A stretch of 62,257 nucleotides of DNA, the filler included. It is 6 parts of 6 records of this genome, joined end to end, with 100 filler letters (N's around TTAATTAATTAA, not from the genome) between each part and the next. Parts side by side here need not be neighbours in the genome. Positions count along the whole stretch, not along the records: positions 38,047 to 43,321 come from SRR31147125_536; 5 more parts are not named here. One strand, given 5' to 3'. The notes beneath the pieces are model-generated. The model was given only the letters and a program-made list of their open reading frames with translations, ran no database searches and was not told the DNA's origin. The position numbers were made by a program, and so were the translations under genes. This document shows positions 1 through 62,257 of the stretch, in pieces (the stretch's first letter is position 1; every line of letters starts with the position of its first letter).

Positions 1-368
1 TTTTTTATATCTTGCTCTAGATTTTTCCATATCATAGGGTATTGCTTCTACTTCAACATAGGCTTGATTATTTTCTACAATGATGAGTCCTATTTCTAAT
101 CGTCTCAGCAAGTATATGAGGTTTTTATAACTTGAACCTCTTTTTTTAAGGATTCACGTGGAATTGCAATATATGTTTGATCCATTGTTTTTTGTCTATC
201 AATCGCTTGATAGATAAGTTTCATAGATACTTTTGTTTTTAATTCTACAGCCAGCAAAACATCGCCTTTCGAAGCCAAAATATCTATGTTTTTAACTTCA
301 GCTCTAACTATGAAACCTTGTGATTCTAATAATGATTTTACGGGATCATATAAACTAGTTTCTTTCAT
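1..368 (-). CDS. DUF2161-family putative PD-(D/E)XK nuclease; frameshifted at an A7 run near 145 and running off the window start
   Basis: N-terminus MKETSLYDPVK..GF.VRAEV..IDI..VELK..LIYQAIDRQK. Adding one A continues the frame as RGSSYKNLIYLLRRLEIGLIIV, matching the family LLRRLELGL motif. Confidence 0.7.
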
Positions 369-901
369 GATTCGATGCTAATTGATGTAATGGTTACTTC
401 AGTGAGTGGTGCATCAGAAAAGTTAGTACTAACTGCAGCAATTTGATCGAGTACATCAAAACCATCAATCATCATCCCAAATGCCGCATAATCACCATCT
501 AAAAATGTAGAATCTTGGTGAACAATAAAAAATTGACTTGTCGCACTATCTTTGACCGATGTTCTTGCCATTGATATAACACCTCTTGTATGTGATAAAT
601 CATTGGTCACACCATTGCTTGAAAACTCACCTTGGATTGCATCTCTTGTATCATCAACTATACCACCTTGAATCATAAAATCTTCAATAATCCGATGAAA
701 AGTAGAGCCGTCATAAGCCTCATCTTCAACATATGACATAAAATTTTCAACAGTGATTGGTGCCATATCTTTATATAATTCTATCCTTATATCACCATAG
801 TCTTCGATACTTATAACAATGATAGGGTTTCCTTCTTCTGCTTTACTACATCCAGCTAAGGATATTGTCATCAACAATATAATTAAAATAAGTCTTTTCA
901 T
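365..901 (-). CDS. Cyclophilin-type peptidyl-prolyl cis-trans isomerase, lipoprotein
   Basis: Lipobox LAGC; motifs APITVENF, FHRIIEDFMIQGG, HTRGVISMAR, SATSQFFIVH, LDGDYAAFG. Confidence 0.93.
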   Translation of the reverse strand: MKRLILIILLMTISLAGCSKAEEGNPIIVISIEDYGDIRIELYKDMAPITVENFMSYVEDEAYDGSTFHRIIEDFMIQGGIVDDTRDAIQGEFSSNGVTNDLSHTRGVISMARTSVKDSATSQFFIVHQDSTFLDGDYAAFGMMIDGFDVLDQIAAVSTNFSDAPLTEVTITSISIES

Positions 902-1536
902 TTGTAATCTCCGTCTACTTTATAAGTTTTTATTTTTTTTCTAAATAAATAATTTTCTGCTTGGACGCTATATTTAGGCCCTTTCATTTTTTGTAATACT
1001 TGTTCTAATGGTATATCTCTTTGTCTTTTAAATTTAAAATATCTATCTAAATGTTCTAGATTAAACTGGTATTTTTCATCAATCACACCAATGAATTCAA
1101 AATCATCATCAAGATATGCAATTGTAGCATCTCCATGACTATCATTGGCAAGTAAAATACCACCTTTTTTTAAATACTTTTTCGCAGCTTTTGATACAAA
1201 ACCTGCATATTTTGAAATCACTAAATCAACCTTATCAATGTTTAAGTCATCATGATAATTTTGTCCAAAAAAATTAATTTTGCTATGTGTCTTATACACT
1301 TTATGTTTCTCAATCAATGCTTTTACCTGTTCTAAGTCTTTAAAAAAACTAATGGTTCCCTTATAACTATCGACATATGTCACATCAGGCATAAAAAAAG
1401 AAGGCGTAATGTCTATATGAGATCCAGGATATAGCGCTCGTTCGATGTTAAAGTATTTTATCATTGCTTGATACAATTTTTTCCTATCACCAATCGTTTG
1501 TTGATAACTTATATATGTTTGTTCGATTTGATTCAT
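898..1536 (-). CDS. Conserved hypothetical protein, class I SAM-methyltransferase-like fold
   Basis: LYPGSHIDI, VTYVD, VDLVISKYAG, YLKKGGILL.ND; ATG at 1536 follows an AAGGGG RBS. Confidence 0.55.
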   Translation of the reverse strand: MNQIEQTYISYQQTIGDRKKLYQAMIKYFNIERALYPGSHIDITPSFFMPDVTYVDSYKGTISFFKDLEQVKALIEKHKVYKTHSKINFFGQNYHDDLNIDKVDLVISKYAGFVSKAAKKYLKKGGILLANDSHGDATIAYLDDDFEFIGVIDEKYQFNLEHLDRYFKFKRQRDIPLEQVLQKMKGPKYSVQAENYLFRKKIKTYKVDGDYK

Positions 1537-1701
1537 ATGAACCCCTTTTCTATGATTACTCAAATATTAACATAAAACACACCAAAATAACAAATATATG
1601 AATAGATTTATAGCTTTCTATGCATTTCGTTTATTTTTTTAAATTCTGCAAAAATAAGCCTTAATCACCATGATATATTGATGATAACAAGAGGTGTGTT
1701 T

Positions 1702-3254
1702 ATGAAATTATTAGTAAGTTTAATTCCAATTATTACTCCATTTATTATTTTAGTTTTACTCAAAAAACCTGCTAAAATAGGTATGCTAATTACTTTTTTA
1801 CTTTTAAGTGTTTCAGCAATCTTTATATGGCAAATGGATCTATCAGTTATCATAGCTTCTATCCTACAAGGCATCCATAAATCTATAGGTATATTACTTA
1901 TCTTATTTGGGGCAATTGTTTTACTTAATGTATTAAAGAAAACAGGTGCTATCAACACCATTACACATGGGTTTAATCGCATCACTGAAGATATACGTAT
2001 CCAAGTGATCTTAATAGCTTTTTTATTTGGTAGTCTTATTGAAGGTGTCAGTGGTTTTGGTACCCCTGCAGTAGTGGTTGCACCATTACTGGTTGTTTTA
2101 GGGTTTAATCCAATTACAAGTGCAACGATTGCATTAATCGCAAACAGTGTACCTGTACCATTTGGTGCAGTTGGCACACCGATAGCAGTGGGTTTATCTA
2201 ATATTGATTTATCGGCTGCATCCATACAAGAAATTGCTATATCCATTGTTAGAATTGATATGCTTGCAGGTATATTTATTCCAACTATATTAATGTTTAT
2301 ATTAGTTTATACACACCCTAAAAGAGATATGAAAAAGTTTTAGAAATTCTTCCTTTCTCATTACTGGTGGGTTTGATTTATGAATTAATCGCACTAATTG
2401 TCGTATCTTTTATTGGCTATGAGTTTGTCAGTATCATCACACCCATCATGACACTTATAATTGCTATTGCTCTTACAAAATATCAAATACTTGCACCAAA
2501 GCATCTATGGAAACATGAAAATCATGCATTTGAAAATACATCTGATATGCCATTTATTAAAGCATGGATGCCTTATGTTTTAGTTGTTTTATTACTTATT
2601 TTAACAAGAATCATTCCTGTTATAAAAACTTTTGTTACAACTCATGTAACACTAAATTATCAAAACATATTAGGTCATCCTATTCACAGCAATTTACAAG
2701 TTTTATATAATCCAGGATTTATACTCGCGCTTGTCGCATTAATCTCTTTATTCATACTTAAGAAACCTTTATCTATTTATAAAGATGCAAGCAAAGAAAC
2801 CTTGATATCTATGAAAAATGCAGCTTTAACACTTCTTCCAACGCTTGCGATGGTACAAATATTTACAAATTCAGGTTTATCACCAAATGGACAATCAATG
2901 CCTGTCTATTTAGCAGAACAACTCGGAAGCTTATTTGGTCATTCTTGGTATATTGCAAGTCCATATGTCGGATCACTTGGATCTTTTATTAGTGGTAGTG
3001 CAACTGTTTCAAATTTAACTTTTTCAGTCATTCAATATGAACTTGCATTAAACTTTGGTCTAAATGCACATATCGTACTCGCACTTGGTACACTTGGTGC
3101 AGCAATTGGTAATATGATCTGTATTCATAATATTGTTAGCGTTGGTGCAGTGACTGGTGTTAATAATCAAGAAGGTCTCATTTTAAAGAAAACAATTATG
3201 CCTGCATTATTATATGGGTTCTTAGCATTTATATCAGCTATGATTATTTTTTAA
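1702..3254 (+). CDS. lctP: L-lactate permease (split by a 1-nt loss in a T run at about 2340)
   Basis: [54 protein letters not shown]; restoring one T joins the two ORFs. Confidence 0.88.
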
Positions 3255-3255
3255 A

Positions 3256-3289
3256 CAAAAGGCTAGCTCCGGTGGAGTTAGCCTTTTTA
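3256..3289. terminator. Bidirectional intrinsic terminator between convergent lctP and chrA genes
   Basis: AAAAGGCTAGCTCC-GGT-GGAGTTAGCCTTTTT hairpin with A/T tracts. Confidence 0.8.
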
Positions 3290-3293
3290 TGTA

Positions 3294-3827
3294 TCAAAAT
3301 ACTATTATACCAAGTACTGCACCAAAGATAATCACAATCCATGGTTTATTTCTAAATAAATAATAAATCCCGATTAATACAACAAATAAAATGACACTTA
3401 TGATATCGATTGAAAAAGATGTACTTTCTTTTATAAATGCAATTTCTGCAACATCAATAAATGAATATCCAATCAATCCAACAATTGCTGGTCTAATATA
3501 TAAAAACCAATTTTTAACGAGTGCTTTTTCTCGATGTTTTCTAAGTAGATTCGCGATAAGTGAGACAATCAAAAATGATGGTAATATAAAACTAATGGTT
3601 GCAACAAGTGCACCAATAACACCAAATTGATCAAAGCCTACATATGTAGCAACATTAATACCTATAGGTCCTGGTGTTGATTGAGCAATGGCGACCATGC
3701 TATAAAAATCTTCTAGTGTAATCCATCCTCTTTCTACCACTTGTTGCTGAATTAAAGGAATAGCAACAAGTCCTCCACCAATGGTAAATAGACCAATATA
3801 TAAAAATATGAATATAATACTAAGCAT
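3294..3827 (-). CDS. chrA: Short-chain chromate transporter (CHR family), second subunit
   Basis: GLFTIGGG, AIAQSTPGPIGINVATYVG, ILPSF. Confidence 0.9.
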   Translation of the reverse strand: MLSIIFIFLYIGLFTIGGGLVAIPLIQQQVVERGWITLEDFYSMVAIAQSTPGPIGINVATYVGFDQFGVIGALVATISFILPSFLIVSLIANLLRKHREKALVKNWFLYIRPAIVGLIGYSFIDVAEIAFIKESTSFSIDIISVILFVVLIGIYYLFRNKPWIVIIFGAVLGIIVF

Positions 3828-4383
3828 CTTTTTGCCTCCAATACTTAAAAGCAATTGTATGCAACGTACCTAGTAAAAATGAGATTAAAATAATATATAT
3901 CGTTGAAAAATCAAAAAAATAGACTGCACTAAAACACATGAGTGCATAAAGTGCTAAACCAATATGTACGATTGCTTTTTTCCCTATTTGAATAATGGCT
4001 GCACCTAATAAGATAACCACGACCAATATAATACCCTTCATTGCATTTTGAACAACTTCTATTTCTGAAAATTCTGATAAAACGGCTGCGATAATTGTAA
4101 TCACTATGATTGAAGGTAGTGCAACACCAATCACAGACACGAGTGCACCTAGTCTTTTTCTAATGTGTTGTCCAGTAAGTGTTGCAATATTTATGGCAAT
4201 CATTCCTGGAGCAACTTGTGAAACGACGATATAGTCATCAAAGTCATCATCGCTAATCCATTTTCTTCCTACAATCTCTTTTCTGATGATCGGTAGCATC
4301 GCAAGTCCACCACCAAATGTGAGTGCGCCTAGTTTAAAAAATACCAAAAATAAACTGATGAGTTTTACTTGTTGTTTATCCAT
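3820..4383 (-). CDS. chrA: Short-chain chromate transporter (CHR family), first subunit
   Basis: FFKLGALTFGGG, SQVAPGMIAIN, ALPS; overlaps the paralog as in paired SCHR genes. Confidence 0.9.
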   Translation of the reverse strand: MDKQQVKLISLFLVFFKLGALTFGGGLAMLPIIRKEIVGRKWISDDDFDDYIVVSQVAPGMIAINIATLTGQHIRKRLGALVSVIGVALPSIIVITIIAAVLSEFSEIEVVQNAMKGIILVVVILLGAAIIQIGKKAIVHIGLALYALMCFSAVYFFDFSTIYIILISFLLGTLHTIAFKYWRQKDA

Positions 4384-4603
4384 TTATGTCTATCTCCTTA
4401 ATAAATTAATCACTAGTGAAATAAGTATTCTCTAGCAATGACTTTCATCTTTGTATGTATGTCACTATATCTATCATACTATATTTTAATTATTTTTACA
4501 CGGATATTCATAGAAGTGAAATATTATATTTCAACTTATATATTACTGATATATACTGATTTATACATCAATATGTGATTTTTCATATATTTAGTTAAAT
4601 TCA

Positions 4604-4632
4604 TTGAAAATATTAATTATATTTTGTATATT
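4604..4632 (+). promoter_or_regulatory. Sigma-70/sigma-A type promoter upstream of the riboswitch
   Basis: TTGAAA-17 nt-TATATT. Confidence 0.55.
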
Positions 4633-4723
4633 AAACTATAGGCAAAACTAAAGAAATTTGGTGACGCAAAACTATAGGGTCTTATAAAGATAGCCAGTTG
4701 CATTTAGCAACTGGTATTTTTTT
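4633..4723 (+). ncRNA. Cyclic di-GMP-I (GEMM) riboswitch with overlapping intrinsic terminator
   Basis: GGCAAAAC-TAAA-GAAA-TTTG-GTGACGCAAAACTATAGGGTCT...ATAGCCAGTTGC matches the GEMM consensus; terminator CCAGTTGC-ATTTA-GCAACTGG-T7 at 4694-4723. Confidence 0.9.
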
Positions 4724-4740
4724 ATTTTATAGGAGGTTCC

Positions 4741-5511
4741 ATGATTAAAAAAACAATTATATTCATATTAATCATATTAACCATTTTTTCCTTTCGATCG
4801 ACCTACGCCTATTGGGCAAAAGGCATCCAAGCTTCTACAACTACAGAAGCACAAATGGTTTCAATAGGTACATGGTTGGTTTCAAATTCAATAACGTATG
4901 ATTTTGAAACTGTTGATTCATTAAATACTGTATTATCTGATGGAGGTTCTGTCGCAAGAGGTTCTTTTAGAAACAGACGCACAAGCATACAATCTAGCAA
5001 TGGTTTATTATACATTCCTAACGCAAATGAAACTTATTCAATTACAGTAAAAGCACAAATGTTAAATAGTTATGGTAGTGGGTATGGTGTTTTATTTGAT
5101 ACAATTGCTACTAACTTATCATCTCAAACAGATACTGGTTATATTGTACAATTTGATCGTGGATTTGCTGATGGTGAAATCATTATTAGACCAAGGGTTA
5201 ATGGTGGTGAACGAAACCCTGTCTATCGTTATGCTGTTGGATTTGATAGCTCAGGTAATTTTGTGACTTCTGGTGGTACTAAAGATAAATATAATGATTG
5301 GTGGTTTGACACACATGAATTAACACTTGTTGTTTCAAATGTTGCATCAGTCAACGCAATCAAAGAAGTTTCTGTATTTATCGATCAACAATATTTATTC
5401 TCATATCAATATGCTTCTACTTATTTAGTTGGATTTCAAGTTGAAGATTATTTAGTAGGACTTAGAAATTGGAGTGGAACTGTTGCATATTATCAAATTA
5501 ATATCACATAA
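4741..5511 (+). CDS. Secreted protein with SipW-type-like signal (STYAYW) and a predicted beta-sandwich/lectin-like domain
   Basis: AGGAGG RBS; basic-hydrophobic N-terminus ending STYAYW; beta-strand-rich body (GYGVLFD, GYIVQFD, THELTLVV, VSVFID, VGLRNW). Confidence 0.7.
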   Translation: MIKKTIIFILIILTIFSFRSTYAYWAKGIQASTTTEAQMVSIGTWLVSNSITYDFETVDSLNTVLSDGGSVARGSFRNRRTSIQSSNGLLYIPNANETYSITVKAQMLNSYGSGYGVLFDTIATNLSSQTDTGYIVQFDRGFADGEIIIRPRVNGGERNPVYRYAVGFDSSGNFVTSGGTKDKYNDWWFDTHELTLVVSNVASVNAIKEVSVFIDQQYLFSYQYASTYLVGFQVEDYLVGLRNWSGTVAYYQINIT

Positions 5512-5546
5512 AAAGAAGGATATTGCACTTTGCAATATCCTTTTTC
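5512..5546. terminator. Bidirectional intrinsic terminator
   Basis: AAGGATATTGCA-CTT-TGCAATATCCTT hairpin flanked by A and T runs. Confidence 0.82.
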
Positions 5547-5547
5547 G

Positions 5548-5940
5548 TTATCTTAAATAGATAAGCCAAATCACACCAAACTGATCTTTTAAACTAAATC
5601 CAAGATCACTCCATCCTAGGGCCATTGGTTGATAATAAATGTTTTTAGCATCATGTTTTAAGACATCATAAGCGTGCATGATTTTTTCTTGCGACTGCAG
5701 TTCAACATTAACTGTAAATCGCAATTGATCAACATCAGGTTGTTCTCTTGCATCATTAATAAATAGTATCGCATCATCTATTGCTAACGCAGCATGTGCA
5801 ATACCATCATCACATGAATCCTCTATCATATCTTTATAGAGGGTGATTTCTCCAACATCTCTAGCGTGAAATGCATGTTTATAGAACATCATTGCTTTTC
5901 TTGCGTTATCTACACTAATAAATGGGAATATCTTACTCAT
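5548..5940 (-). CDS. VOC/glyoxalase (PhnB-like) protein
   Basis: PFISVDNARKAM.FY..AF, IAHAAL.I, LKDQFGVIW. Confidence 0.8.
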   Translation of the reverse strand: MSKIFPFISVDNARKAMMFYKHAFHARDVGEITLYKDMIEDSCDDGIAHAALAIDDAILFINDAREQPDVDQLRFTVNVELQSQEKIMHAYDVLKHDAKNIYYQPMALGWSDLGFSLKDQFGVIWLIYLR

Positions 5941-8900
5941 TATTTATCTCCTTTATTTTTGCTCTCATACGTCTTAACTCTTGATTAGGATTTTTATACC
6001 AATTACTTGAAAACACACGGTATATATGCCAATGTCTTGCTTTTAAGTATTTATCTAAATGCAATAATTCTTTCCTTGCATCCACATGCATTTCATCTGA
6101 TAGATCGCAAATAATACCTAAGACATATGATTGACGATCTCTATCATAAATCGCAAGATCTATTGTATAACCCCCAATACCTACATTTTTAATCACTTCA
6201 TAATGATTGCGCTCTAATCGTTTTTTAATATCTTCGGTCATTTGATGGCGTGCACTTATATTTAAAGTTTCTTGCTGATTACTTAAACTTAGTAATAATT
6301 TTCTTGCATCATCTTGTTGACCTTTAGAGATGAAGTAACAATATCTCATGTAGTCCTTTAATAATTTAGGTCCAACACTACTAAGGTCATCGACTTTTAA
6401 CTCTTCTGGGTATAGTGAACTTACAAAATATATTTTTTGTTTTGCCCGACTAATCGCTACATTTAATCGATTTTGTCCACCTTCATTATTTAACCATCCA
6501 AAATTCCTTTTTACGATACCATTAACATCTTTTGCATAACCCATAGAGAAAATAATAATATCTCTTTCATCCCCTTGAACATTTTCAATGTTTTTAATAA
6601 ATAAACTTTTATCTTCTTTATCTTCAGTTCTAAATAATTCTTTTTCAAACATTTTTTGATATTTTCCACTTTTAAATAATGCTTCATCAACAAGATTTTC
6701 TATTAGATCTCTTTGTGTAGCACTAAATGTGATCACACCGATTGTTTCATCATTTTTTCGTGTTTTAAAAATATGTTTTAATAAATTTATTACTTTTTTA
6801 GCTTCTTCAACATTTCTTCGATGTTCAAATACACCATTTTTTACATAAACATATTCAATAGGTGGCTTTTCCATATGGTGTTGATTAGGTGATACGATGA
6901 GTTTCCCATCATAAAAAGCGTGATTAGAAAATGCAATAAGTTCTTCATAAATAGATCGATAATGATAGTTAAGCACAGTTTCTTGGTAACGATATCTTGC
7001 TAAATCTAATAAACTTTTTGCGTCTTTTGATATATCTTGGAGCACTTCACCATCATCATCGTTATGTTCTGATATTTTACCAATACCTAAACTTGATGGT
7101 CTTAATTGTTTCGTATCGCCAGCAATGACAACTTTTTTAGCACGATAAATAGCAGGAATACCTTTTTCGACATACATCTGACTCGCTTCATCAAAAATTA
7201 CAATATCAAACATACCATAAATCAGTGGCATAATCGTACTCACAACTTCTGGTGTCATCATCCATATGCGCACATGATGAAACAATTCTAATTGAAATAC
7301 ATCAATAAATGATTTAATACTCATACGATTTTGTCCATCGATGACACGTTTGATGTCCATAACTCTTTTCGTATTAGAAAAGCCGAGTGCTTCTTGATAT
7401 AAACTCATGTTAAATGATTCAGTATTCACTTGTTTTTTTGCTGCGATTAATTGATTAAGTTGATTGAGTTTTTCTTCATGTTTTTCTAGTATGTATAAAG
7501 ATGATTGACGTTTTGCATAAAAACTTTCTAGGTAACCTGTATAAAACGCATCAAACAAGTATGTTCTAAGGTGACCGACATCTTCAATTTCTTGAAGTAG
7601 TGGTGCATCAGATAACATATCTAAAAAAGTTAAATGATACGAATCTAATTGTTCATACTTCGTTCTAATACGGTTTAAATCATTTAAATGTGTAAGATAA
7701 TATGTATGAAGTTTTTCATCTTTAAATAATCGTTTAAAATATTTCTTTATAAATCTATTTTTATGAGATAAAAATGAAAGATTTTTAATGTGTGTGTTTA
7801 TCAATGATTGTTTAAGTTTTCGACGCTTAAAAAACCACGTGTGTTTAAGATCATATTTAAATGATTCAAAGTCTTTTGAAAAGTCTTTATAAATTAACTT
7901 TTGACTTCTTGTTAGTTTTGATTCAATTTTAGATAATAAAGGATAGCTTCTTAGCATCTGATGATATAACAGATATTCATCTAGATGTTTCTTTTGTTTA
8001 AAAATCTTTTCTATGTCTTCTAAGCAATCAAAATCAATATGCTTAAAATACTGTGTAAACATTTTATGTACATGAAGTGGCAACAAATCGTCTTTTATAT
8101 CTTTATCAACAACATATCGATGATATAGTGTATATGCTTTTCTGCCTTGTATTTCTTCAAGATACATGGATTTTAGGGATGCATCAAAAGTTTCAATCAA
8201 CGCATGTATTTGTTCTTCGATATCAAAGACATCATTGTTCCTAGTGCGTGTTGGTGGCATCGGATCAATAAAGCTTTTTAATTGGTCATAAAAGACTTGT
8301 TTATTTTGAGCATCATCAATAAACATCGCATATTTTGATGCATCTTTTAATCTTGAATATATCACATCTAGTGCTACTTTTTTCTCACTTATCACAAGTA
8401 CTTTTTGATGATTGAGTATGCTTGAAGCAATTAAGTTCGTAATCGTTTGACTTTTACCAGTACCAGGTGGTCCCCAAATGACAAGTTTTTCTTCTTGATT
8501 AAGTAGATCTATAACTTTTTCTTGTGAAAAGTTTAAATCAGATATATATGAAATATTTGATTCCTTAATTTTTAAGTGGTCAATTGAAAAATCACGCTGA
8601 TCATCAGCATATAACCCTTTTTCATCAATCAATCCTTCAAGTAATTTATTATATTTATTAGATGCAAGTATTTGATTAATATCTTTTTGTATCATTGATG
8701 CATATAACTGATATGTCCCTAGCGTCATAAATGATCTTACATTTATTTTGTTTTTAGTGCGTTTTAAAAAATCTTTCTTTAATTCATTAGAAAATGGTTC
8801 AATCGTTAATTGTTTTATTTTATCTTTTATCACAAGTCCATGAGACTCATAAAATGGGATAACAACATCGTTTAAATGTTTTAAATCAAAGTCTCCGGTA

Positions 8901-9658
8901 AAACTAGTTTTTGACTCTATAACGCTTTTTTCCGCCTTTGATAATGCCAGCAATAAGTCTCTATTATATTGGATATCTTTGTCTTTATCTTTTTTAATCA
9001 CAAATACTTTTTTAGTACGCATAAGTTTTACTGGAAAAAACAAAAGCGGTGCTTTAATCATTAAATGTTCTTTGGGTTTTGATAATTCAACAAATGGATA
9101 AGCGATATATAAATCATATGAACCAGTTTCTCTATTCACCTGATTGATATGTCTATATAGTTGTGTCAAATCATCAATCTCATCATTTAAAAGCACTTGA
9201 TCTTTATCATTAATTGTAATTTTGGAAACACGTTTGTTTGTTAAAAAATTAAACCACTTAGATGCCATATCTATACGATTTAAGTCAAGTGTTTTTTTCT
9301 TACTGATTTTACCCATATATAAATTTGTGTTTCTCTTTGATATATTCGTTAATCTATCTTTATAATGATCTAGAATTTTATATGCGTGCTTGGAAACACC
9401 TACCTCATCAATATGTTTTTGACTTTCATGCATGATGACTTGTAAAAAGCGATATGCATATTGATCCATGAATGTTTTATTAATGCCTGAAATCGCTAAA
9501 AAATCGCTTGTTTTAAGCGGTTTTTTGATTGCAATCTCTTTTAATGTTTCATCAGAACATATAAAGACATCTTTGCCAGTAGATTCATACATTTCATGTT
9601 TGATTGATTCTCTTAATGCATCAAGTGCATCAAGTAATTGATCTCTTTTTATTGCCAT
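5933..9658 (-). CDS. HRDC + DUF4011 + SF1 (UPF1/DNA2-like) helicase + C-terminal Vsr/REase-like domain
   Basis: N-terminal HRDC-like LDALR..VFICSDETLKEIA.KKP..LAISGI; DUF4011-like RLTNISKRN, APLLFFPVKL; GPPGTGKS, DEASQ, AGDTKQL, HYRS, IENVQGDERD, RLNVAISRAK; tail GGYTIDLAI..LGIICD..W.IYRVFS.NW. Confidence 0.85.
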   Translation of the reverse strand: MAIKRDQLLDALDALRESIKHEMYESTGKDVFICSDETLKEIAIKKPLKTSDFLAISGINKTFMDQYAYRFLQVIMHESQKHIDEVGVSKHAYKILDHYKDRLTNISKRNTNLYMGKISKKKTLDLNRIDMASKWFNFLTNKRVSKITINDKDQVLLNDEIDDLTQLYRHINQVNRETGSYDLYIAYPFVELSKPKEHLMIKAPLLFFPVKLMRTKKVFVIKKDKDKDIQYNRDLLLALSKAEKSVIESKTSFTGDFDLKHLNDVVIPFYESHGLVIKDKIKQLTIEPFSNELKKDFLKRTKNKINVRSFMTLGTYQLYASMIQKDINQILASNKYNKLLEGLIDEKGLYADDQRDFSIDHLKIKESNISYISDLNFSQEKVIDLLNQEEKLVIWGPPGTGKSQTITNLIASSILNHQKVLVISEKKVALDVIYSRLKDASKYAMFIDDAQNKQVFYDQLKSFIDPMPPTRTRNNDVFDIEEQIHALIETFDASLKSMYLEEIQGRKAYTLYHRYVVDKDIKDDLLPLHVHKMFTQYFKHIDFDCLEDIEKIFKQKKHLDEYLLYHQMLRSYPLLSKIESKLTRSQKLIYKDFSKDFESFKYDLKHTWFFKRRKLKQSLINTHIKNLSFLSHKNRFIKKYFKRLFKDEKLHTYYLTHLNDLNRIRTKYEQLDSYHLTFLDMLSDAPLLQEIEDVGHLRTYLFDAFYTGYLESFYAKRQSSLYILEKHEEKLNQLNQLIAAKKQVNTESFNMSLYQEALGFSNTKRVMDIKRVIDGQNRMSIKSFIDVFQLELFHHVRIWMMTPEVVSTIMPLIYGMFDIVIFDEASQMYVEKGIPAIYRAKKVVIAGDTKQLRPSSLGIGKISEHNDDDGEVLQDISKDAKSLLDLARYRYQETVLNYHYRSIYEELIAFSNHAFYDGKLIVSPNQHHMEKPPIEYVYVKNGVFEHRRNVEEAKKVINLLKHIFKTRKNDETIGVITFSATQRDLIENLVDEALFKSGKYQKMFEKELFRTEDKEDKSLFIKNIENVQGDERDIIIFSMGYAKDVNGIVKRNFGWLNNEGGQNRLNVAISRAKQKIYFVSSLYPEELKVDDLSSVGPKLLKDYMRYCYFISKGQQDDARKLLLSLSNQQETLNISARHQMTEDIKKRLERNHYEVIKNVGIGGYTIDLAIYDRDRQSYVLGIICDLSDEMHVDARKELLHLDKYLKARHWHIYRVFSSNWYKNPNQELRRMRAKIKEINNE

Positions 9659-9742
9659 ATATTTCCCCTTTTTTATAGTCTATCACTTCATGCGTTATAA
9701 ATGCAATAAGTAAACCTTTATTAACACATGCTAAATACAAAT

Positions 9743-9778
9743 AAAAAAAGCTGATCCCATTTTCATGGTGATCAGCTT
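9743..9778 (-). terminator. Intrinsic terminator of the ato operon
   Basis: AAGCTGATC..GATCAGCTT stem followed on the minus strand by T7. Confidence 0.75.
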
Positions 9779-9793
9779 AACTTTAAATATTAA

Positions 9794-10999
9794 TTATACA
9801 GATTTAACAATAATAGCAGTACCCATACCGCCACCAATACATAACGATGCGAGACCATATGTTTGTTTGCGCTTTTTCATTTCATGAATTAATGTAACGA
9901 CAATGCGTGAACCACTACATCCAACTGGATGACCTAAGGCAATCGCACCACCATTAACATTTGTTCGATCTAAGATGTCTTGATATGATTGATTATGTTC
10001 TTCTGCTAATTCTTTAATGACACCGATTGATTGTGAAGCAAATGCTTCATTAAGTTCAATAAGTTCCATTTGATCAAGTTTCATTTTTGAACGATTTAAT
10101 ACATTTCTAATCGCAGATACTGGACCAAGACCCATGACTTTAGGGTCGATTGCAGCTTGATCAACTTCAACGATTTCAACGAGAGGTTTTAAGTCATATG
10201 CTTTAACTGCTTCTTCACTTGCAAGCATCACATATGCCGCACCGTCGTTAATACCTGAAGAATTACCTGCTGTTACACTACCACCTTTTTTAAATGCTGG
10301 TCTTAGGGTCGCAAGTTTTTCTAATGTTGATCTTCTGTTTGGATACTCATCTTTATCAAAGATTTTAGTTTCTTTTCTAAGTTTAACTTCAATTGGTACA
10401 ATTTCATCAGCAAAACGATTTGAATCAACTGCCTGAATGGCTTTTTGTTGAGATTGATAAGCAAAGTCATCTTGTTCTTCACGTGATAGATTGTGTTTAT
10501 CAACGATATTTTCTGCAGTAATTCCCATATGAATTTTATCATATGCATCAATTAATGCATCATTAATCATATGGTCAACCACATTGAAATCACCCATCTT
10601 AACACCGCTTCTAGATTTTGCTGGTAATAACATCGGTGCTTGACTCATTGATTCTGTACCACCTGCAATCACTAATTGATCCCATCCTGCTTTAATTTTT
10701 AAATAACCGTCCATGATAGCTTTTAAACCACTACCACATACCATATTTAATGAATATCCTGGAACATGTATAGGTAGTCCTGCCTTTATGGCAACTTGAC
10801 GACCTAATCCTTGTCCTTGTCCTGCTGATAAAACATTTCCTGAAATCACTTCATCAATGTTCGCTGGATCTACTTTTGTTTCTTCAATTAAGTTTTTAAC
10901 AACTGATGCACCAAAATCTGATGGTGATACAGTAGATAATCCACCTAAGAAACTACCAATCGCAGTTCTTTTTGCGGCAACAATATATACTTTACTCAT
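9794..10999 (-). CDS. atoB: Acetyl-CoA C-acetyltransferase (thiolase)
   Basis: NMVCGSG, NEAFA, GGAIALGHPVG, SLCIGGGMG. Confidence 0.96.
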   Translation of the reverse strand: MSKVYIVAAKRTAIGSFLGGLSTVSPSDFGASVVKNLIEETKVDPANIDEVISGNVLSAGQGQGLGRQVAIKAGLPIHVPGYSLNMVCGSGLKAIMDGYLKIKAGWDQLVIAGGTESMSQAPMLLPAKSRSGVKMGDFNVVDHMINDALIDAYDKIHMGITAENIVDKHNLSREEQDDFAYQSQQKAIQAVDSNRFADEIVPIEVKLRKETKIFDKDEYPNRRSTLEKLATLRPAFKKGGSVTAGNSSGINDGAAYVMLASEEAVKAYDLKPLVEIVEVDQAAIDPKVMGLGPVSAIRNVLNRSKMKLDQMELIELNEAFASQSIGVIKELAEEHNQSYQDILDRTNVNGGAIALGHPVGCSGSRIVVTLIHEMKKRKQTYGLASLCIGGGMGTAIIVKSV

Positions 11000-11010
11000 T
11001 TAAATACCTC

Positions 11011-12372
11011 CTAGAATAACATTAAACCTAGTGCAATAACAATACCTGAATATAATAGAACTACTAAACAATAACCCATAATGTTTTTCGCACCAAGTTT
11101 AGCAATACCAAGAACTGGAAGTGCCCAGAATGGTTGAATCATATTTGTCCAAGCATCACCCCAAGCAATTGACATGGCAGTTTTTGCTGCATCTACACCA
11201 AGTGCTGCACCTGCTGGCATCATAATAGGCGCTTGAACTGCCCATTGACCGCCACCACTAGGTACGAAGAAGTTAACGATACCTGCACTTAAGAATGAGA
11301 ATAATGGGAATGTTGTTTCATTTGAAATATTAACAAATAAATCTGAGATTGCCCCAGCAAGTGATACATCTGTAGGACCTTTTGTTGTCATAATACCCAT
11401 AATACCTGCATAGAATGGGAATTGTAGAACAATACCACCTACACTTTTTGCTGCATTATTAACGGCACGTACAACGTTAATTGGTGTACCATGCATTAAG
11501 ATTGCTGCAAATAAGAAGATAAAGTTAACAATGTTTAAGTTTAAACTAAAGCCAAAATCAATAAAGTATTTAACTATAAATACAAAGCCCATTGCTGCTA
11601 ATACGTAGTTAATAATTTTACTATTTTCTAATTTTTCAGCTGGTGTCATTTGATCTCTTGGTGTTGCTGCTGGTGCTGGTTCTTCTACTAATAATGCTGG
11701 ATCAATTGTTTTAATTTGATCACCTTTTGGATGCATTAATGCTAGTAAGAATGGTAATGTAATTAAAATAATACCAAAAATTAGCAAGTTAAATGTTGAG
11801 AAAATTGTAAGACTTGTTGAAATTGGATCAATTACTGCGCCACCTGTTGCAGTTGCAAGTGCATCACCTGCTGTTGCAAGTTTTAATGGAATTGATCCTG
11901 AAATACCTGCATGCCATACTAAGAATCCTGAATAAGCTGCAGCGATTAATAAAGGATAGTCGATACCTTTAACTTTTTTAGCAACTTCTTTTGCAAAAAC
12001 TGCACCAATAACTAATCCAAAGCCCCAGTTAATAAAACATGCAAGTAATGCAATTGCATTAACAATAATAATTGCTTGTACTCTATTTTTAGGAATAGAT
12101 GCAAGTTTTCCAAGCAATTTTTTAAATGCTGGTGCTGTTGCTAAAATTGTACCTGTAACAAGTACTAATGTCATTTGCATTGCAAATGCTAAGAGTGTCC
12201 AAAATCCACCATACCATGCTTCAACGACACCAATTGGTGTTGTTTTTGTGACGAGCATTGATGCTACGACAACAATAAACGTTAAGATGATCGCGAAAAT
12301 AAATGGATCTGGTAGATATTTTTCTACTAATTTTACTGATCCTCGAGTTAATCTGTCAAAAAACTTTTTCAT
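11011..12372 (-). CDS. atoE: Short-chain fatty acid transporter
   Basis: LPDPFIFAIILT, QFPFYAGIMG, NFFVPSGGGQWAVQAP, WGDAWTNMIQPFWALP. Confidence 0.93.
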   Translation of the reverse strand: MKKFFDRLTRGSVKLVEKYLPDPFIFAIILTFIVVVASMLVTKTTPIGVVEAWYGGFWTLLAFAMQMTLVLVTGTILATAPAFKKLLGKLASIPKNRVQAIIIVNAIALLACFINWGFGLVIGAVFAKEVAKKVKGIDYPLLIAAAYSGFLVWHAGISGSIPLKLATAGDALATATGGAVIDPISTSLTIFSTFNLLIFGIILITLPFLLALMHPKGDQIKTIDPALLVEEPAPAATPRDQMTPAEKLENSKIINYVLAAMGFVFIVKYFIDFGFSLNLNIVNFIFLFAAILMHGTPINVVRAVNNAAKSVGGIVLQFPFYAGIMGIMTTKGPTDVSLAGAISDLFVNISNETTFPLFSFLSAGIVNFFVPSGGGQWAVQAPIMMPAGAALGVDAAKTAMSIAWGDAWTNMIQPFWALPVLGIAKLGAKNIMGYCLVVLLYSGIVIALGLMLF

Positions 12373-12384
12373 TTCTTTCTCCCT

Positions 12385-13035
12385 CTAAATTTCCATTGTT
12401 TTTAATTTTTCACTCACGATGAGTGTTGCTTCTGTTGCTTCTTGAATTTGTTCAACTGTTACACCTGGTGCTAATTCTGTTAATAATATACCTTCTGGTG
12501 TAATTTCCATCACACCTAATTCAGTAACAATCATGTTGACTTGTTTAACTGCTGTATAAGGTAATGTACATTTTTTAAGAATTTTTTTATTACCTCTTGA
12601 TGTGTGAGTCATTGCGATAATGACTTTCTTAGCACCAACTAATAAATCCATCGCACCACCCATACCAGGTACCATTTTTCCTGGAATGATCCAATTAGCG
12701 ATACTACCTTCTTCATCAACTTGTAGTGAGCCTAGGATAGTAGCATCCACATGACCACCACGGATAATACCAAATGATGTCGCACTATCAAAACATGCAC
12801 CATCAATACTCATTGTGACAGGTTTACCACCTGCGTTTGTTAAATCCCAATCTTCATCTTTTTCTTCAGGTGCTGGTCCAAGACCTAGCATCCCATTTTC
12901 TGATTGAAATGTGATATCAATACCTTCTGGTAAAAAATTAGACACCATGGTTGGTAATCCAATACCTAAGTTAACCACATCACCATCATTTAATTCTTTT
13001 GCAACGCGTCTTGCAATCAGTTCTTTTGGAGTCAT
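12385..13035 (-). CDS. atoA: 3-oxoacid/acetate CoA-transferase subunit B
   Basis: VNLGIGLPT, QSENG (catalytic Glu), GMGGAMDL. Confidence 0.94.
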   Translation of the reverse strand: MTPKELIARRVAKELNDGDVVNLGIGLPTMVSNFLPEGIDITFQSENGMLGLGPAPEEKDEDWDLTNAGGKPVTMSIDGACFDSATSFGIIRGGHVDATILGSLQVDEEGSIANWIIPGKMVPGMGGAMDLLVGAKKVIIAMTHTSRGNKKILKKCTLPYTAVKQVNMIVTELGVMEITPEGILLTELAPGVTVEQIQEATEATLIVSEKLKTMEI

Positions 13036-13694
13036 GATTTACCTCCTTTTAGAATATGATCAATAAAAATGTGTTGTGTGATGATTTGATCAGGATCAAG
13101 ATCACCAATTTTTACGATTTGTCTTGCTTCTACTGCAACAGTATCACAAGCCATGGCCATCAATGGATTAAAGTTTCGTGTTGTCAGTCTATAAGTTGTG
13201 TTACCTTTTTCATCCACTTTGTCACCAAGTAAAATCGCAAAATCTGCACGTAAAGGTTTTTCAAGTAAATAAGATTTACCATCAACTTCAATTACTTGTT
13301 TGCCTTCTTGTACCATCGTTCCAAGTCCGGTAGGTGTTAAAAAGCCACCTAAACCTGTACCACCAGAACGTATACGTTCAGCAAGTGTACCTTGAGGAAT
13401 GAGATCAATTTCCATTTCTTTTGTTGCCATTTTTTGTCCAGCTATTGGATTTAATCCGATATGTGATGCAATGAGTTTTTTCACTTTCCCTGCATCAATT
13501 AACTTGCCTACACCTACGCCTGGTAGCCCTGCGTCATTACATATGATTGTTAGATCTTTAACATCGCTCGCTAAAATAGCATCGATAATACCTTCCGGTG
13601 TTCCGATGTTCATAAATCCTCCAACCATAATGCTTGCGCCATCATAGATTTTTGAAGCAAAATCTACGTATGATGTCATTTTGGTTTTCATCAT
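13032..13694 (-). CDS. atoD: 3-oxoacid/acetate CoA-transferase subunit A
   Basis: IMVGGF, PQGTLAERIRSGG, RNFNPLMAMA; start moved to ATG 13694 after an AAGGA RBS. Confidence 0.93.
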   Translation of the reverse strand: MMKTKMTSYVDFASKIYDGASIMVGGFMNIGTPEGIIDAILASDVKDLTIICNDAGLPGVGVGKLIDAGKVKKLIASHIGLNPIAGQKMATKEMEIDLIPQGTLAERIRSGGTGLGGFLTPTGLGTMVQEGKQVIEVDGKSYLLEKPLRADFAILLGDKVDEKGNTTYRLTTRNFNPLMAMACDTVAVEARQIVKIGDLDPDQIITQHIFIDHILKGGKS

Positions 13695-13716
13695 TTTATT
13701 CCTTTCTTTAGTTTTC

Positions 13717-13763
13717 ATGTAAGTACTTACTTACATTATAAAGCGTTTACAATTTTTTTGCAA
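13717..13763 (-). promoter_or_regulatory. ato operon promoter with palindromic operator overlapping -10/+1
   Basis: Minus strand TTGCAA-17 nt-TATAAT; ATGTAAGT-N4-ACTTACAT at 13717-13736. Confidence 0.8.
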
Positions 13764-13793
13764 TAGGTATTTTTAACAAAATTTAAAATGCAT

Positions 13794-13817
13794 AAAAAAA
13801 GCCATCAAATGATGGCT
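13794..13817 (-). terminator. Intrinsic terminator of the TetR gene
   Basis: AGCCATC-ATTT-GATGGCT followed by a T run on the minus strand. Confidence 0.7.
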
Positions 13818-13823
13818 AAATCG

Positions 13824-14396
13824 TTATCTTTTACAGTTTGCACAATGCTCTTTAACTAAATCTTCAACAAAGAGTTTTATAATTCTTCTAACATCTTGAC
13901 CTTCGTAAATCGCAGGTGCATGTACCTCTAATGTGAACACACCCATGATCATTGCAACTATCCCTCTAGAGATGGTTCCAGGATCTCCTGTAAACTCTCC
14001 AGTATCTTTTGCTTTTTCAAGATAGTCTGTCATATAGTGTACATAATCAATTGAGTTTGTGAATTTTTCACTATCTTCATTGATCTCTTTTATTTGAATC
14101 TTATACATCTTAATATTATTAACTAAGAACATATAATAGTCCTCAGCAAAAATCGATAAATCTTTAATCAGATCCCCCGTAATATCTTTTGATATTTTTT
14201 CAATAATATTTCCTTCATATGAGAAATGTCTAATCACTGCTTGCAAAATATTACTTTTGTTTTTGAAATGTCTAAATATCGTCACTTCATTAACACCAGC
14301 AACTTCAGCTATTTTTTTAGTCGGTGTACCGTTATACCCATACTCTGAAAATAGTTTTGTGGCAGCTTTTAGTATTTTCTCTTCAGTTTTCTTCAT
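13824..14396 (-). CDS. TetR/AcrR-family transcriptional regulator
   Basis: ILKAATKLFSEYGYNGT.TKKIAEVAGVNEVTIFRHFKNK HTH. Confidence 0.93.
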   Translation of the reverse strand: MKKTEEKILKAATKLFSEYGYNGTPTKKIAEVAGVNEVTIFRHFKNKSNILQAVIRHFSYEGNIIEKISKDITGDLIKDLSIFAEDYYMFLVNNIKMYKIQIKEINEDSEKFTNSIDYVHYMTDYLEKAKDTGEFTGDPGTISRGIVAMIMGVFTLEVHAPAIYEGQDVRRIIKLFVEDLVKEHCANCKR

Positions 14397-14525
14397 TCAA
14401 TCACCAATAATTTCTAATCAAATCTAATTGTATATATTATAACACTTTTACACAAAATTGTTAACCTAATCTCTATCATATATACAAAACGCCTATGATA
14501 GAAATCACAAGCGTTTCAATGTTAA

Positions 14526-15125
14526 TTATTCAGCACTTGCAAAATGCGTGTGTGTAAATTGCCATTGTATTATCTTCTTTTGTGCATAGAACGTACCTAA
14601 GCCTAAAGTAATAACTATAAATAATGCCCAACCAAGAGCACCAAACCAAGGGCCTTGATAATCAAATTTTAATCGTTTGCCACTAATGGTTTTTTCTTCA
14701 ACTATATATCTAGCATAAGATACGAAAGCCCAAGCAAATGGTAATACAAGTAAATATATAGATATCACAAGTAAAATATTATACCCAAACATTGATAATG
14801 CTTCACCAGTAAATGCTGAGTTACCATCTTCTCCTTCTGCACTTAAATGTTTAACTTCCCATTGAATCATTTTTTTCATTGCATACCATGAACCAATACC
14901 CAATGTAATGACTGCAAATAATTGCCAACCAAGATATCCCCACCAAGGACCCTGATGTTCAAACTTAATTTTCTTACCATCAATAGTCACATGTGAATAA
15001 TACCATTCCATATACTTTGGAATCACAAAAACAACTGGAATAAAAAATAGCATTGTCGAAACTGCAATCACTATATTCCAGCCAAATAGTCCCCAAGCGG
15101 AACCCGTAAACTTAGATTCTTTCAT
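14526..15125 (-). CDS. DUF898/YjgN-like membrane protein made of two tandem repeats
   Basis: S.FTG..FG..TI.GK..KF..QGPW.G.LGW..ITLG.G..YA.KK.IQW occurs twice. Confidence 0.7.
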   Translation of the reverse strand: MKESKFTGSAWGLFGWNIVIAVSTMLFFIPVVFVIPKYMEWYYSHVTIDGKKIKFEHQGPWWGYLGWQLFAVITLGIGSWYAMKKMIQWEVKHLSAEGEDGNSAFTGEALSMFGYNILLVISIYLLVLPFAWAFVSYARYIVEEKTISGKRLKFDYQGPWFGALGWALFIVITLGLGTFYAQKKIIQWQFTHTHFASAE

Positions 15126-15216
15126 TGTTTCCCTCCACAGATTTTTTTATACATTTATTATAGCATATGACTTATAAAAAAAATACCATATATTAAAATA
15201 TAGTATTTTCATTACT

Positions 15217-16011
15217 CTATTTATCATCATCAAAGATGAATTTTTTCATAGCTAAAGCAAATCCGTCATCCTTAAATGATTTTGTTATAAAATCAGCTTT
15301 ATCAAGCAAATGAGGATGTCCATCACCCATCGCTATACCAATATCTGCCTGTTCGATCATTTGGATATCATTTTCTTGATCCCCTATGGCAATTACCTGA
15401 TCTATTGGGTGATTAATAAATGCTTTTAATTTCATGAGTGCATGCCCCTTATTCGCATTGATATGTCCAATATCTAAAAACGTAGGTTGACTTTGCACAC
15501 ATGAAATATCATGAACATCTTTGATATTTTCTTTTAATTGTTCAAGCAAACTACTATTTTGATCAATAACCAATATTTTAGTAACACCTTGATTTAACAC
15601 ATCCGTTAAATTATCTAACATCACGACATTAAATGTTCCTACTCTTTTTGTAAATGCTTCATAAACTTTAGTTGAAGAAGCATATATGATTTTCGTTGTA
15701 TAAATTAAATAGCTAAGATTTAATTGATTGCATTGTCTTGTGATTTCTTCAACACGTGCATTTTCTATAACTTGTTGATATAATATTTTATCATTTTTAA
15801 AATCATAGATAACCGCCCCATTGCTGCAAATAACAGGATATTGTATATCAAACGCTTCAACGATTTTTCTTGTTGCATTTAAGTGTCTCCCTGTTGCAAT
15901 TGTAAATATATGTTCTGTATTTTTTAGTTTTTTAACGGATTCTAATGTCCTAGAAGAATACTTGCTTCTATGGATCATTGTCCCGTCTAAATCTGAAATA
16001 ATTAAATGCAT
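15217..16011 (-). CDS. Cof-type HAD-IIB hydrolase
   Basis: SDLDGT, IATGR, ICSNGA, NKG, AIGDQEND. Confidence 0.93.
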   Translation of the reverse strand: MHLIISDLDGTMIHRSKYSSRTLESVKKLKNTEHIFTIATGRHLNATRKIVEAFDIQYPVICSNGAVIYDFKNDKILYQQVIENARVEEITRQCNQLNLSYLIYTTKIIYASSTKVYEAFTKRVGTFNVVMLDNLTDVLNQGVTKILVIDQNSSLLEQLKENIKDVHDISCVQSQPTFLDIGHINANKGHALMKLKAFINHPIDQVIAIGDQENDIQMIEQADIGIAMGDGHPHLLDKADFITKSFKDDGFALAMKKFIFDDDK

Positions 16012-16057
16012 ATTAATGTATCGATATATAGCATTTGCTTTATATCTTGCTCCTTAT

Positions 16058-17675
16058 TTACTTATGATAGAGTGCGTTAACTTTTGCTTGAATATCTTTA
16101 TCATCAATAAATGTATCAAATTCACCTTCAAAGCTGTATGCGCCTAAATCTCCAACTTCAATGACGTGGTCACATATGGATTGTAATAAATGGTGATCAT
16201 GAGATGATACTAAAATGGCCCCTTTAAAATCTTCTAATCCTTTATTCACGGCTTGAATAGATTCTAAGTCAAGATGAATGGTTGGAGAATCTACTAATAA
16301 TGTATTCGCATTTGATAACATCATCTTTGAATACATCAGTCTCATTTTTTCCCCACCTGATAATACATTGACTTTTTTAAGTGCTTGGTCACCACTAAAT
16401 AACATGCGTCCTAAAAATCCTCTAATATATGATTCATTTTGATCTTTTGAATATTGTCTAAGCCAATCAACTAAAGTAAAATCATTTCTTTTGAAATATT
16501 TTGTATTATCACTTGGTAGATATGAAGTTGATACGGTTTGTCCCCATGTGATAGTTCCACTATCAGGTTTTAATTCACCTGCTAGTATTTTTAATAAGGT
16601 TGATTTTGCTAAATCATTTCTCCCCATTAAAGCAACCTTTTCATTTGTATTAATAATAAATGAAATGTTTTCAAATAGTTTTACACCTTCTAATGTGTAA
16701 CTAAGATTTTCTACTTTTAATACATCTTTACCAAGTGGTCTTTCAACATCAAACCCAATAAACGGATATTTTCTACTTGATGGAATAATTTCATCAAGTT
16801 CAATTTTTTCTAATGCTTTTTTTCTTGATGTTGCTTGAGAAGATTTTGAAAGATTTGCAGAAAATCGTGCGATAAATGCTTTAAGTTCTTCTATACGTTC
16901 TTCTTTTTTCTTGTTTTTATCTGCCATTAATTTTTGAGCAAGTTGAGATGACTCTCTCCAAAAATCATAATTACCCATATATTTTCGCTTGATAGTAATC
17001 AATATCAACAATATGTGTACACACTTTATTTAAAAAATGTCTATCGTGTGAAACAGTAATCACTGTATTTTCATAATCCATTAAAAAGTTTTCTAACCAT
17101 CCAATGGCTTCAAAGTCAAGGTTATTCGTAGGCTCATCAAGTAATAATACATCAGGTTTACCAAATAGAGCTTGTGCTAATAGTACTTTTACTTTGTTTT
17201 TTGGAAGTACATCTTTCATGAGTTTATAAAAATCTTCTTGAGGCACTTTTAAACCATTTAATAATTTTTCTGCATCAGGTTCTGCATTCCACCCATCAAG
17301 TTCTAAAAATCTACCTTCTAGTTCAGCAAGTTTAATACCATCTTCATCATTAAAGTCAGTTTTTGCGTAAAGCACTTCCTTTGCTTGTGATATATCGAAT
17401 AATTCTTTATGTCCCATCATGACGGTTTGCATAACTGTATATTGATCAAATGCATTTTGATCTTGGTTTAACACTGCTAAGCGTTTATCTTTTTCCATAA
17501 TCACTGTACCAGTTGTTGGTTCTCTATCTTTTGATAATAATTTTAAAAATGTAGATTTCCCGGCACCATTAGCACCTATCACACCATAACAATTGCCTTG
17601 TGTGAATTTTAAATTGACTTCTTCAAATAGTTTTTTATCTGAAAATATTAAGCTTAAATTTGATACTGATAACAT
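16058..17675 (-). CDS. ABC-F family ribosome-associated ATPase (YbiT/YkpA-like), split by a frameshift near 16978
   Basis: GANGAGKST, LLLDEPTNNLD, SHDRHFLN, then GNYDFW linker and second cassette LSGGEK; frame break in an (AT)n stretch. Confidence 0.9.
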
Positions 17676-17728
17676 ATATATACCTCTTTTTTTACTGATC
17701 TTTATATGTGCTAAAAATTAGCCATCTA

Positions 17729-17761
17729 GCATACTTTATATGAAAGTATGCAAAAAGTCAA
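17729..17761 (-). promoter_or_regulatory. ABC-F promoter with an inverted repeat over the spacer and -10
   Basis: Minus strand TTGACT-17 nt-TAAAGT; GCATACTTT-N5-AAAGTATGC at 17729-17751. Confidence 0.55.
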
Positions 17762-17797
17762 CAAAAAACCATGTTTATATAAACATGGCTGATATTG

Positions 17798-18649
17798 CTA
17801 GCTTTGAATAAGCAGTTTAACGAATGCTTTAATATTAATAAACTCATCTTTATATGCATCAATAAAGTTTTCATTAACCTCATGTTTAGGAGAAAAATCA
17901 AATGTATCTTGTCCATGATTAATGGCGATAAACATTTTATTTTTAATAAATGAAAAAGAAATCTTATCTTTGAATCTTTGATCAAGATATAAGAGTTTTT
18001 CCATAAACTTTGGTTTAAGCAATTTAAGTGCTTCAAACTGATCATGAGCATACACTGTTAATTCTTGATTAAATCTTATACTTTCTGTTTCTATTAAATC
18101 ATTCTGCTTAAATAGATTAAATCTTGTTTTTTGCATAATCACAACATCTGTTTTTAAAGGTTTTAATAAATCGATTTCATAAAATCTACCTTTAAATACG
18201 GTTACTGTATGCGATCTACCTTTAGAATCGGATCTTACATCTTGTTGATGAATGTCACTACATCTAAACTTTACACCGTCTATGATACCTTCTATTAAAT
18301 CTTCACTTTTAAATCGGTCTTGATTTCTTAATAATCTACTATAAATAACTTCTTGTTCTAAAAAGCCATCATGTAATCGATATGTAGCATTTGGAATAAT
18401 TTTATTTAGTTCTGGCATGAGATATTTTTCTTTAAATTGATTAGATAATGCTTTTAATTTTGTTTGTTGACTACCTGCATAAATGGCACCACCCATAAAT
18501 GGAATAGCCATTAAAAAGGCACCAAAAGGTCCTGCAGCCACACCCATTGGTAAAAAACAAATGAAAGCAATCAATGTTACTGCTATCCCAAGTTTAGATT
18601 TTGTTTTTAACTGTGCCATTTGTTTATTGTATGCATGAAAATCATTCAT
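17798..18649 (-). CDS. DUF3137-family membrane-anchored protein
   Basis: Two N-terminal TM helices; SEDLIEG, VTVFKGRF, ETESIRFN..VYA.DQ.EA..LL.P.FMEKL. Confidence 0.75.
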   Translation of the reverse strand: MNDFHAYNKQMAQLKTKSKLGIAVTLIAFICFLPMGVAAGPFGAFLMAIPFMGGAIYAGSQQTKLKALSNQFKEKYLMPELNKIIPNATYRLHDGFLEQEVIYSRLLRNQDRFKSEDLIEGIIDGVKFRCSDIHQQDVRSDSKGRSHTVTVFKGRFYEIDLLKPLKTDVVIMQKTRFNLFKQNDLIETESIRFNQELTVYAHDQFEALKLLKPKFMEKLLYLDQRFKDKISFSFIKNKMFIAINHGQDTFDFSPKHEVNENFIDAYKDEFINIKAFVKLLIQS

Positions 18650-18674
18650 ATTTTAACCCCCTACTTGATTTATT

Positions 18675-19265
18675 TTAGAGTAAAAATGTCGTTATCACAT
18701 ATTGAATAAGTCCAATGATCCCACCTAAAAATAACCCAATGATTTCTACAAATCTTAATTCTTTGTTCATTAGTCCAAAAATGATTTTTTCAAATGCGAT
18801 AAAGTCAAGCGCATCGATTTTCTCTTTAACAAGTGAATATATATCGATATGATCAAGTGACGCATCTTTGACTTCATCTAATAATGCATTAAATATCTCA
18901 TCACTATGCTTGTCTAAATATTTTTCAATGACTGCACTTGGATCCCCACCCATAAACATAGATATTGCTGGTGGAATGGCTTTTGCAAGCTTTTCCACAA
19001 TAACTTTTTTAAGTTTTTCTTTTAATTGCTCAACTTTCTCTTCATTTAATAGTTGATCCATTAATGCTTCTTTTGATAACAATTCATTTTCTATAATATC
19101 AGCTAAACTTTTTGCTATTTCATCTTTTCTTCTAGGAAATACCCCTTGGATATTCATCCCTAAAAATTTATGTGGATTAATAGGTCTAAATAACATTTTA
19201 ATCGCAAGCTTATTCGTCATCCATCCAATTAACCCACCAATGATTATAAATAATAATATGTCCAT
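18675..19265 (-). CDS. DUF445 (YheB-like) membrane protein
   Basis: IGGLIGWMTNKLAIKMLFRP, QGVFPRRK.EIA, KELRFVEIIG..LGGIIGLIQ. Confidence 0.88.
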   Translation of the reverse strand: MDILLFIIIGGLIGWMTNKLAIKMLFRPINPHKFLGMNIQGVFPRRKDEIAKSLADIIENELLSKEALMDQLLNEEKVEQLKEKLKKVIVEKLAKAIPPAISMFMGGDPSAVIEKYLDKHSDEIFNALLDEVKDASLDHIDIYSLVKEKIDALDFIAFEKIIFGLMNKELRFVEIIGLFLGGIIGLIQYVITTFLL

Positions 19266-19362
19266 GGTACACCTCATATAAATTTTTTTCATCATTAATT
19301 ATATCACATGATATGCAATAAAAAATGGGTGAAATCACCCATTATTAATTTAAATTATCAAT

Positions 19363-19743
19363 TTATTCACCTTTAATAATATCAACAATATCATATTGTA
19401 TTGATAAATCTATGATATAGATGTTTCTATACATTTGACTTGGTTCTTCATCATCATCGTCTAAATCTAATGCTTCTTCTAATGCATTTTTACTTTTATA
19501 TTCAATGATAATACCTGCAATGACTTCTGTATCTAAAATATCTGAATCCGTATATATGATATGGATATTCTTAAAACCTTCTAAATCATATTGTTCACTA
19601 TAAGATTCAGCTTCTTCTTCATCTGCCGACTCAACTGTAAATCCTTCATCTTCTAATCTTCTTTGGGCAGTATTTGCCGCACTACATGAAGCCAGTGTAA
19701 GACTAGATAACAATAAAAATAGTACTAAAAATAATTTTTTCAT
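19363..19743 (-). CDS. Acidic lipoprotein of unknown function
   Basis: MKK-hydrophobic-LASC lipobox; AGGAGG RBS. Confidence 0.75.
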   Translation of the reverse strand: MKKLFLVLFLLLSSLTLASCSAANTAQRRLEDEGFTVESADEEEAESYSEQYDLEGFKNIHIIYTDSDILDTEVIAGIIIEYKSKNALEEALDLDDDDEEPSQMYRNIYIIDLSIQYDIVDIIKGE

Positions 19744-19923
19744 ACTGATTCCTCCTTATTTATTTGTGCCAAACAAATTTAAAAAATGTTTGAACATACG
19801 CTTATTTTCAATTTCAGTATACCATCTGATAGTTTTCATGCAAGTGATACACTAAAAAGCAATGACATCAATCATGGGTAGACATGTTATAATATATTTA
19901 AACATTTAGCGGCTTGGAGGCTT

Positions 19924-20520
19924 ATGATGTCACTTATTGAGAAATTAAAAAAAAGACGTTCTTATCGTGAATTTGAATCAGAAACATTTGATATACAGTT
20001 AGTAATCGATGCGATTGATGCTGCTAAATATGCGCCTAATGGCGCGAATAAACAGCCTTGGACATTTTGTATTATTAAAAACCCTAAAATAAAAAAAGAG
20101 ATTAGAGAAGCTGCAGAAAAAGTTGAAACTAAATTTTATCAAAAAATATCAGATGAATGGCAACATGATCTAGATCATCTGCATGTTGATACACAAAAAC
20201 TATTTTTAGAGGAAGCTCCTTATCTTATCGTTATCTTCAAGCATGTTTTCCAATATGATGAAAACCACAATAAAACAAAAGTCTATTATCCAAACATATC
20301 GGTAGGTATTGCAACTGGTATGCTTATCTCAGCACTTACAGATCTTAATTTAGATATATTAACATATACACCATCACCGAATGCTTTTCTATCAGATATA
20401 CTCTAAAGACCTGACAATGAAAAACCTTATTTAATTTTAGCGGTTGGTAAAGGTTCTAAGTCCTATCAATTACCTAACATCACTAAAAAGAAAACAACTG
20501 ACATTATTAAAATATATTAA
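19924..20520 (+). pseudogene. Iodotyrosine-deiodinase-like nitroreductase with an in-frame TAA at 20404-20406
   Basis: RRSYREF, APNGANKQPWTF, IREAAE..E..FY, K.FLEEAPYLIV, TYTPSP; the frame resumes RPDNEKPYLILAVG...LPNITKK to TAA at 20520. Confidence 0.75.
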
Positions 20521-20552
20521 AAAGATCAAACTCTAATAAGTTTGATCTTTTA
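20519..20552. terminator. Bidirectional intrinsic terminator
   Basis: AAAAGATCAAACT..AGTTTGATCTTTT. Confidence 0.75.
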
Positions 20553-20563
20553 TTATATTCTAT

Positions 20564-20992
20564 TTAATCTTTATCATTTATCTTTGGTAATACATCATAA
20601 GTAGTAACATCTTTCAAAGATTCATCCCAATTTGCTTTACTTTTATAATATATGTACCCTTGTGGTCTCATATTCATATCACCATCTATACTACCTGCAG
20701 GTACCATCATTAATTAATCATACATTTGTATGTTTGGTCAAACTAATCCACAAATCGTACAAAAACTCTTGATATGTCCTTGTGATTGGTGGTTATATGT
20801 TCTTACTAAGTTTTAACCTTTGTTCCATTTAAGTTTAGCTGTGTTAGAAAACAAATTAGCAGCATGTGCTGATTCAGTATCTTTTCTACAATTTTCACAA
20901 TGACATAAATAAAAATGATCAAAATCTCCTTCTACTTCATATCTGCAAGCACCACATAAACATGAACCTTTATATATATGACTATTTTTCAT
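20564..20992 (-). pseudogene. GFA/CENP-V family zinc protein pseudogene (absent from the ORF track)
   Basis: MKNSHIYKGSCLCGACRY..LCHCENCRK..SFCTICG..VPAGSID..SKANW; 143 codons with three internal stops (TAA, TGA, TAA); AAGGAG RBS. Confidence 0.85.
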
Positions 20993-21078
20993 ATCATTTA
21001 ACTCCTTGTTATTTCAAACCCATCCATTTTTACTTATATTTTAAACGATGAAAATATCAATGTGATTACGTGTTTCTA

Positions 21079-22131
21079 TCACTCTTGTGAATCATATACA
21101 ACTTCGCTTCGTTTCATGAAATCTAAATTATTGATAAAATATATACTAATCGGTATTAAATATAAATTAATCGCCCATATATGTTTTATGATAATGTTAA
21201 AAGTTTCGTGAAATGCGATATAAAATGATGTTGTTGATGCTAATTTCACCCAAGCTAGACAAATTATTGCACATATAATAACACTAAATTCAATAATTTG
21301 TTTAATAAATGTTTTATTATTAGATTCATTTTCTAAATCATTTTTGATCTTCTGAAATATAGCATATTTAATGATACTAAAAATACTTATAAAACTAATT
21401 AGAATATAAAAATTTACTTCAGAAAGTGTTTCATTCATTTGATATTGTTGTTCCATGGATTCTACACGTGATAATAATTCAAATCCTCCTAAATCATACA
21501 AACTATTTTTGTATGTAGTATCCAAAAAAATTTTATATCCTTGATAATAAAATGTATTAGTGCCATAAATATGATTAACGGATGTCAATATATCATATCC
21601 AGGGATATCATTCATTACACCCGATATTACATATGATTGACCCTGATACGTGATTGTGTTTCCGACAACATCCACATGATTAAAAAGTTCTATCGCTAAT
21701 GTGGCATCAATAACGACTTCGTCAGGTTGCTCAATTGGTTCACCTTTTAATAATTCAATGTCAATAAACTCATGTGAGTGATAACTTGCATCAACTGGTA
21801 ATCCAAGATTAAAAAACTCATGAGGAATATAAGATATTAAAACTAATTTATTGATTCCTGTTTGACTTGATGTATCTTCGATTAGCATATGTGAGTCATA
21901 ACTGTGTAATACATTTTCTATGCTTTCCATGCCTTGCATAAAATCACCTGGTGTTTCAGGCATGTCTATTTCCATTATACTTAAATCTTCTGGAAAGTTT
22001 TTATCTTGGAAACCTGCGATTAAACGTGGTGAAAAATAAATCATACTTAGTAGCAACATAAAAAGCACACCACTAATGATGTAGAATTTTATTAAAATAT
22101 GCTTGACTTGTCTTTTTGTTTGTTTATACAT
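21079..22131 (-). CDS. ABC permease-like membrane protein with a MacB-type extracellular domain
   Basis: N-terminal TM; LLKGE..EVVID..LA.ELF..DVVGNTI..Y.ISGVM; C-terminal TMs. Confidence 0.65.
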   Translation of the reverse strand: MYKQTKRQVKHILIKFYIISGVLFMLLLSMIYFSPRLIAGFQDKNFPEDLSIMEIDMPETPGDFMQGMESIENVLHSYDSHMLIEDTSSQTGINKLVLISYIPHEFFNLGLPVDASYHSHEFIDIELLKGEPIEQPDEVVIDATLAIELFNHVDVVGNTITYQGQSYVISGVMNDIPGYDILTSVNHIYGTNTFYYQGYKIFLDTTYKNSLYDLGGFELLSRVESMEQQYQMNETLSEVNFYILISFISIFSIIKYAIFQKIKNDLENESNNKTFIKQIIEFSVIICAIICLAWVKLASTTSFYIAFHETFNIIIKHIWAINLYLIPISIYFINNLDFMKRSEVVYDSQE

Positions 22132-22200
22132 GGTACTTACCCCCACCAATATATATATCAATTATATCAAATCTATTAATTATCGTAAATCCTGTGTGAT

Positions 22201-22779
22201 TTAAGATGCATGATGGTGAAAATGTATATGTGCATGTTTCAATTTCAATAAATGCTTTTTTCTCATCCTTAAATCATAACTATCAAAGAAGAAAAGAGAA
22301 AATGCTTCCCACAATAAAACCCATCCACCGATAAATAATCCTTCAACCATAATATCAATAAAGATTGACAAATCCGTTTGATTTGGTACTAAATATGCAA
22401 ATGTCAAAAACCCAATACTCATCAGTATATAGATGAGTATTTTACGATAATTACTCTTTAATTTTGTTTCATTAAAATGTAATCTTGATTTAAAATGATT
22501 TGTAATCCCTAATTGAGATAACCGTTCTTTTTCTTGATCAATCCTTGTTTGTTCAAGATAAAACCAAATTTCTATGGGATGCTTTAATGAGATTTCGTAT
22601 GATGAACTCATAAGATAATCAAACAATTCCGGTTCCAATTCTTTTCTTCTAATAGCTGATGCATCCCATCCATTAAATAGTTCATCATAATTATCTAATG
22701 ATATTTCAATCATGTATGCGCCTGTGTCTTGATTAATGCGATACATATTTTTTAGTTGGAATTTTTTCTTTGTTTTCAT
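22201..22779 (-). CDS. Conserved hypothetical membrane protein
   Basis: IEISLDNYDELFNGWD.S..RRKEL; two C-terminal TMs with EGLFIGGWV.LWEA. Confidence 0.65.
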   Translation of the reverse strand: MKTKKKFQLKNMYRINQDTGAYMIEISLDNYDELFNGWDASAIRRKELEPELFDYLMSSSYEISLKHPIEIWFYLEQTRIDQEKERLSQLGITNHFKSRLHFNETKLKSNYRKILIYILMSIGFLTFAYLVPNQTDLSIFIDIMVEGLFIGGWVLLWEAFSLFFFDSYDLRMRKKHLLKLKHAHIHFHHHAS

Positions 22780-23638
22780 TTGTGCATACCTTCGTTTAAC
22801 ACATATGTCATATGTTCGAACACCGTTTTTGCATGTTTGACGGGGAGCAATGCGAACACATGGGGTTGTTGATCAAAAATCATAAGATTTATATGTTTGT
22901 TTCTTTCTTCAAATAGACATGTGTCTGGATATAAGATATCATATGTCCCTACATAGATATCAATTGGCAGCTCATAAGCATAGTCCATAGGTGATTTAAT
23001 GTTTGCATGATTTTGAATATCATCATATGCTTGTAATCCTTCAAATTGATGAATTGATAGCATAAAATCTTTTTTTCAATGGATTGCATGTTTTGATATG
23101 ATAGTGTGAAATCTAACCAAGGCGAAAGTAACATGATACGTTTAATACGCTTTTTGTTCACATCAGTAAGTAACTGATATGCAGATAGACTCACTAATCC
23201 TCCAGCACTATCACCTACTAAAACAAATGTATCATCTGGATATGTTTTCATCACCTGATTTATCATTTGTGCTGATATTTGGTAGAGTTCATATGTTTTT
23301 AATGTTGGAATCAATGGATATATCATATATGTGACTTTCACGTTTGTTTTATTCATGATTTTGTCTATGAGCAAATGATGTGCAATCGTGCCATTTAGAC
23401 ACATGGATCCTCCATGAAAATATAGTAAATGTATGTGTGAGTTCGTCTCTTCATTAAAAGTATACATATCATGATTAGTAACACTCATTTTTCTTGGATG
23501 GTATTTCTTTATCATATATTTAGGTATTTTCTCTTCTTTTCGCTTTTTTGCAGTCACTAAAAAATCATGATTAGATGTGCCCAGTTTTAATGCAATTTTT
23601 GTGATGAAGTTGATACTACCTTTATAATGAGTTTTCAT
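22776..23638 (-). CDS. Alpha/beta hydrolase (HSL-like esterase), split by a 1-nt loss in an A7 run near 23070
   Basis: YFHGGS, GDSAGG nucleophile elbow, LSPWLD; downstream frame SPM..VGTYDIL.PD..QPHVF. Confidence 0.85.
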
Positions 23639-23901
23639 ACAAACCCCCAAATCAATAATCTTTCTTTTGATATATTATACACCATCATGTGTCAATACTA
23701 TCATAAATACATCTATTGATTATTTTAATACAAAAATCATATATGTAATATAGATTAAAACAAGTATTGCTTTATATGAAAATATGAAGTCTTGAGACCT
23801 TTCGTCTTTATGTCTTGTAGTGATAAATGTAGTTATCGTTAATACAATACCAATCACAACAGAAAAATAATATCTAAATGAAACAATTGTATCCCCGTGT
23901 T

Positions 23902-24656
23902 TTAATAACCATGAAATAAACTTCCAAAAAATGGATTTAACAAGAAAACAACAAGCAGACCTACATAACCTAAATACACCACAAATACTAAATGAAATAT
24001 ACGTCTTATATCAACGCTTTGATTTTTAAGATAAGATGCTGCGATAAAGAAAAGTAATAAAATCAAATACATCACGAAAAGATTTAGCATACTTCTCGGG
24101 ATCATTTCTAAAAAAGTATGCGATGCTAATAAATCAATACCTAATGTTGAAGAGAACACGAGATAAACATATCCCATAAAACTTAAGAGTAGGATAAGTG
24201 TTTTTGCCACACTAACATGTATTTTTGGTATAAATTTTTTATACATAGATATCAAAATTTTTATAAAAACAATGATCACTACAATCACAGATATCCAACT
24301 TAGAAATAATAGTGATCCCTTGATTAAATCCCATATATATGCATACCATGCATATCCTTCTATCATGCGTTTAGCAGGTTTAATGGCATAATCAAAGGAA
24401 GAGCTACTTTCATGATTAATAATGATTGTTCTTAATATAAAATCTGTAATAATAATCCAAATGCCATACCACAGCGATTGTTTTATTTTATCTTTTGGCA
24501 TTTTTATATTTTCAATCCACATCAATAACACGGGTGCTAAACCAAGATAACTTAAAAGAAATAGCGTACTATGAAAAAAACTATGTCGGTTTTTGCAAAT
24601 AATACGTAGAATAATAAATAATAAATCGCAATCAATACATATTTAATAAACTTCAT
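23902..24656 (-). CDS. Multi-pass membrane protein, frameshifted at a T7 run near 24577
   Basis: ATG at 24656; adding one T joins MKFIKYVL.. to ..APVLLMWIENIK; hydrophobic throughout. Confidence 0.6.
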
Positions 24657-24665
24657 TTATAAAAA

Positions 24666-24692
24666 TGTAGTGAACCCCAAAAGTTGTAGTTT
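24666..24692. mobile_element. Probable terminal inverted repeat of an IS3-family insertion sequence at the contig end
   Basis: TGTAGTGAACCCCAAAAGTTG resembles IS3/IS150-group ends (TG..CCCCAAAAGTT); the contig breaks right after it. Confidence 0.55.
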
Positions 24693-24699
24693 TAATTAA

Positions 24700-24799
24700 N
24701 NNNNNNNNNNNNNNNNNNNNNNNNNNNNNNNNNNNNNNNNNNNTTAATTAATTAANNNNNNNNNNNNNNNNNNNNNNNNNNNNNNNNNNNNNNNNNNNN
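24700..24799. other. Artificial contig spacer
   Basis: N44-TTAATTAATTAA-N44; stop codons in all six frames. Confidence 0.98.
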
Positions 24800-25056
24800 G
24801 AAAGATCATCACCAACAAGGTTGATGCTGTGGTCATGTCTTGCACCTCTATCAAAGTCGACAAACGTTTCCGTTATTGTTACCGCCCCAACACCACCCAT
24901 CGCTTTCATTTCATAGCTATCAATACATTCAGAAGACGGACGCCCATGATCATCTGAAACAATCCTTGCTGTTGTGACTGGTGACGCCATCACTCTATTT
25001 TTGAATGTAACGCCTTTAATCGTTATGGGTGAAAAAAGATTCGGAAACTTATTCAT
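24800..25056 (-). CDS. NADH:flavin oxidoreductase (Old Yellow Enzyme family), 5' part only
   Basis: FPNLFSPITIKGVTFKNRVMASP, KAMGGVGAVTITE. Confidence 0.85.
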
Positions 25057-25103
25057 ACTATTCTCCTTTGATACTTTTTTAGTTTCATACTTATATAATT
25101 TTT

Positions 25104-25859
25104 TTAATATAAAGATGTTCCATGGTCAACATAAAGAATCTGACCTGTAATCGATTTTGACATATCACATGCAAAAAACAATATAGCATTTGCCTGATCT
25201 TCAGGTGTTGATTTTGGCAACGTCAAATCAATATGTTTTGCAGTTTTTTCAGCGAAATCTTGATTAAATTTCTTCATCTTTTCTTCGTTTAAAAGTTCAG
25301 TTGGTGTCGGTCCTGGCGCAACTGCATTACACCTTATATCTGTATCTCCATATAAAATTGCGATGTTTTTGGTCATACTGTTTACTGCCGCTTTTGCCGC
25401 ACTATACGATATTCCTGCTATACCTTGACTTCCAATGGATGATACATTGACAACCGAGCCACACCCTTGTTTTTCCATATATTCAAGTGCGAATTTACTC
25501 ATATAAAACACAGAGTATTGATCCACTTTTACTACTTTGTCATATAATTCAAAGCTGCAGTCGTTAATCGGTCTTTGTTCATCACCAATACCTGCGTTGT
25601 TGACAAGAATATCGATTTGCCCAAAATGGTCGACTGCACTGTCAATCGCCTTTTTGCAATCCTCGATATTAGAAACATCAGCAGCAACCGAAATTATTTC
25701 TCCGCCATTATTTCTTATCTCTTCAACCACTTTCGCGTTGTTTTCTTTTCTTCTAGATACCACAACAACTTTTGCACCATTTTGGCAGAATAGTTTTGCC
25801 GTCGCTTTTCCTATTCCTGAATTTCCACCGGTTACAACTGCAACTTTTCCTTTTAACAT
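25104..25859 (-). CDS. Short-chain dehydrogenase/reductase
   Basis: TGGNSGIG, NNAG, catalytic YSAAK, NAVAPG, ITGQ.LYVDHG. Confidence 0.95.
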   Translation of the reverse strand: MLKGKVAVVTGGNSGIGKATAKLFCQNGAKVVVVSRRKENNAKVVEEIRNNGGEIISVAADVSNIEDCKKAIDSAVDHFGQIDILVNNAGIGDEQRPINDCSFELYDKVVKVDQYSVFYMSKFALEYMEKQGCGSVVNVSSIGSQGIAGISYSAAKAAVNSMTKNIAILYGDTDIRCNAVAPGPTPTELLNEEKMKKFNQDFAEKTAKHIDLTLPKSTPEDQANAILFFACDMSKSITGQILYVDHGTSLY

Positions 25860-25885
25860 ATATTTTCACTCACTTCTTCTATCTT

Positions 25886-27406
25886 TTACATAAACTCATC
25901 AGAATCCATATATTCAACCGCACTATAACCAGCTAATCTTCCACTGTTTACTGCAAAACTCATAGTGTTACCTGGCAAGAAGAAGCAATAACTGTCACCA
26001 TAAATGTTACAAGCATCTGTTCCGCTAGCATAAAGTCCAGGGATTTTGATACCAGATGGGTTCAGCACTTCCATTTTATCGTTTGTCTTAACCCCACCTA
26101 AGCTTCCGTATCCAGCTGGGTAATGTTTAGCCGCATAATACTTGCCGCCTTTAAGCGCCTTCATATACTTTTGCTTTTTAAAGAACATTTTATCCGACTC
26201 TACACAATTGGTGTTATATTCCTGTATAGTTGCCTTTAAATTTTCTAGATGAATTCCCGTTTTTTCGCTAAGCTCTTCCAAAGTATCTGCTGCAAATACA
26301 ACAACTGTATGTTTTTGGTCCTCATTGTGAAGATCGCTCAAACCAGAAGCTTCAATCTCTCCACCACTTAGATATGTTTCCAATTCTTTATCCCACTTTT
26401 CAACTGATGATATATTATGATGAACAGTCACATAATCCAAACCGTTTTCTCTGTAATAATCTAATATACTGTCATCGATAATCGTAAACGCTATTCTATC
26501 ACGCTGAAGAGAAATTGCGTTGCCAGTATAAACTGTATTGTTCATTATCTCCTCGTTAATAAAACGGTTGCCATCAAGGTTAACCATCAAGTTTGGCTGA
26601 CGCATTGTTTCACTTATAGTTTTAAACACATCAGTAACACCTGGTGTTGTAAACGTCAGCTCCATAGTAGGCTCTGTTTTTCCTCCACCAGCTTCCCACA
26701 ACATTTTAAGACCTTCACCTTGAACGCCAGGGATTCTAAATGAATGTAAATCCTTACCCCATTCATAGCCTAAAATATCTTTAATCATTCTTGGGTTATC
26801 ACCAAAACCACCAGTAGAAACAATAACCGCATTACATTCAGCTTCAACCGCTTCACCGCTGTCTGTTGTCAAGTTTACACCACAAACAAAACCATCATTA
26901 TCTAAATTAATATTCGTCACCTTTGTGTTATACATTATGTTCACGCCAAGCTCTACTGCTCTATCAGTTAAAGCTTTAAACATATTAGATGCCGCTCTTT
27001 CTGCAGGTAAGTTGCTTCCTTTTGTTTTTACAACATGCCATGTTTGTGTTGATTTTTCAAAGTACTTATAAGCACCCAAAAACTCAACACCCATTGTCTC
27101 TATCCAATTAATAGTGTCGCTGGATTGCTCTATATATTTTCTCACTAATCTTGCATCAACTCTCCAATGCGTATAATTCATCAACAAATTAAAAGCATCT
27201 TCCTTAGAAAAATCAACCAATTGTGATTTTTGATACTTTGACTCAACCGCAAAGATACCCATACCCATGTTCGCCGCGCCACCTGTAGTGCTTCCTTTTT
27301 CAGCAACAATAACGCTTGCACCTTTTTCTGCCGCCGCAACAGCAGCCGTTATTCCTGAAGCGCCACCGCCAACGATAATTACATCTGCTTCTAAAATATT
27401 GCTCAT
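25886..27406 (-). CDS. FAD-dependent oxidoreductase (fumarate-reductase flavoprotein / tetrahydrodaidzein-reductase-like)
   Basis: GGGASG, AEK..TTGG, STGGFG, GNRFINE, GSLGGVKTN, IPGLYASG.DA..IYGDSY...PG..SFAVNSGRLAG. Confidence 0.85.
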   Translation of the reverse strand: MSNILEADVIIVGGGASGITAAVAAAEKGASVIVAEKGSTTGGAANMGMGIFAVESKYQKSQLVDFSKEDAFNLLMNYTHWRVDARLVRKYIEQSSDTINWIETMGVEFLGAYKYFEKSTQTWHVVKTKGSNLPAERAASNMFKALTDRAVELGVNIMYNTKVTNINLDNDGFVCGVNLTTDSGEAVEAECNAVIVSTGGFGDNPRMIKDILGYEWGKDLHSFRIPGVQGEGLKMLWEAGGGKTEPTMELTFTTPGVTDVFKTISETMRQPNLMVNLDGNRFINEEIMNNTVYTGNAISLQRDRIAFTIIDDSILDYYRENGLDYVTVHHNISSVEKWDKELETYLSGGEIEASGLSDLHNEDQKHTVVVFAADTLEELSEKTGIHLENLKATIQEYNTNCVESDKMFFKKQKYMKALKGGKYYAAKHYPAGYGSLGGVKTNDKMEVLNPSGIKIPGLYASGTDACNIYGDSYCFFLPGNTMSFAVNSGRLAGYSAVEYMDSDEFM

Positions 27407-27429
27407 TTCAAATTCTCCTTTTTTATATT

Positions 27430-28062
27430 TTAAACTCTACGTCTACGTTTTCTACGCGCAGAGCCACTATTTGAATCAGTAAACGAACCGACTGGCACCA
27501 ATTCTGTCGGCAACTTTGGTTTAATTGGTCCAGCTTTTTTTATTGCATTTTTATCACATATACCAATAAGTTTCTTAACATCTTTGCTGTCGTATTTTTT
27601 CAAAATGTGTATCATGCCATTTTTGCCTTCTATTGAATCCGCACCGAAGCATTCCTTGCACGCTCCACATCCAATACAAATAACTGGATCAATATACAGC
27701 GAAAAGCTCGCTGGGCATACTAAGTTTGTACACGCTTTTCTAATAATGTGTTTATCCCACTCATCTTCATATGTTTCCATCATATCCGCGCAGATTTGAA
27801 AAGCCTCTTTTGTCATATCGCAGGTTGTATTTTCTTTTGAAACAGCAAGGATATCTTTCAACAATTCATAATCCCCTCTTTGAGGATTTCCTTTTACAAT
27901 ATCAGATATAATGACGTAAATTTGTTTACAGCCTTCTCTGCTGAATACACAATTACTATCAGATTCTTTGACTGCTGTTTCCATCACTTTCAAACAATAA
28001 TCCACAGGACAGGCGTTATCTTCACTCCATACTGGGAAGAGATTATTCTTATTCACAGTCAT
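27430..28062 (-). CDS. NuoF/HydB C-terminal-like Fe-S protein with a degenerate N3 motif
   Basis: CPVD, KESDSNCVFSREG (versus ESCGKCTPCREG), HI..K.C..LVC, CIGCGACKEC. Confidence 0.72.
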   Translation of the reverse strand: MTVNKNNLFPVWSEDNACPVDYCLKVMETAVKESDSNCVFSREGCKQIYVIISDIVKGNPQRGDYELLKDILAVSKENTTCDMTKEAFQICADMMETYEDEWDKHIIRKACTNLVCPASFSLYIDPVICIGCGACKECFGADSIEGKNGMIHILKKYDSKDVKKLIGICDKNAIKKAGPIKPKLPTELVPVGSFTDSNSGSARRKRRRRV

Positions 28063-30139
28063 TTACCTCCCTGACATTTTTATAGTGTTCATCCACCCAA
28101 AACTTAACTTTTTCAATATCCAATCTTAAATCACATTGCAGACATCTTGATGTTTCATAAGTAGCATCACATGAACTTTCCAAGACTCCTTTTCTCTTTA
28201 ACTCAGCAAAATTCTCTAATTTCCCAATGCACCCATCAACCTTATCTCTTTTCAGCAATACATCTTCAATCTGTCCATTGCCTCCTAAATACTTATCAAT
28301 ACTTTTAGCAGCGTTTCTGCCTGATTCAATCGCTTGAACAACTGATTTTGTACCGTATACTACATCACCGGCAGCAAATATATTATCTACACTAGTTTTA
28401 AGTGTTTCATCTACTTTTGTATAACAACCCCTTACAACATCTATACCGAACTCTTCATTCATATCTGGTTTCTGTCCAGTTGCAAATATCATCCAATCTA
28501 CAACTAATTCAGACTCTGATCCTTCTATTTCATCAGTAACCAAGCCATCTTTTGTAAACTCAAATCGGCTGATATCTTTGGTTGTAACGGACTTAATAAT
28601 GTCATCTTTCTCATCTATATTTGATATGATCTTTCTATTCAATATTTCTATCCCTTCAGAAAGACCTAAAGCAATTTCTTCTTCATCAGCCAACATTTTT
28701 TCTCTTGTTTCCATACAAATCACGCTAACATTTTTTACACCTTTTTTCTTCGCAGTAATTGCACAGTCAAAAGCAACATTGCCGCCTCCATAAATTACAA
28801 TATTATCGGGTAAATCTTTTAGCGCGTCTTTGTTGCTGGCTTCACAAAAATTAACAGCATCCATAGAATTTTTCCACCGTTTTGCAAAGCTCGGCGGTCT
28901 TTTACCCTCTGTTGCACCAATGGCAATCAAAGTTGCATCATAGTTTTTTTCCTTCAAATCAGCGATTGACTCAATTTTAGTATCGTAAATAACGTTTATT
29001 CCAAATTCTAAAAGTATGTTGATCTCATTTTCTACGATAGACTGAGGCAATCTATACCTCGGGATACCGAAAGACAGCATACCGCCAGCCCTATTTTGTT
29101 TCTCATATACATCCACGTAATATCCTTTTTTGGAAAGATAAAACGCAGCAGTCATGCCAGCCGGTCCACCGCCAATAACAGCTACTCTTTTCTCGTTTTT
29201 ATCATAGACTGTTACATTTTGCTTCCAGTTTTCAGTTTTATCATTTTCAACAGCAAATTTCTTTGCTTCTCTAATTGAAATTGCTTCATTTAGATGTGTT
29301 CGTTTGCATCCACTTTCGCACGCATGTGTACAAATATACCCCAAAGAATGCGGGAAGGTTAATTTTTCTCTAATAACTGACACAGCATCAGAATATTTTT
29401 CTTGACCAACTAATCTTAAATACGTTGGAATATCAGCATGCGCTGGACATTCATTTTTACACGGTATATATGCTAAACCCCTTGGCGCTTCCGTCTTAAA
29501 AATACCCTTAACATCCTGAATCGCACCTGTCGGACACACTTCTACACACGCGCCACAATATCTACAATCAATATCTGTCAGCTTTTTATCATCTACTGTT
29601 CCAATATAAGATTCACTATTTTTTTTGTTGACTTTAAGCACTCCAACGCCTCTGACGTTTTCACATACTCGTACACATCTTTCGCAGTGAATACACCTTT
29701 GCATCTCACGCTTAATAAAACAGTCTGATTTCACTTCAAAAACATGCTCTTTTTCAATCTCTCGCATTCTAGAATGTACTACACCAACGTACTGCATAAG
29801 TGCTTGTAGTTCACAGTTCAGATATTTATCACACGATGTACAGTCTTTTGGATGGCTCGCCATCATCAATTCAAGTGCCAAACCTCTTACTTTTTCCACA
29901 TTTTTAGACTTTGTGCTAACTACCATATCCTGCTTCGCAATTGTTTCGCATGATTTGATAATACCCTCAACACCCTCAATCTCTGCTACACAAAGATTAC
30001 AATTGCCAAATGGCTCTAGATTAGGGTGATAACATAGATGCGGAATATAGATACCAGAATTTAAAGCAGCATTCAAAATGCTCGTTCCTTTTTCTGCTTC
30101 AATTCTGTATCCGTCAATTGTCAGTTGAATATTTTCCAT
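28049..30139 (-). CDS. Fusion of a NuoG/HydA-type Fe-S module with a GltD/PreT-type FAD-NAD(P) oxidoreductase
   Basis: IPHLC..C.LC..C, HPKDCTSC..C, CIHCERCVRVC, CRYCGACVEVCP, CKNECP..ICTHACESGC, IGGGPAG, GGGNVAFD, FAAGD. Confidence 0.88.
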   Translation of the reverse strand: MENIQLTIDGYRIEAEKGTSILNAALNSGIYIPHLCYHPNLEPFGNCNLCVAEIEGVEGIIKSCETIAKQDMVVSTKSKNVEKVRGLALELMMASHPKDCTSCDKYLNCELQALMQYVGVVHSRMREIEKEHVFEVKSDCFIKREMQRCIHCERCVRVCENVRGVGVLKVNKKNSESYIGTVDDKKLTDIDCRYCGACVEVCPTGAIQDVKGIFKTEAPRGLAYIPCKNECPAHADIPTYLRLVGQEKYSDAVSVIREKLTFPHSLGYICTHACESGCKRTHLNEAISIREAKKFAVENDKTENWKQNVTVYDKNEKRVAVIGGGPAGMTAAFYLSKKGYYVDVYEKQNRAGGMLSFGIPRYRLPQSIVENEINILLEFGINVIYDTKIESIADLKEKNYDATLIAIGATEGKRPPSFAKRWKNSMDAVNFCEASNKDALKDLPDNIVIYGGGNVAFDCAITAKKKGVKNVSVICMETREKMLADEEEIALGLSEGIEILNRKIISNIDEKDDIIKSVTTKDISRFEFTKDGLVTDEIEGSESELVVDWMIFATGQKPDMNEEFGIDVVRGCYTKVDETLKTSVDNIFAAGDVVYGTKSVVQAIESGRNAAKSIDKYLGGNGQIEDVLLKRDKVDGCIGKLENFAELKRKGVLESSCDATYETSRCLQCDLRLDIEKVKFWVDEHYKNVREVNDCE

Positions 30140-30151
30140 AATCGTCCTCCA

Positions 30152-31129
30152 CTACGTCACTTTTTGCATTTTAGTTTTATTTAATATAAAAGCGAGCAAA
30201 ACACCAACCACACTAATAACAGCAACCGTTATAAATGCCATATTATATCCGCCACTTGCACTATGAATACGTGCCGCAACTTGCGGACCAATTAATCCAG
30301 CTAATCCGTATGCGATATATAAAAAAGCATAATTGACTGTTAAATTCTTCATACCAAAGTTATCAGCGCATATTGGTGAAAACAATGCTGTAAAGCCACC
30401 ATAACAAGAGCTAATAGCTAAAAGCGCTATAATAAATACAACATCAACTGTATTTGCCAGCACAAGCATTGCACAACCAATAATGATAAACAACGCAATC
30501 ATAATGTTATATCTGCCTAGCTTATCAGAAACCACACCAAATAATAATCTTCCGACTGCATTGAAAACAGAAAACAAGCCAACAAATACTGAAGCTTTAG
30601 CAGGCGTTAACTCAAGGATTTCTTGAAGCATTCCAGAAGCATGACCAGCTATCATAAGCCCAGCAGTCGTACCTAAAGTTAGTGCAACTAGGATAATGTA
30701 GTATCTGCCAGTCCTAAGCATTTCCTTCCAGGTGAAATCCTTTACCACTACCGTATGATCATCTTCTGCCTTACCTAAATCTAATTGATAATCATCCGGT
30801 ATTTTTTTTATCATAAACGTAACGGGAACCATTACAATAATAAATATTCCCGCCAAAAAACTGAATACAAATAATACATCAAACTTACTCATTAAGTACG
30901 TAGCAATCGGTGCCCAAAGAATCGCACCACTACCATATGCACACGCCAGCATTCCCGATCCCATGCCTTTTTTTCAGGAAACAAACTAGTCGCATATGCT
31001 ATTAAAGTTGGATATAGCATAGCAATACCTATCCCAACAACAATGCCGTAAACGATATATAGATAGCCGATGGAGAAAGTGAAATTCGTTAGAATTAATC
31101 CACATACATAAACAAGTATACCCAGCCTT
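30152..31129 (-). CDS. OFA-family MFS transporter (5'-truncated; frameshift in an A run near 30970)
   Basis: Upstream frame YLYIVYGIVVGIGIAMLYP..LFPEKK joins GMGSG..; GRLLFGVVSDKLGR, ADNFGMKN..NY. Confidence 0.82.
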
Positions 31130-31229
31130 NNNNNNNNNNNNNNNNNNNNNNNNNNNNNNNNNNNNNNNNNNNNTTAATTAATTAANNNNNNNNNNNNNNN
31201 NNNNNNNNNNNNNNNNNNNNNNNNNNNNN
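31130..31229. other. Artificial contig spacer
   Basis: N44-TTAATTAATTAA-N44. Confidence 0.98.
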
Positions 31230-32210
31230 AAAAATACTGTACTCAAATCCAAGTCGTAATGAATTTGAAGCATCAAAATATCCATCTATTTCATCACTGT
31301 CAACTTTAATTTTTATTTTTTGCCATGGACGCCGTAGGTAATCCAGACAAAAAAGGATGTTCGGTGATGGTTTGAATGCCAGTCCATACGAAACAACCAG
31401 TGGCTTTTTAATGTAGGAATCAAATTCATATTCCCGATCGGTTCCATTGGAATCTGAAAAATGGATATCTGTTAAATTGATTGTATGTGGAAAGGTTATT
31501 TTACTCCCAATGGAAAGGGATCTTGAAGCCTGCCATAAAAATCCAAAATCAAAATTCATACCTGAAAATTTATTATCCCATTGGGACCATTCTACACTTG
31601 AATCTGATTTTGTTTGGATATGTAACTGCTCATTCAGCTCTTCTTTGCCAGACACGACATTTAAACTCATTCCGAGCAATATGCTATTGACTATTTTAAT
31701 CCCTGCACCCACTGATAAGGCATATATTCCTCCACTGGATTTATGCGTGGAATCGATACATATATCTTCTTCCGGTATCTCAGTCAAATAGGTGATCTTG
31801 TCATTTAAATCAGCTAGATTACGAACAATAATGGAACCTACAAATTTCGTTTTTTCCAATGATATGGGTAGCGCAAACCCGACATAATTTATATTAAATC
31901 CTTCTCCTTTATTACCACTGTAAATATTTTCAGGGTTAACAGTTTCAGGCGGGTCAATATCCAGATTACCAAAGTGAACAGTACTGGAAATAGCACCTCT
32001 TGCTTTATTTAAAGTCGCAAGGCCTGCTGGATTCCAGCCCAGAGCAGTAGCATCATCCGCAATAGCTGTATATGCGTTCCCCATACCGGACGCCCGCGGT
32101 CCAATGGATGTTTCCTGTAATACCGAAGGATCCAAATTAAATGTTTGCGAATATAATATATTAACAAGCGTAAAAATGCTTATTACATAAAGTTTTATTA
32201 ATCGTCCCAT
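31230..32210 (-). CDS. Outer-membrane beta-barrel, FadL/PorV-like (3'-truncated)
   Basis: Signal peptide; GPRASGMGNAYTAIADDATALGWNPAGL hatch motif; alternating beta strands. Confidence 0.8.
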
Positions 32211-32280
32211 GCCGAGAGTCCTATTCCATTTCCTGATATCTACTTAAGTACAATATAATACATTTACATTCAAAGGAGGG

Positions 32281-33402
32281 TTATTGCGGAAGAGTTTTTA
32301 AGAGCTGACCTATATCATCCATTGTATTATAAAAATGTGGTGATATACGTATTTTCCCGTTTCTCTTTGCGACAACGATATTATCCCGGGTAAGTTTCTC
32401 AAAAATTGTATCTGTATCAAAACTCTGATGTTCAAATGTCACAATACCAGATCGTGCATCTTTATTTAAATTGCTGACTATCCTGTAGCCCTGCTCTTTC
32501 AACGATTCCGCCAGGTAAGAACCGAGACTTTTTATTTGACATTCAATATGTTGAATCCCTGCATCCAGAATCAATTCCAGAGCTGCGCCTAAAGCAGCTA
32601 TCCCCATAAAATTGGGAGTGCCACCTTCGAATCGTTTGGCAGAATCATGGCTTGGTTGATAAAAATCTTCAAAATTCCATGGTTCCATAACGCTTAGCCA
32701 GCCTTTGGCCAGGTTATTCAATTCATTTATTCTATCTTTTTGAATGTAAAAAAAGCCCTGCCCAACCGGCCCCAGTAACCATTTATGCCCGGATGTTACA
32801 ATAAAATCAATATTGGTCTTTTTTACATCCAGCGATACCGCTCCAAGTCCCTGTACAGCATCGACAAATACCATGATATTTCTTTCGTGACAATAATCAC
32901 TTATCTTGGCAAGGTCATATTTAAATCCATCATCATACTCCACAAAGCTGATGGCCACAAGTCTTGTGTTATTATCTATACTTTTAAAAAGAGTGTCATA
33001 AGCGTTTTCATTGCGTGGCAGCACTGGCATTTTAACGGTAACCTCTTTTCTGTCGAGATTCAACCATGGATAAATATTAGCAGGAAACTGATTTCCCGGT
33101 ACAACAATATTATCCCCTTTGTTCCATTTAATCCCGTTTGCGATAAGCATAGCTCCGGTACTGACATTCTTGACAAAGGCGATTTCTTCCATATCTGCAT
33201 GAATGAGATTGGCAGCATGATGGCGCACAGTATCAATATAAGAAATCCATTTATGCTCATATACTGTTCCAAAACCAGCGTCATTCAGATAGTCGTTTAC
33301 TTTTGTTTGTATCAAATCACATTTGGGAGAGTTTGCAGCATGATTTAAAAAAACGTGTGATTTTGTAATCGGAAAGTGAGATCGATAATGTGTAAAATCC
33401 AT
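32281..33402 (-). CDS. Class V PLP-dependent aminotransferase (cysteine desulfurase/selenocysteine lyase-like)
   Basis: FLNHAA, VDAVQGLG, SGHKWLLGP, RFEGGTPN, IRISPHFYN. Confidence 0.9.
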   Translation of the reverse strand: MDFTHYRSHFPITKSHVFLNHAANSPKCDLIQTKVNDYLNDAGFGTVYEHKWISYIDTVRHHAANLIHADMEEIAFVKNVSTGAMLIANGIKWNKGDNIVVPGNQFPANIYPWLNLDRKEVTVKMPVLPRNENAYDTLFKSIDNNTRLVAISFVEYDDGFKYDLAKISDYCHERNIMVFVDAVQGLGAVSLDVKKTNIDFIVTSGHKWLLGPVGQGFFYIQKDRINELNNLAKGWLSVMEPWNFEDFYQPSHDSAKRFEGGTPNFMGIAALGAALELILDAGIQHIECQIKSLGSYLAESLKEQGYRIVSNLNKDARSGIVTFEHQSFDTDTIFEKLTRDNIVVAKRNGKIRISPHFYNTMDDIGQLLKTLPQ

Positions 33403-33610
33403 TTTATTTTGCCATACTTTATATTTTCTATACCTTGTATTACCTGGTTCCTATTCACCTTTGTAAATATATAATAATAAATTAAAATTAAAAGGGCTTT
33501 CGGGTATGACACTCCTGATTAACGCTATTTTTATCGTAAAAAAAGGCGAGAAGTAAAAACCTCTCGCCTGGGATATTGTAATAATAATGGATGATTTTAC
33601 AGAATCATAC

Positions 33611-34363
33611 TTATTCTGTTTGTGCCATCTTTAAAAATGGTTTAAGGAGATCAATTGGAAGTGGGAATATAACAGTTGTGTTATTCTCTGAAGAAATTTC
33701 ATTCAATGTCTGTAAATAGCGTAGTTGTAGCGCTTGTGGATGCTCGGCCATTATTTCTGCGGCATTGGCAAGTGTTTGTGACGCCTGGAATTCACCTTCA
33801 GCATGAATGACTTTGGCGCGTCTTTCACGTTCGGCTTCCGCCTGTCTGGCCATAGCTCTTTGCATTTCAGCAGGAAGATCTACATGTTTCACCTCAACGA
33901 GACTGACTTTAATACCCCACGGATCTGTGTGTGCATCAATAATGGTCTGCAATTCCTGGTTAATTTTATCCCGCGCAGACAGGAGTTCATCAAGTTCTGC
34001 CTGCCCCAGAATACTTCTGAGTGTTGTTTGGGATAATTGGGAGGTGGCATACAAATAGTCCTCAACTTCAACAATCGCTTTGCTCGGATCGATAACACGA
34101 AAATAAAGGACAGCGTTGACTTTAATAGAGACGTTATCTTTCGTGATGATGTCCTGTGGAGGTACATCCATTGCAATAGTTCTTAAACCTACCTTGACAA
34201 CACGATCAATAATAGGAATAATCAAAAAGATACCAGGACCTTTCGCTCCGACAAGTCGTCCTAATCGAAAAATCACACCTCTTTCATATTCCCGCATGAC
34301 CTTAACGGCACTGGCTAACAACAAGATGAGCAAAATTATTACAACACCTAAGGGTTGTACCAT
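33611..34363 (-). CDS. SPFH/stomatin (slipin) family protein
   Basis: [53 protein letters not shown]. Confidence 0.95.
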
Positions 34364-34400
34364 AACAAAGCCTCCTTAATAATTATAAGTCTTTTAGGTT

Positions 34401-35705
34401 TTATGACTTTAGATTATTTATTTTCCCTATTCTTAACTCGAGCCCATGCACATCAACCACTTTAATTTTATCACCTTTCCTTATCTTTTCATCACTGAAT
34501 GCCTTCCAAATTTCTCCATGTATTTTTATATCTCCTTCAGGATCAATCGATGTAATAGCAATCCCTTTTTCTCCAATCATCCCCTCTCTTCCGGTTGTAG
34601 GCTTGGTAGCCCGTGCCCTCAACGCCATTCCCAGGGCAAAAACAAAAAACAGTCCGGTCGCGACAGCAATTGTGACAGCAACTCTCCAATCAACGCTTAC
34701 ATTAAAACCAGGAGTTTTATCATACAACATAATTGAGCCTAGAAACATAGAAACGATGCCTCCGATGGTCAGGATACCATAGCTTGTCACTTTGACCTCC
34801 AAAATAAATAACATGATACCAAATAATATTAAAAGGATACCTGCAGAACTAACTGGGAGCGTTTGAAGAGCAAAAAAAGCCAGTATCAGAAAAATACCAC
34901 CCAGTACTCCTGGCAAGATTGCTCCAGGATTGGACAACTCAAAAAACAATCCATAGATTCCGAGAATCATCAATATATAGGCAATTGTTGGATTAGATAT
35001 CTTGTAAAGGATTCGATGCCGCCAACTCATATCATTAAAGATGATCTCGGCATTTTTCGTATTCAGAGTTCTCTCGCCATTTTCGACCTGAACGACTTTG
35101 CCATCCAGAACAGATAGCAGACTATCTTCGGATGGACATATGAAGTCAATGATATTTTGTTCGAGTGCTTCCTTTTCAGTAATAGAGACACTTTCACGAA
35201 CAGCCTTTTCAGCCCAGTCCGCATTTCGACCTCTTTTTTCAGCTATTCCCCGTATCCAGGCAGAAGCATAATTCGTCACTTTTTCACCCATGACTTGTGA
35301 AGTGTCCTGTTGTGCACCAATACCCACAGGATGAGCAGCACCAATATTTGTTCCCTCAGCCATAACAGCTATATGACAGGCCAGGGTTATAAAAACGCCG
35401 GCAGACACAGCTCCGGATCCACTTGGAGCAACATACATGACCACAGGGACATTGGCACTAAGAACTTTTTTCACAATTGTTTTCGTGGATTCCAGCAACC
35501 CCCCGGGTGTATCCATTTGGATGAGCAGGCATTCAAAATTCTCAGCTTCAGCCTGGTTGACGTTTTCAACGATCCATTCCGCTGATACAGGATTAATATC
35601 ACCATCTATAATGATTTTAAGAACTTGTCCTTCTGCTGCAAAAAGCTGAGATAAGGCACATAAGAGGACGATGATAGGCAATAATTTCAGAATATGTTTT
35701 ATCAT
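34401..35705 (-). CDS. nfeD: Long-form NfeD: ClpP-like serine protease + TM region + OB fold
   Basis: DTPGG, AVSAG (Ser), IGAAHPV, EKV (Lys), RGRNADWA, TGREGMIG, GEIWKA; upstream of stomatin. Confidence 0.93.
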   Translation of the reverse strand: MIKHILKLLPIIVLLCALSQLFAAEGQVLKIIIDGDINPVSAEWIVENVNQAEAENFECLLIQMDTPGGLLESTKTIVKKVLSANVPVVMYVAPSGSGAVSAGVFITLACHIAVMAEGTNIGAAHPVGIGAQQDTSQVMGEKVTNYASAWIRGIAEKRGRNADWAEKAVRESVSITEKEALEQNIIDFICPSEDSLLSVLDGKVVQVENGERTLNTKNAEIIFNDMSWRHRILYKISNPTIAYILMILGIYGLFFELSNPGAILPGVLGGIFLILAFFALQTLPVSSAGILLILFGIMLFILEVKVTSYGILTIGGIVSMFLGSIMLYDKTPGFNVSVDWRVAVTIAVATGLFFVFALGMALRARATKPTTGREGMIGEKGIAITSIDPEGDIKIHGEIWKAFSDEKIRKGDKIKVVDVHGLELRIGKINNLKS

Positions 35706-35874
35706 GATTTTTATTCTAATTTAATTCAAGTTATTACATATACTTCAACAATTAGTTGCACTGCTTTTCTTCCAAAGTTATTAAACAGAACAGTGAAATG
35801 CAATTTTTTTTCTAAACTTTGCTCCTATTCCGTATTTATTTTTCTGTCAATTAACATAATTTATTAGAATTGTC

Positions 35875-35902
35875 TTGACATTTAGCAGATATTTTATAAA
35901 AT
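35875..35902 (+). promoter_or_regulatory. Sigma-70 promoter of the 6S RNA
   Basis: TTGACA-16 nt-TAAAAT. Confidence 0.7.
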
Positions 35903-35918
35903 TGCTTGTAAAGATTTT

Positions 35919-36098
35919 CCTGTTGTAGACGCAGTTAGCATAATGAAGAACCAACACCTTCATCTAGGGAACTTAGCTCTGAGTGTGTATTACATGCCTC
36001 CTCTCTTCTTCGGAAGAGATTGTGGACGTAAAAAGCGGTCAGGCGGTGCCCACCGTGTCGAAGCGCGGTTCTCTAACTTGCACTGCGTCTACTTCAGG
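35919..36098 (+). ncRNA. ssrS: 6S RNA
   Basis: About 180-nt rod: CCTG..GTAGACGCAGT pairs with ACTGCGTCTAC..CAGG; internal GAACCAACAC..GGGAAC and GGTGCCCACC..GCGCGGTTC motifs typical of 6S; T run after. Confidence 0.82.
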
Positions 36099-36103
36099 TT
36101 TTT

Positions 36104-37642
36104 TTATGGGTAAAGTCCTGCCCGATCTAAACTTCGATATTGAATAGCCTCACTTATATGTTCCGGTTTTATATGTTCACCTTTCTCTAAATCAGCAATG
36201 GTGCGCGATACCTTTAATATCCGATCATAAGCACGAGCTGACAATCCCAAATTTGTAATGGCAATTTTTAAAAGTTCAGAACCCTCCTGATCGATTTTAC
36301 AATATTCTCTGATTTCTCTCGAGTCCATCCGTGCATTACAAAAGAGACCTGGATTATTTTCATACCGACATGTCTGGATATGACGGGCGTGTTCCACCCT
36401 CTCACGAATGGCTTCCGATGATTCACTTTTGACATTGCTGCTTAATTCTTTATATTTCACAGCCGGTACATCAATATGGATATCAATTCTATCCAGTAAC
36501 GGTCCTGAAACTCGTGATAAATATCGCTGTATTTGTGGACTTGAACAGGCACAATCATGGTTTGGATCACTATAATACCCACATGGACACGGATTCATAG
36601 CCGCAGCTAACATGAAAGCAGCCGGATAGGTCAGAGAAAGTGTCGCTCGAGATATGGTCACTTTTCCATCTTCAAGGGGTTGCCGCATAACTTCCAGAAC
36701 ATTTTTCTTAAACTCGGGAAGTTCATCAAGAAAAAGCACCCCATGATGAGCCAGACTCACTTCGCCCGGCTTGGGAATCGTTCCCCCTCCGATTAAACCG
36801 GCATCACTGATTGTGTGATGGGGTGATCTGAATTGCCGCGTTGCGATTAGTGCTTCATTGGCCGGCAATAATCCTGCTACAGAATGTATTTTTGTTGTTT
36901 CAAGTGATTCTTCTAATGTCATATCAGGTAATATGGTGGGTAATCTTTTTGCCAGCATGGTCTTGCCGGATCCTGGCGGACCAATCATAATAATATTATG
37001 GCCGCCCGCTGCTGCTACCTCAAGAGCCCTTTTCACGTGCTCCTGACCCTTCACATCCTGAAAATCTTCATGGTAATTCCGTTTTCTTGAAAAAACCTGT
37101 TTCAGATCGATCTTATAGGCTTGAAATCGATTATCCCCATTCAAAAAGCTGACAGCTTCCATAAGAGAACGAACCGGAATGACGTCCAGATCCTTGGCCA
37201 TGGCTGCTTCCCTGGCATTTTCATCTGGTACAAGAACTCCTTTATCTTTTTCTTTTGCAATTTCTACGGCAATCGGCAAAATACCATGCACAGGTCGCAA
37301 GCTTCCGTCCAGACTTAATTCCCCTAATAAAACAAAATCATTAATTCTGTCGATATTAATCTGCCCCATTGCCGCTAATATTCCGCAGGCCATTGGCAAA
37401 TCAAAGGCCGTTCCTTCTTTTCTCCTGTCAGCCGGTGCTAAATTAACCGTAATTCGTTTTATCGGAAAACGAAATCCCGAATTTTTTATGGCTGCCTGAA
37501 CTCTTTCCTTGGACTCTCTTACAGCACCTTCCGGTAAACCAACAGTAGCAAAATATGGAAGAGTACCCTCCAGATGTGCTTCCACTTTGACAATATAAGC
37601 ATCAATACCCAGAACAGCAGCACTTAAAACCTGTGCAAGCAT
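36104..37642 (-). CDS. comM: YifB/ComM Mg-chelatase-like AAA+ ATPase
   Basis: [64 protein letters not shown]. Confidence 0.95.
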
Positions 37643-37946
37643 GTGTCCCCCTGATTGTTAACAAACGATTATTACTAATAATAACTGTTGTTTAGAGAAC
37701 ATTAAAACAAAAACACAATTTGAGTACCAGATAATGAACGTTTTATAATGTTTATCTAACCGGGATAATTTATTTAAATGGTGGAAATGCTGGTCCCCTT
37801 TATCAAAATCAGCTGTCAATAGAACAAATCAACTGTTTCAATATCTTATATATTGAAAGATATAAAACCTCTTTTCAAAATTCAAGTTTTGTTTTCATTA
37901 TTTTAGGATTAAATAAACGCTTGAACGGTTAGCACAGTGATATTAT

Positions 37947-38046
37947 NNNNNNNNNNNNNNNNNNNNNNNNNNNNNNNNNNNNNNNNNNNNTTAATTAATT
38001 AANNNNNNNNNNNNNNNNNNNNNNNNNNNNNNNNNNNNNNNNNNNN
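37947..38046. other. Artificial contig spacer
   Basis: N44-TTAATTAATTAA-N44. Confidence 0.98.
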
Positions 38047-38068
38047 TGTGTGTGTGTGTGTGTGTGTG
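38047..38068. repeat. (TG)n microsatellite inside an intron at the contig start
   Basis: About 11 TG units ending just before a CAG acceptor at 38078. Confidence 0.9.
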
Positions 38069-38078
38069 CGTGCGGCAG

Positions 38079-41000
38079 AGGATAAAGGTTTACCTGGCTC
38101 AGGTGACTAATAATCTACGTGCCATGGAGGAGAGCGGTGTGGAAGATCCCGAAGCGTACAATTGTTTGTTGGGAGAGCGAGAAACCATCTTGAGCGCACT
38201 TCAGTCCCTTACTCCTAGCCCCGTGGTTATTGAATTCTGCAAACTGGTGCGTTGGTTTGTTGGTGTTGTCATTCTCCTGAAGAGTCTTTCTGCTATAGGT
38301 ACAACTACGCGATTTGCTTGGACTCCAAGAATTCGAACGACAATTGGCAGATTGGAAGGCTCCTCTGGTGAATGAGGCAATCAGCAGCCGCGCTCTTGCA
38401 GTGGAACAGATCCGTGAATGGTTTGTGTATGTGTTTTTCCACTTGGCAGGTGATTTCATTTTCGTGTAGGCGGCACGGTTCCATCTCTCAAACAACTGAG
38501 GAAGCTCGAATCACAGCGGACATTATTCGCTACTCGCAGGTCATCGATCAGGTAGCCTTTCCTCTCCTCTATTGTGTGTCTCACCCCACTTCCACTTCCA
38601 TAGTTCAACATTCGCCCAGAACACTTCTGGCGAGAGATCATCAACATTGACAGGCTGCGCCGAGAGATTCATGATCACTCCCTGCTGCCCTTGACAAGTA
38701 CTGAGTTGGAGGATAGTTATTTGTTCCTTTTGAACGCGGGGATTCCTGTGGAGGTGTGTGTGCGAGGGAAGGAACGATACGCAAGGGACTGAGGACGGAT
38801 GCAGATTCTTAATGGTGACCAGTTAAATATGCCCCGGGACTTTCTCAGTCGTGTCTTTGCAAAGTGCGTGTCCCCATTGTGGGCGGGACTCACCCTCCCC
38901 ACTGTCAGATGTGATGGATCTCGCCCCCTATTCGTTGTCTCTGTCTTGGGTCCTCAGAGTTCGGCCAAGTCAACCTTGATGAATGTCTTGTTTGGATGCC
39001 GTTTTCCTGTTAGTGCAGGGAGGTGTACAAAGGGTGTTAATGCCACTCTTCTGCGGTCCGAGGCAAAGAATGCAGGTGCCGGAACGGATGGACAGGTGGA
39101 CAAGAATCCTCTTACCCTCCGCGCCTCGTCTTAGATGACCTATTGATTTTGGACGCCGAGGGGCTGCTCTCCGTGGAGAAGGCGGATCGCAGCTTTGATC
39201 GACAATTAACGCTGTTTGTAACTTCTCTGTCCAATGTGGTGATTGTAAATGTCAAGGGCGAGATTGGAGATGAAATGCGCGAAATCATTGAGGTACGTCC
39301 CAAGGTCCTCCCAGTAAGTAGCCCATACTCATTTGCTTTTCTTGCAGATTGCAGTGTATGCTTTGGAGAAGTTGACCCTGCTGAAAGTTCGGCCTCGTGT
39401 TCTTTTTGTGCTTCGTGACATGATCTCTGCGGACAAGGAGAAACAGGTGGGTAGGAGTGGTAGTGGAGAAAAAGGAGGAGAAAAAGGAGGAGGAGGAGTT
39501 ATTCACCACGGGCCGCAGTTCAATACACGACGTTTGATTGAAGAATCCTTACGATCTGCTGTAGCGGAGGTCGGTGGAACCTACACGCTCGAGGACCTGC
39601 TGGACTTTGATGTAGTCGATAGCTTTGATCTGATGTGTCAAGGATTCAATCAGGTCTGTTGCGCCTGCGGGCCTCTATCGATCTAACAGTGTTGTTGATA
39701 GGTTCGTACGAATATATCCGGGGACACAGTGCTGGTCCCCGTTCCGAATCCACAATTCGGCGAGCAATGCTACACGGTTCGACGCAAGATCTTTGACTAT
39801 GCAGTGAAAACAAAGAAGCACGGAGCCTTTGCCGACCTTCACCAGTGGTATGTCACGGTTGTTTCTATCCTGCGTTCAATGCCTTTCTTCTTTCAGGATG
39901 ATCCACGCCGAAACCGTGTGGACGACTCTTACCCAATTCCACAGTCTTATTCAGTACAACAACTTGTTAGAGTTGAAGCAGAAACGATACCTTGCTAAGG
40001 TGTGTGGTGGCGTACGTGTGTGACGGCCCATTCCCCCAACGCCTTGGCAGGTCTTCTACTCTCTAGTAGACAAACACATTCACGAGGGATTCACCCAGAA
40101 GTTTGCTTCCTTACGACGTCGGTGCGTCTGCGTCAGCCACAGCTGGTCACAGTTCTCCCATTTGCTTGTGTTTGCACCCAGATATCGGAAGAAGATTATG
40201 AAGATCCGGAATGAACTGCAGCTGAATACGATCTTGGAATCTGAAACGGTTTGCTACTCTGGCCAGGCTAGTGTTGTCCCTGAGAAATCCATGCCAGGGG
40301 TTGTCCATCACGAAGGCACGTGATCGAGAGGCAGCGATTCGGAGCCAATTTGTCGATAAGAAGGACGAACTGTTCAAGGAGCTTGAGGTCTGTCTCTTTG
40401 TCGATGTTTCGCATCCCACCTCCACCTCACCACCGCCTCAGGCCATGACACGCGACTTCGAGGCACAAACCAAGGATATGCCAAGGCTGCTTGTGGAGTC
40501 CTTCCGTGCAACGCTCAACCAGCAGGTACACCTCCTCCCCGAGATGCATCTCTCCTCGTGACGTTATCTTCCACAGATGTACAAGGCAAGAGATGTTGCT
40601 GAGCGGACGGCCATGCTGGACGACATTGACTTTAAGCTGGAGGTCGTACCACCGTTGTGTTGTTGCGGTGTTTTGATGGGATGTTGGTCATGGTTAGGCG
40701 CTCATTATGAGAATGTTGGAGGACCTGTTGAAGTGGGTAGATGAGAGCTTCCTTATCAACCTTAAGAAGGAAGGCATGTGTTGAAATGATTCTTGAATTG
40801 GCCGTGTGTGATGCGAGGCTTCTGCAGGGGGACGGATCACGGATAGGGTTCTCGCTGAATTCAACAGCATCTGGGACACGGACGAGCGAGAACTGTGTGA
40901 TGTGATTCGAGAGTTCTTGAAGGTGCATCAGTTTGTGAGAAATGTATACCCTTGCGTGACCCTTGTGTCCATCCAGCCCGAAACACTTGATCTGGATCAA

Positions 41001-43293
41001 GTTGTAACGTCACTTTTTGAGCTGTACATGATGACGGTTTGTGGGGACGCGCCCACGGGATGCAACACCAGGCTCAGCCAGCATCATCTGCATGCAGGTT
41101 CCCGACGCACCCACTGTGGCAAATCGCATTGTAGAACGATCTAACACATTCCAAACCATTTCCTACGGGGCCGTGCGCAAGTATCTCCAGGAGAAGAGAA
41201 GTTCCAACACTACAACGTACATTATTGTTGTTTGTCTGCTCTTTCGTGAGGTAACAGGTAACCTTGCCACCAGACGGGCGGAAACCCCTTCCGAAGAGCG
41301 TTTCCAGGCACTTCTTGATGATATTGCAGAGTTTGTGAATGGCATGGTGCGAGAGAATCGTCTCTCCGACTTTAGCTTCGTCACTGTGGCGGATGCCATC
41401 CATTCCCTGCAAGACTTCATGAACGTCAAAGAGATCGAGTTCATTCATGTAAGGAACTGCACGTGTGCGTCGTATGATCTGACAACACATGCAGGACTTC
41501 CGTCTGGGTTTCTCGTTGGAGTTCACTGCACGCTGTATGGTCCTTCTTCGTTTTGAAGTTATTGGCCAATTCATTACATTCTTTGAACGGAGGCTCACAA
41601 AGCATCTCCAAGCCTTCCGCGAGAGCAAAGAGAAACAACTCAAGTTGCTTATGTTCTTGAGTGAAGAGGTACGATGCATGTGTGTGTGCTGCGGTGTGGC
41701 GGTAGTGTCCACAAATACGTATAAGGTGTTGGGTGATTTCGAAACTGCCGAATTTCTCGTTCCTGTTATGCGACGTAACATTATGGATGAAGCACAACGA
41801 AGGTAGGCGATGCGGTGCGGTGTGGTGCGGTGCGGTGACACTTCCAAGATGGAACGAAATCTACATGCATGAACTGCGCAAATCAACGGAATTGAAACCT
41901 GCCGATCTGTTGGAGGTGTGTGCGTCCACGGATCGTTCTTTTCTCGGGGGGGAGCGGGCATCACGACGCAGTACAACAGAGGCAGAGATCAAACGGCAGT
42001 CAGGGTGCGAGAAGAGCACCATGGAGTGTACACAATTCATCATTCCCTGGACACTCAGATGGATGTTGCGTTTTCGTGAGCTTGTGTCGGACCCGCTCCC
42101 CATTATGAGGCGAACGTTTGCCGAGCTCTTCGAGACCCAACGGCAAAACGTACTGACCTCAGTCAATCAACGATTTCAAAGGTTGGCTGGCATGTCCACT
42201 GGGTCGCATGTCTCACCTTCTCTTTTTTGTGTGTGTACAAGGGAACTCCAATCCTTAATGGAGCGTGTCACGATCCTCGTGAACAAATGGCTTTCTTCCT
42301 TTTCAAAATTCAATGAGATTCGACTAAAGGTGGAGAGTCAGGAGAAGCGACCCAAAGAGGTGCTTCCTGCCCTCCCTTCCCCTCCTGTGCGTCCATTCAC
42401 TGCGGATACAGGTGGACACAATGCTTGCTATCACGTATGAGATGCTCTATCAAAGTCTTCGAGCCTATCTAACACAATACTCTCAATGTGAAGTGATCAA
42501 GGTGCGATTCGTCCTTCATTTTTGGCGTGTATCCTGAATCCTTTCATCCCAGTCCAAACTCATGACGATGTGGGGGAATCACATCTTCCCCTCTCCTGAC
42601 GATCTGAGCGATCCAGGCGATGCCATTCCCTTCCTTATGATTGGATCTCCCAAAGGTTTGTTGGTGCACGTAGATTCGAGGGCATAACTCGCAACAGGTG
42701 GCATGTTTGTTGTGAATCCCCGAGATTTTGGAGATAGGTTACTGGGATTGCTGACGGTAAGGCCCAGCACAGCCCCTCGCCGCCGGAACTGACGTCCACG
42801 TTAGGGATTGGGAGAAACAGCGCAGGTGATCCCCGATTCCGCTGCCGTGCAGTCCTTGTACTCTTCTCTTCTTGACTACGCACTGGCAGGACATCAGGTT
42901 GGGTGTCTGTTCCAAAGGATAGACACGAAACTCACACCCTCTATGTGTGGAAGGATTTGATTCATCGTCTCATGGCGTGGATCCCAACTGCGGAACGGGA
43001 GCTTCTGATTGAAGATGGCAGCATTCTTGAGGAGGAGTCGTCCAATGCAGAAACGCTTGCATTCCATCCTATCCACGAGGGGAAGATCTTGTCGAACACT
43101 ATGTACCTCTCATTGTTCGACGCACCGTGGAGTTCATTAACACCAAAGGTGGTACCTCTGCACGGTGTACGGCTGTGGTGAGTTGGTGATCGTGATCCTT
43201 TTGTTTGTGCAACAGGCCTCAACGTGGAAGGTCTCTTTCGTGTTCCTCCATCCAAATCACTTGTCCGGAAGTACGAGCAACTCTTTGCACAGG
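38079..43293 (+). CDS. Eukaryotic multi-exon gene (partial at both ends): VLIG/GVIN/URGCP-type very large GTPase with a C-terminal RhoGAP domain
   Basis: Removing about 33 short introns (e.g. 38247-38298, 38421-38469, 38552-38603, 38754-38804, 38864-38908, 39076-39134) gives EHFWRE, GIPVEILNGD, VVSVLGPQSSAKSTLMNVLFG.RFPVSAGRCTKG, ILDAEGL, FDRQL, IVNVKGE; last exons read VPLIVRRTVEFINTKGLNVEGLFRVP. Confidence 0.85.
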
Positions 43294-43321
43294 GTTTGTG
43301 TTTCGCGTCATCCTCGACACA

Positions 43322-43421
43322 NNNNNNNNNNNNNNNNNNNNNNNNNNNNNNNNNNNNNNNNNNNNTTAATTAATTAANNNNNNNNNNNNNNNNNNNNNNN
43401 NNNNNNNNNNNNNNNNNNNNN
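43322..43421. other. Artificial contig spacer
   Basis: N44-TTAATTAATTAA-N44. Confidence 0.98.
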
Positions 43422-43422
43422 A

Positions 43423-43569
43423 GAAGAACGAAGACCAGAGATGCCAGACAACACCAAATGCCTAAGCTGCATGGTTTGTAAGTTTGTCTGCCCAGTTAGC
43501 GGATTAATTTCATACAAAGAGATGCCACCAACATATAAAAGATATGAAATCCCTGTAATTGAAGAGTAA
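43423..43569 (+). CDS. preA: 3' end of a dihydropyrimidine dehydrogenase PreA-like gene (second 4Fe-4S motif)
   Basis: EERRPEMPDNTKCLSCMVCKFVCPVSGLISYKEM...IEE*. Confidence 0.65.
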   Translation, partial: EERRPEMPDNTKCLSCMVCKFVCPVSGLISYKEMPPTYKRYEIPVIEE

Positions 43570-43637
43570 CTCTGTATTTAGGTGATCCTAAATAAACGAA
43601 GCGCCTCATCTTTAGTTATTATTAAATTTGCTATATA

Positions 43638-43730
43638 TTAGATTTCAATATCACCAATCATATAGAGAGCAGCTTCACCAGTTAAGAAGATTTGGTCTTC
43701 CTTTATTTCACATTTAAGCACGCTACCGCA
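43638..43730 (-). pseudogene. Orphan 3' remnant of a PhzF-family isomerase gene
   Basis: CGSVLKCEIKEDQIFLTGEAALYMIGDIEI* resembles the PhzF C-terminus; no 5' part, cut at the adjacent palindrome. Confidence 0.55.
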
Positions 43731-43764
43731 TTTAAAAAGGGGTCAAGTCTTGACCCTTTTTAAA
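43731..43764. terminator. Near-perfect palindrome (terminator of the acyltransferase operon or REP-like)
   Basis: TTTAAAAAGGGGTCAAG-T-CTTGACCCTTTTTAAA. Confidence 0.65.
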
Positions 43765-43787
43765 GAGAGTTTGGTTTAAAGATCTAA

Positions 43788-44834
43788 TTAATTAACAAGC
43801 CAAGCGGTCTTTCTATGGCTTATTAGAACTAGTGTAAGAACAAGCGAACAGGTTATAACAATAGCAGGAAAAAGAATAGCTGCAACAACAGGCGAAAGCA
43901 GACTCATCACATCCCGAAACAGATAGACAAAAATAAATTGTGAAACATATATTCCAAGCACTGTCTTACTCAGTGAAACCCATTTCCATGTCGAACCTAA
44001 ATGCTTATATTTCATAGACAACAAAAAAACACCCAAACCAAGAGGAATACTCCCAATCGAATAATCTTGTTTAAATGAAGCACCGTAAACTTGCCACAAG
44101 ATCCCAACCTCTATAAGGCGGAAAACTACACCTCCAAATAACAAAAGAAGAACACTTATAGTGGGCACTTGCGGCTTTTTCTGCGCATAAATATAACCAA
44201 TAACAACAAATAGAAGACTAAAAAAAGGACCGTTACGAGTATTAAAAGAAAAATCAATCCCTATAGGAGTCATAGCATAAGCCTTAGCTAACAATCCAAA
44301 AGTAAATAGAATTATCGATATTGGCATCATCCATTTTCGAGCTTTTACTTGAATCAGCGCTGTAATAATTACAAATGCCATAGCTAAGGACATCAAATAC
44401 CAAAGAGAACCCCTCATGCCTTGACACAGCGTTGTCACCGGTTCGCTCAGAATCAAATTATATTTCGTTGTAAGATGTTCAACAAATAACGGAAAAAGCC
44501 TTCCCCATGAAAGATCTAACAAGTTTTCTCCTAAGCCCTCAGCAGGTATCATGGTATATATGAAAGACCATGATACAAAAATCACAATCAACCTTTTACA
44601 ACGCAATCTGCACAAACTAACAATATCATTGGTTTTTTGCGATGAAATATAGAAAAAATAACCTGAAACTATGAAAAAAAATGGTATTGCAAAACGTGCA
44701 ACATTATCTATCACAAAAAACAACCAAAACAGCTGTCGGTCGTTAGCAAAAGGCTTTGTATGCAATAGAACTATGGCAATTATTGAAAATATACGAAAGC
44801 ACTCAACACCTGAAAGAAAACGTTTTTTTCTCAT
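43788..44834 (-). CDS. Acyltransferase family 3 membrane protein
   Basis: E.FRIFSII.IVLLH, RFAIPFFFIVSGYF, LWYL, GIYVSQ; about 10 TMs. Confidence 0.88.
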   Translation of the reverse strand: MRKKRFLSGVECFRIFSIIAIVLLHTKPFANDRQLFWLFFVIDNVARFAIPFFFIVSGYFFYISSQKTNDIVSLCRLRCKRLIVIFVSWSFIYTMIPAEGLGENLLDLSWGRLFPLFVEHLTTKYNLILSEPVTTLCQGMRGSLWYLMSLAMAFVIITALIQVKARKWMMPISIILFTFGLLAKAYAMTPIGIDFSFNTRNGPFFSLLFVVIGYIYAQKKPQVPTISVLLLLFGGVVFRLIEVGILWQVYGASFKQDYSIGSIPLGLGVFLLSMKYKHLGSTWKWVSLSKTVLGIYVSQFIFVYLFRDVMSLLSPVVAAILFPAIVITCSLVLTLVLISHRKTAWLVN

Positions 44835-44835
44835 T

Positions 44836-45695
44836 TCATCCCCCATCTGTATCTAAAATCGGCTTTTTCACCACTACTCGTGAGATTTGAATACCGCTAA
44901 ACACAATTAAACCCGATCCAACAAAAGATAACATACTTTGACTATCTCCAAAAAATATTATTCCTAGCAAATACGCCCCAATTACTGAAAGATATGTATA
45001 TGGAGCAACAATACCAACATTAGCAAGAGTATAAGCGCGCACCATGCAAAGCTGCCCCCCTGTCAAGGCAACACCCATAATAAATAGAAGGATTGCATCA
45101 CTCAAAGTTGGAAGCACAAAAGATGAAATACACATAGGCAAGCTAACTATAGTCATAAACAAAGTATAGAAAAGAGCAATACTGTAAACTGAATCATTAA
45201 CTTTTAGCCTTCGGATGAGGACCATCGATGCAGCTCCAGTAATAGCTGAGAAAAGTGCAGCTAAAGCTGGAATTTGAACTATTGAAAGATTTGGCTTGAG
45301 AATCATTGTCACACCTATCAATCCGACGGTGAGAAAACAGCCTTGATGTATAGAACACGGTTCTCTAAGAAATATAAATGCTAACAATATAGCAAAAAAC
45401 GGCATCGTATTACTAAGCATGGCCGCATTTCCAAGCTCCATATGAGTCATCGAATAAAACATCAACGACATAGAAATAAAACTCAACAAAGCTCTTATTG
45501 TAAGAGCAATAGGAGAATGTACACGTAATGCCCTTTTTTTAACAACACATAAGACAATCAGAATAATCGAAGACAGTATAGCTCTAATAAAGATCATTTC
45601 GAACAAGGGTATGCGATCACCTAGTATTTTAATTAAACACCAAGCGATTACAAAAAAACCTGAGAAAATATTATATAAAGAATAGCTCTATTCAT
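44836..45695 (-). CDS. DMT/EamA-family transporter (frameshift at a T7 run near 45655)
   Basis: ATG 45695 MNRAILYII..; adding one T joins to FEMIFIRA; LAFIFLRE, MILKP, VAPYTYL. Confidence 0.85.
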
Positions 45696-45722
45696 AGTAT
45701 TATATAATGCATATCAAGAACA

Positions 45723-46769
45723 CTACGCCCTTGATATTCTATTGAGAACTAATTTACCACAATATGTTTCAGGCATTCTACAACCGAGTCTACATATAGA
45801 TGGTGGATTTATAGAACAGTCATGCCTTTTATGATATAATTCCCTACCGGACATTTTTACGTGGCCAAGCGATGGTCCTTTCATAGACGCTATGATCGGA
45901 CATGGATATATAATTCCTTCAGAACCTACCAACACATACCCATTGACATGTTGACATACATCTTTACCCTCAACCGCTAAATTATATATTTTTTTTGTAG
46001 TTGACTCAAAAGGTAAAATTAAATGACCTTTATTCTCTACATTAGAGCTTAGCAAGTTACGATAATACTGACTAAATTTTGATTCTTTATTTTCTATTTT
46101 AGTCCAAGCATCAGCCCATTTATCTTGCATCTCATCATCTAAATTAGCTTTATGATAGGGGTCATCAGGACAGGTATCATCAGCATAAGGAGTTAATCTT
46201 ATAGCAATTTTTTTCGAGTACAGGCTAATTTCTTCAACTCTTATCTTCTCATCAATTAAATTCCAGAATGTCTCAATAAACTCAGGAATCTGCAAACAAT
46301 TCTCTCTTGATACAAGGGGAGAAATTGTAATATCATCTATTCCGCTCTTAATATATTTAAGAATATTATTAACAACAAGATTATAGCAATTTTTTCTACC
46401 AACATATTTTCTATAATCATTTTCATTAAAACCATACATCGATATTTTTATACTATCTACCAAGCGAGTCCAATCTCCTGGAGGCACGAATACGCCGTTT
46501 GTTACAACTCTTATTGAAGTATTAGGAAGCAACTCTTTAAGCTTATAAATAAAATCAGAAAAATGCATGCCCTTACTATTATAAAGCGTAGGCTCGCCAC
46601 CACCAGCAATAATAATCTGTTCGGGGTCGAGAGAGGCTATTTGATGCAAATCATCAAAGCAAAACACATCATTTGCTTTGGCATTGGAATATGTACACCC
46701 TTTACATTTCAAATTACATTTGCCGACTGGATGAAACTCAACAAATGGAACCGATTTTTTTCTCTTCAC
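45723..46769 (-). CDS. Radical SAM protein with a twitch/SPASM-like C-terminus
   Basis: CNLKCKGC, GGGEP, VTNG; C-terminal CQH..G.IYPC..C..C..C. Confidence 0.88.
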   Translation of the reverse strand: MKRKKSVPFVEFHPVGKCNLKCKGCTYSNAKANDVFCFDDLHQIASLDPEQIIIAGGGEPTLYNSKGMHFSDFIYKLKELLPNTSIRVVTNGVFVPPGDWTRLVDSIKISMYGFNENDYRKYVGRKNCYNLVVNNILKYIKSGIDDITISPLVSRENCLQIPEFIETFWNLIDEKIRVEEISLYSKKIAIRLTPYADDTCPDDPYHKANLDDEMQDKWADAWTKIENKESKFSQYYRNLLSSNVENKGHLILPFESTTKKIYNLAVEGKDVCQHVNGYVLVGSEGIIYPCPIIASMKGPSLGHVKMSGRELYHKRHDCSINPPSICRLGCRMPETYCGKLVLNRISRA

Positions 46770-47940
46770 AAATGTCCTCCAATAAAAGAAGTAGCTTTTT
46801 AGCTGAAGAAGACCAGGTAAAGTATTTTTTTACATATTCAGATGCACGAAAGCCTTTTTCGTTATCACAATCACTTGTTATCTCTCTTACTATTGCCCCC
46901 GAAAGAGCTTCAGGATTATTCACTGGAACCACAGATAAGAAATCTTTATTTAAAACGTCCAATATCCCAGCATCGTTTGTAGTCACAACAGTCGTAGCAC
47001 AGGCCAAAGACTCAAGGGCTACTAAACCAAACGGCTCACCGCGTGATGGCATCACAGAAACATTCGCCCCAGAAAACAACTCAGCTACTTCTTCTGCTGA
47101 TCGATGCCCTAAAAACAAGACTCCTTTCAATTTTAAATCCTTAGCTAATTGCTGAAGCTCATCTCGCAAAACCCCATCCCCAGCAATTAAGGTGACCACA
47201 TTTGAGAGCTGTTTCTCATATTTTGCCGCTGCTTGAAGAAGAATATCTATACCTTTAAAACGAGCAAATTTACCTACAAATGTTATAATATTATCAACCG
47301 GCAACGTAATTTTGTATCGCTCAACAATATCTTGCAAACTGACACTTCGTGGGAAGAAAAGATTTTCATCATAACCGTTCGGAATCGTAACAACATCTAA
47401 GTCAGATCCTAAAATGGTTTTGATTCGCTCAGCAATGGAAGATGACACCGCAACAAGCTTTTCTGCAGAGGAAACCCCCTTAATCACATATTTTTGACAG
47501 CGCTCATGTTCTTCAAATTCCATCAAATCTGTTCCATGTACAGCGATAATATAAGGAACAGACCTATCTGCAAGAAGCGAAGCATAGATTGAGGCATGTT
47601 GACAAAAAACAACATCCGGTTGAAACGAATCAAGTTCTTTATCTAACGAACTAGCTAGGAGATCAATATACTGACGTAACTGTTCCTCAGAAAGATCTTT
47701 GAATGTCTGGTTACTCTTAGGGTGTGTTGTAAAGTAGGGTACTTCAAAATCCAAACAATTCTCATCACACCCCATAGGAATTCTTTTTAAAGAATAAGAC
47801 ATCTTATCTGAAACTTTCCCTGATGCAGAAAGAACTAATACATCATGACCATGCTCAACAAATTCCCTAGCCATATTTTCAGCGTAAACACCTGAACCAC
47901 TACCTTCCAGATAAAATTGGCTAACTATCAAAATTTTCAT
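46738..47940 (-). CDS. Glycosyltransferase family 4 (GT-B)
   Basis: GSGSG, VHGTD, IPNGYD, FVGK..KGID, EPFGLVALESLAC. Confidence 0.92.
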   Translation of the reverse strand: MKILIVSQFYLEGSGSGVYAENMAREFVEHGHDVLVLSASGKVSDKMSYSLKRIPMGCDENCLDFEVPYFTTHPKSNQTFKDLSEEQLRQYIDLLASSLDKELDSFQPDVVFCQHASIYASLLADRSVPYIIAVHGTDLMEFEEHERCQKYVIKGVSSAEKLVAVSSSIAERIKTILGSDLDVVTIPNGYDENLFFPRSVSLQDIVERYKITLPVDNIITFVGKFARFKGIDILLQAAAKYEKQLSNVVTLIAGDGVLRDELQQLAKDLKLKGVLFLGHRSAEEVAELFSGANVSVMPSRGEPFGLVALESLACATTVVTTNDAGILDVLNKDFLSVVPVNNPEALSGAIVREITSDCDNEKGFRASEYVKKYFTWSSSAKKLLLLLEDICEEKKIGSIC

Positions 47941-47943
47941 AAA

Positions 47944-48535
47944 TCACTCCTCAAAATCAAGTACAAACCCTCTCTTCAGTATTCGGCACACAGAAGAAAA
48001 ACAGGTATCTGCAAGTCTTATAAATTCAGCCGCGGATTCGACAAATTCCTCACCTTTCCGCATTAAAAGCCTCTTAGTATTAGCTTTAGAACACCCTATT
48101 AGATGAGTAAAACAAGAAGCCTTATTATCTTCGGCTCTCGTCAATAGTCATCGACCAATTCTTTGTTTACAATGGCTTGTCTGGAGGAATTCCACACATC
48201 TAAGAATTAAGAATATGGTTGCGCTTAATAGTATTTTTACCTGACATTAGGACTATACCAAACAAATTTTACTCTGTCTAAGATATTCCTCGCCTGATTC
48301 TATAAATTCTCTACCTTTGACCTTTAAAGCTAAAACCTTATCAGAAGACGATGCAATAGCAACCCACCAACGATTACCAGAATATCGACTCTTGCTATTT
48401 TTCTCTCAAAGGCATCTCTTCAGATTTCTTGATCAGAAATTGACCAAACTTCTTTTCACGTTCTCCGATAGCTTTCAATCTTTTACATCCTGCGCTAGCC
48501 ACGCCGTCTCCAGCACCTTTAATCCCATCAGCCAT
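47944..48535 (-). pseudogene. Fragmented ORF(s) of unknown function at the head of the operon
   Basis: AAGGAGAGG RBS and ATG 48535 give a 46-aa ORF; later fragments KGREFIESGEEYLRQSKICL and KGEEFVESAAEFIRLADTCF resemble each other. Confidence 0.4.
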
Positions 48536-48828
48536 AAAACCCTCTCCTTTTTAAATATTATTTATAATATTTTATCTGCTCCGAGATGTCTTTTGTTGCT
48601 TAATAAATAAACATGGAGCCAAAAAAGCGTTTACACAGAACGAACACAACATCTTTTCACTTTGTTATAATTATTATTTCAGCTCAATCCGAAAGCTCAA
48701 CAGGTTGATAATAATAGTAGCCTCGGCAAACGACCAACATTATACACTACTGCGTAATAGCTATCGGACATGAGATCTCGACCATTTCTTTCCTCATAGC
48801 AGGTTCAGTTTCTTTAAGCTTTTTTAGA

Positions 48829-48897
48829 AAGTCGATCTGCATCGGCTGTGGACAATGCTATGTTGTCTGTCAAGATGCTGGTGGCCAAGCTATACAA
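48829..48897 (+). pseudogene. preA: Headless internal fragment of a PreA-like gene (first 4Fe-4S motif)
   Basis: KSICIGCGQCYVVCQDAGGQAIQ; the upstream frame has no ATG before an in-frame TGA and is not PreA-like. Confidence 0.65.
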
Positions 48898-48997
48898 NNN
48901 NNNNNNNNNNNNNNNNNNNNNNNNNNNNNNNNNNNNNNNNNTTAATTAATTAANNNNNNNNNNNNNNNNNNNNNNNNNNNNNNNNNNNNNNNNNNNN
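48898..48997. other. Artificial contig spacer
   Basis: N44-TTAATTAATTAA-N44. Confidence 0.98.
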
Positions 48998-49142
48998 TGG
49001 ATTCCCGATAAGAGACCTCGGGAATGATATGTTTCTTTTGGGGCGGTGTTTTACTTTTGTTAATGTGCGAGTTGTGCCAAAGGAATGTCAACATTTTTAA
49101 ACAAAAAAAATGTCATTCCCAATGCTCCTATCGGGAATCCAG
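48998..49142. repeat. Inverted pair of REP-like palindromes (GTCATTCCC..GGGAATCC type)
   Basis: TGGATTCCCGATAAGAGACCTCGGGAATGA and GTCATTCCCAATGCTCCTATCGGGAATCCA are near reverse complements, each self-palindromic. Confidence 0.75.
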
Positions 49143-49390
49143 GAGGGGCAGGGACGTGATTATCTCTTATTATTATAGTGGCATTGTGATAAACGTTCAG
49201 GCGCTTAATTTTATAAAATTCTTTCTTATATTGAATCTTTTTATATATTAACATCATTTAAAAAATGTCATCAGGATTGGTGTAAACACACATCTGAATA
49301 AATTGCTAAATTGGCACACAGCCACACTGGTGAGGGAGATAGGGTAAAAATGTTGTATTTGTTACAATTCCATGTTTTTTATTCACCTTT

Positions 49391-49405
49391 TGGGATGATT
49401 ATTGC
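49391..49405 (+). promoter_or_regulatory. Possible sigma-54 promoter
   Basis: TGGGATGATTATTGC, GG-N10-GC spacing. Confidence 0.45.
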
Positions 49406-49604
49406 AGTTTATTCAAAGATGATGTGTGCTGAAGAAAGGGGAGAGATCAGTTAAGTATCCTGAGCATTTACTGTGGTGAAATGCCATAAAAACAAATATT
49501 AATATTTGTTTGAAATCATTGTTTTGCTATATTGATTTTTCTGAAAAATGCAAAAATGAAATCCGGATTCGAGCGTCTCAGAAATCTGAAAAGGAGATTT
49601 AAAA

Positions 49605-50624
49605 ATGAAGATAATGCCTGTTTTGTCTAAAACTGTTCTGTTGACTTTATTGGTTCATGGTGCCGTGTTCGCACAGACAGACAGAGTGAAAAAGTTCAAT
49701 GCGGCAGGATCGGGAGCCTTTGCTGCCGCTGGTAGTGAAAAAATGGCCATATTGCCTTTTCAGTCCATTGGTGTTGATGAAGTGTCCACTCAAAGTGCTG
49801 AACTGTTGTTGAGAATGGAACTTGGCAAATTAAGCCGGACAGGGATCGCCTCAGAGGAGAGAACAATTCAGGCACTTGGTGATGAATTGTGTACGGATGT
49901 AACGTGCGCGGGTATCGTCGGGGAAAGATTAGGCGTTAATCAGGTGGTGCTCTGCAGTTTGAGCCGGTTAGGGGATAAAGTGATTATTCAGTATATGCTT
50001 GTGGATGCTGTCGCTCGCAAGGCCTTGTTAACAGATAATACCACTTCTCTGACCGTAGAAGACCTGGACACGGTGATGAAACGCATTGCAAAAAGTATCG
50101 TGACTCGCAGACCCCTGGAAACAACAGCTGAGGTTGGTGCTATTACGGAAAAGGAATCAGAAGAGCCCCGTCGTCGCAGTGCGCGCCGGTTCGGTGGTTT
50201 TTCATTTGGCTATCTGTATCCGCAGAACGGTTATGATGATACTGAAAAATCCTTTACCGCTGATTTTCGCACCGGATACGAAATGGAAAATGTGGCTGTT
50301 GGCAGTGATATTGCCTTGCGCAAGGGATTTGCCTTTAATATCTATGCATCCTATCTCTTGTCCAAAACAGACTTTTGTCCCTATGTGGGCGGTGCGTTTG
50401 GCTTTCACTGGGTTTCCCATGATGATGATCACGTTTATTATACGGACGAAGGCAGGATCATTGAAGAAGAAAAAGACGGCGATGGTTTCGAATTTATTCT
50501 CAATACCGGTTTAAGAGCCTTTCGTACCTATAATTTCCAGATCCTGTTGAATTTTGAATACAGCTATACGTTGAACGATTTTGATGATCAGGCCTTTGTT
50601 TTTACCATTGGCTTGATGCGGTGA
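49605..50624 (+). CDS. Envelope protein: CsgG/TolB-N-like alpha/beta domain plus a C-terminal beta-barrel
   Basis: Signal peptide AVFA; MAILPFQSIGVD, C.DV.CA..VG..LGV..VV..SLSRLG; beta strands PYVGGAFGFH, FVFTIGL. Confidence 0.65.
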   Translation: MKIMPVLSKTVLLTLLVHGAVFAQTDRVKKFNAAGSGAFAAAGSEKMAILPFQSIGVDEVSTQSAELLLRMELGKLSRTGIASEERTIQALGDELCTDVTCAGIVGERLGVNQVVLCSLSRLGDKVIIQYMLVDAVARKALLTDNTTSLTVEDLDTVMKRIAKSIVTRRPLETTAEVGAITEKESEEPRRRSARRFGGFSFGYLYPQNGYDDTEKSFTADFRTGYEMENVAVGSDIALRKGFAFNIYASYLLSKTDFCPYVGGAFGFHWVSHDDDHVYYTDEGRIIEEEKDGDGFEFILNTGLRAFRTYNFQILLNFEYSYTLNDFDDQAFVFTIGLMR

Positions 50625-50680
50625 TTGTTTGAAACAGGATCCTCTTTATTTATCAGATTATTCTGTTACGTTTGTTTGTG

Positions 50681-50716
50681 TACGAAGTAATTTCGTATAT
50701 CTGAAAATACTTCGTA
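50681..50716. promoter_or_regulatory. Tandem palindromic upstream activator sites (candidate enhancer-binding-protein sites)
   Basis: TACGAA-N5-TTCGTA then TCTGAA-N5-TTCGTA, 19 bp apart, about 120-150 bp upstream of a -24/-12 motif. Confidence 0.55.
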
Positions 50717-50833
50717 CTTTCAGAAATCTGTAAACATGTCAGATAATTGATATTTTTCAGGTTTATGAATTTATATTTTCGGTAAAAACAAGGGGATTTG
50801 TGCTTGGAATTTGTGGTCAAACATAAATTGTCC

Positions 50834-50848
50834 TGGCATGGGGATTGC
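50834..50848 (+). promoter_or_regulatory. Sigma-54 (-24/-12) promoter
   Basis: TGGCATGGGGATTGC, one mismatch to TGGCACGNNNNTTGC. Confidence 0.7.
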
Positions 50849-50917
50849 TTATCTATTTTATGTTTCTATACCCCCACTCTTTGATAAATTAATTTGTATA
50901 AAGAGATCTTTTCTGCC

Positions 50918-51598
50918 ATGTTGTATAGTCATATTAAAAAAATATGTTATACCAGTGCCGTAATGTTGCTTTTGGCTTTTTTGTCGACCCATTGCAGTAG
51001 AGAAAAGTCGACGATAGCCGGGCCAGAGAATACGGCCTTAACAGATACCATGTTTGTTAAAAAGCCCAATATCTATATTTATCCCACGAATGAAAAACAA
51101 CTAACAGTATCCCTGAGCTTTCCACAAGGCGGTTACATTACACAATCAGAGCCTTTTTACAATAATGGCTGGACGATCACTGCTGAACCGTCCGGGTTGA
51201 TTAACGAGACATATCGATTTTTGTTTTATGAATGCAAGGTACCGCATTCTTTTCAAACAAATCAGGGTTGGATCGTAGCGCGAGAGGATCTTGACAAATT
51301 TTTCAGGAATAATTTGTTACAGTATGGATTCCTGGATAATGAGATTACCGATTTTTTGGAATACTGGATCCCGAATCTGCAAGCTTATCCCTGTTATAAC
51401 ATATATCCACAAGATCAGGAAAAAATCAATCAATCGATTTTACTGCATTTTTCTGATGAGCCTGAGAGTGTGCAGCGTGTTTATTATCTGTTCGAGGGAC
51501 AATCTGAACCAACCCGTCAATTGGAAACACCGGATATACCTGTATTTGTGCGGAAAGGATTTACTGTTGTAGAGTGGGGAGGGATGGTTAAGGAGTGA
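50918..51598 (+). CDS. Lipoprotein of the uncharacterised KPxIYxYP family
   Basis: Lipobox-like STHC; KKPNIYIYP, SEP.YNNGW...AEPSG, FLFYE, EI.DFLEYW.P.L, R.GFTVVEWGG. Confidence 0.75.
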   Translation: MLYSHIKKICYTSAVMLLLAFLSTHCSREKSTIAGPENTALTDTMFVKKPNIYIYPTNEKQLTVSLSFPQGGYITQSEPFYNNGWTITAEPSGLINETYRFLFYECKVPHSFQTNQGWIVAREDLDKFFRNNLLQYGFLDNEITDFLEYWIPNLQAYPCYNIYPQDQEKINQSILLHFSDEPESVQRVYYLFEGQSEPTRQLETPDIPVFVRKGFTVVEWGGMVKE

Positions 51599-51716
51599 TA
51601 TTTTGATTTTGAGATAATTAATATACTTTATTATATCATTAATAAAGATTGCAAGTAGTATTATAACTGACGATTTTTGCAGTTATAAAGCAAAGTACAG
51701 CTTTTCATGCCAGTTT

Positions 51717-51740
51717 CGTCCCAAATTATAATTTGGGACG
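51717..51740. repeat. Perfect 24-bp palindrome, REP-like
   Basis: CGTCCCAAATTATAATTTGGGACG. Confidence 0.7.
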
Positions 51741-51803
51741 CAGATTGAATTTTTTGTAAGGAATTACGAATAAAATCTTTGTTTTGAATGGAGGGCAAGT
51801 TCC

Positions 51804-54374
51804 ATGAAAAATTATTTACTGTTCATTATTGTTGGGATTTTATGTCTTTTTGGACAAAAATCCTATTCTCAAAGCCAGTTCCATGCTGATGATTATATTC
51901 AGTATGTACAGAATAATCAGGATATGAGTGGCGAGGAAATACAGCTGCGCTATGCTCCTGAAACGCCATATTATTCAACAAGAGAGGATCTGTTAAAGCT
52001 CGGCCAGTTTTCTTTTCTGGATTCCATATCACTGAAATACAGGCTCACGGAATCCGAGATGGATTTACTGGCTAAAAACCATTTTGTTGTCACGGAGCGT
52101 TTAAACTTTAACTGTTTTGGCGCGGCTTTACATGATATCTATATTAAAGACCTGCCTGTTTGCGTAACAACAGACGCTATTTTGCAGGCTCTGCATGCGT
52201 CGTATGACAAAATACTCATGAATTTGGAAGCTGGTATTTTGGAACCGAATTTGATTCGGTTTCTTGAAGGGCTTTATAATTCTTATTCTCAATTGCTGAA
52301 AACACATGCAAAGAATCCGGATCTGCACGATGCACTGGCGGATGTGGATATTTATGTGACGCTGGCGAAATCTCTATTGGAAGGTAGTCTGGTTGCACCG
52401 AATTATGCCAGTGTTGACCAGGTCAATGCCTTGTGGCGGGCCGTACATGATGAAAGACAGGTTGATATGCCTCTGTTTTCGGACAGAAATCGTCACCTGG
52501 ATTTCAGTCAATTCACGCCACGAGGGCATTATGCCGGAGAACACTGGGGCTTTTATGGTAAAATTGAACTGGAAAACTATTTTAAAGCCATGATGTGGCT
52601 TGGCAGAATGGATTTTCTACTCACACCTCCACCTGCGAATCCATGGGAAGAACCCTGGACACGTGACGAAATACGGCGAATGAATCTTGGCGCTGTGCTT
52701 TTGAATCAATTGATGGATATGGCAGGCGTAAAAAGTCTACTGGATGAAAACGACGAGATCATCACCTTTCTGGTGGGCGAAAGTGATAATCTGACCCCAA
52801 ACGAGTTAAGTGAGCTGATCACAGAACTAAACATCACAGCTGATAATCTGTTAAATGATACAACCTACGATGCTTTCCAGGCTGCTTTGGTTGCATCGGC
52901 GGAATATGGTCAACGTATTCTGTCCAGTTTTTTTCTCATGGATCCTTATAGCACGGAACCGGATCCCCTGCCTGTATCCTATCGCCTGATGGGGCAGCGT
53001 TTTATCATCGATTCCTATGTACTGGGTAATGTGGTTTACGATCGAATTATATATAATGGTAAAAAGGTATGGCGCCCCATGCCGGATCCTCTGGATGCCA
53101 TGTTTGTATTGGGTAATGACAATGCATTGCCGTTACTGGCAGATGAGCTGGAGTCCTATAAATATGCCTCCCAGCTTGATGCTTTACGGTATCTTGTGGA
53201 TGCGTATGATGATAATTTTTGGGGTGTGTCTTTGTACAATGTCTGGTTGCAGGCTATTCGGTGTTTAAATCCTGTTGAGGATTCGTCCGCATTGCCCTAT
53301 TTCATGAACACCGTTGCCTGGCAACAGGAAAAGCTGAATACGCAGCTGGCATCCTGGACTCAATTACGACATGATAATTTATTATACGCTAAACAATCCT
53401 ATACCGGTGGCACGGGTTGCTCCTTTCCTCACTCTTTTGTGGAACCTTATCCGGCTTTTTATAAACAGATTGCCGATTTTGCAGCCAATGCAGAGAGCTA
53501 TTTTGCCGGATTGCCATCTGAGAGCGGTATGGTGAGATCCATTCAGAGATATTTTCCGCGTCTCAAGGAAACCATGCTCAAGCTGGAGATACTGGCGCAA
53601 AAAGAAGTGAATAACGAGGCTTTTACTGAGGAAGAAAAGGATTTCCTGCGAAAAATGCTGTTTGTGGATGGTGCCAGTGGTGCGCCACCGTTTTCCGGAT
53701 GGTATGCCGATTTGTATTATGTTCCTGATGACGCCGCTTTGGGAGATTATATTGTTGCCGATGTCCATACACAGCCAACAGATGCCAGTGGTGCTGTAGT
53801 CGGCCGGGTGTTACATGTCGGTGTCGGCGATATCAATCTCGGTGTTTTCCTGGTGGAATCTTATTCCGAAGCAGGTGTGCCCATGGCTTTTGTCGGTCCT
53901 GTAATGTCTTATTATGAAAAGATCACAGATAATTTTCAACGCCTGACAGATGAACGCTGGACAGAGATGGTCCTGGCCAATGATTTACCAATACGACCCG
54001 ACTGGGTGAATATCTATCTGGCTGATGAAAAAGGGCAAGCCAGGTTAAAGGGCAGAGAATTGCCGGGTGATGTTTATACCGGATCCGGTATCGGTCCCTT
54101 GCCAGTACCTGTGGAATTTAGCCTGGAACAGAATTATCCGAATCCCTTTAATCCCGGAACAACCATTCGTTATGTTTTACCACAGCACGATTTTGTGACA
54201 GTGACCATATATGATATTCTTGGCCGCCAGATTGAGACTCTGGTGAGTGAAAATCAGTTTGCCGGACCGCACAGTGTTAATTGGGTTGCGCAGGGCCTGC
54301 CCAGCGGACTTTATTTGTGTCGGGTACAGGCGGGAAAGTTTAATCAAATGATTAAAATGATGTTGATGCAATAG
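51804..54374 (+). CDS. DUF3160 protein with a C-terminal T9SS-type-A-like sorting domain
   Basis: P..VTTDAIL..LH..YD, DFSQFTPRGHY, YFKAMMWLGR, MGQRF..DS, LNTQLASWTQLRHDNLLYAKQ, RLTDERW; tail FSLEQNYPNPFNP.TTI.Y.L..LPSGLY. Confidence 0.88.
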   Translation: MKNYLLFIIVGILCLFGQKSYSQSQFHADDYIQYVQNNQDMSGEEIQLRYAPETPYYSTREDLLKLGQFSFLDSISLKYRLTESEMDLLAKNHFVVTERLNFNCFGAALHDIYIKDLPVCVTTDAILQALHASYDKILMNLEAGILEPNLIRFLEGLYNSYSQLLKTHAKNPDLHDALADVDIYVTLAKSLLEGSLVAPNYASVDQVNALWRAVHDERQVDMPLFSDRNRHLDFSQFTPRGHYAGEHWGFYGKIELENYFKAMMWLGRMDFLLTPPPANPWEEPWTRDEIRRMNLGAVLLNQLMDMAGVKSLLDENDEIITFLVGESDNLTPNELSELITELNITADNLLNDTTYDAFQAALVASAEYGQRILSSFFLMDPYSTEPDPLPVSYRLMGQRFIIDSYVLGNVVYDRIIYNGKKVWRPMPDPLDAMFVLGNDNALPLLADELESYKYASQLDALRYLVDAYDDNFWGVSLYNVWLQAIRCLNPVEDSSALPYFMNTVAWQQEKLNTQLASWTQLRHDNLLYAKQSYTGGTGCSFPHSFVEPYPAFYKQIADFAANAESYFAGLPSESGMVRSIQRYFPRLKETMLKLEILAQKEVNNEAFTEEEKDFLRKMLFVDGASGAPPFSGWYADLYYVPDDAALGDYIVADVHTQPTDASGAVVGRVLHVGVGDINLGVFLVESYSEAGVPMAFVGPVMSYYEKITDNFQRLTDERWTEMVLANDLPIRPDWVNIYLADEKGQARLKGRELPGDVYTGSGIGPLPVPVEFSLEQNYPNPFNPGTTIRYVLPQHDFVTVTIYDILGRQIETLVSENQFAGPHSVNWVAQGLPSGLYLCRVQAGKFNQMIKMMLMQ

Positions 54375-54386
54375 TTTCGGTTCATA

Positions 54387-54493
54387 TGGGATGGATATCC
54401 CACTCTAATATGCGTCCGGGATGAATATCCCGGACGATCGGTCTGTGCTGGAATGAAAAATGTGATCGTCCGGCCTGTTTGTGTCGGACGATC
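54387..54493. repeat. Cluster of three palindromes (REP/BIME-like)
   Basis: TGGGATGGATATCCCA; CGTCCGGGATGAATATCCCGGACG; GATCGTCCGG..TCGGACGATC. Confidence 0.65.
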
Positions 54494-54506
54494 AATTAAA
54501 TATATC

Positions 54507-55820
54507 ATGGGGAAAAGAGCGGTGAAAAAACAAAAATTACAGTTTCTGTTAATCTTCTTGTTTCTGTCTATAGTCATAAATATAAACACATCTTTTGCCG
54601 ACGGTTGTTTTTTTTACGATGTGGAAAAAATAGGCAACTCGGCAGAATCCCCCAATCAACGGGCGCTGATTATTCATGATGGCGAAAAACAAACCATGCT
54701 GGTGCAGGTAAAGTACGCCGGGACTCTGGATAAATTTGCGTGGGTTATTCCTGTGCCTGCCCGTCCTGAGCAGGGATCTTTGACAACCGTGCCAGATGAT
54801 ATTTTCCAAACATTACATGATAAGACGCAGCCGAGAGTGTATAAATTTGGGCAAAGTGGGTGGAATTATAAATTAGGAGGATCCAGGGGAGATGGACTCG
54901 CCGATATACCAACAGAACCGGAAAAAGCGGTTGTTGTGTGGGAAACCCTCCAGGTTGGTCCATATGATATGGCTGTTTTATCCGGAGCTTCTTCGCAGGC
55001 GCTTATCGACTGGTTGCAAACCCATGGCTATGATTTTCCGTCGGGCGCGCAGGATGTTTTAAGTTTTTATATTCAAAAAAACTGGTATTTTGTGGCTTCA
55101 CGCGTGCAGATAGATGGAGCTTTAGAAAAAAACAATTCCACTTATCAGGCAGGTCTGCCCGCTTTAAAAATGACCTTTGCTACAGACAAACCGGTTTTTC
55201 CGCTGCGGATTTCAGAATTGACTTCTGCCAAAGAGAATGAAATTGAATTGTATGTTGTTGCACCGCATCGAATGGTGTCGGATACTTATCATACGGTAAG
55301 TATGGATCCGTTGCAGGTGAGGGAATCGATTGAAGCGCAGATAGCGGATAACAATACCTATTCCAACACCGGCGTCAGCTGCGCCTGCAAGCGGGTGATG
55401 GATCCAACCCAATCAGAAGCTCGTTATGACTATGAGGTCATCTTTAAGACAAAACTGGATTCGTATCAAGAGCCCACTTTTCTCGTCGAATGTGTTTTTG
55501 AACCCTATTATTATTATGATGATACGATTAATTTTAGAGAATATTTTTCTACGAGCAATTATTATCTGACCCGATTTCGTACTATCTTATCTCCGGATGA
55601 GATGCAAAAAGATGTCACGTTTATAAAGGATCCTCAAGGTGACAATTATTTATTTTTACGTTTTTATCTGGAAAACGACATGGCCATGCCCTATTCCGCC
55701 GTTGTATGGGGTGTGCCCGGTATTCTGTTGTTGCCACTGTTGTTGATCCGAAAATTGAGACAACGTTTTACCAGAGAATATATTTTGGCAATTCTGATAT
55801 TATTAATTTCAATTTTATAA
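54507..55820 (+). CDS. DUF2330 protein with signal peptide and C-terminal membrane anchor
   Basis: ADG, QRALI, FAWVIPVP, VGPYD.AVL, L.DWL..HGY, Y....WYFVA, PVFPLRIS, LTRFRT. Confidence 0.82.
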   Translation: MGKRAVKKQKLQFLLIFLFLSIVININTSFADGCFFYDVEKIGNSAESPNQRALIIHDGEKQTMLVQVKYAGTLDKFAWVIPVPARPEQGSLTTVPDDIFQTLHDKTQPRVYKFGQSGWNYKLGGSRGDGLADIPTEPEKAVVVWETLQVGPYDMAVLSGASSQALIDWLQTHGYDFPSGAQDVLSFYIQKNWYFVASRVQIDGALEKNNSTYQAGLPALKMTFATDKPVFPLRISELTSAKENEIELYVVAPHRMVSDTYHTVSMDPLQVRESIEAQIADNNTYSNTGVSCACKRVMDPTQSEARYDYEVIFKTKLDSYQEPTFLVECVFEPYYYYDDTINFREYFSTSNYYLTRFRTILSPDEMQKDVTFIKDPQGDNYLFLRFYLENDMAMPYSAVVWGVPGILLLPLLLIRKLRQRFTREYILAILILLISIL

Positions 55821-55823
55821 CAG

Positions 55824-56368
55824 GTGAAAAAAATGAGGGGAATGTGGAAAACGGGTGTTATGATTCTTTTTTTAGGCCTCTATTGTACAAAGAATGAGAG
55901 TCCTTTGGAATCACTTATAACCACTGATGGTTCTGGTAAATTATCCATTGAAACGGAAAGAACGGTTTATTCATGGCAGAGGGGGAATCTGATAAATACA
56001 TCATTCTCCTGGGAACACTCAAGAGTGATGAAGAGGACACATTGTATTCCAAAATGGGTGATGGATTTGGTGGGACAGAGCAGGATCAGTTATATGTCGC
56101 AGCCAATTCCGCCGGACATGTTGAAAAATATGATCCTGTTGACAAAAAGTGGCAGGATCTGAATATAACGGCTTTATTGATCGAGGGATCACGTTTTGTG
56201 CCGATTCGCCCTGACAGAGAGTATATGATTTATGCTCATTTAGCTGTCAATTCAAATGATGAGGAAAAGGGGCAATTTCGGATTCGGGTGGATTATTATA
56301 GCACGAATGAACCGGGATCGAATACAGTGCCTTTTTTTGATTATTCGAATGTTTTTATGATTAGATGA
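55824..56368 (+). CDS. Lipoprotein of unknown function (split by a 1-nt loss in a G run near 55983)
   Basis: GLYC lipobox-like; adding one G joins ..YSWQRG to ESDKYIILLG.. Confidence 0.65.
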
Positions 56369-56443
56369 CAAACCGATTTAGGATTGTAAGGATGATTGTT
56401 TCGTGTCAGGATATTGAAAATATTAAATCAAAAAGAGGGAGAA

Positions 56444-57151
56444 ATGAAAAAAAATATCATCATTTTATCAATGTTACTGACAATTAATTGTCAAAAATTA
56501 AAAACACCGGTTTCTTCCCAGCCGGATTCAGATCTGAAAATACGAAATTTATTGCATTCTGCTGATATAGGTATATTAAAGGAGGCGAGCGGGCAATTAT
56601 ACTGGCTTGTCAGTAAAGATGCTTCCTCCTTGAATGGCAATACAGGTCAAATACCGGATTCTGTTACAACTTTGGCAAAAGATTATTTATCCCGTTATTT
56701 TGGCCGGGAATATGTTGGTAAATATTTTACCTGTGACTCTTTATATATACTTGATGAGAATTGGTATACTTTTGACATCGGAGGCAGATTTGGCCTGACA
56801 TTCTGGTACCATATTTCTATTAACGATTATCATACAAACTTGATTGTCGCTACATACCATGACTCTTCCGGCAACGTTATCATTGCGGAGGGAGTCGTTG
56901 ATCGTTTAGCAGATTCTAAACTTGGCATGCCATTTCATATCGATGATGAAACAGCCGTAAAGATAGCGAAATCAAATGATTTTTCCGCCGGATATTTTCC
57001 CTGGAAAGTCACTTTTCAATTCAATTCGGAAATAAAGCGTTATACTTGGTATATCCGTAATCAGACAAAAGAGGCAGGCGGGTGTGGTATTGAGATCGAT
57101 GCCCAAACCGGAATAATTCACAGCCGCCATTCCTGGGTTTGCATGGCCTGA
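56444..57151 (+). CDS. Lipoprotein with a PepSY-like C-terminus
   Basis: GAGGGAG RBS; MKK-hydrophobic-C; IDDETAVKIAK..WYI..IEIDAQTGII. Confidence 0.6.
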   Translation: MKKNIIILSMLLTINCQKLKTPVSSQPDSDLKIRNLLHSADIGILKEASGQLYWLVSKDASSLNGNTGQIPDSVTTLAKDYLSRYFGREYVGKYFTCDSLYILDENWYTFDIGGRFGLTFWYHISINDYHTNLIVATYHDSSGNVIIAEGVVDRLADSKLGMPFHIDDETAVKIAKSNDFSAGYFPWKVTFQFNSEIKRYTWYIRNQTKEAGGCGIEIDAQTGIIHSRHSWVCMA

Positions 57152-57243
57152 TATTTTATTCCCTGTCACGCGTATTTCATGTTCTTATTGATAGCACTTT
57201 AATGTTAAAGGAATTTATGATAATTAAACCGCACGGTATCTTT

Positions 57244-57846
57244 ATGAGTAAAAAAGTCATTTTTTCCCTTTTTTTGATTTTAATCTGCTTTACAAAATTA
57301 CAAGCTCAGCCTGTTAATATAGTTCTTAAACCGCTTCCTGGACTTTTTTATCCTGGTTCCCGGGATTTAAGAGCGTATTACAGCAAGGAATTCATTTTTA
57401 CCTATGGCGGTGAAGTGGATATATTATCGAATTTTTATGATATAGGGATTTATATAAAAGTGAATGAGTTTTCTGTCAAGATAGATGATCCGGTGCAGAC
57501 AGATTTGGAACAAAAAAGCACCTGGTATGGCTTGGGAATAATGAAAAAGGTTCGTTTAAGCTCCTTTAATGTCGATACAAAGATTGGGCTAACAAAGCAT
57601 GATGATGATCTTGCCTTGCCTGGTGAGGAAAAATCCCGGGTCGGTTATGAGTTGGGGATTTCTGCTAACAAACAAATGCTGGGCAGATTATATTTTTTTA
57701 TGGATGCCAACTATAACTATGAGAGTGTGAAAATAAGTGATTATCGTACCTTTGCCTACTCGAGACATCAACATTATCTGGCCGGAAAAGAATTTTCGAC
57801 AGGTGGGTATCAATTATTCGCCGGATTGTCAGTGCAATTGTTTTAA
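57244..57846 (+). CDS. Small outer-membrane beta-barrel protein
   Basis: Signal peptide LQA; amphipathic strands; C-terminal AGLSVQLF. Confidence 0.65.
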   Translation: MSKKVIFSLFLILICFTKLQAQPVNIVLKPLPGLFYPGSRDLRAYYSKEFIFTYGGEVDILSNFYDIGIYIKVNEFSVKIDDPVQTDLEQKSTWYGLGIMKKVRLSSFNVDTKIGLTKHDDDLALPGEEKSRVGYELGISANKQMLGRLYFFMDANYNYESVKISDYRTFAYSRHQHYLAGKEFSTGGYQLFAGLSVQLF

Positions 57847-57942
57847 TCACGTATGTGGCAAGAGCTATATAGTGTAAAGAAGGAATTTAAAAATGAGCTG
57901 CTGCCGAACAATCCCATCTTCTTTAAGGGTGATAAAATTAAA

Positions 57943-58536
57943 ATGAGAAAATATGCGACAATCATACTTTTGCTAATTGTATTAACAAGTCATTGTTCGA
58001 AGAATCAAAATCCTTTAGGCTATTCAAATGATCATTTATATTATCCTGTTAAAGTTGGTAATACCTGGTATTATGATGTTTTTAGTTCTGAAAAAAATCC
58101 ATGGATAAAGCGGATTGTTCAAAGTAAAATTGAAAAAAATGAAAACGAGTATTTTATAATAGCTGAATTTTGGGGAGAGAATAAGCAGTCCAGTCATGCC
58201 GATACGATACGACTGGATAAACAAGGCAGGATTTGGAAGTATATTAAAAATGGAGATTATCTATGGTTTGATTTTTCTTTAAAAGATGGAGAAACATATA
58301 AATTTAAAGGCTATTCAAAAAATAAAGATGAAGATTATCTTGTCACTGTAAAAAAAGGAAAAAGTATAAATACGAAAACAGGTTATTTAAAAAATTGTAT
58401 TGAATTCTTTTTTGATATCCCTAAATATCATGATGATGAGGTTTTTTATGTTTTTGCACCGAATGTTGGTTTGGTGAAAACAACGTATGGAGAGGGACCT
58501 GAATTACTTCTGTCTTCAGCCAAGGTTTTGCCTTAA
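57943..58536 (+). CDS. Lipoprotein of unknown function
   Basis: TSHC lipobox-like; YYPVKVGNTWYY, T.TG..KNC, FAPNVGLVK. Confidence 0.7.
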   Translation: MRKYATIILLLIVLTSHCSKNQNPLGYSNDHLYYPVKVGNTWYYDVFSSEKNPWIKRIVQSKIEKNENEYFIIAEFWGENKQSSHADTIRLDKQGRIWKYIKNGDYLWFDFSLKDGETYKFKGYSKNKDEDYLVTVKKGKSINTKTGYLKNCIEFFFDIPKYHDDEVFYVFAPNVGLVKTTYGEGPELLLSSAKVLP

Positions 58537-58710
58537 TGAAAACAGGTTTAAAAAGAAAAGTGATGATAAATTCGTTGCTGATTTCAGGTTAATAATGTTA
58601 GATATTTCATGTATTGATAAAAGAATCGAAATTGAAAGTTCTATTGAAATAAATTGATTTGTCTGTCGCGGAATTTCGTCTGTGATATAACATCATATGG
58701 AGGTAAAAAA

Positions 58711-60063
58711 TTGAAAAAGTATATGTTGGCTATAGTATTTCTGATAAGCGTTGCGCAAATCCATGCTGCTGATACCGATGTGGCTGTAACTGTTTATAAT
58801 AACGATCTGGCTCTGATAAAACAGTATCGAACCATCCCGTTACAAAAAGGTGTTCAATCGGTCAAGTATAAAAATGTGGCAGCCAGAATTGAACCCACAT
58901 CCGTTCATTTTAAATCCCTGACATCTGAAAAGATGGCTCTGCTGGAACAGAATTTTGAATATGACCTTGTTGGCACAGAGCGTCTTTTGGAAAAATATAT
59001 AAATCAGGATATTTTTGTTATGACCAAAGAGGCTGGTACTTTTTCAGGAACTTTGTTAAATACCGGAGGAGGAGATATCATTCTTCAGGACAGGGATGGC
59101 CAGGTGAAGATTGTAAAGTATGGCGCACTGGAATCTCTGCAGTTTCCCACTTTACCGGACGGTCTTGTCACACAGCCAACATTGCTCTGGCTTTTAAATG
59201 TGGATAAAGCCGGGAATCACCAGACAGAGATAAGCTATTTAACACGTGGTATGAACTGGCATGCGGAATATGTTGCGGTTACCAATGCCAAAGACAGGGA
59301 ATTGCAATTAGGTGCCTGGGTATCCATTGAAAACCGTTCCGGTGCGACATATAAAGATGCTAAATTGAAACTTGTGGCTGGTGATGTGAATATTAAACGC
59401 CCCGAGAAAATGTACAAGAGGGCTGGTGCCGGGAATATGGCCTTTGACATGCCTGAGGCACCACATTTTGAGGAGAAGGCGTTTTTTGAATATCATCTTT
59501 ATGATTTACCCCGACCAGCAACAATTAAAGACCGGCAAATGAAGCAACTCAGTTTATTTCCCGATGCCAGAGTTCAGGTAGATAAAATTTACACCTATAA
59601 CGGCCAACAGGATGGAAAAAAAGTTCGTGTTAACCTGGAATTCAAAAATAGTAAAGCAGCTGGTCTTGGATTACCCTTGCCAGGTGGTAAAATACGGGTT
59701 TATAAAGAGGATGAGGACGGTTCGCAGGAATTTGTTGGTGAGGATCTAATTGATCATACCCCAAAAGACGAGAAGGTTCGCGTTTACCTGGGTAATGCTT
59801 TTGATATCGTGGGTGAGCGGATTGTCAAGGATGTGCAAAAGATTGGCAGGCGCAGTCGCCGGGAAACCATGGAAATTACATTACGCAACCACAAAGACGA
59901 GGCTCTGCATGTGATTGTGGTTGAGCAATTGTATGGTGACTGGGAATTTGTCGGTGATACTCCACCGATAAAGAAAAAAGATGCCCAAATGGTGGAATTT
60001 GATATTTTCGTGGATAAGGATTCGGAAAAGGTTTTTGAATATACCGTTCATTTTGAGCGATAA
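58711..60063 (+). CDS. DUF4139-domain secreted protein
   Basis: GGAGG RBS and TTG start; VTVYNNDLALI, EQNFEYDL, SYLT.G..W.A.Y, FEYHLY.L, LG.PLPGG..RVY, IDHTPKDE. Confidence 0.85.
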   Translation: MKKYMLAIVFLISVAQIHAADTDVAVTVYNNDLALIKQYRTIPLQKGVQSVKYKNVAARIEPTSVHFKSLTSEKMALLEQNFEYDLVGTERLLEKYINQDIFVMTKEAGTFSGTLLNTGGGDIILQDRDGQVKIVKYGALESLQFPTLPDGLVTQPTLLWLLNVDKAGNHQTEISYLTRGMNWHAEYVAVTNAKDRELQLGAWVSIENRSGATYKDAKLKLVAGDVNIKRPEKMYKRAGAGNMAFDMPEAPHFEEKAFFEYHLYDLPRPATIKDRQMKQLSLFPDARVQVDKIYTYNGQQDGKKVRVNLEFKNSKAAGLGLPLPGGKIRVYKEDEDGSQEFVGEDLIDHTPKDEKVRVYLGNAFDIVGERIVKDVQKIGRRSRRETMEITLRNHKDEALHVIVVEQLYGDWEFVGDTPPIKKKDAQMVEFDIFVDKDSEKVFEYTVHFER

Positions 60064-60201
60064 AAGAGTTTTTTATTCGGATAGTATTTTTAGGATCGTC
60101 CAGTATATTCATAGCAGACGTAAAATGAATTGGCAATTCATTTTTGACTCTATTTGCTTACTGATTAAACAATTAAAATATTTTACAGCGGAAACCAGCA
60201 A

Positions 60202-60645
60202 ATGAAAAATAGAGTTTTATTTGTTGCTGTAATAATGACATTTCTTGTTTTTTGCCAAAAAGATACTTCACCACTCGAACCAAAGGTGTTGATACCGCAA
60301 CTATTTTTGGAGAATGGTACCTATCGCCTTGTTCCGAATTCATCGGATACAGTGAATTCAATTATGTGGCAAGACTATGCTATCGAATATCAATATTCTG
60401 TTAATGATTTGTTTTGTTATTTGGACATTGCTGGCATAAAATGGTTCGGAAGCCATTTTAATACAGGAGGACCCATAGAAACAATAACGCCGCTGAAGCC
60501 CGGGAAAAAATATCTATGGAAGCAAACATACCATGGTCCTCAGGGTGAACATATTCATCCTAAAGCTGTTATGCACGTTATATCTAAGAGACCCGGGAAT
60601 CCTGAAAAAATAATAAGAGCCGAATTATTCTTGGAGAACAAATAG
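60202..60645 (+). CDS. Lipoprotein of unknown function
   Basis: MKNR-hydrophobic-VFC then QKDTSPLEP. Confidence 0.65.
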   Translation: MKNRVLFVAVIMTFLVFCQKDTSPLEPKVLIPQLFLENGTYRLVPNSSDTVNSIMWQDYAIEYQYSVNDLFCYLDIAGIKWFGSHFNTGGPIETITPLKPGKKYLWKQTYHGPQGEHIHPKAVMHVISKRPGNPEKIIRAELFLENK

Positions 60646-60718
60646 TAGCATTTTATGATAAGAAATACTAATTCAGAAAAGAGTTATTAATATAATCAGG
60701 TTATGGAGAAAATGTAAA

Positions 60719-62203
60719 ATGACTCGTCGATTTTATGTATTGAAAAGATTATTAATTTTATTGTCTTTTTCCTTCTTTTTTCCAACCATTGTATGGGCTC
60801 AGCTTATTTCGATAAAATCGGTTCCTGTTGTCACTGGTGATCAGTTTTTAATTTATCCATCACAAAATTTAGGCATGGGAGGGGTGTCTATTGCACTTGA
60901 TGATGCTTTGCTGGATCCGTTTGTAAATCCGGCCAAGGGAGCAAGAGTTCAGGGAGCCATGATGACTAGTTCTCCGGTTTATTACGGGGTATCAGACGAT
61001 AACGGATCCGCGCGTACATTACCACTTGGTTTGCTTTATGGGGCAGAAAAGTGGTTTGGTGGTCTCTCGTTTTCCATACAACAACTGGATTTAAACTATC
61101 AGGCAGGAACCAGGCGACTGGCGAGCGATAAGTCGTGTAATAATTTGTACGCATCCGGCCTGCTGGGAATAAAATTGCCATCTATTCATAGCTCCCTGGC
61201 TGCCAGTGTGTTTTATGCCGACCTGGATGCGGTTGATGGTATTGAACACTTGTACGCGAACAGTATGGATATCGAACAATATGGCAACATGACAGATATT
61301 CGTTTGGGCTTTTTATCTGAATTGAACCAGGAACGAACCATTGAGGTGTTGTTGTTATATAATCACTTTAATATGACACATGAGGTCACCTATAATGACT
61401 TTGGCTGGTTTGATGCGTTATGGGCATTACGCAAGGAGAAAAATCCGGATCGCTCCAATACCTGGGGTCTTCATCTTGGATATGTGCAGCCAATCGGTGA
61501 AAGTGACTGGAAAATCGGTGGGATCCTGACAGGAAACTGGAAGTCTCATCCTAAAATTCCAAATTATGAGATCATGAACATACCGCGGGATCCGGGTACC
61601 TCCTCGGCTTATAATGTCGGAATAGGATTATCCCGTTCTTTTGGACAGGCCACGTTTGGATTTGATCTGATTTACGAACCCATTTGGAGTAATACCTGGG
61701 CTGAAGCGATTTCGAGTATGCAGAGCCAATCAGGTCGAACTATACCAAAAGGGGGGAAGACCATTGAGAATGATTTCTGGTTTTCCAATGCCGTGTTTCG
61801 AATAGGCATTCGAAAAGAGAACGAACGAGCCGGCTTTCAGTTGGGACTGGAGGCACGATCGATTCGGTATCAACTGGATCAATATAATTATGTGCAGGTA
61901 TTCCGGCGCAAACAGGATGAAAACTGGATAGAATGGACACCGAGTTGGGGACTTTTGGTGAAGTTTCGTGAATTCCGCTTACAATATACAGGACGTATGA
62001 TCCTGGGTACCGGTCAGCCGGGTGTCGATTTTAATACATTTCCTGTTTTTACCGGACAATCCTCGCGATGGTCGAACATGGAATATGCGGCACTTGCTGA
62101 TGCGAATATTCTGCTGGCACCCAGTGGAGCATTGAACCTGGAAAGATTGCATGTTATGACACACCAGCTTTCCGTTTGTATTCCGTTAAGCGGGAAATAT
62201 TAG
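60719..62203 (+). CDS. Outer-membrane beta-barrel, FadL-like
   Basis: Signal peptide VWA; LGMGGVSIALDD..DPFVNPA hatch motif; beta-strand pattern. Confidence 0.72.
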   Translation: MTRRFYVLKRLLILLSFSFFFPTIVWAQLISIKSVPVVTGDQFLIYPSQNLGMGGVSIALDDALLDPFVNPAKGARVQGAMMTSSPVYYGVSDDNGSARTLPLGLLYGAEKWFGGLSFSIQQLDLNYQAGTRRLASDKSCNNLYASGLLGIKLPSIHSSLAASVFYADLDAVDGIEHLYANSMDIEQYGNMTDIRLGFLSELNQERTIEVLLLYNHFNMTHEVTYNDFGWFDALWALRKEKNPDRSNTWGLHLGYVQPIGESDWKIGGILTGNWKSHPKIPNYEIMNIPRDPGTSSAYNVGIGLSRSFGQATFGFDLIYEPIWSNTWAEAISSMQSQSGRTIPKGGKTIENDFWFSNAVFRIGIRKENERAGFQLGLEARSIRYQLDQYNYVQVFRRKQDENWIEWTPSWGLLVKFREFRLQYTGRMILGTGQPGVDFNTFPVFTGQSSRWSNMEYAALADANILLAPSGALNLERLHVMTHQLSVCIPLSGKY

Positions 62204-62257
62204 TGTATTGACACAGTAAATACACTTTAAAAAAAGAAAGGAGCGAGAACTGTCTCA

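Follow-up and report, generated by a model that had tools for sequence, protein, structure and literature searches.

A VLIG/URGCP-type giant GTPase gene with a probable C-terminal RhoGAP start on a eukaryotic contig within a bacterial draft assembly

Background

Does a single gene join a giant GTPase of the VLIG/URGCP type to the start of a RhoGAP domain, or does the appearance of such a fusion arise from a broken gene, two adjacent genes, a chance likeness or a faulty assembly? The question is raised by positions 38047–43321 of a stretch of DNA of 62,257 nt, made of six joined parts and referred to here as the window, in which an earlier note, made from the sequence alone, had perceived a fusion of this kind. 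If an active RhoGAP domain does close the full gene, this would be, as far as the relatives and papers listed go, the first VLIG-type GTPase found to be physically linked to a Rho GTPase regulator, and it would offer a testable hypothesis on the effector function of the poorly understood VLIG family, whose human member has only recently been tied, in the abstract of a preprint, to the blocking of actin-based bacterial motility.

Methods

The final gene model was obtained by merging two scored models by hand, guided by homologues and by the splice joints seen in contigs of the public run X2. A naive model that maximised coding length was dropped, since it read through introns, and the second of the scored models wrongly spliced out two homologous parts of the G domain (39387–39437 and 39702–39788). 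The X2 sequences are Logan contigs, the assembly of which is independent of the window. X2 is labelled 'DNA?' and none of the runs listed is on record as RNA; in strict terms, the form that lacks introns might therefore be DNA. X1 is a DNA run with unspliced contigs and a word depth on the contig of about 1–3, which leaves several stretches uncovered, 42447–43150 among them.

Results

The segment 38047–43321 (record SRR31147125_536) is a standalone contig of 5275 nt with a GC content of 0.503, which carries one gene fragment on the + strand with both ends cut off. Artificial linkers of the form N44-TTAATTAATTAA-N44, of which the window holds five copies, bound it on either side (37947–38046 and 43322–43421, no strand). 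The neighbouring contigs of the window have GC contents of 0.31–0.40, against 0.50 here, and those on the flanks encode a bacterial YifB and a T9SS-tail protein. Because of the linkers, the GC contrast and the bacterial genes on the flanks, we regard the segment as a separate contig of eukaryotic origin, a stray that reached a bacterial draft assembly through binning or concatenation. The earlier note had placed the gene in a microbial eukaryote, a description that goes further than a eukaryotic stray inside a bacterial draft allows; the closest named relatives are sponges, which at about 30% identity are too distant to place the contig. At the contig start lies a (TG)n microsatellite (38047–38066, no strand), probably intronic, within a region flagged as repeat (38047–38081).

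A plain ORF list holds no long + strand ORF in 38047–43321 and the gene had, as claimed, escaped the ORF track. The curated + strand model consists of 32 exons separated by 31 GT-AG introns, each 42–72 nt long, the removal of which leaves a single open frame of 1169 amino acids, from 38103 to 43293. Over these 1169 codons the curated frame contains no stop, whereas the two alternative frames have 57 and 63. The central claim of one spliced open frame, leading from a G domain through a helical region into a RhoGAP-like start, stands, with the proviso that five G at 43079–43082 are needed to keep the RhoGAP frame.

Contigs of X2 exactly skip 15 of the 31 introns, and all 15 joints listed are GT..AG on the + strand; the remaining 16 introns are predictions and the model is uncertain at 40698–40976. 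The skipped introns include three within exons 1–5 (38421–38469, 38552–38603 and 38754–38804), the intron 38864–38908, which is skipped in one X2 contig, and ten between 41037 and 42804. Near 41980, where an unusual splice site had been thought necessary, a GT-AG intron of 66 nt (41916–41981) is predicted whose length keeps the frame, which stays open whether or not it is removed, so that no unusual splice is needed. An antisense ORF of 300 aa at 41074–41976 has no family, DUF6673 at an E-value of 0.026 being its only match, and we take it to be a shadow ORF opposite the coding strand.

Exons 1–5 (38103–38863, +) precede the G domain; they align with VLIG homologues and with the N-terminal portion of Pfam's URGCP_GTPase profile. 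The core of the G domain is encoded by exons 6–8 (38909–39446, +), as supported by Pfam PF25683, by tblastn with 11 homologues and by alignment with 131. One ORF piece matches PF25683 at 56.9 bits (E 2e-15, cut-off 55), far beyond chance, and a second matches profile positions 239–300 (E 9e-6). When the spliced protein was scanned with a profile built from eight homologues, as the earlier note had proposed for the VLIG type, a single domain was found at an E-value of 9e-97, which spans profile positions 479–1302 of 1626 and model residues 36–841.

The motifs of the domain agree with this assignment. The P-loop GPQSSAKS (38949–38972), the switch I motif CTKG and the DAEG and LRD motifs are all present, and GPQSSAKS, GRCTKG and LDAEGL stand in register with GPQSSGKS, GRCTRG and LDTEGL in the consensus of 131 relatives. 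The alanine in place of the second glycine of the P-loop is shared with 10 of these 131 relatives, the other 121 having glycine. Identity within the G domain is 39–52% across the 11 homologues, and identity to the best relatives is 25–39% over the longest alignments (about 270–655 residues), rising to 49% over a fragment of 149 residues. The profiles of the GBP, atlastin and RHD3-Sey1 GTPases scored below their cut-offs on this gene (PF05879, 19 and 18 bits against 42.4; PF02263, 11.6 bits against 21.1); these enzymes are related members of the superfamily and belong to a different family. Judged by its sequence, the gene encodes a giant GTPase from the dynamin superfamily, of VLIG/URGCP type, and the call of the G domain, which the earlier note had also made, is solid. 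Its description as immune-type is another matter, being a label carried over by analogy from animal relatives and not a result. VLIG-type G domains are already known from protists, the named matches including several Paramecium species.

Exons 9–30 (39519–42897, +) encode a long, mostly helical region, which is aligned to the VLIG profile for model residues up to 841. The long region following the G domain, as described in the earlier note, shows homology in this part to VLIG-type proteins, namely to their middle and C-terminal portion (profile 479–1302 of 1626); the N-terminal 480 or so profile positions lie off the contig, and the fragment therefore corresponds to a relative of about 1600 aa from around residue 480 onward. 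The last 280 or so residues before the RhoGAP start are without detectable relatives, and when 1.84 billion representatives were searched with the helical piece 41850–42359, none matched at E<=0.001. Pfam readings of this piece as UvsY or MepB-like were set aside as weak chance matches, and dynein-tail-like clusters of the Atlas, at a recognition of 1614, as too weak to use.

The passage from the helical region into the RhoGAP-like exons is where the fusion must be judged. A GT-AG intron of 56 nt in phase 0 (42898–42953, +) joins the last helical-region exon to exon 31 (42954–43148, +), which encodes a linker peptide and then, from 43106, the first 14 RhoGAP-like residues (PLIVRRTVEFI...). A second GT-AG intron, of 67 nt and in phase 1 (43149–43215, +), lies inside the RhoGAP-like domain and is followed by exon 32 (43216–43293, +), with GLNVEGLFRV... 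and a putative arginine finger codon, CGT, at 43239–43241. Splicing across 42898–43215, which had been named as the place to look, was examined in X2, the contigs of which skip both introns exactly: record 13 crosses 42897|42954 and reaches 27 nt into exon 31, and record 14, which also covers exon 31, begins at 42955, crosses 43148|43216 and extends 65 nt beyond that joint. The two records overlap by about 24 nt, and no single X2 contig runs from the helical region to the RhoGAP exon.

That break in the X2 contigs at the boundary of exon 31, as if spliced and unspliced forms coexist, could be taken as a sign of two adjacent genes, the first being of VLIG type and closing, through a retained intron, at the TGA of 42958–42960, where the unspliced helical-region frame does stop, and the second a RhoGAP gene starting at the in-frame ATG 12 nt further on (42972). 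We consider this very unlikely, because record 13 is spliced across 42898–42953 and enters exon 31 in frame, the frame after splicing then runs without a stop to where the contig ends, and an intergenic spacer of 12 nt would be extraordinary. An assembly chimera of a VLIG-type gene with a RhoGAP gene from another locus is suggested by the low coverage of the contig and the gap in X1 over 42447–43150; yet the Logan contigs of X2 reproduce the window on both sides of 42954, overlapping and without loose ends, and a chimera is accordingly the least probable of the readings considered here, its chances being slight indeed.

The preferred reading, a single gene, must still account for the frame within exon 31. 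An unusual splice had been invoked at 43018–43079, where there is in fact no splice and only a difference of one nucleotide in the length of a G-run (43079–43082, +), which has four G in the window and five in one X2 contig. The extra G stands behind 43078 (depth 8.34, one contig), at a site where X1 has no cover, and over 42955–43146 the X2 contig shows no other differing letter and this one gap relative to the window. Five G shift the helical-region frame into the RhoGAP frame; four G also leave a frame open to the contig end. On this account the window contig is one G short, and it was for this reason that the junction looked odd. An alternative, canonical splice route into the RhoGAP frame, using the acceptor at 43050 with a donor either at 42978 or near 42944, was discarded, as record 14 covers 42955–43146 without a joint.

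The G-run is also the ground for supposing a pseudogene or broken allele, in which the genomic copy truly has four G and a non-RhoGAP frame, the five G of X2 coming from another allele or a paralogue. The four G of the window contig, the gap at the G-run in the unspliced contigs of X1 and the open four-G frame, which incurs no penalty within the contig, are all compatible with it. We nevertheless hold it to be improbable: at the word depth of X1 an assembly slip of one nucleotide is plausible, the X2 contig is otherwise identical to the window in this region, and the RhoGAP-like reading, which is unlikely to arise by chance, is confined to the five-G frame. Read in this way, the contig is of practical use in flagging both a eukaryotic contamination of a bacterial draft assembly and a one-nucleotide assembly error.

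Downstream, a probable donor GTTTGTG at 43294 resembles three confirmed GTTTGT donors, and the contig would therefore end inside an intron. Extension of the contig by an exact 48-nt pattern gave no match in genome contigs and none in metagenome contigs.

How firmly the C-terminal residues are to be identified as RhoGAP depends on several scorings of a short piece. The ORF piece 43182–43321, the first five aligned residues of which are intron-encoded, matches profile positions 10–42 of Pfam PF00620 at 20 bits (E 6.8e-4, cut-off 24.5), a match that lies beyond chance for a single query and yet falls below Pfam's own threshold. A search of the PDB returned only two matches, the p190RhoGAP chains 5irc_A and 3fk2_A (E 0.46 and 0.63, not significant alone), in both of which the R of GIYRV aligns with the R of GLFRV (codon 43239–43241), which we take to be the catalytic finger of RhoGAP. 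In the Atlas, 30 of 30 named matches are RhoGAP clusters (score 0.93), with a recognition of 2263, just below the mark of 2300. A pattern for the start of RhoGAP domains has a single occurrence in the model, and the GL..EG.FR stretch follows it at a distance of exactly 14 residues; by chance it is expected at a fixed position with a probability of 9e-7, and it was found anywhere in 22 of 20000 shuffles.

These results have to be weighed against the view that the likeness is a chance one or a degenerate remnant, and that a divergent C-terminal tail follows with no GAP domain after it. Such a view can point to the score under the Pfam gathering cut-off, to the Atlas recognition short of its mark, to the small number of residues visible (about 40) and to the single exons, since neither the true 27-aa exon nor the 22-aa exon upstream has, alone, a Pfam or PDB match. 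It is set back by the agreement on RhoGAP of three independent scorings (Pfam, PDB and Atlas) and by the start motif, which is found in the upstream exon at the exact spacing once an X2-supported intron is removed, and we judge it as improbable as the broken allele. A word-based search of longer proteins with the RhoGAP piece gave three candidates, none of which scored, and PF00620 was not found in genome G001 or in 14 control genomes.

With the single gene thus preferred, the earlier claim of a RhoGAP domain with its arginine finger holds for a peptide resembling the first third of the domain, which is in the spliced frame with the arginine aligned, and does not extend to a complete or active domain: the contig carries about 40 residues, at profile positions 1–42 of 148, and two thirds of the domain lie beyond it. 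The rest of the RhoGAP helical domain includes a conserved asparagine, which positions the substrate.

Discussion

We consider it likely that the contig carries one eukaryotic gene, in which a giant GTPase of the VLIG/URGCP type has a RhoGAP domain appended at its C-terminus, the first 40 or so residues of which are on the contig, with about 31 short GT-AG introns and a contig sequence that is one G short. The RhoGAP domain would be appended where the relatives end, with its putative arginine finger within the part seen, and the mRNA would be spliced at about 31 short introns.

As to function, we infer it entirely. By analogy with GTPases of the GBP, atlastin and GVIN type, the VLIG-type G domain and its helical stalk might undergo nucleotide-dependent self-assembly on a membrane or particle, and the tethered RhoGAP could in turn inactivate Rho/Rac-type GTPases in its vicinity, with remodelling of actin at that site. 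A wider proposal, which we put forward as unlikely though less so than any of the rival readings above, is that the VLIG-type GTPases of non-animal or early-branching eukaryotes are a modular family, with a self-assembling chassis of G domain and stalk and swappable effectors, of which RhoGAP would be the one in this gene and ubiquitin repeats, VWA or MORN those of relatives. Coat assembly would take place on a phagosome, symbiont or pathogen, and the RhoGAP form would couple this GTP-driven assembly to the local shut-off of Rho/Rac and actin. If true, this would represent an ancient, hard-wired version of the interference with actin that the preprint describes for human GVIN1.

The architecture, which the earlier note did not recognise, is indeed unfamiliar among the relatives listed. 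RhoGAP (PF00620) is present in none of the 11 homologues and in none of the 120 further relatives listed of 504 matches, that is, in none of 131; other VLIG-type relatives carry ubiquitin, VWA or MORN. Among the papers listed, titles and abstracts yielded no VLIG-type GTPase with a RhoGAP domain. We regard the pairing as real and as probably new among the domain combinations of this modular family.

The gene shares with its VLIG/GVIN/URGCP relatives the P-loop GPQSS[G/A]KST, the GRCTKG and LD.EGL motifs and the homologous regions flanking the G domain, and it differs from them in the P-loop alanine, in the relative-less stretch of about 280 aa and in the RhoGAP start at its end. With p190RhoGAP it has in common the start of the domain and the GL..EG.[FY]RV motif, with RVPPS where p190 has RVSGN. 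To our knowledge, RhoGAP proteins usually carry signalling modules, whereas the N-terminal partner here is a giant dynamin-like GTPase.

Human GVIN1 has, so far as we are aware, no fused GAP domain. This giant GTPase, which bears the family's name and has a reported link to actin, is only distantly related to the present gene. According to a preprint (bioRxiv 10.1101/2025.03.24.645074), GVIN1 coats Burkholderia and interferes with actin-based motility; the word 'RhoGAP' has no occurrence in the main text of that source.

Parallels are also offered by loci from metagenomes. L001 encodes ubiquitin repeats and a URGCP GTPase in an open frame of 2250 aa, and L003 a URGCP GTPase with a C-terminal VWA domain (1650 aa), both with a G domain that is 60–65% identical to ours over the P-loop exon and 29–37% over 190–340 aa. 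The closest metagenome loci, L001–L003, are intronless, in contrast to the 31 or so short introns of the present gene, and L001 and L003 have GC contents of 0.31–0.34 against 0.50 for its contig. In L001 and L003, as here, the same G domain is joined to an unrelated accessory domain, the type and position of which differ from one protein to another.

Origin of the contig

The window (62,257 nt) is made up of six contigs separated by five identical artificial linkers (44 N, TTAATTAATTAA, 44 N; positions 24700-24799, 31130-31229, 37947-38046, 43322-43421 and 48898-48997) and, with six draft contigs of differing GC content (0.31-0.50) joined in this way, gene adjacency across the linkers is meaningless. 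The contig at 38047-43321 (5275 nt) has a GC content of 0.503, against 0.307-0.402 in the other five, and its + strand holds only short stop-to-stop pieces, many of them coding-like. The other contigs carry long unbroken ORFs with bacterial families, including a YifB Mg-chelatase-like ATPase (663 bits) and, by family matches, a glutamate-synthase/hydrogenase-like oxidoreductase and glycosyltransferases; anaerobe-type oxidoreductase genes lie at 28049-30139. Nothing physically links 38047-43321 to bacterial DNA and the contig is a eukaryotic stray within a bacterial draft.

Two further genes of the bacterial contigs can be placed. A T9SS type A sorting-tail protein of 856 aa (51804-54374, + strand, E 8e-11) suggests that at least its contig comes from a Bacteroidota-like bacterium. 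A helicase-like ORF of 1241 aa (5933-9658, - strand) gives strong partial matches to the anti-phage ProA (E 1e-149, 500 bits) and Hhe models, both far under the full-length cut-offs (1500 and 2000 bits), and may be a defence-type helicase of the bacterial contig.

Gene structure

Two public sequencing runs from one sample, X1 and X2, neither on record as RNA, cover the eukaryotic contig in part. The X1 pieces align to it unspliced and the X2 pieces (seven of seven) are intron-less; all 15 listed X2 joints are GT..AG on the + strand and define 15 introns of 42-67 nt, among them 42898-42953 and 43149-43215, which flank the exon before the RhoGAP-like exon. From about 42470 onward, X2 record 13 (313 nt) skips four introns, and its last 27 nt fall in exon 31. 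Record 14 (258 nt) begins at 42955, spans exon 31 and takes in 65 nt of exon 32. The two records share about 24 nt, and among the X2 contigs aligned to the window no loose ends were reported at this overlap. X2 contigs break at 42954 and 40977, both of which are exon starts, and we infer that the assembly graph branched there at splice sites. At position 40314 one X1 contig (depth 2.8) has G where the window has A, which may reflect an error or a difference between strains or alleles.

A curated model draws on homologue alignments, the 15 introns with X2 support and splice-site weight matrices trained on those introns. Its 32 exons measure 59-200 nt (median 96) and its 31 introns, all GT-AG, 42-72 nt (median 52). 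The frame runs for 1169 codons with no stop, where the other two frames contain 57 and 63. The 72-nt intron at 39447-39518 is backed by the alignment, in which 99% of 131 homologues show a gap; the segment 40698-40976 is uncertain. The single open frame that the earlier note had assembled by hand splicing is real, and intron-less X2 contigs back it. The unusual splice site which that note placed near 41980 is an unneeded assumption, the frame there being open throughout, with or without the optional, predicted in-frame GT-AG intron 41916-41981. An antisense ORF of 300 aa (41074-41976, - strand), opposite coding exons, has no family match and was taken as a shadow ORF.

The VLIG-type GTPase domain

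The assignment of the G domain to the VLIG/URGCP type, proposed by eye beforehand, is firm. The URGCP-like GTPase family PF25683 matches 38793-39134 (profile 159-232, E 2e-15, 56.9 bits, above the cut-off of 55) and continues on 39041-39418 (profile 239-300, E 9e-6), with weaker Pfam matches to dynamin, RHD3 and GBP on the same contig. A profile of eight homologues of about 1600 aa gives a single-domain match to the model (E 9e-97, 310.8 bits), in which profile positions 479-1302 of 1626 pair with model residues 36-841. Measured against a VLIG-type protein, the fragment thus starts near residue 480, and its RhoGAP-like stretch begins roughly where such proteins end. The P-loop, GPQSSAKS (38949-38972), is matched letter for letter by an X2 contig and differs from most relatives in having Ala for the second Gly (Gly in 121 and Ala in 10 of 131). 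For the last 280 or so residues before the RhoGAP-like start no relatives could be detected; a search with a 170-aa piece matched no protein among 1.84 billion representatives.

The RhoGAP-like C-terminus

PF00620 matches 43182-43321 over profile positions 10-42 of 148, with a score (E 6.8e-4, 20 bits) that lies below the cut-off of 24.5 and comes from an alignment including five intron-encoded residues; scored singly, neither true exon of the RhoGAP region gives a match. A search of the PDB returned two matches only, both p190RhoGAP chains with the arginine aligned (E 0.46 and 0.63), and in the Atlas all 30 named neighbours are RhoGAP clusters (0.93; recognition 2263, just under the tool's mark of 2300). 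Removal of the X2-supported intron brings a P-hydrophobic-hydrophobic-hydrophobic ... acidic-aromatic-hydrophobic start, in the upstream exon, to exactly 14 residues ahead of the GL..EG.FR stretch. This RhoGAP-start pattern, which is not tool-derived, has a chance of 9e-7 at a fixed position and occurs anywhere in 22 of 20000 shuffles.

Exon 31 opens in the frame of the upstream helical region; from about 43082 on, however, the RhoGAP-like peptide is read in the -1 frame. The second unusual splice of the earlier note, near 43018-43079, is actually a 1-nt indel: one X2 contig (depth 8.34) has an extra G behind 43078, giving five G in the run at 43079-43082 where the window has four. With five, the linker and RhoGAP-like peptides read on in one unbroken frame; with four, the frame is likewise open to the contig end, yet all RhoGAP likeness is gone. 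As X1 has no cover at this run and a word depth of only about 1-3 on the contig, an assembly slip in the window is plausible but not proven.

Very probably a genuine RhoGAP domain begins here, about 100 residues of which would lie beyond the contig end. The proposed fusion, resting on a truncated domain scored below the family cut-off, is probable.

GBP/atlastin/GVIN-type proteins undergo nucleotide-dependent assembly of the G domain and stalk on a membrane or particle. By analogy, the G domain and helical stalk described here would assemble in this manner, the RhoGAP at the C-terminus would use its arginine finger to speed GTP hydrolysis on nearby Rho/Rac-type GTPases, and their shut-off would lead to local dismantling of actin structures.

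Comparison with known systems

A search with the G-domain exon found 11 longer proteins (39-52% identity), among them an 'interferon-induced very large GTPase 1-like' protein of a sponge, and PF00620 occurs in none of the 11. A G-domain profile built from three metagenome loci and the window's exon matched 504 proteins; PF00620 is absent from the 120 matches listed, a list biased to relatives of the metagenome loci and covering proteins of up to 2000 aa. The architecture is, as had been suspected, an unfamiliar one to this extent, and the literature searched gave nothing on a combination of a VLIG-type GTPase with RhoGAP. The abstract of a GVIN1 preprint (bioRxiv 10.1101/2025.03.24.645074) ties GVIN1 to the blocking of actin-based bacterial motility, and the main text contains no occurrence of 'RhoGAP'.

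Weak G-domain-like matches (41-50% over 26-46 aa) were also seen in contigs of a Gracilibacteria MAG, a Hydrococcus MAG and Gillisia marina, and may be bacterial dynamin-like GTPases or contamination.

Other partners are found in this family. Some of the 120 matches listed carry ubiquitin (PF00240), VWA (PF00092, PF13519) or MORN (PF02493) domains, and the named sources include Paramecium species, bdelloid rotifers and sponges. Two of the metagenome loci lie on intronless, low-GC contigs: L001 (1-6753) has a 2250-aa open frame with two ubiquitin domains upstream of the VLIG-type GTPase, and L003 (1-4953) encodes the GTPase with a C-terminal VWA domain; the opposite strand of the latter contig bears a eukaryotic-type arginyl-tRNA-protein transferase gene at 5609-7507. 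The protist sources and varied additional domains imply that the VLIG-type family is not new to protists and has a modular build, and it is the RhoGAP partner that is the new element here.
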